A stretch of DNA of 14,254 nt from IMG/VR virus record IMGVR_UViG_2721755727_000004. One strand, 5' to 3'. The DNA is from a virus (lineage: Duplodnaviria; Heunggongvirae; Uroviricota; Caudoviricetes). Numbering within the stretch: position 1 is the first letter of the stretch; every line of letters begins with the position of its first letter. The notes under the pieces were generated by a model. It was not told where the DNA came from. It saw only the letters and a list, made by a program, of their open reading frames with translations, and ran no database searches. The translations under genes were made by a program, and so were the position numbers. This document shows positions 1 through 14,254 of the stretch, in pieces.

Positions 1-7411: not shown

Positions 7412-8779
7412 TTAAAGCGAGCGGATCCCGTAGGACTCAATGTGATCAGACAGCGTGTCTTCTTTCTCGTACAGCATGGCTCTGCCAACCGCCATAATCA
7501 GCGCAACTGCACCATCGATTTTGTTTTCCGCCTGCTCCTTGACGGGCTTCACCACATCATCGTTACCCGGAATGGTTTTGCCGACCACGTTGCCGATACA
7601 CCAGGTCATGATGGGATTGCCGTCATGATGAAAGCGCCCCGATTCAATCGCCGCTTCCAGCTCTTTCATCGGATCGGACATGTTGGTGTAGTTCTGAATG
7701 ATGGTGACGGGGTTCAGGTCTTCATCAGCAAGGTCATGTGACAGCCCGGTCGCCCCGAAGGGGTCGATGGGTGACTCACTGACCGGGCTGATTTTGTTCG
7801 CCGCTTTGGCCTCTTCGAGGATGTAGCGATAATCCACCTCCGCACCATCGGTAACGGTCAGAACGCCCATTTCCACCCATTTCTGAAAGCGTTCGGCTGT
7901 CCGGCGATCTTCATTTTTCTCGACGCTGTACACCGTGTCATACGGTACCCAGAAACGCGGGGCCACACTGTAGTAATGCGTTTTACCGTCAATCTCGCGG
8001 GTATAAAGTCGCGCCATGCTGTTCATATCCAGCTTACGCGCCAGGTCAAAGGCCAGAATGCACGGCTGCCCCTCGAACTGCTCAAGGGTCAGTGATTTAT
8101 CCTCGCAGCTCTGCCAGCTCACCAGGTTGAAATACGCCGAACGCGCCGACGCCCAGATATTGAGGTGTTTTGTTTTAAAGACGTTTGCCAGACGGGCGTT
8201 ATTTTTCGCACGCTGCTGCTGACTTAACAAAAATTCGCGATAAACCGACACGCCAATATTTGGATTGGCTTTTTCCAGCACCTGCGGGTCGGTCCAGTCG
8301 TCACCTTCATCAACGGTATAGATGATCCCGAACAGTTCATCGTTTGGCACCGAGCCGTTGAGCATCTCGATGACTTCCCGCCGTTTGTCGTAGCACGGCC
8401 CCTCAATGTTGTACCCGGCGGTGGTAATGGCCCACATCAGTGGCTGGCGTCGCGCCCCCATCCCGGTAAGCATCGTGGTGTAAAGCGCATCTGTGGCGTG
8501 CTCGTGATATTCATCCACCACGGCACAGTGGGGTGATGAACCATCACCCTGGCGACGCGCCTTACGCGTTAACCAGCCTTCTGCTTCCAGCCGTGCGATA
8601 GCCGTTCTGACGGTACTCATCCCCGCGCCAATCTGACGGGCAATGGTTTCAATTGATGGCCAGCACACACCTTCGTCATTACTGAAATCAGCCAGGCGGG
8701 CCATAATTGCCACGCTGGATAACTTCATGCCTGATGCAGCGCAACCATCCCATACATAGCCGGTTAATTTAGTGCTCAT
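7412..8779 (-). CDS. ymfN: Chimeric ORF: N-terminal replication-initiator-type HTH domain fused to terminase large-subunit C-terminal region
   Basis: 455 aa; residues 1-80 HTH ([48 protein letters not shown]); from about residue 85 a terminase region with Walker B-like AVVDEYHE and C-terminal nuclease-type motif [13 protein letters not shown]. Confidence 0.8.
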
Positions 8780-8788
8780 GACCGACCT

Positions 8789-9127
8789 CTATTTCCCTGA
8801 ATTTACGACGAAACTGTTCGAGCGGGCTGAAGCATTCATGCTCATAACCTTCGCGGAGGTAGATAACCCGTTGTGTTTCCGGCTCCCAACGAATGACTCT
8901 GACGGGCACTCCGTAGTGATCTTTGAACCAGCGGTTAACTTGTCGCAAAGGACTGTCTCCTTCTGCCGGTTGAAATCACCCACAGCCCACTCTGCAAAGC
9001 TGTGGGTTACAATTTCCCTGTCACCTGGTACATTCACTGCATAGCAATATTCCACCTTCGCTTTTCCACCCGGTACAGGAAGCGCAATCAGTTGCGAGCG
9101 ACGGTAGTGTGTTGTTAAACTGTTCAT
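8789..9127 (-). CDS. ymfM: Early-operon protein; candidate SOS-inducible cell-division inhibitor
   Basis: 112-aa ORF; start overlaps the ymfL stop (ATGA). Confidence 0.65.
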
Positions 9128-9693
9128 GCGTTAGTTTCTCCACAACCAGAAGCAATCGACGCCACGACGCCCGGAGCTGCACACTCGCGGGCGTCATTAC
9201 TTTCTGAAATGCAAAAAATTTTGTAGACAAGTGCTGCATGCTCCTGCAGCTTCGAAATTGAGAGATACAGCTCGTCGTTAATTGCTGTCTTCTCATGCGG
9301 TTCCACTACACCGTCTTCGATTGCTGAACGAATCTGTTTTGAATAACTGCCGATCTGTTCAATGACTTCCAGCAGACGCTGGTTAATATCGGCGTTGTCC
9401 ACATCCTCGACGTCAGGAAGAGACACAAAGACGCCATTTGCAGACTGCGCCACAGCATCAGCAATGAAGTGAGTGCCACCAGCACGCTGTAAAACCATTG
9501 CCCATCCCAGCGGGAAAATCTGATCGCCATCTGCACGAAGGCGGTTGAATAAAGCGTTTTCTGTTACATCGAGCCAGTCAGCCGCTTCAGCGTAACCACT
9601 CGGCAACGCCGCGATAGTTTTTCTGACAGCTTTCACGTACCACTCAGGCTGTTTTTCTATTTTCCAGTGATGCTTACCCACGATTAGCCTCAT
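9124..9693 (-). CDS. ymfL: Early-operon regulatory protein (CII-like position)
   Basis: 189-aa ORF immediately downstream of croE in the rightward early operon. Confidence 0.65.
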
Positions 9694-9724
9694 CGTTCTG
9701 TGGTTAAAAATTGAAAGTGTTCTG

Positions 9725-9925
9725 CTAATCTTTCGGATAGATATCCGGTCTTAAGTCAGATTTCGTAATTGCACCTGATGTGTATTGCTCAAGTTTTTTA
9801 GCCAGCACAAAACTGGCTTTTTTATAGCCATTGAAAACCAGCCGTAAGTAGCCAGGTGTTGAGCCAACTTTTCCGGCCAACTCGCCCTGCTGTTCTTTGG
9901 TTAAAGAGTCCCAATACGCTTTCAT
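9725..9925 (-). CDS. croE: Cro-like repressor
   Basis: 66 aa (MKAYWDSLTKEQQGELAGKVGSTPGYLRLVFNGYKK...) with HTH; divergent from the CI-like gene across an operator region; GGAGG RBS. Confidence 0.75.
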   Translation of the reverse strand: MKAYWDSLTKEQQGELAGKVGSTPGYLRLVFNGYKKASFVLAKKLEQYTSGAITKSDLRPDIYPKD

Positions 9926-9928
9926 ACA

Positions 9929-9951
9929 ATATGTACCTCCGGTGTACATAT
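9929..9951. promoter_or_regulatory. Operator palindrome ATATGTAC-N7-GTACATAT (OR-like site)
   Basis: Perfect 8-bp inverted repeat with 7-bp spacer between the croE start and cohE. Confidence 0.6.
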
Positions 9952-9979
9952 TACATGATTGAAATGAACCTTCAAGATA

Positions 9980-10000
9980 CTTGTACCTTAACGGTACAAG
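9980..10000. promoter_or_regulatory. Operator palindrome CTTGTACC-TTAAC-GGTACAAG (OR-like site)
   Basis: Perfect 8-bp inverted repeat, 16 bp upstream of the cohE ATG. Confidence 0.6.
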
Positions 10001-10015
10001 GGTTTTAATTTCGTT

Positions 10016-10690
10016 ATGAAAACAATCCATGACATCCGGCGGTCTAACGCCAGAAAACTGAGAGATGGTGTTGGCGGGAATTCTTCCTTTGCCACTATGA
10101 TTGATCGCGAGCCAACCCAGACCAGCAGGTTTATGGGAGATGGTGCTACTAAAAATATCGGTGACAGCATGGCACGACACATCGAAAAATGTTTCGACCT
10201 GCCTGTAGGATGGCTCGATCAAGAACACCAGACAACGAACATCACAAAAAAACCTGATGTTTCAATCACTAATAAACAAATCACATTAGTCCCTGTCATA
10301 TCATGGGTACAGGCCGGAGCATGGAAAGAAGTTGGATATTCTGAGGTTGATTTGAGCACAGCAGAAACGTATCCCTGCCCTGTACCCTGTGGGGAAATGA
10401 CTTATATCTTGCGGGTAATAGGTGATTCAATGATTGATGAGTACCGCCCGGGAGACATGATTTTTGTCGATCCTGAAGTACCTGCCTGCCACGGTGACGA
10501 CGTTATTGCATTGATGCACGATACAGGTGAAACCACCTTCAAAAGGTTGATAGAAGATGGGACACAGCGTTATCTCAAAGCGTTAAACCCAAACTGGCCT
10601 GAGCCTTACATTAAGATCAACGGTAATTGCTCTATAATTGGTACTGTGATTTTCTCAGGAAAACCAAGAAGATACAAAATCAAAGCCTAA
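10016..10690 (+). CDS. cohE: CI-like prophage repressor with LexA-type S24 autopeptidase domain
   Basis: 224 aa; N-terminal HTH, C-terminal S24 peptidase with GDSM serine motif (VIGDSMIDEY) and catalytic lysine region. Confidence 0.9.
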   Translation: MKTIHDIRRSNARKLRDGVGGNSSFATMIDREPTQTSRFMGDGATKNIGDSMARHIEKCFDLPVGWLDQEHQTTNITKKPDVSITNKQITLVPVISWVQAGAWKEVGYSEVDLSTAETYPCPVPCGEMTYILRVIGDSMIDEYRPGDMIFVDPEVPACHGDDVIALMHDTGETTFKRLIEDGTQRYLKALNPNWPEPYIKINGNCSIIGTVIFSGKPRRYKIKA

Positions 10691-10702
10691 TCAATGTTTA
10701 TG

Positions 10703-10725
10703 AACCTGCTTCGGCAGGTTTTTTT
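10703..10725 (+). terminator. Intrinsic terminator after cohE
   Basis: AACCTGC-ttcg-GCAGGTT followed by a T7 run, 13 bp after the stop. Confidence 0.85.
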
Positions 10726-10729
10726 ATAC

Positions 10730-10763
10730 TTGACAATGTACCTTTGAGATACATAATGTACCC
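10730..10763 (+). promoter_or_regulatory. Near-consensus sigma70 promoter with two AATGTACC operator half-site repeats (pL-like) upstream of ymfJ
   Basis: TTGACA (10730-10735), 16-17 bp spacer, CATAAT (10752-10757); AATGTACC at 10735-10742 and 10755-10762. Confidence 0.6.
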
Positions 10764-10864
10764 AAGAGAAACAACAAACAGGCAGGACGCCCACGAAGTA
10801 GCCCGCCCGGTACGTACGAAGACCGGGATGATTCGTTAGCGGATGATTTCAGTGGAGAGAATAG

Positions 10865-11173
10865 ATGAATGAGCAGAATTTGAAGCATGTGATCGCATTG
10901 TTGCTGGAAGACGCTAAACGTTTGCAGCAGATAGAGCCAAATGCAGGCACTGAGGCCCGCATTTTGTTAGCAAAACAGGCATTAAAGACTTGCGGGGCGC
11001 AAGCCCCTGGTCGAACCGAGTTCATGAATTTCATGGCTAACACACTCACCCCTCTGCCATGCAATGGAGAGAAGGTGAGCCGTGTTTATCACGACACAAT
11101 GGTTAAGGCTTTAAGAATCGAGCTTGATGGGCTTAGGCGTAAGATCGTAATGAACGAAATCGTTACCAACTAA
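10865..11173 (+). CDS. ymfJ: Hypothetical protein, first gene of the leftward (pL-like) operon
   Basis: 102-aa ORF with GGAGAG RBS; unknown function. Confidence 0.6.
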   Translation: MNEQNLKHVIALLLEDAKRLQQIEPNAGTEARILLAKQALKTCGAQAPGRTEFMNFMANTLTPLPCNGEKVSRVYHDTMVKALRIELDGLRRKIVMNEIVTN

Positions 11174-11452
11174 GGAAGCAGACGGAAGTAAGCATGCGCT
11201 TTGTTCAAATTTACAGACAAATATATTTGCGTCAACACCGGCACTGTTAGCAATTGAAAATGTTTGATCAAGGATTTGTTGGCAGTTCATTGTACTTTTG
11301 AGGATATATCCCTCTGGAATCAGTCTGCAGCAGCTATCGTCAGACTCTTTAACTGTTTTCTGGTACAGAAAGTTAAGCATTAATTCTTCAAATTTTTTGG
11401 TCTGTTCGGCTGTGTCTTCAAATAGACGAACGTGAACATAAAACTGGTTCAT
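11111..11452 (-). CDS. ymfI: Hypothetical protein, convergent with and overlapping ymfJ
   Basis: 113 aa from MNQFYVHVRLFEDTAEQ with AAGGAA RBS; the longer track ORF starts at an upstream non-ATG codon. Confidence 0.55.
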   Translation of the reverse strand: MNQFYVHVRLFEDTAEQTKKFEELMLNFLYQKTVKESDDSCCRLIPEGYILKSTMNCQQILDQTFSIANSAGVDANIFVCKFEQSACLLPSASLVGNDFVHYDLTPKPIKLDS

Positions 11453-11708
11453 TAAGTTTCCTTGCTTGCTGGCTGTGTGAGAACTCCAGCATACCACCGA
11501 GCCTGAAGTGGTGAAAAGACAGGCACATAACAGCTAAGTATTTTCAACCAGAGAGAATCCTTAGCGTTGTGGTGAATGCGGCTCAGCGCACGCGGGTTAA
11601 GGTTGAGGCTGACAATCGACCTTCTGTGGATACCCACCCGCCTGGTGTGCAACCTTCGCCAGGCACCGGGGGCACCCGACACCACAACTTTATGCTGTGT
11701 GTAGTCTT

Positions 11709-11754
11709 GGCGGTACCAGTTTTTTCCTTAGTCCTTTCTGGTACCGCCCTTTTT
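11709..11754 (+). terminator. Strong hairpin with T-run (intrinsic terminator or attenuator) upstream of xis-int
   Basis: GGCGGTACCAG (11709-11719) and CTGGTACCGCC (11738-11748), perfect 11-bp stem, then CTTTTT. Confidence 0.65.
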
Positions 11755-11916
11755 ACAAAACAGAGAAGAGTATCCCCGGATGACGGGTTAATAACCCGAC
11801 CCATCCTGATAGCTGTGGCCACAGGTGCTCTTCTCTGTTTTGTGGAGAAACTAACCGACCGTGCAGGGTCGATATGCTGAGACTAAGCAGTTAGTGTAGT
11901 AATAAGGTGATCGCAT

Positions 11917-12162
11917 ATGCTTCAAATGTTAACTCTTGAAGAATGGGCTGCTGAAAAATACAGAAGTAATCCTCCAAGTGTGTCCACATTGCGTCGTTAT
12001 GCTAAGCAGAATTTATTTTGTCCACCGGCCATGAAACAAGGCCGGTTATGGCGAGTGCGTGAGGACGCCGAGTTAGTTGGGGAGTTGGTAACACCTGTAA
12101 TCAAGAAAAATGACTCATTACTTTTGCAACGGATTTTGAGTAATGGCAGCCAGACCGCGTAA
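11917..12162 (+). CDS. xisE: Excisionase
   Basis: 81-aa ORF directly upstream of and overlapping the integrase gene; AAGGTGA RBS. Confidence 0.8.
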   Translation: MLQMLTLEEWAAEKYRSNPPSVSTLRRYAKQNLFCPPAMKQGRLWRVREDAELVGELVTPVIKKNDSLLLQRILSNGSQTA

Positions 12163-13270
12163 GAATAATGTTTCAGTCCCTAACTTATATCCGCTTTATA
12201 GTAGGAAGGTAAATAAAGTCTATTGGCGGTATAAGCATCCAGTGACAGGAAAATTCCATGCTTTGGGAACAAACGAAGCTGAAGCTATCGCTATTGCCAC
12301 TGAGGCCAACACTCGCCTGGCTGAACAAAGAACCCGGCAGATTCTGGCTATCAGTGACAGGATCGCAACCAGCAAAGGAAAGGCTATCACAACGTCAACC
12401 TGGTTAGATCGCTATCAAGCGATCCAGGATGACAGGCTTAAAAGTGGTGATATAAGACTCAACACCTATAAACAAAAAGCTAAACCAGTATCCTTGCTCA
12501 GAGAACGAGCAGGAATGAAGTTGATCTCAGCCGTTGATGTCAGAGATATAGCACAATTGCTTGATGAGTATATCGCCGCTGGGCGGCCAAGAATGGCACA
12601 AGTAGTTCGCTCCGTCCTGATTGATGTTTTCAAAGAGGCGCAGCACTACGGAGAAGTACCTCCTGGCTATAACCCAGCATTAGCCACTAAACAACCAAGA
12701 AGAAAAATTACCCGACAACGGCTGAGCCTTGAAGAATGGAAAAAAATCTTCGATATCGCAGACGCTACTCATCGTTACATGGGAAATGCCATGCTGTTAG
12801 CGCTGGTTACTGGTCAGCGGTTAGGTGATATTTCGCGTATGAAATTTAGCGATATTTGGGATGATCATCTTCATGTCATTCAGGAAAAGACCGGGAGCAA
12901 AATCGCAATTCCTCTTTCTCTTCGCCTCAATGCGATTAACTGGAGTTTACGCGATGTAGTAGCCCGCTGCCGTGACTATGCAGTCAGTGCATACTTAGTG
13001 CATTTTTTTCGTTCAACTTCACAAGCAGAGCGCGGAGCGCAGGTTAAAGCCAATACATTGACGATGAATTTTAGTAAAGCGAGAGATTTAGCAAGAATTG
13101 ACTGGGGAGAGGGTTCACCTGCGACATTCCATGAGCAAAGGTCTTTATCTGAACGTCTGTATAAAGAACAGGGGTTAGACACACAAAAACTACTTGGTCA
13201 TAAAACACAACAACAAACCGATCGTTATCATGATGATCGAGGTAAAGGATGGAGCAAAGTAGCGTTGTGA
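12143..13270 (+). CDS. intE: Tyrosine-type site-specific integrase
   Basis: 375-aa ORF; C-terminal catalytic region (LLGHKTQQQTDRYHDD); overlaps xis by 20 bp. Confidence 0.9.
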   Translation: MAARPRKNNVSVPNLYPLYSRKVNKVYWRYKHPVTGKFHALGTNEAEAIAIATEANTRLAEQRTRQILAISDRIATSKGKAITTSTWLDRYQAIQDDRLKSGDIRLNTYKQKAKPVSLLRERAGMKLISAVDVRDIAQLLDEYIAAGRPRMAQVVRSVLIDVFKEAQHYGEVPPGYNPALATKQPRRKITRQRLSLEEWKKIFDIADATHRYMGNAMLLALVTGQRLGDISRMKFSDIWDDHLHVIQEKTGSKIAIPLSLRLNAINWSLRDVVARCRDYAVSAYLVHFFRSTSQAERGAQVKANTLTMNFSKARDLARIDWGEGSPATFHEQRSLSERLYKEQGLDTQKLLGHKTQQQTDRYHDDRGKGWSKVAL

Positions 13271-13360
13271 ACCTTTAAGCATCTCAACGCCACATTGAAT
13301 TTCTCACCGCACATGATAAAAACTAAAAAGTCCACTTTAAGCGAGCGGCGGACAGCCATA

Positions 13361-14254
13361 TCAGTTACTGGTAAGACGTGAAATATCACAGAGAAGATCA
13401 CCTAAAATCGATGAAAAGGACTCCCCATCTAGATTCACATTGATATTTTTGCCATGGAAAAGATATTGAAGCATCACTGTACATAGAGCTTCAATCAACT
13501 CTTCATTTCCGACAGGGTAGCATGAAATATTCGAATATATACGCTCATATGCAGCTGGGTGTGTATTTTGTAAACAGAAGTAATTTTCAACTTCTAAGCT
13601 TTGTATACAAAGCACTGCCGTAGCAATGCCAAGTGCACGTTTCTTTAATTCAGGAGCGGATTCATACAGGTTGCCTAATATCCATTTTGTAGCATGTGAA
13701 TCTGCTTCACGCTCCTCTTGAGTGGAGAATGCTGTAGTGACCAATGGATGCTGTAAAACAACATGACTTATTTCATGATGAAGAATCCAAGCAATAGCAC
13801 AAAGAAATATCTCGCTAGCAACTTGTGAGTCTTCGCTTCCTTGTAAATATGCTTCTGGCTTGGGACATTTTTTAGGCCATGATTCGCAACCTGTTGTTTG
13901 CAAGTTTTTCCTTGCCCATTTAAGAAGTTCATCAGACTTTTTAAGCCTATTTTTTCCTGTTAAATCAAAGTGCTCATCATTATTTTTCTGAGATTTGGAG
14001 TACTCTTGCGTAAAAACCCAAAAGAAATTGGAAAATGCCCAAATATATTCAAGTGAAGCTACTGTTAGAACTATTTCATGTGAATTATTACTCTCATTCT
14101 TCCTGACTCGGATATTAAAACCAGGTTCACTCACAACTGAAATTATAATTTTTTTGTCGTCAACTATCGTTTTAAGATCTTGCTCCTTCTCTGGTGCAAT
14201 CTTAAATGGTGATGAATTAATTGCTGAGAAAAGATGACAAATTGGTGAGCGCAT
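13361..14254 (-). CDS. lit: Lit cell-death peptidase (zinc metalloprotease cleaving EF-Tu when triggered by the T4 Gol peptide; abortive infection)
   Basis: 297-aa ORF starting at the window edge; HEXXH motif (ILHHEISHVV); AT-rich. Confidence 0.9.
   Translation of the reverse strand: MRSPICHLFSAINSSPFKIAPEKEQDLKTIVDDKKIIISVVSEPGFNIRVRKNESNNSHEIVLTVASLEYIWAFSNFFWVFTQEYSKSQKNNDEHFDLTGKNRLKKSDELLKWARKNLQTTGCESWPKKCPKPEAYLQGSEDSQVASEIFLCAIAWILHHEISHVVLQHPLVTTAFSTQEEREADSHATKWILGNLYESAPELKKRALGIATAVLCIQSLEVENYFCLQNTHPAAYERIYSNISCYPVGNEELIEALCTVMLQYLFHGKNINVNLDGESFSSILGDLLCDISRLTSN

Follow-up and report, generated by a model that had tools for sequence, protein, structure and literature searches.

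An in-frame fusion of replication initiator and large terminase remnants in the e14 prophage of Escherichia coli K-12 and a recurrent deletion breakpoint in the phage O gene

The ymfN gene of the e14 prophage joins the beginning of a phage replication initiator gene (O) to the end of a large terminase subunit gene (TerL). We consider it, with a probability of about 0.93, to have arisen incidentally through an O::TerL deletion while a prophage of the K-12 lineage decayed, and to be most likely a transcribed pseudogene with no selected function. The interpretation of ymfN as a fusion is right but already published, and the event is ordinary prophage decay. A replication-protein/terminase fusion is attributed to Mehta et al. 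2004 (Mehta, Casjens and Krishnaswamy, BMC Microbiol 4:4) by PMC3614548, ymfN has been re-annotated as oweE and aaaE (PMC6018989; ymfM preprint), and these two are listed as b4692-b4693 (PMC4444293). The locus analyzed here is the same as this published one, with no difference. New here are the precise position of the joint (codon 78, GGT), the extent of the deletion and the genes it took as judged by an intact relative, and the distribution of the junction. The ymfN result matters little in itself, giving exact coordinates for textbook prophage decay already present in the K-12 annotation; the part worth follow-up is that the same few nucleotides of O end deletions in many independent E. coli lineages.

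The window, by which we mean the whole stretch of 14,254 nucleotides that was analyzed, can be assigned from its sequence to the defective lambdoid prophage e14 of E. coli K-12, adjoining icd. Positions 7000-9200, around the open reading frame, match E. coli K-12 MG1655 and its laboratory derivatives at 100% identity, and the entire window aligns at the K-12 e14 locus with the invertible P segment as the sole rearrangement seen. The gene order between ycgX and lit (mcrA, pinE, invertible tail-fibre segment, ymfQ, ymfR, ymfL, ymfT/croE, ymfK/cohE, xisE, intE) agrees with this identity, running from ycgX/mcrA/pinE to intE/lit beside icd. The pinE-controlled P segment (window 3485-4995), which carries tail-fibre C-termini and assembly genes, lies in the orientation opposite to that of the MG1655 assembly NZ_CP032667.1 and aligns to it at 93.4% identity only, with length differences from which the ycgX-lit span of the window comes out 159 bp shorter. 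The features on which the following analysis draws are listed below.

7412-8779, minus strand: ymfN (b1149), 455 codons with an ATG start (list of open reading frames)
8546-8779, minus strand: oweE part, codons 1-78 of a lambda-O-like replication initiator, winged helix-turn-helix (DNA identity, Pfam, PHROGs)
8570-8713, minus strand: HTH_36 domain in the oweE part (Pfam)
8546-8548, minus strand: deletion joint, the GGT (Gly78) codon common to both parents, 3 bp of microhomology (ends of genome homology; three-way DNA alignment)
7412-8548, minus strand: aaaE part, residues 200-577 of an HK97/SfV-type large terminase (identity to the TerL gene of L003)
8378-8548, minus strand: TerL ATPase stump, ymfN residues 78-134, with Walker B (AVVDE) kept and Walker A absent (Pfam)
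7472-8344, minus strand: complete TerL endonuclease (RNase-H-like) domain, ymfN residues 146-436 (Pfam PF20441)
8786-8789, minus strand: GAGG ribosome-binding site, located within the end of ymfM, with the ATG 6 nt downstream (read directly from the sequence)
8769-8948, minus strand: ymfM (RefSeq annotation transferred from L001)
9124-9681, minus strand: ymfL (RefSeq annotation transferred from L001)
9725-9925, minus strand: croE/ymfT (RefSeq annotation transferred from L001)
10016-10690, plus strand: cohE/ymfK, divergent, coding for a CI-like repressor (RefSeq annotation transferred from L001)
7218-7400, minus strand: ymfR, downstream of ymfN
6811-7218, minus strand: N-terminal fragment of the portal gene, ending at a second deletion joint (6811-6814)

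The original prediction, made from the letters alone, described a 455-amino-acid reading frame fusing the helix-turn-helix of a replication initiator to a terminase, and the frame is present as claimed, ATG-started and on the minus strand. At the corresponding stretch of MG1655, RefSeq annotates two pseudogenes, a TerL without its N-terminus and a helix-turn-helix protein without its C-terminus. Profile searches bear out both assignments. Pfam places HTH_36 at residues 23-70 (E 7e-11), TerL_ATPase at residues 78-134 (profile positions 118-174 of 178 only) and TerL_nuclease (PF20441) at residues 146-436 (profile positions 4-284 of 286, E 3e-34). Among the PHROGs, residues 1-78 match 'replication initiation O-like' and 'primosomal protein' families (E 8e-32 and 3e-50), with PHROG 391 and 11896 as matches to this part, while residues 78-455 match 'terminase large subunit' (E 5e-132). 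The segment AVVDEYHE (residues 86-93) had been proposed as the Walker B region and is just that, CAVVDEYHE at residues 85-93 being the same as in the intact TerL. The terminase part had been taken to begin at about residue 85; its identity holds, but the joint sits at codon 78, seven codons upstream.

Each half of ymfN keeps only some of the hallmarks of its family. Lambda-O-like initiators (PHROG 391; 313-318 aa; Kati, vB_EcoS-569R4, vB_EcoM-689R6) share their N-terminal 78 residues with ymfN at 97-100% DNA identity, including the winged-helix DNA-binding domain, but unlike them ymfN has neither residues 79-318, with the C-terminal domain, nor the iteron origin within the gene. For the terminase part, the closest solved structure is HK97 TerL (PDB 6Z6D), to which residues 78-455 align over the Walker B/catalytic glutamate segment, the C-terminal ATPase sub-region and the RNase-H-like endonuclease domain, through the C-terminal IDG motif. 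At the DNA level this part is 96.7-98.3% identical to the TerL genes of the SfV group (SfV/SfII/SfIV) and 83.4% identical to that of ST64B. Unlike HK97/SfV-type terminases, ymfN lacks the first 199 residues and with them the N-terminal ASCE ATPase with its Walker A motif. Of its partner genes, those for TerS (P27 family) and HNH fell to the deletion and are not found in the window, and the portal gene breaks off at 6811-6814. A search of NCBIfam with ymfN gave no match. AlphaFold2 applied to the whole fusion with a 23-sequence alignment returned a mean pLDDT of 36.9 and a pTM of 0.25, values too low for the model to show any destabilising effect of the orphan ATPase piece.

We compared ymfN with two intact parents, a 318-aa O-like gene (L002 12062-13018) and a 577-aa TerL gene (L003 7404-9137). 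Nucleotides 1-234 of ymfN are 99.6% identical to the former and nucleotides 232-1368 are 99.9% identical to the latter from its nt 598, with one nucleotide difference; past the joint, identity to either parent drops to 24% and 33%. The shared GGT is Gly78 of O and Gly200 of TerL and stands in the same frame in both genes, so that the fusion reads through. Phage DNA matches to the terminase part all begin at query nt 228-242. When 5,426 complete E. coli genomes were searched with a 601-nt query over the joint, 2,240 gave matches, 282 of them end to end across the junction (a 121-nt query gives the identical 282) and a further 1,958 with one half only, the match ending at query positions 293-295 from either side. 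The ten junction-carrying genomes that were listed, in two samples, are all 100% identical across the query, and most are named laboratory strains of K-12, for example MG1655, BW25113 and CJ236. The heptamer GGTAACC stands 9 nt upstream of the TerL breakpoint and also at the O breakpoint. A deletion in one step is the simplest reading; alternatively, the two heptamers may first have been joined to each other and the joint then have slipped by 9 nt.

The content of the deletion was read from vB_EcoM-689R6 (ON470584.1), an essentially intact e14-like phage in the same place and orientation at icd. Its gene order is pin, mcrA, Mu-like tail, HK97-like head, TerL, TerS, HNH, lysis genes and Q, followed by DUF968, KilA-N, RusA, LexA-like, adenine methylase, yfdN, O, ymfM, ymfL, cro, cI, xis, int and icd. 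Window positions 6811-8548 align to its positions 16331-18068 (98.0%) and 8546-9705 to 28719-29872 (96.5%), and relative to it e14 misses 10,653 bp at the ymfN joint. Each half of ymfN matches a separately encoded full-length gene, the two lying 10.65 kb apart at icd in the intact phage. The missing DNA comprises 16 whole genes, among them yfdN, adenine methylase, LexA-like, RusA, KilA-N, DUF968, Q, the lysis genes, HNH and TerS, together with about two thirds to three quarters of O from its 3' side and the 5' third of TerL. The loss of the remainder of the replication gene, of Q, of lysis, of the small terminase and of the TerL N-terminus had been predicted, and all of it is confirmed gene by gene in this comparison.

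Among the deleted parts are the Walker A motif and the origin. The Walker A sequence PRKNGKS of the intact TerL, which aligns with RKNGKT of HK97 TerL (6Z6D), lies at about residues 115-121, upstream of the joint. An iteron array with a 15-bp period and about six copies of a GTCAAAATCTGAC core spans O nt 303-460 (L002 12364-12523), encodes a repetitive SKSDASKSD linker and differs in copy number among alleles; it is the replication origin of the phage group to which these intact relatives belong, falls wholly within the deleted part, and e14 has none. Accordingly, with origin and C-terminal domain gone, a YmfN protein would be unable to initiate replication; lacking Walker A, TerS and HNH, and with only a truncated portal gene beside it, it would be unable to package DNA either. 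An illegitimate deletion of ~10.65 kb, most simply a single event with the 3-bp GGT as microhomology, joined O codon 78 to TerL codon 200 and took with it the C-terminal part of the initiator, the iteron origin and the TerL N-terminus with Walker A. None of the observations speaks against this deletion origin.

A second deletion in e14, at window 6811-6814, accounts for ~12.65 kb missing relative to vB_EcoM-689R6. It joins the N-terminus of the portal gene (...GTGGTA^CC) to the baseplate-J gene (...GGGTA^TA), out of frame and with 4 bp of microhomology (GGTA, gene strand), and removed the protease, capsid, connector, sheath, tube and tape measure genes and most baseplate genes.

The expression signals of the initiator gene would have survived the ymfN deletion. 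The last 11 nt of ymfM, its stop included, lie inside ymfN, as in intact relatives, and with this overlap and the original ribosome-binding site kept, ymfN would be the final cistron of intact appearance in the croE-ymfL-ymfM early operon, probably repressed by the CI-like CohE and co-expressed with SOS genes. Published work describes ymfN as the fourth cistron of the croE operon (PMC6018989), with a transcript measurable by RT-qPCR (PMC5811629), and places it in the YmfT iModulon alongside sulA and recN (PMC12132413). Our scan of 6700-10400 showed no strong minus-strand terminator between croE and ymfN, and promoter-like hits in it came at chance rate. Protein-level evidence for YmfN, in the form of proteomic or ribosome-profiling data, was not found. 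The product, if made, would combine a winged-helix domain, a 57-residue orphan ATPase piece and a complete nuclease domain. An expressed DNA-binding/nuclease hybrid, as had been proposed, is possible, and nuclease activity is conceivable because the nuclease domain is nearly unmutated (1 nt change in the 1,137 of the terminase part) and the frame is open. Such low divergence is equally expected for a recent event. Since the junction occurs, among the genomes listed, only in K-12-type strains and the TerL part is 1 nt off an intact copy, there is no basis for inferring selection. In some genome-wide studies ymfN still figures as a 'putative transcription factor' or a 'DNA-binding transcription regulator' (PMC5811629). 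That label rests on the orphan helix-turn-helix, and the exact anatomy of the gene is a warning against such a reading.

The O breakpoint of ymfN (CGCCAGGGTA^ACC; window 8541-8548; O nt 232-239; L002 12293-12299) is a recurrent deletion endpoint. About ten independent junctions verified in DNA lie within 9 nt of it, in both directions (including those in L005, L006, L008-L011 and L013-L015). Those with their O coordinates are as follows.

ymfN: O kept to nt 231-234
L006 (P0005): O kept to nt 234-237, joined to TerL at another codon
L005/L012: O nt 237 joined to a side tail-fibre gene
L009: O nt 233-235 joined to a LexA-like gene
L011: O nt 229 joined to KilA-N
L013, L014 and L015: O nt 235 joined to three further partners
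K-12 CPS-53 oweS: the other side kept, from O nt 234-236
NCTC9038: the other side kept, ymfL joined to O nt 233-237

In the CPS-53 prophage of K-12 (L008 6001-6710, oweS/yfdO), O is kept from nt 234-236 to its end and joined 18 bp upstream of yfdP. K-12 therefore holds complementary halves of one O gene, nt 1-234 in e14 and the remainder in CPS-53. CPS-53 misses roughly the early-region block that is present in e14. The O::TerL fusion P0005, a methylase::TerL fusion (P0058), an O::tail fibre fusion (WP_086711726) and K-12 oweS are independent deletion events of the same kind as ymfN. Several independent fusions use the O breakpoint of ymfN within 6 nt; they differ from it in their partners or partner breakpoints and come from other strains and prophage backgrounds.

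A protein search gave the same picture on a larger scale. Residues 1-78 were searched against 1.84 billion representative proteins, of which 42 keep at least 76 of these residues at 96-100% identity, and 35 of the 42 depart from the shared sequence at codon 78, 79 or 80, nearly all of them continuing differently from one another. The sequences past codon 78-80 are TerS-like, sheath, capsid, RusA, Q, DUF968, tape measure, J, baseplate, LexA-like and O's own C-terminus, along with many out-of-frame tails, and several of these fusions are found in NCBI genomes or on long contigs. The codon that follows GGT begins with A in 34 of the 35 divergent proteins, from which it follows that most events keep O through A235. 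Microhomology with the partner is usually 1-4 nt, occasionally 6-8 nt, and is drawn from the last bases of the fixed end; this pattern agrees with a 3' end of defined position being joined to, or switching onto, a new template.

With these data in hand, other origins of ymfN can be weighed. A natural two-domain family, composed of a helix-turn-helix and a terminase-like nuclease and not produced by deletion, is next to impossible. Nothing but the open reading frame speaks for it, while the halves are 98-100% identical in DNA to separate genes with identity lost abruptly at one codon, and the intact relative at the same locus has these genes 10.65 kb apart. A natural family matching both halves end to end, which would have overturned the fusion, was absent from the top 120 of 6,187 homologues: in that set, ordinary terminases cover at most 88% of ymfN and carry no helix-turn-helix, and the only two other proteins with both domains are P0008, a ymfN copy with a late frameshift, and P0005, an independent O::TerL deletion fusion in another E. 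coli strain. More conceivable, yet still quite improbable, is that CPS-53 was the source of the early block of e14 (cohE to O nt 234) and that the ymfN joint marks one side of the translocation. CPS-53 (oweS/yfdO) keeps exactly the complementary part of O, from nt 234-236 onward, and lacks a 3.6-kb block equivalent to L002 8721-12295, and e14 carries the equivalent of L002 8712-12295. The far ends of the two blocks, however, overlap by 8-9 nt instead of abutting, and the far end in e14, which shares only ~90% identity with the reference, resembles ordinary mosaicism. The O breakpoint is moreover used by many unrelated deletions elsewhere, and because it recurs in the deletions of many strains, two independent hits in K-12 are unsurprising.

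Somewhat less improbable, though unlikely in our judgment, is that ymfN has been co-opted, its winged helix binding the iterons of incoming phages with the same O so as to block their replication or deliver the nuclease, in an SOS-timed form of superinfection exclusion. The open frame, the intact ribosome-binding site, the translational coupling, the complete nuclease domain and the transcription together with SOS genes would all suit such a role, as would the independent fusion of O(1-79) to the TerL nuclease in another E. coli lineage (P0005/L006). The junction, however, is seen only in K-12-type genomes with no divergence among those listed, and so gives no selection signal; no PADLOC defence-system profile matched ymfN at E <= 0.01; and TerL nuclease domains in isolation are generally weak and non-specific. 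At this very breakpoint the O N-terminus is also fused to dozens of unrelated partners, many of them out of frame, which points to a mutational hot spot and not to selection for the pairing of O with TerL. We accordingly retain the reading of ymfN as a by-product of deletion.

Breakpoints also cluster at other sites. In TerL, nt 1579-1584 (L003 8982-8987, equivalent to window 7562-7567; ...TIPG/N, CCGGGTA^ACGAT, with the slash marking the break in the protein) form a recurrent breakpoint of their own: at nt 1580-1582 at least eight different fusions keep the upstream side, with sheath, baseplate J, a glycine-rich tail protein and others as partners, and one (P0180) keeps the downstream side. 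Smaller clusters in O lie at nt 181 (GGCTA^) and nt 210 (GGTTA^). The motif GG(N)TA was derived post hoc from such sites. As an out-of-sample test, we searched with the first 85 residues of the adenine methylase, whose gene has GGTA at nt 253-256 as the predicted site. This site is the most populated breakpoint there (AAFG/N, TTTGGTA^AT; nt 253-258; L002 13761-13766), with six fusions in addition to two found earlier. Further clusters in the methylase gene fall at TGGAGT^ and CGGCTT^, and since these lack TA, GG(N)TA can describe no more than part of the pattern. Left out of the fusion counts were P0272, which ends in the translation of a Nextera adapter, and P0276, P0277, P0281-283 and P0286, which have frameshifts in a C-run.

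Several candidate causes of the O breakpoint were considered and set aside. A hairpin or cruciform at the site has DNA folding z-scores of 0.00 to -1.26, like those of shuffled sequences. A site of the BstEII/Eco91I type (GGTNACC) fits the O site and TerL nt 589 but neither TerL nt 1579 nor the methylase sites, and cutting of this type predicts ends at nt 232 or 237 as against the dominant end at nt 235. Quinolone-trapped gyrase favours scission before G according to the literature, whereas five of the seven recurrent breaks stand before A or T. Compared by eye with the sequence, Dcm/Vsr at an adjacent CCAGG, pseudo-sites of serine invertases, IS1 ends, RusA (which cuts before CC) and pseudo-Ter sites each disagree in cut position or sequence.

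We see even odds that GGGTA^AC (O nt 235) is a strong, sequence-determined deletion hot spot common to lambdoid prophages across E. coli, where one side of the break is preserved to within a few nucleotides and linked to nearly any other location, in either direction. If so, prophage decay would be channelled by a site-specific nick, break or replication stop and would not be randomly spread. A defined enzyme or replication barrier behind the hot spot would explain how prophages are disarmed reproducibly, with origin, lysis and packaging lost and immunity kept, and a defined cause would offer a testable mechanism for prophage domestication.

Other joints in these prophages came to light in the course of the analysis. 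The K-12 yfdM pseudogene (L008 7201-7467) ends 10 nt beyond the methylase site, at CCGTAC/CCGTGGTAACC, and has GGTAAC in the partner 4 nt away from the joint. Genes resembling yfdP-yfdQ-yfdR, which separate the early region from xis/int in the intact e14-like phage (L004 32139-34055), are absent from e14; window 11881-11898 is the boundary of the missing genes, at most 9 nt from the CPS-53 deletion endpoint upstream of yfdP. Finally, an e14-like prophage at icd (L006 2534-3871, GCA_012820275.1) carries a gene with a HEPN_Toprim_N domain in place of the lit gene of K-12 e14, which suggests that the slot beside the e14 integrase holds swappable defence cargo.

Follow-up and report, generated by a model that had tools for sequence, protein, structure and literature searches.

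The immunity region of phage lambda places three operators (OR1, OR2, and OR3) between the divergent cI and cro genes and further operators (OL) at the leftward early promoter PL; its cI gene is read from PRM as a leaderless mRNA, and its repressor CI undergoes RecA-stimulated self-cleavage. Toxin expression in lambdoid Stx phages is, in general, tied to induction of the prophage. Divergent pairs of a repressor gene and a Cro-like gene also occur in the Rac (RacR/YdaS) and Qin (DicA/DicC) cryptic prophages of Escherichia coli K-12, and the e14 locus described here resembles them in this respect. RacR and DicA are not known to carry an S24 self-cleavage domain. The sequence record of Shigella phage SfV (U82619.2) annotates a 69 bp ‘putative operator region’ equivalent to positions 9931–9999 of the DNA that we analyzed. 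The locus is in kind a textbook lambdoid immunity region, and in substance the finding is already known. What our analysis adds is a full map of five predicted operators, their consensus, and their conservation across the repressor family.

The stretch of DNA that we analyzed (14,254 bp; hereafter, the window) is the cryptic, defective prophage e14 of E. coli K-12. When the whole window was compared with complete E. coli genomes by megablast, K-12 strains matched over intE, lit, mcrA, and a chimeric terminase gene, and positions 6000–14254 are the reverse complement of MG1655 e14, base-for-base identical. The 1-kb immunity region is 98–99% identical to that of the Shigella phages SfV and SfIV and ~96% identical to that of Ayreon, 2H10, and a dozen Stx2c-converting phages. 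All of these phages carry the same element as e14 – with 96–99% identity in DNA, 99–100% identity in CI, and all five predicted operators present – though e14, unlike the functional SfV-type phages, is defective, with a chimeric ymfN and truncated structural genes.

Two divergent genes separated by a 90 bp gap form the center of the locus, as in a lambdoid switch. On the minus strand, a cro-like gene (9725–9925, ATG at 9925; ymfT in the MG1655 annotation, also croE) encodes a 66 amino acid helix-turn-helix (HTH) protein with weak Pfam matches to YdaS_toxin – the family of the Rac protein YdaS – and HTH_3, and a match to PHROG 35 (‘transcriptional repressor’, E 7e-14). The rightward early operon, ymfT-ymfL-ymfM-..., begins with this gene; after ymfT come, on the same strand, the CII-like ymfL (Pfam PF06892, PHROG 101), ymfM, which encodes an SOS-inducible division inhibitor, and then the chimeric ymfN. 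On the plus strand, the cI-like repressor gene ymfK (also cohE; 10016–10690) encodes 224 amino acids with a Pfam Peptidase_S24 domain (PF00717). It is followed on the same strand by an intrinsic terminator (AACCTGC-TTCG-GCAGGTT and a T run; 10703–10727) that is evident in the sequence, present in the SfV and Ayreon records, and conserved in homologous loci. Beyond the terminator lie ymfJ and, further on, xisE-intE, the genes that would be read from a predicted PL-like promoter.

An initial annotation of this DNA had placed two palindromes between the cro-like and CI-like genes, and we found both exactly there. Palindrome 1, ATATGTAC-N7-GTACATAT, covers 9929–9951, can be lengthened by one more pair to 9928–9952, and continues imperfectly to 15-nt arms. 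Palindrome 2, CTTGTACC-TTAAC-GGTACAAG, covers 9980–10000. The two were said to share TGTACC/GGTACA, which is true of both arms of palindrome 2 and of the left arm of palindrome 1, whose right arm instead reads T-GTACA. Their unequal spacers (7 and 5 bp) had been taken as a sign of differential affinity, an idea that does not hold up, since both sites share one architecture: in each, two pentamers are separated by 7 bp (TGTAC-N7-GTACA), and the resulting 17 bp cores, at 9932–9948 and 9982–9998, are offset by exactly 50 bp. The apparent 5 bp spacer of palindrome 2 arises because that palindrome reaches one base pair further inward (C...G). We thus define the operator as 17 bp of TGTAC-N7-GTACA, with TGTACC-N5-GGTACA as the fuller consensus. 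Exact matches to TGTAC-N7-GTACA number two in the 14,254 bp window, both within the cro-cI gap, and zero in 200 dinucleotide-preserving shuffles; allowing up to one mismatch gives three window sites where 0.33 are expected.

A published transcription start anchors these sites on the cI side of the gap. Differential RNA sequencing mapped the ymfK mRNA start to the A of the ATG, which gives a leader of 0 nt (Romero et al. 2014, PMC4681348, Table S3), making ymfK one of only five leaderless mRNAs that the study found in E. coli, with the repressor mRNAs of RacR and DicA also leaderless. In the window this start corresponds to position 10016, and PRM can be placed accordingly: its −10 element (TTTAAT, 10004–10009) sits 6 nt before the start, and 17 nt separate it from a −35 element (TTGTAC, 9981–9986) inside the operator that we term O3. 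A TnTAAT sequence is conserved 6–9 nt before the ATG in homologs. O3 itself (TGTACCTTAACGGTACA, 9982–9998) is the core of palindrome 2, a perfect TGTACC-N5-GGTACA that spans −34 to −18 of PRM. The initial annotation had described the palindromes as overlapping the leaders and ribosome-binding regions of both genes. This is so on the cro side, where the Shine-Dalgarno GGAGG falls within palindrome 1. On the cI side there is no leader to overlap, and because the mRNA is leaderless, palindrome 2 is better read as a putative promoter-occluding operator than as a leader or ribosome-binding element.

On the cro side, we predict a minus-strand promoter PR with a −35 element TTGAAG (9975–9970), a 16-nt spacer, and a −10 element TAATAT (9953–9948), which would start transcription near 9940. 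The TTG of the −35 element is conserved in homologous loci, and the −10 element is conserved as TAATAT or CATAAT. The core of palindrome 1, O1 (TGTACCTCCGGTGTACA, 9932–9948; an exact TGTAC-N7-GTACA), spans about −7 to +10 of this predicted promoter; its center lies at −76 of PRM, and the site is conserved at −84 from the cI ATG in ~30 loci. The cro Shine-Dalgarno sequence occupies the central spacer of O1 (minus strand, 9936–9940), which accounts for the conserved CCTCC there. Comparison with homologous loci brought out a degenerate third site between O1 and O3, O2 (TGAACCTTCAAGATACT, 9965–9981), that has three mismatches to the strict consensus and directly abuts O3. It is centered at −43 relative to PRM and at about −32 relative to PR, includes the −35 element predicted for PR, and shows a pattern, TGAACC/TGTACC...CAAGGTAC, that most loci keep at −51. 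We also weighed whether an inverted repeat, TTGAA-N7-TTCAA at 9959–9975, stands as a site of its own; a combination of part of O2 and the PR −35 element accounts for it better. Several related, partly symmetric sites thus overlap both divergent promoters, the overlap with PR depending on a predicted promoter.

A motif scan for TGTACC, a check that the initial annotation had itself suggested, would have led to a second cluster of sites downstream of cI. OL1 (TGTACCTTTGAGATACA, 10737–10753) is the third of the sites obtained with up to one mismatch, has a single mismatch to the strict pattern, and lies just after the cI terminator, where it fills the spacer between the −35 and −10 elements of a near-consensus, PL-like leftward early promoter that we predict on the plus strand (TTGACA, 10730–10735; 16 nt; CATAAT, 10752–10757; start near 10764). 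The Ayreon record annotates a promoter at the equivalent position. The weaker OL2 (TGTACCCAAGAGAAACA, 10757–10773) follows 20 bp after OL1 and spans about −7 to +10 of predicted PL, mirroring O1 at PR. The predicted operators therefore number five: O1, O2, and O3 in the gap, and OL1 and OL2 after cI. In MG1655 coordinates, these two clusters extend over 1,202,951–1,203,017 and 1,202,176–1,202,212, respectively. Both of the originally described sites stand among them, while degenerate O2 and the OL pair had been missed. All three promoters were read by eye, with PR and PL backed by conservation and PRM also by the published start site; a sigma-70 consensus scan of 9600–10300 returned no intergenic promoter (PR or PRM) at the thresholds used.

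To score the five sites independently of e14, we trained a position weight matrix (PWM) on 79 O1, O3, and OL1 sites of other loci, excluding e14 and using no O2 or OL2 sites. The top five of the 14,234 window positions are the five e14 sites: OL1 (26.0), O1 (23.2), O3 (22.3), OL2 (14.2), and O2 (12.3), in that order. The next best position, at 10381 inside cI, scores 8.1, and the one that follows scores 1.1.

We then asked how widely this arrangement recurs. A protein search recovered YmfK homologs in a continuum from 90% to less than 40% identity, and a scan of GTDB representative genomes yielded 71 loci with flanks; the phage collection contained almost no repressors of intermediate (60–95%) identity, and these were supplied by genome contigs. 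The layout recurs in ~33 non-E. coli loci from Enterobacterales, Halomonadaceae, and Salinivibrio, over which repressor identity falls from 88% to 42%. In these loci, TGTAC-N7-RTACA occurs within the 160 bp upstream of the cI ATG at about −84 and −34, with an offset of 50 bp in almost every case, and most of the loci have a third, weaker site at about −51. O3 is conserved at −34 in all group A loci. A gapless, O3-anchored alignment gives three conservation peaks, and these fall on the operators: TGTACCTCC...RTACAT, ATG(A/T)ACC..CAAGG.AC, and CTTGTACC.....GGTACA. Where close relatives differ within the gap, the change lies in an operator spacer, at the R (G/A) position of the right half of O1, or between sites; the TGTAC cores are unchanged. 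The R position also separates e14 from the functional phages SfV and its relatives, in which O1 reads TGTAC-N7-ATACA; at 9942 and 9944, e14 carries G where they carry A, and these two replacements are why its O1 is a perfect palindrome.

Conservation extends to the downstream cluster. A perfect or near-perfect site lies 44–76 bp past the cI stop codon in nearly all enterobacterial group A loci, often with a second 20 bp further on, and in Halomonadaceae the equivalent site lies 0.9–1.5 kb from cI. Many loci keep the left half-site of OL2 at a distance of 20 bp from OL1, its right half being degenerate. The block cTTGACAa[operator]tAATGTACC, with a terminator before it, is almost invariant in more than 25 loci. 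Matches with at most one mismatch number 111 in 178.5 kb, and among the matches listed, only five fall outside these positions. The suggestion that the gap holds the genetic switch is thus borne out in the form of a lambdoid immunity region, and the strong conservation of both position and sequence indicates that the palindromes are almost certainly repressor operators.

The domain make-up of YmfK is that of a lambdoid repressor: an HTH at the N terminus and a LexA/S24 self-cleavage domain at the C terminus. The latter matches Pfam Peptidase_S24 (E 1.5e-26) and the lambda CI C-terminal domain profile (E 1e-16) and retains the conserved self-cleavage residues Ala100-Gly101, Ser138, and Lys176. 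The AlphaFold model (pLDDT 78) has full-length lambda repressor (3BDN) as its best Foldseek match, though the N-terminal domain of YmfK, unlike its C-terminal domain, has no detectable sequence similarity to lambda CI. The closest solved homolog of the DNA-binding domain is Rep of Salmonella phage SPC32H, which we take, in part from the title of its structure entry, to be a Gifsy-type repressor that is controlled by an antirepressor rather than by self-cleavage. Rep (PDB 5D50) shares 36–38% identity with YmfK at an rmsd of 2.0 Å over ~75 residues, and the profile match stops at about residue 127, short of the S24 region.

In the model, the YmfK HTH comprises helices 22–28 and 33–40, the second being the predicted recognition helix (PTQTSRFM). 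This helix reads ...TQxSR... in all loci with TGTAC operators. In contrast, four Halomonas loci whose helix reads SYISR have zero TGTAC sites and carry ATTACC-N4-GGTAAT instead, while keeping the overall layout of three sites upstream (−71, −46, and −31) and two downstream. Since helix and half-site change together, the palindromes can be tied to the repressor HTH. A simple code in which a TQxSR helix specifies TGTAC holds only in part. Distant homologs in Hydrogenovibrio and Thiomicrospira keep TQVSR and have other upstream palindromes, such as ACCAATTGGT, so the correspondence between helix and half-site is not fully explained.

The spacing of the half-sites also bears on whether the two palindromes serve different proteins or binding modes – a CI site and a Cro-only site, for example, with genuinely different geometries. 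The literal palindrome arms are indeed 7 and 5 bp apart. Moreover, nearly every group A locus has a Cro homolog next to the operators, so phylogeny gives no way to decide whether CI or Cro is the reader. The conserved pentamers are, however, equally spaced in O1, O3, OL1, OL2, and O2, and all five fit a single PWM. Nor is the inner C/G that seems to set palindrome 2 apart confined to it: O2, OL1/OL2, and the left half of O1 conserve it too, and some homologs have it in both halves of O1. We consider a division of the palindromes between different readers to be very unlikely.

Two further explanations would remove the sites from the phage repressor altogether. Palindrome 2 might function at the RNA level, as a terminator hairpin or a structured leader: a scan flags 9980–10000 plus GGTTTTAATT as terminator-like, and the RNA of palindrome 2 folds at −13.1 kcal/mol (z = −3.4). 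Yet any perfect palindrome folds, and as an intrinsic terminator this one is poor, with G-C at four of its eight pairs, a T run of four bases, and no plus-strand unit upstream. Its arms are invariant across homologs, without compensatory changes, and the half-site recurs in asymmetric sites that are unable to form a hairpin. The structure is also absent from the cI mRNA, because that transcript starts at 10016, downstream of it. On these grounds a function in RNA appears highly improbable. We give still less credence to the sites being chance palindromes or targets of a host factor such as LexA. A role for LexA might be suggested by the SOS induction of e14 genes and by a review that lists ymfE, ymfI, and intE with ‘potential SOS boxes’ (PMC6590174). 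The LexA box is CTGT-N8-ACAG, however, and here 11 bp, not 8, lie between the TGT and ACA triplets. In addition, e14 genes are induced late and fall outside the LexA heterology-index relation (PMC11002266). Chance is countered by the shuffles, which fail to reproduce the sites, and both possibilities by two further facts: the sites accompany the phage repressor gene from one bacterial order to another, and they differ where its recognition helix differs.

We therefore favor, with high confidence, the reading in which the palindromes are operators of a lambda-type immunity switch of cryptic prophage e14. In the model that we propose, YmfK (CohE) dimers would recognize the 17 bp TGTACC-N5-GGTACA, and YmfT (CroE) would, by analogy, recognize the same sites. 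Repressor at O1 would cover the start site and the ribosome-binding site of the cro operon, and repressor at the weak O2 would cover the −35 element of PR; together with occupancy of OL1 and OL2, perhaps cooperative, this would keep both early operons off. Repressor at O3 would cover the −35 element and spacer of leaderless PRM, resulting in negative autoregulation of cI, while O2, judging by its position, may stimulate PRM as OR2 does in lambda. DNA damage would then trigger RecA-dependent self-cleavage of the repressor and turn both operons on together, releasing the excision functions and the division inhibitor YmfM.

Published expression data fit this model. The genes ymfJ and intE on the PL side rise late in the SOS response, with kinetics that match those of ymfM on the PR side and are unlike those of LexA targets (PMC11002266), and twelve e14 genes form one independently modulated, co-regulated expression module (PMC10602906). 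The gene ymfM, which causes SOS-inducible filamentation, is thought to be under CohE control (bioRxiv 10.1101/2020.11.19.390815). Counting against the model, a massively parallel reporter study that targeted a putative YmfT regulon obtained no consistent footprints (bioRxiv 10.1101/2025.05.13.653802). Our literature search found no direct binding experiment (EMSA, footprint, or ChIP) for YmfK or YmfT; in a gSELEX overview, CroE and YmfK appear solely as prophage regulators that act inside e14 (PMC8249747).

Set against lambda, the e14 locus is similar in its overall plan and distinct in its geometry. Both have cI and cro genes diverging from a gap of ~90 bp, 17 bp partly symmetric operators of which three lie at OR with a weak middle site, more operators at the leftward early promoter, a leaderless cI mRNA, and a repressor that combines an HTH with an S24 domain bearing the Ala-Gly and Ser/Lys residues. 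The center of lambda OR2 is close to that of e14 O2 relative to the two promoters. Unlike in lambda, the e14 half-site is TGTACC, and within the gap the most consensus-like site lies over PRM. The e14 operator centers are 33 and 17 bp apart, with O2 and O3 contiguous, where the lambda spacings are about 24 and 23 bp. The predicted OL region of e14 has two sites 20 bp apart rather than three. In addition, e14 cI directly adjoins PL, so that OR and OL are only ~0.75 kb apart, and there are no rex genes; no N-like antiterminator is evident.

These differences may matter for how the e14 switch operates. O3, the gap site closest to consensus, hints at strong repression of cI by its own product and at an order of occupancy that may depart from that of lambda; the lambda analogy could thus fail in detail. 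O2 and O3 may constitute a 34 bp composite site for a repressor tetramer, or their occupancy may be mutually exclusive, and either arrangement, if true, would set a tight, self-limiting repressor level. An operator code kept from 100% to ~42% repressor identity would further imply a single immunity group that extends from Enterobacterales to Halomonadaceae. Taken jointly, the proposal that the conserved geometry reflects a switch working differently from that of lambda, combined with one very broad immunity group, is speculative and in our estimation rather improbable.

The operator map presented here – five sites, a consensus, and promoters anchored on a mapped start – is directly testable, and it may help to explain the inconclusive reporter screen of the ‘YmfT regulon’. 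For E. coli K-12, the e14 switch gates the SOS-inducible division inhibitor YmfM (SfiC) and the excision of e14, a prophage that also carries lit and mcrA. Beyond K-12, the 96–99% identical immunity region governs the induction of the serotype-converting phages SfV and SfIV and of several Stx2c-converting phages.

Identity between the window and e14 of Escherichia coli MG1655 is complete across positions 6000-14254. To the left, window positions 608-5098 align to MG1655 e14 at 97.7% identity with 87 gap openings over 4.4 kb, and approximately 100-160 bp around 4995-5098 have no alignment to it. The many small indels within 608-5098 resemble what errors in sequencing or assembly would leave, or else point to a K-12 derivative that has diverged; several of the ORFs in this interval would be frameshifted by them.

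Deletion scars of a defective prophage occur at 7412-8779, 6745-7218, and 6027-6857, all on the minus strand. These scars are the fused ymfN, a single ORF in which the N-terminus of an HTH_36 replication protein is joined to the terminase large subunit, and the adjoining fragments beeE (portal) and jayE (baseplate J), the first followed directly by the second. Also on the minus strand, ymfL (9124-9693) encodes a product with hits to PHROG 101 (‘CII-like transcriptional activator’) at E 1e-69 and to the Pfam family Phage_CP76 (‘regulatory protein CII’) at E 9e-13. By contrast, CII is described as absent from SfV, SfIV, and SfII in the genome paper on SfIV (PMC3851460).

Within O1, the predicted operator at 9932-9948, e14 carries a G at positions 9942 and 9944 where the SfV, Ayreon, and Stx2c phages carry an A; the Stx2c phages also differ from e14 at 9941. 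Among these close relatives, O1 is thus perfectly symmetric in e14 alone. The GTACA half is also present in many loci more distant from e14. Sixth in rank by the matrix built from operators of other loci is a site inside the CI-like repressor gene ymfK (10381-10397; score 8.1). It has TGTACC at its left half only and falls within the conserved coding stretch CPVPCG; the match is probably due to chance.

Among the loci with YmfK homologues (designated L), the otherwise e14-identical L004 (E. coli SCPM-O-B-8794) has a cro-like ORF that runs on for more than 230 amino acids, having apparently been joined to downstream sequence through a frameshift or deletion. The Morganella psychrotolerans loci L034 and L035, whose repressor homologue has 43% identity, may represent a decayed switch: O1 and O3 are degenerate, OL1 is good, and neither a cro-like ORF nor CCTCC was found upstream.

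A sister group of repressors from Halomonas and Chromohalobacter (L036, L048, L050, and L051), with the recognition helix SYISR, uses a different putative operator, ATTACC-N4-GGTAAT. Its layout is that of the TGTAC loci: three sites lie ~30-71 bp upstream of the repressor gene, with no gap between the final two, and a further two lie 2.3-2.9 kb downstream of it. The Hydrogenovibrio and Thiomicrospira homologues (L057-L067) have the N-terminal domain alone in common and keep a TQVSR helix, yet no TGTAC-N7-GTACA was found upstream of their repressor genes. They instead carry other palindromes 40-70 bp upstream of that gene (e.g., ACCAATTGGT and TAGCAAATTGGCTA), so the half-site is not fixed by the helix motif alone.

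Follow-up and report, generated by a model that had tools for sequence, protein, structure and literature searches.

The closest described arrangement in a classical phage is the tImm-OL/PL region of lambda, in which a terminator comes after the repressor gene, and next a promoter on the same strand that points away from OR. There, the promoter is overlapped by operators, 17-bp dyads that the OL and OR regions have in common; the C-terminal domain of the repressor is RecA-sensitive, and the arm runs toward xis-int. The locus described here is alike in each of these traits, and the C-terminal domain of its repressor is homologous to that of lambda. The immunity regions of SfV, SfIV, Ayreon, cdtI, 2H10 and Stx2c carry the same terminator-promoter-operator module, with cI identical to cohE or at 98.7–99.6% identity. 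In the SfV record, a "putative operator region" is annotated between cro and cI only, and no operators are annotated at the early-left promoter in the records of the SfV/Ayreon group. For e14 itself, the abstract of the analysis by Mehta et al. 2004 reportedly states that similarity to SfV served to identify the binding sites of the repressor and of Cro; the SfV genome paper is said to be that of Allison et al. 2002. The operator sites between cohE and croE have probably already been published. Our literature search, which lacked these two papers, found none that maps CohE operators at the promoter discussed below.

The window, a stretch of 14,254 nt, is e14, a defective lambdoid prophage of E. 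coli K-12. Around the promoter, 2 kb that belong to its immunity region and left arm are 100% identical to the e14 region of E. coli K-12 MG1655. In the orientation of the window, the MG1655 annotation gives the genes ymfL (−), ymfT/croE (−), ymfK/cohE (+), ymfJ (+), ymfI (−), ymfH (+), xisE (+) and intE (+). Judged by its sequence, e14 is a defective K-12 copy of an immunity region of the SfV/SfIV type, from which it differs in the operator centre and in the genes that follow the leader. We propose, with high confidence, that the promoter downstream of cohE is the CohE-repressed early-left promoter and operator (a pL/OL analogue) of an e14/SfV-type immunity module. The genes and signals around it are the following.

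9725–9925, minus strand: croE (ymfT), a Cro-like divergent gene, assigned by sequence identity and annotation.
10016–10690, plus strand: cohE (ymfK), 100% identical to MG1655 ymfK; its product, a repressor of the CI type, is 224 aa long and ends in a self-cleaving S24 domain.
10702–10726, plus strand: intrinsic terminator of the cohE transcript with an 8-bp stem, a UUCG loop and a U-run, recognized by folding and by pairing kept in relatives.
10730–10735, plus strand: −35 hexamer TTGACA, invariant in 24/24 relatives found via the protein.
10752–10757, plus strand: −10 hexamer CATAAT, separated from the −35 by a 16-bp spacer, invariant in 24/24 relatives.
10764, plus strand: predicted transcript start, an A located 7 nt past the −10, placed by promoter geometry alone.
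10865–11173, plus strand: ymfJ, 102 aa, the first open reading frame 3′ of the promoter, with GGAG 8 nt 5′ of the ATG.

The terminator hairpin GAACCTGC-TTCG-GCAGGTTT (as RNA, GAACCTGC-UUCG-GCAGGUUU) lies at 10702–10721 and is followed by a T-run. Its RNA fold has a free energy of −11.6 kcal/mol (z = −4.5), and 0/200 shuffles were as stable. Between relatives the stem sequence varies with the pairing maintained, and the terminator is annotated in the SfV and Ayreon records. The promoter begins 40 bp past the cohE stop codon, on the same strand as cohE and pointing away from the divergent cro promoter. It matches the consensus at 11/12 positions and is the top promoter-like site within 9000–12300; the Ayreon record has a software-predicted "promoter" at the equivalent position. 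A sequence-only reading of this DNA had described a near-consensus promoter right after a strong cohE terminator, and both elements are present where it placed them, with a spacer of 16 bp between TTGACA and CATAAT. No experimental transcript start for ymfJ was found in the literature searched, and the Reg-Seq supplement of PMC12132413 contains nothing on ymfJ.

The same reading had pointed out two more copies of the 8-mer AATGTACC over the spacer and the −10, at 10735–10742 and 10755–10762. Both copies are exact and at these coordinates, but the exact 8-mer is absent from the cohE-croE intergenic region, which carries TATGTACC and CTTGTACC instead. Three exact copies of AATGTACC occur in the window against 0.47 expected. 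The third, at 9027–9034 on the minus strand, was considered as an operator and discarded; it lies in coding sequence, no dyad partner accompanies it, and it appears to be a chance occurrence. What matters is not a direct repeat of the 8-mer but a dyad of 17 bp, TGTACC-N5-GGTACA, and the copies at the promoter are the left ends of two such dyads. Scanning the 14-kb window for the pattern TGTACNNNNNNNGTACA with at most one mismatch yielded three sites versus 0.33 expected, two of them in the cohE-croE region and one identical with the site called OL1 below. With the 12-position dyad TGTACCNNNNNGGTACA and at most two mismatches, five sites were obtained versus 0.48 expected, a number reached by 0/200 shuffles: two in the cohE-croE region, two on the promoter and one inside cohE. 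The site inside cohE (10381–10397, plus strand; TGTACCCTGTGGGGAAA) has two mismatches and is probably there by chance. The candidate operators, to which no strand is assigned, are:

9932–9948: ORa, TGTACCTCCGGTGTACA, matching 11/12 dyad positions, over the croE start region and Shine-Dalgarno sequence.
9965–9981: ORb, a weak site, TGAACCTTCAAGATACT, matching 9/12 dyad positions, over the putative −35 of the croE promoter.
9982–9998: ORc, a perfect dyad (12/12), TGTACCTTAACGGTACA, over the putative −35 of a leaderless cohE promoter.
10737–10753: OL1, candidate operator, TGTACCTTTGAGATACA, matching 11/12 dyad positions and spanning −27 to −11.
10757–10773: OL2, candidate operator, TGTACCCAAGAGAAACA, matching 10/12 dyad positions and spanning −7 to +10.

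The centers of OL1 and OL2 are 20 bp apart, about two helical turns, and ORb shares 79% identity with OL1 over 19 nt. On the repressor side, cohE is without a Shine-Dalgarno sequence, and the stretch 9981–10018 (plus strand) contains TTGTAC (9981–9986), a 17-bp spacer and TTTAAT (10004–10009). This spacing would start transcription on the A of the cohE ATG, which suggests a leaderless repressor mRNA like that of lambda cI from PRM. The perfect dyad ORc overlies the −35 of this suggested promoter; the promoter assignment beneath ORc is a putative one.

We then compared the module across relatives in two ways. The first set was ascertained by protein and comprises 24 loci found via CohE homology (73–100% identity), including the phages SfIV, SfV, Ayreon, cdtI, Stx2c, yong2 and EPP-1 as well as 16 genomes from other Enterobacterales genera. 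CohE is identical or 98.7–99.6% identical in the active temperate phages SfIV, SfV, Ayreon, PhiR29, PhiR49, 2H10, cdtI and Stx2c. Homologs with 74–80% identity are found in Hafnia phage yong2 and Edwardsiella phage EPP-1, and the 16 genomes from other genera encode homologs with 73–88% identity. In 24/24 loci a terminator comes after the repressor gene, and TTGACA-(A/G)-TGTACC-N5-G(G/A)TACATAATGTA comes next. Neither the −35 and −10 nor the two half-sites differ between any of these loci; the five bases of the operator center, the bases 5′ of the −35 and everything past about +10 are variable. A dimer-binding operator would be expected to leave such a footprint. The OL1 dyad is perfect in 13 of the 24 loci and has one mismatch in the remaining 11, e14 among them. 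The left half of OL2 is kept in all 24 relatives, and its right half is weak, with two mismatches in 13/24 and at least three in 10/24. The cohE-croE region has three sites at fixed positions in 24/24 loci.

The second set was ascertained by the promoter, through a pattern scan of viral contigs joined with the loci already collected, and comprises 147 promoter copies. A CohE homolog (70–100% identity) ends 41–81 bp 5′ of the promoter in 145 of these, and the other two copies lie at contig edges; a YmfJ-like gene is located 3′ of the promoter in only 7/147. This linkage argues that the promoter element belongs to the repressor and immunity module and not to ymfJ, which is one among many interchangeable first (cargo) genes. 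YmfJ belongs to phrog_12693, of unknown function, and a Pfam search with YmfJ gave no match. All relatives sampled share one operator specificity, with the same half-site in every homolog down to 73% identity, so that a co-variation of repressor and operator could not show among them.

These comparisons bear on the possibility that the promoter is real but unregulated or under another regulator, and that the GTAC repeats were kept for reasons of promoter or start-site function or are leftovers of a cohE-croE duplication. Promoter constraint may indeed explain part of the pattern. The right half of OL1 shares bases with the −10, and part of its conservation is inseparable from that of the −10; the left half of OL2 abuts the −10. 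OL2 is moreover a weak dyad, and because its right half has at least two mismatches in 23/24 relatives, the conservation of its left half could stem from another constraint just past the −10. The left half of OL1, by contrast, sits in the spacer; it is invariant in 24/24 loci, and the five nucleotides next to it are free to vary. This half-site is the most telling element because sigma-70 itself constrains the spacer little. The cohE-croE region is filled with the same dyad, the module was never seen without a CohE-type gene other than in the two copies at contig edges, and ymfJ stays off up to a late stage of the SOS response (PMC11002266). We therefore regard an unregulated or otherwise regulated promoter as very unlikely.

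The earlier proposal of a repressor-controlled pL analogue is thus supported by the lambda-like cI-tImm-OL/PL geometry, by the dyads shared with the cohE-croE region, by the conservation in 24/24 loci and by the linkage to a CohE-type gene. Its corollary, that ymfJ is the first derepressed gene on this arm, follows from the position of ymfJ as the first open reading frame past the promoter in e14. The regulatory evidence for the promoter is comparative or correlative; CohE binding, cooperativity between OL1 and OL2, the start at 10764 and the extent of the transcript are what we infer from it.

The properties of CohE fit this assignment. The protein contains a Peptidase_S24 domain (E = 1.5e-26), and its C-terminal domain aligns to that of lambda CI including the context of the catalytic lysine (FKRL versus FKKL in lambda). 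The cleavage and catalytic residues assigned from the sequence are Ala100-Gly101, Ser138 and Lys176. The S24 domain, the Ala-Gly site and the Ser/Lys pair together suggest, at the level of sequence, that CohE is built for inactivation by RecA-stimulated self-cleavage. In the Keio collection, cohE is essential (PMC5992433).

Published expression data show when the two arms are switched on. In an SOS time course, the log2 fold changes of ymfJ/ymfM were 1.34/1.44, then 4.05/4.00 and then 4.83/4.77 (PMC11002266). In these data ymfJ rises late in the response, together with ymfM from the other arm and with intE, and the authors put the late induction down to CI-like repression (PMC11002266). In a dam mutant, ymfJ was the most strongly up-regulated gene, alongside recN and other SOS genes (PMC11741368). 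A single e14 co-expression module contains ymfJ, ymfH, xisE, intE, ymfT, ymfL and ymfM (PMC10602906; gene list in PMC12132413). By Reg-Seq, a predicted promoter before intE-xisE-ymfH had hardly any activity (PMC12132413), which fits transcription of the left arm from further upstream.

The co-expression module was named the "YmfT iModulon", and YmfT was proposed as an oxidative-stress-responsive regulator (PMC10602906, PMC12132413). CroE (YmfT), and not CohE, could accordingly be the main protein on the operator sites. Lambda Cro and CI share operators, so that CroE probably binds the same dyads, and YmfT is the putative regulator named by the iModulon authors (PMC10602906). But croE is itself in the induced set and cannot explain repression in the uninduced lysogen, whereas cohE is the essential gene (PMC5992433) and its product carries the SOS-cleavable domain that explains induction. 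Binding of CroE would add to control by CohE rather than replace it, and a leading role for CroE seems very unlikely to us. The anatomy described here suggests a simpler reading of the "YmfT iModulon", as a regulon of CohE that SOS induction sets free.

The least probable alternative, that ymfJ is a direct LexA target, as lists of SOS genes would have it, and that LexA controls the promoter, can appeal to the listing of ymfI and intE under a "potential SOS box" in an SOS review (PMC6590174) and to a perfect CTGT-N8-ACAG core at 11353–11368, but we reject it, since 10690–10865 contains no LexA-box-like site, the core sits within ymfI, some 590 bp past the promoter, and ymfJ is induced at about 50 min with ymfM instead of from 10 min as LexA genes are and falls outside the relation between heterology index and induction level (PMC11002266). 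The core itself, CTGTTTTCTGGTACAG, is far from any promoter examined, and it may be the "potential SOS box" that put ymfI on SOS gene lists. Each of the three alternatives fits the data worse than a CohE-controlled pL/OL.

Under control by CohE, the switch would work as follows. During lysogeny, CohE dimers would occupy OL1 and thereby the spacer and the −10, and a second dimer would bind, probably cooperatively, to the weaker OL2 over the start site. Bound CohE would exclude the sigma-70 RNA polymerase from the near-consensus promoter, and the upstream terminator would end the cohE transcript, so that ymfJ would be spared read-through from the repressor's own promoter. Upon DNA damage, activated RecA would stimulate CohE to cleave itself at Ala100-Gly101 via Ser138 and Lys176, which would free both arms together. 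One arm, croE-ymfL-ymfM, would be transcribed from the promoter in the cohE-croE region; the other would run from the early-left promoter through ymfJ and then, in a leader-dependent manner, through the downstream region toward xisE-intE.

The 5′ part of the predicted early-left transcript contains a further conserved element, and a strong hairpin follows on the same strand.

10772–10839, plus strand: conserved 5′ leader element, consisting of GGCAGGACGCCCACGAAGTAGCC, a hairpin (10806–10810 paired with 10823–10827) and GATGATTCG (also given as GAUGAUUCG).
11709–11755, plus strand: 11-bp hairpin with a U-run, a likely terminator, between ymfJ and xisE (−24.2 kcal/mol, z = −6.6).

The leader element is about 65 nt long, begins at about +9 of the predicted transcript and has a 5-bp stem with a loop of about 12 nt. 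Across the 31 distinct versions that were aligned, 98.1% of cells keep the stem paired, compared to 17–59% in slid controls. Compensatory changes occur in four of the five pairs, one pair shows four pair types, and 0/500 shuffles reach the observed score. The e14 leader scores 84 bits against the model R1. The element is present in 88/147 loci of the e14 immunity type, and it lies also just past the early-left promoters of SfII, ST64B, ZF40 and mEp237, which have unrelated repressors and operators. When its core sequence was used for a scan, 170 copies turned up. Of these, 100 follow upstream sequences of non-CohE type, 82 different ones in all, and there the leader starts from a few to about 40 nt past the predicted −10.

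An Rfam search with the leader gave no family match. Each locus has a single copy, with no second one on the cro side in the window, in SfV or in SfIV. No N-like arginine-rich open reading frame follows the leader; the first open reading frames form about 70 clusters with no consistent gene. A MAFFT alignment shows the leader to be collinear in layout with lambda (pL leader, boxA, boxB), but the covariance model finds no significant match to lambda (pL leader, nutL, nutR). Because the model does not detect lambda, we treat homology to the lambda pL leader and nutL as a lead and not as a finding. An N/nut antitermination leader was rejected as an identity, given the lack of an Rfam match and of a lambda nut hit, the single copy and the lack of an arginine-rich first open reading frame. 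AgvB-type anti-sRNAs, located at the PR′ moron site, are not relevant as relatives of the leader.

A functional leader RNA is favored by the covarying hairpin, by the occurrence in more than 80 promoter/operator contexts, by the absence from Rfam and by the layout collinear with lambda. We raise tentatively, as a minority possibility, that the leader is an undescribed cis-acting RNA of early-left operons in N-less lambda-like phages. For SfIV, the absence of N, cII and cIII has been stated by its authors (PMC3851460). The leader could act as a nut- or put-like antiterminator, for example against the hairpin at 11709–11755, or as a processing or stability signal. The strength of this same-strand hairpin would make a role in antitermination or processivity an attractive idea.

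The region 11536–11757 (plus strand), which overlaps the annotated ymfH coding sequence (11569–11880), scored 29.2 bits for STnc100 (threshold 47) and 28.5 bits for DicF (threshold 48). Both scores are below the Rfam gathering thresholds and mainly the terminator hairpin at 11709–11755, with which the matches end, aligns, so neither sRNA identity was accepted. Instead of encoding a protein, the annotated "ymfH" may represent an RNA or a terminator region.

Other elements were seen past the same promoter in relatives. A second, distinct conserved leader type (…AAATTTGGTTGTAACACGGCGTATGGCACATGCGTCGTTAGCGGTC…) occurs in the first ~150 nt in 37/147 loci, including Ayreon, cdtI and Stx2c, and in SfII it precedes the e14-type leader. 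Two leader types, in tandem in SfII, make early-left leaders look modular. In Hafnia phage yong2, an apparent tRNA gene (GGTGTAGCTCAGTTGGTAGAGC...) is located in the early-left leader about 200 nt past the promoter, with a long hairpin before it.

For E. coli K-12, the analysis provides a regulatory map of e14: it proposes TGTACC-N5-GGTACA as the operator consensus, places five candidate sites and assigns two promoters to the control of the repressor. Control by CohE would explain why ymfJ, intE and xisE appear as late SOS genes, why they do not fit the LexA-box rules and why cohE is essential. The same module controls medically relevant active phages: the serotype-converting SfV and SfIV, the cdt-carrying phages and the Stx2c phages. 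Further work might pay off on the leader RNA; if this is an antiterminator, it could explain how early-left transcription passes terminators in N-less lambda-like phages.

Compared to lambda, the operator sequence of e14 differs (TGTACC-N5-GGTACA), and two operators, the second of them weak, take the place of three in tandem with pairwise cooperativity, which is a trait of lambda and no requirement of the class. With rexAB missing from the space between repressor gene and promoter, OL is only ~755 bp away from OR in e14. There is no N gene and no recognizable nutL; variable cargo takes the first position, which in e14 is occupied by ymfJ, and the e14 leader bears a different conserved hairpin. 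As with putL at HK022 PL and nutL in lambda, a conserved structured RNA comes right after the early-left promoter, independent of the immunity type. Its single 5-bp stem with a 12-nt loop is unlike the pentaloop of lambda boxB, and it seems unlike put, which forms two long stems. With these differences, the arrangement is that of an ordinary lambdoid early-left promoter and operator, belonging to a widespread immunity type.

Follow-up and report, generated by a model that had tools for sequence, protein, structure and literature searches.

The ymfH stretch of prophage e14 is probably a folded RNA leader that releases an Hfq-bound small RNA with the RprA seed

The stretch annotated as ymfH in the Escherichia coli K-12 prophage e14 is probably a conserved folded RNA leader, located upstream of the excision genes, which releases an Hfq-bound small RNA (sRNA) of about 62 nt carrying the seed of RprA. 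It was analysed within a window of 14,254 nucleotides (IMG/VR record IMGVR_UViG_2721755727_000004), the whole stretch of DNA under study, which is the K-12 prophage, 100% identical to e14 of MG1655. A reading made from the sequence alone had described positions 11560-11900 as a GC-rich, structured non-coding region that could be an attenuator gating excision or a small RNA. The GC content turned out to be raised only modestly (0.53-0.545 compared with 0.35-0.48 in the flanks); the inverted repeats were all found where they had been placed, and some of them are longer than originally described.

The element is part of the early-left operon of e14, which contains the following features.

10730..10757, + strand: PL-like early-left promoter, TTGACA-16-CATAAT (promoter scan, 11/12)
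10737-10753, + strand: CohE-type operator TGTACCTTTGAGATACA overlapping the PL-like promoter (motif match; putative function)
11501..11526, + strand: hairpin GCCUG...CAGGC with a strong RNA 3' end after it, at 11526 (Term-seq)
11569..11880, + strand: annotated CDS ymfH (b1142), 103 aa (RefSeq; judged spurious)
11917-12162, + strand: xisE, downstream of the element
12143-13270, + strand: intE, downstream of the element

The PL-like promoter at 10730 likely gives rise to the transcripts that, upon induction, pass through ymfJ to reach the element. The operator motif TGTACC-N5-KRTACA is present once at 10737-10753, twice in the cohE-croE intergenic region and nowhere else, with none expected from shuffled sequences. 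A sigma-70 consensus scan detected no promoter directly upstream of the structured domain D1 described below, the one at 10730 being the sole good one; candidate sources of the transcript in uninduced cells are basal PL activity, read-through from cohE and spontaneously induced cells. The RNA 3' end at 11526 (K-12 coordinate 1201423) is present in all three Term-seq conditions, and the hairpin block 11501-11526 is kept in F1055 and phiES15. This hairpin may form the upstream border of a stable fragment containing D1.

The sRNA itself is delimited by two RNA 3' ends.

11692..11693, + strand: proposed processing site A11692/U11693 (Term-seq 3' end)
11693..11708, + strand: seed UGCUGUGUGUAGUCUU, a single-stranded 16-mer (identity with the mature RprA seed)
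11709..11754, + strand: T1, intrinsic terminator and 3' hairpin of the sRNA (inverted repeat, Term-seq, Rfam DicF alignment)

T1 consists of an 11-bp perfect stem (11709-11719/11738-11748) followed by CCCTTTTT, with the U-run at 11750-11754. A transcript end near 11754 had been named beforehand as deciding, and published Term-seq data from MG1655 place an RNA 3' end exactly at the last terminator U (U11754, K-12 coordinate 1201195), called in one condition only, presumably M63 glucose. A second 3' end, A11692 (K-12 coordinate 1201257), was called only in LB at OD 0.4. It does not look terminator-like, and we infer that it marks the 5' border of a 62-nt RNA (11693-11754) starting at U11693. This RNA is predicted to fold with -21 kcal/mol, leaving the seed free. 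RNase E prefers a U at position +2; the UGC following A11692 is without a U at this position.

Association of the locus with Hfq was found in published RIL-seq data (Bar et al. 2021, Table S1), in which 'ymfH' is listed with 81 chimeric fragments and three partners, and with 117 fragments and four partners. SIC scores of 0.667 and 0.75 correspond to ymfH being always the chimera's second RNA, and the borderline sRNA scores of 0.113 and 0.094 compare with 0.103 and 0.119 for dicF (Bar et al. 2021). On these RIL-seq data the locus behaves like an sRNA on Hfq, and the chimeras with ymfH as second RNA together with a 3' hairpin carrying a U-tail place it among the Hfq-dependent base-pairing sRNAs. 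With the two mapped 3' ends and with the compensatory changes in its structures, described below, the small RNA that had been considered from the sequence finds good support.

Upstream of the seed the transcript can be folded into a complex domain.

11566..11688, + strand: D1, pseudoknotted STnc100-type domain (Rfam sub-threshold match, phage alignment)
11566-11574/11680-11688, + strand: P1 of D1 (9-bp repeat)
about 11578-11593, + strand: P2 of D1 (compensatory changes)
11599-11605 and 11650-11656, + strand: pseudoknot strands of D1 (per-sequence complementarity)
11641-11647/11657-11663, + strand: P4 of D1 (33 distinct arms among copies)
within 11666-11678, + strand: P5 of D1 (compensatory changes)

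The region 11560-11760 folds with a z-score of -4.2, none of 200 shuffled sequences being as stable. D1 is closed by the 9-bp repeat GTTGTGGTG/CACCACAAC, which encloses 105 nt; this repeat, the STnc100-type domain, the identity with the RprA seed and the homology to the dicF locus were all absent from the sequence-only reading. A comparison of 38 non-redundant phage copies (e14 and 37 others) showed little or no variation in GUGGUGAAU, GCG and most of ACCGGGAGGCACCCGGCACCAC, and compensatory changes in P2 and P5. The e14 copy reads ACCGGGGGCACCCGACACCAC where other copies have ACCGGGAGGCACCCGGCACCAC, its P5 region having lost one nucleotide and carrying A in place of one G. RNAalifold applied to the D1 alignment returned P1, P2 and P5 only; P4 and the pseudoknot were checked per sequence by a script. 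Pairing of the loop with the upstream strand extends over at least 6 bp in 27 of the 38 copies, and the argument for the pseudoknot lies in the 31 distinct complementary sequence pairs found there, single-sequence shuffle tests being weak. The D1 pseudoknot stands out as a conserved RNA domain.

Two further hairpins are located between T1 and xisE.

11750..11848, + strand: H2, long conserved hairpin (fold z-score, covariation)
11844..11851, + strand: GGAGAAAC, Shine-Dalgarno-like motif (fold)
11856..11871, + strand: H3, small hairpin CGACC-N6-GGTCG (11856-11860/11867-11871), upstream of the first early-left gene

The core of H2 is a 16-bp perfect inverted repeat (11755-11770/11828-11843) that contains the previously noted pair CAGAGAAGAG/CTCTTCTCTG. 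With G-U pairs included the outer stem grows to about 24 bp, its 5' arm then taking in the U-run of T1, and the three-way interior holds GGATGACGGGTTAATAACCCGACCCATCC (11778-11806) and CTGTGGCCACAG (11813-11824). Folding of 11750-11920 gave a z-score of -5.9, again with 0 of 200 shuffles as stable. Structural conservation in related phages, on which the sequence-only reading had also staked its proposal, was found here too: pairing in the outer stem is kept at 93.6% across 19 non-redundant homologues, with compensatory changes at five of its pairs, while 0 of 500 shuffles reach the observed pairing and slid controls yield at most 59%. By analogy with DicF we propose that H2 could act in the read-through RNA as a site of RNase III-type processing or as a stability element. 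At the base of H2, the GGAGA of GGAGAAAC pairs with the U-run of T1; the ribosome binding site of ymfM is the same motif. H3 is represented in relatives by hairpins with different stems (GCCCC/GGGGC, UGGCGG/CCGCCA, CGCC/GGCG and UCCUC/GAGGA).

An sRNA is not the only function that can be imagined for a terminator in this position. T1 might be regulated and act in cis as an attenuator gating xis-int, or the early-left genes generally, with the short RNA as a by-product; D1 would then act on RNA polymerase or on T1 in a way resembling antiterminator put RNAs or riboswitches. We regard this as unlikely, although several observations are in its favour. T1 is located between the operator- and repressor-controlled promoter and xis-int, and ymfH, xisE and intE rise together upon SOS induction, so T1 must be passed. 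The invariant unpaired nucleotides and the pseudoknot of D1 are as found in ligand- or protein-binding RNAs, and in many phages a terminator follows within 25-60 nt after D1. Attenuation would also be compatible with an sRNA, lambda PreS (LPR1) being both the terminator tL2a and an sRNA. No complementarity competing with T1 was seen, however, the 3' arm of D1 (CACCAC) being unlike the 5' arm of T1 (GGCGGUACCAG). D1 and T1 are separate in the minimum-free-energy fold of 11560-11760, and mutually exclusive terminator and antiterminator structures are apparent neither in this fold nor in the centroid fold of the same region, the two folds inspected. The put RNAs of HK022 are likewise structured RNAs upstream of terminators in early operons of phages without N; they differ in consisting of two stem-loops with about 65 nt in total, putL and putR have no sequence or architectural resemblance to the element when compared by eye, and HK022 is absent among the phage matches listed. 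Attenuation moreover leaves unexplained why the 16-mer is invariant across unrelated terminators, and the D1-containing RNAs PasD and STnc100 reportedly act as base-pairing sRNAs that depend on Hfq (Zhu, Shabalina and Storz 2026 preprint). In all relatives the module is found 3' of a cI-type repressor gene, on the same strand and directly before the first early-left gene. In most of them the genes that follow are not xis (yfdP, kil or a recombination gene), and the module is therefore not specific for excision.

The 16-mer connects the e14 RNA to RprA. UGCUGUGUGUAGUCUU is identical to the K-12 rprA sequence at 16 of 16 positions, has the same position relative to the hairpin, and is unique within the window, with 0 occurrences expected. 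RprA is cleaved by RNase E between GA and AUUGCUG; mature RprA starts with AUUGCUGUG, and its seed, (AU)UGCUGUGUGUAGUCUU, adjoins the terminator. The e14 RNA, mature RprA and DicF each fold as a free 5' seed plus terminator. In many temperate phages of Enterobacterales the 16-mer is kept while the terminator stem differs: a scan of viral contigs for the 16-mer yielded at least 120 stretches, and a hairpin with T-run is present in 64 of 86 unique segments downstream of it, the stems beginning in 29 different ways. When segments were anchored on H2, the 16-mer was present with at most one mismatch in 39 of 41. Retrieval of many loci by means of the seed itself makes its conservation look higher, and the sample free of this bias is small (6 of 8 lineages found by BLAST). 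Some phages carry one-base variants of the seed (C at position 15, A at position 10). In mEp460-type copies 10 nt of the seed are gone, and for those phages it is therefore dispensable.

The e14 seed is predicted to pair with csgD over 13 contiguous base pairs (-22.6 kcal/mol, equalled by 0 of 500 shuffles; RprA: -25.0) and with the start codon region of dgcM (-17.6 kcal/mol, 15 of 500 shuffles; RprA: -17.3). In silico, the e14 RNA and RprA use the same nucleotides for both pairings, and no pairing with csgD or dgcM is predicted for the DicF seed. Regulation of csgD and dgcM by the e14 RNA is predicted from these models. The e14 seed and its precursor were also tested against the rpoS leader, and pairing there was rejected (seed: -14.9 kcal/mol, with 216 of 300 shuffles as good); the value for full RprA is -40.5 kcal/mol, matched by 1 of 300 shuffles.

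It is quite improbable, though worth weighing, that the Hfq-bound sRNA is real and yet no mimic of RprA, the 16-mer being kept for another reason, such as recognition by the Hfq rim or by RNase E or pairing with phage mRNAs. Its identity with RprA would then stem from common descent or from capture of the RprA 3' end, and targets would not be shared. In some phage copies the likeness to RprA extends further upstream (AAUAACAACAC-UGCUG vs GAAACAACGAAUUGCUG), which suggests descent rather than convergence, and deletion of e14 lowers biofilm formation and acid resistance, which is not simply what loss of a csgD repressor would cause. The stretch that stays invariant amid diverging flanks is, however, exactly the one that pairs with csgD (13 bp) and dgcM, and active mature RprA has it at its 5' end.

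We keep the RprA-type sRNA as the preferred reading and propose the following course of events. Transcription of the early-left operon would proceed from the promoter at 10730 through ymfJ and the element to xisE and intE. Transcripts would fold into the pseudoknotted D1, be cut just 3' of it at the A11692/U11693 junction, with RNase E the presumed nuclease as for DicF and RprA, and end at U11754 of T1. The product of about 62 nt, a GC-rich hairpin with a U-tail preceded by the single-stranded 5' seed of 16 nt, would be bound by Hfq. Since its seed is that of mature RprA, it should act in trans on the targets of processed RprA, with the csgD 5' UTR and the dgcM start region as predicted sites, and it would do so lacking the part of RprA that activates rpoS. 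Polymerases reading through T1 would transcribe H2 and H3 and then xis-int. In such read-through RNA, H2 would take the U-tail of T1 into a duplex of about 24 bp, likely an element for RNase III or for stability, comparable to what is seen for the 72-nt DicF species.

That ymfH is a genuine gene for a 103-aa protein, its hairpins being incidental or regulating translation, is highly improbable. It is annotated in RefSeq, its reading frame is intact in K-12, and a ymfH plasmid triggers the retron RcaT toxin (an RNA could do likewise). A Pfam search of YmfH, YmfJ and YmfI returned nothing informative, YmfH being without a match, and the start codon of ymfH is a GTG inside the P1 stem of D1. Close relatives at about 90% DNA identity contain 1-nt indels. 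YmfH can be aligned with the DNA of SfV and E. coli 10035776 only across three frames, the longest open reading frames there being in other frames, and one homologue is annotated as 'frameshifted' in RefSeq. Substitutions across the element keep base pairs, not codons. The view that 11560-11900 contains no convincing open reading frame has to be qualified by the annotated CDS; since the frame is broken by indels in relatives, the judgement nevertheless holds. As judged by these sequence comparisons, the region is not a protein gene, and the ymfH frame is not conserved among homologues. If this is true, the K-12 'y-gene' ymfH becomes a non-coding locus and the best-studied bacterial genome gains an sRNA.

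A feature acting at the DNA level and not as an RNA (a lambdoid mosaic boundary, a recombination module or a site bound by protein) would fit the location of the module at a junction that joins different downstream genes (xis, yfdP, kil, recombination gene) and the occurrence of D1 copies at several positions in phage genomes, but it is hardly credible given the mapped RNA ends, the Hfq chimeras and the compensatory changes, through which Watson-Crick and G-U pairs are maintained on one strand; all of these argue for an RNA.

Taken together, the data allow a broader, tentative picture that is somewhat less likely than not. An early-left sRNA of temperate Enterobacterales phages would copy the RprA seed without the rpoS part, induction would lead to repression of csgD and dgcM, and DicF, STnc100/PasD and the e14 RNA would belong to one combinatorial system, in which a pseudoknotted D1 directing processing is combined with exchangeable seed-plus-terminator cassettes. 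An induced phage would then impose a 'processed-RprA' programme independently of Rcs while the host rprA is shut down; upon AZT treatment rprA goes down 5.4-fold and e14 genes go up. The genes repressed would be csgD and dgcM, which regulate curli and c-di-GMP, and the RNA copied would be the conserved envelope-stress regulator of the host. The e14 RNA would offer a concrete case, open to testing, in which a phage copies the seed of a host sRNA, tying prophage induction to the control of curli, biofilm and c-di-GMP. Any effect would be widespread, pathogens included, because homologues are present in about 40% of complete E. coli genomes and in the related phages SfV, SfII, ST64B and Stx2-converting phages. 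For the biology of e14 itself, a strong terminator and a long processing-type hairpin would be positioned between an SOS-controlled promoter and xis-int. A full-text literature search found no account of a phage sRNA with an RprA seed, which is no proof of novelty. The phage 'anti-sRNAs' known to us mimic targets instead.

Compared with the mature form of RprA, the e14 RNA has the identical 16-nt 5' seed directly before a terminator hairpin with U-tail and the same predicted pairing with csgD and dgcM. It differs in being prophage-borne and under repressor and SOS control, whereas RprA is controlled by RcsB and encoded at ydiK-ydiL. The terminators differ, and the e14 RNA is without the upstream CCCCUGAGUGAAACAACGAAUU module and without significant complementarity to the rpoS leader. 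The Rfam model of RprA (RF00034) does not match e14 even at E <= 10. For the window as a whole, an Rfam covariance-model search returned nothing at gathering thresholds; below them, DicF (RF00039) aligns at T1 with 28.5 bits (E = 5.9e-5 to 3.7e-4; gathering score 48), a match resting mainly on the terminator hairpin, and STnc100 (RF02076) aligns over its full model, 1-206, with 29.2 bits (E = 1.8e-4; gathering score 47).

The likeness to DicF extends to the whole locus. Both RNAs are encoded on the same strand downstream of a repressor gene in a repressor-proximal early-left (dicB-type) operon, the order cohE, ymfJ, element, xis-int paralleling dicA, ydfABC, dicF, dicB ... intQ. The terminator stems are nearly identical (GGCGGUAUCAG in DicF, GGCGGUACCAG in e14, then CCGCCCUUUUU), both RNAs bind Hfq, and D1-type domains adjoin both; in Qin two of them flank DicF, one of the F1055 type and one of the e14 type. 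Homology with the dicF locus of prophage Qin covers position, terminator and the D1 domains on either side. DicF has a 5' end made by RNase E, and its 3' end is either the terminator or an RNase III cut, a long duplex just downstream giving rise to the 72-nt form. In e14 the published Term-seq data give a 3' end at U11754 and an upstream fragment ending at A11692, a pattern that may reflect processing of the DicF type. The two RNAs differ in the 5' seed (UUUCUGGUGACGUUU in DicF) and in the genes downstream, which are dicB in Qin and xis-int in e14.

With STnc100 and PasD the element shares the GUGGUG/CACCAC closing stem, GAAU, the P2 hairpin and a CCGGG-AGGCA-CCCGG hairpin, and all are prophage-borne. 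The 5' domain of these RNAs (GUGGUGAAU ... ACCGGGAGGCACCCGGCACCAC, P1, P2 and P5) is found in e14, where a single-stranded stretch of variable sequence leads from it to a terminator; the e14 copy has a GCGGCUCAGCGCACGC version of P2, the altered P5 region and a different seed. The canonical copies are located in the late region, 3' of stx or esterase genes, whereas the e14 copy is in the early-left operon. Lambda PreS has no sequence similarity to the element in its PreS/tL2a sequence, has no D1 domain and targets dnaN and alaS; its resemblance to the e14 RNA lies in being an Hfq-dependent sRNA that ends at an intrinsic terminator within the early-left operon. PreS is produced when the prophage is induced, is shortened by processing and has host mRNAs as its targets. 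Our verdict is that the e14 RNA is a prophage sRNA of the DicF/STnc100 type with a host-sRNA seed, which would link DicF, STnc100/PasD and itself as one modular family.

The window matches the e14 prophage of E. coli K-12 MG1655 at 100% identity, and the element at 11560-11900 coincides with the annotated gene 'ymfH'. The features of the region are as follows.

10016-10690, + strand: cohE/ymfK, cI-type LexA-like repressor
10730-10757, + strand: strong promoter TTGACA-16-CATAAT, directly 3' of the cohE terminator
10865-11173, + strand: ymfJ
11569-11880, + strand: ymfH, annotated CDS
11599-11605 with 11650-11656, + strand: AAGGUUG and CAACCUU, paired as a pseudoknot within the element
11917-12162, + strand: xisE
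12143-13270, + strand: intE
opposite strand (-): ymfI and lit

The promoter is overlapped by TGTACCTTTGAGATACA, which has an operator-like motif (TGTACC-N5-KRTACA, within 10730-10762) found elsewhere only twice, both times in the cohE-croE intergenic region (9932-9998), with none expected by chance. It looks like a PL-type, repressor-controlled promoter, at a distance of about 800 nt on the 5' side of the element. In all relatives compared, the module lies 3' of the repressor gene, on the same strand and directly before the first early-left gene, which is yfdP/orf32/sb37, kil or a recombination gene, and xisE in e14.

The inverted repeats described by the sequence-only reading are all present. 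An 11-bp stem (11709-11719/11738-11748) followed by CCCUUUUU forms the terminator T1 (11709-11754), CAGAGAAGAG/CTCTTCTCTG is the core of a 16-bp perfect repeat (11755-11770/11828-11843) within the hairpin H2 (11750-11848), and the inner hairpins and CGACC/GGTCG were confirmed as well. An additional 9-bp repeat (11566-11574/11680-11688) closes the GC-richer part, here termed D1 (11566-11688). RNA folding, suggested in the same reading, showed that both halves beat dinucleotide shuffles by a wide margin (z = -4.2 and -5.9; none of 200 shuffles was equal).

Eight phage lineages, found by BLAST with the whole region as query, were aligned and revealed a modular layout: D1, a 16-mer (the seed, 11693-11708), the terminator, H2, the motif GGAGAAAC, the hairpin H3 and the ribosome-binding site of the first gene. 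D1 is closed by GUUGUGGUG/CACCACAAC and variable in its interior, and the 16-mer UGCUGUGUGUAGUCUU is almost invariant; the terminator stem differs by lineage (for example GGCGGUACCAG, GUCGGCGUC or GCCCGC), with the hairpin and U-run being kept. D1 gives a full-length, sub-threshold match to Rfam STnc100 (29.2 bits versus a gathering score of 47, E = 1.8e-4). Viral contigs were scanned for the D1 3' hairpin, and 38 non-redundant copies were aligned. These show little or no variation in GUGGUGAAU, GCG and most of ACCGGGAGGCACCCGGCACCAC; within the ACCGGGAGGCACCCGGCACCAC block the e14 copy lacks one nucleotide and carries an A in place of a G. Compensatory changes were detected in stems P2 and P5, P1 is nearly constant and thus uninformative for or against pairing, and the P4 hairpin, checked sequence by sequence, has 33 distinct arms. 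The P4 loop is complementary to the strand just 3' of P2, with 6 bp or more in 27 of the 38 copies and 31 distinct sequences, so that D1 contains a pseudoknot. In other phages D1 precedes different single-stranded stretches and different terminators, in keeping with recent work that described STnc100 and PasD as prophage sRNAs related to each other but differing in seed.

The shape of H2 is common to all 19 non-redundant homologues, in which its 24-bp outer stem is 93.6% paired and five pairs show compensatory changes; none of 500 column shuffles equalled the observed covariation, and pairing was at most 59% when the partner columns were slid. The U-run of T1 opens the 5' arm of H2 and pairs with GGAGA. 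H3 (11856-11871) is a small hairpin whose stem differs between phages. The motif GGAGAAAC, 3' of H2 (region 11844-11894), is an SD motif that recurs at the start of ymfM. In two SfV-type phage loci (L002 and L004), H3 separates it from an in-frame ATGATG that lies 5' of the annotated start of yfdP; e14 retains only a 6-codon ORF (ATG CTG AGA CTA AGC AGT TAG, 11874-11894), suggesting that xis-int took the place of yfdP-type genes.

Scanning genomes (one per species) for the 16-mer detected mostly one locus, which belongs to the core genome of Enterobacterales (hits ranged from Escherichia to Xenorhabdus, Proteus, Yersinia and Pantoea) and reads GUGAAACAACGAAUUGCUGUGUGUAGUCUUUGCCCAUC...GAUGGGCUUUUUUU. 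Comparison with the K-12 rprA gene identified it as the host sRNA RprA. RNase E cuts RprA between GA and AUU, yielding a stable, active form of about 50 nt, so that mature RprA starts with AUUGCUGUGUGUAGUCUU and runs straight into its terminator; the e14 RNA and DicF, an sRNA of the Qin prophage, have the same layout. The 16-mer occurs once in the window (none expected). In viral contigs it is followed by many unrelated terminators, with a hairpin and T-run in 64 of 86 unique downstream segments and 29 different stem starts. When unique segments were anchored on the H2 interior (41 in all), the 16-mer was intact in 25, differed at a single position in 14 (C at position 15 or A at position 10) and had lost 10 nt in two. 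Because part of the viral sample was fetched by the seed, the small BLAST-based set of eight lineages is the unbiased control.

Term-seq of MG1655 mapped three 3' ends on the strand of the element (Adams et al., 2021). K-12 position 1201195 corresponds to U11754, the final U of T1, near which the sequence-only reading expected a transcript to end; 1201257 corresponds to A11692, four nt 3' of D1 and directly ahead of the seed; and 1201423 corresponds to 11526 and is present in all three conditions. This last, strong end comes after a small hairpin (11501-11526, + strand) in a block, GCCTGAWGTGGTGAAAAGACAGGCACAYAAC, that is conserved also in phages F1055 and phiES15; the ends at 11526 and 11692 would bound a D1-containing RNA of about 166 nt. 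The largest 3' end of the e14 region is K-12 1203751 (window 9166-9198, + strand, 'antisense ymfL'), whose counts were 14.5, 28.0 and 50.5 million across the three conditions. It comes after the hairpin GACGCCCGGAGCUGCACACUCGCGGGCGUC, lies on the strand opposite the 3' end of ymfL and the start of ymfM (ATG 9127, - strand), and could be from an abundant OOP-like antisense RNA across the division-inhibitor gene ymfM; a search for a consensus promoter for this RNA found none.

In a re-analysis of Hfq RIL-seq data, 'ymfH' is listed in two conditions, with 81 chimeric fragments and 3 partners in exponential phase and 117 fragments and 4 partners in another condition (Bar et al., 2021). Its SIC scores (0.667 and 0.75) show that it was always the second RNA of the chimera; together with the 3' end at U11754 this favours the small RNA that had been offered as an alternative to an attenuator. 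The sRNA scores were 0.113 and 0.094 for 'ymfH' and 0.103 and 0.119 for dicF. The locus was neither discussed nor tested there, and had been an unexamined line of a supplementary table. SOS co-induces ymfH, xisE and intE, which belong to one iModulon. AZT raises the e14 genes by a mean of 36-fold and lowers host rprA 5.4-fold in the same treatment; thus, the two seed-sharing RNAs would change in opposite directions during SOS.

We propose that RNA started at the early-left promoter, or reading through from upstream when cells are uninduced, would fold into D1, be cut 3' of D1 and end at T1, releasing an Hfq-binding RNA of about 62 nt (11693-11754) that mimics mature RprA. Read-through RNA would form H2, whose duplex of about 24 bp would hide the U-tail together with the SD-like GGAG and is a plausible RNase III substrate, and would run on to xis-int. 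The mapped 3' ends, the association with Hfq, the conservation and the identity of the seed are observed, and the nuclease, the targets and the roles of D1, H2 and H3 are inferred. D1 and T1 could alternatively be a pure attenuator or antiterminator, a function compatible with an sRNA role; however, no competing fold was seen in the computed fold of 11560-11760, comparison by inspection found no similarity to HK022 put, and the invariant 16-mer would be left unexplained.

For the proposed sRNA, computed pairing points to two candidate targets. With ACUACACACAGCA in the csgD 5' UTR, the seed makes an unbroken run of 13 pairs (-22.6 kcal/mol, equalled by none of 500 shuffled seeds; mature RprA: -25.0 kcal/mol), and a second duplex spans the start codon of dgcM (-17.6 kcal/mol, equalled by 15 of 500 shuffles; RprA: -17.3 kcal/mol); the DicF seed paired with neither in the same computation. 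Both mRNAs were reportedly established as RprA targets by Mika and colleagues in 2012. Complementarity of the e14 seed to the rpoS leader was not significant (216 of 300 shuffles were as good), whereas full RprA pairs with this leader via its upstream CCCCUGAGUGAAACAACGAAUU segment.

DNA homologous to the element is present in 2159 of 5426 complete E. coli genomes and in phages SfV, SfII, SfIV, ST64B, 118970_sal3, mEp460, phiES15, phiNP, F1055 and Stx2-converting phages. A genuine YmfH protein is very unlikely, since a Pfam search gave no match, relatives of about 90% identity (SfV, E. coli 10035776) contain 1-nt indels, such that any alignment of YmfH has to switch among three frames and the longest ORFs there lie in other frames, and RefSeq labels one homologue 'frameshifted' and leaves some others without any annotation. 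The earlier impression that the region has no convincing ORF therefore holds, although ymfH is annotated, and we conclude that ymfH is a spurious ORF overlying a structured RNA. In a published high-throughput screen, a plasmid expressing ymfH (11569-11880) was reported to trigger RcaT, the toxin of retron-Sen2; should ymfH be non-coding, an RNA would be responsible.

A literature search found no description of a phage sRNA with the RprA seed, key older papers being outside its coverage. Rfam DicF aligns to 11696-11749 below threshold (28.5 bits versus a gathering score of 48, E = 6e-5), and Qin dicF has the same relative position as the e14 element (dicA, ydfABC, dicF, dicB ... intQ). In the K-12 Qin locus (L012, 2740-3110) two STnc100-type D1 domains flank DicF, an F1055-type copy before and an e14-type copy after it (GAUGUGGUGAAUGCGGCUGAGCGCACGCGG ... 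CACCUGGAGGCACCAGGCACUGCAUCAC). RNase E makes the DicF 5' end; the 53-nt form ends at the DicF terminator, and the 72-nt form arises when RNase III cuts read-through RNA. The 72-nt end lies in a long duplex just 3' of the terminator, and H2 occupies the equivalent place in e14; the long closing stem of the downstream Qin D1, AUGAAUUUUGUGAUG/CAUCACAAAAUUCAU, is located where this RNase III-made end should fall. In the Rac prophage, the sieB-kilR early-left region (sieB.kilR.IGR) has an sRNA-candidate score of 0.154, and a candidate described as within the kilR 5' UTR was tested (Bar et al., 2021); sRNAs from early-left operons may be a general feature of the prophages of K-12. The e14 RNA is of a known kind, the prophage early-left-operon sRNA ending at a terminator, as are DicF, lambda PreS and STnc100/PasD.
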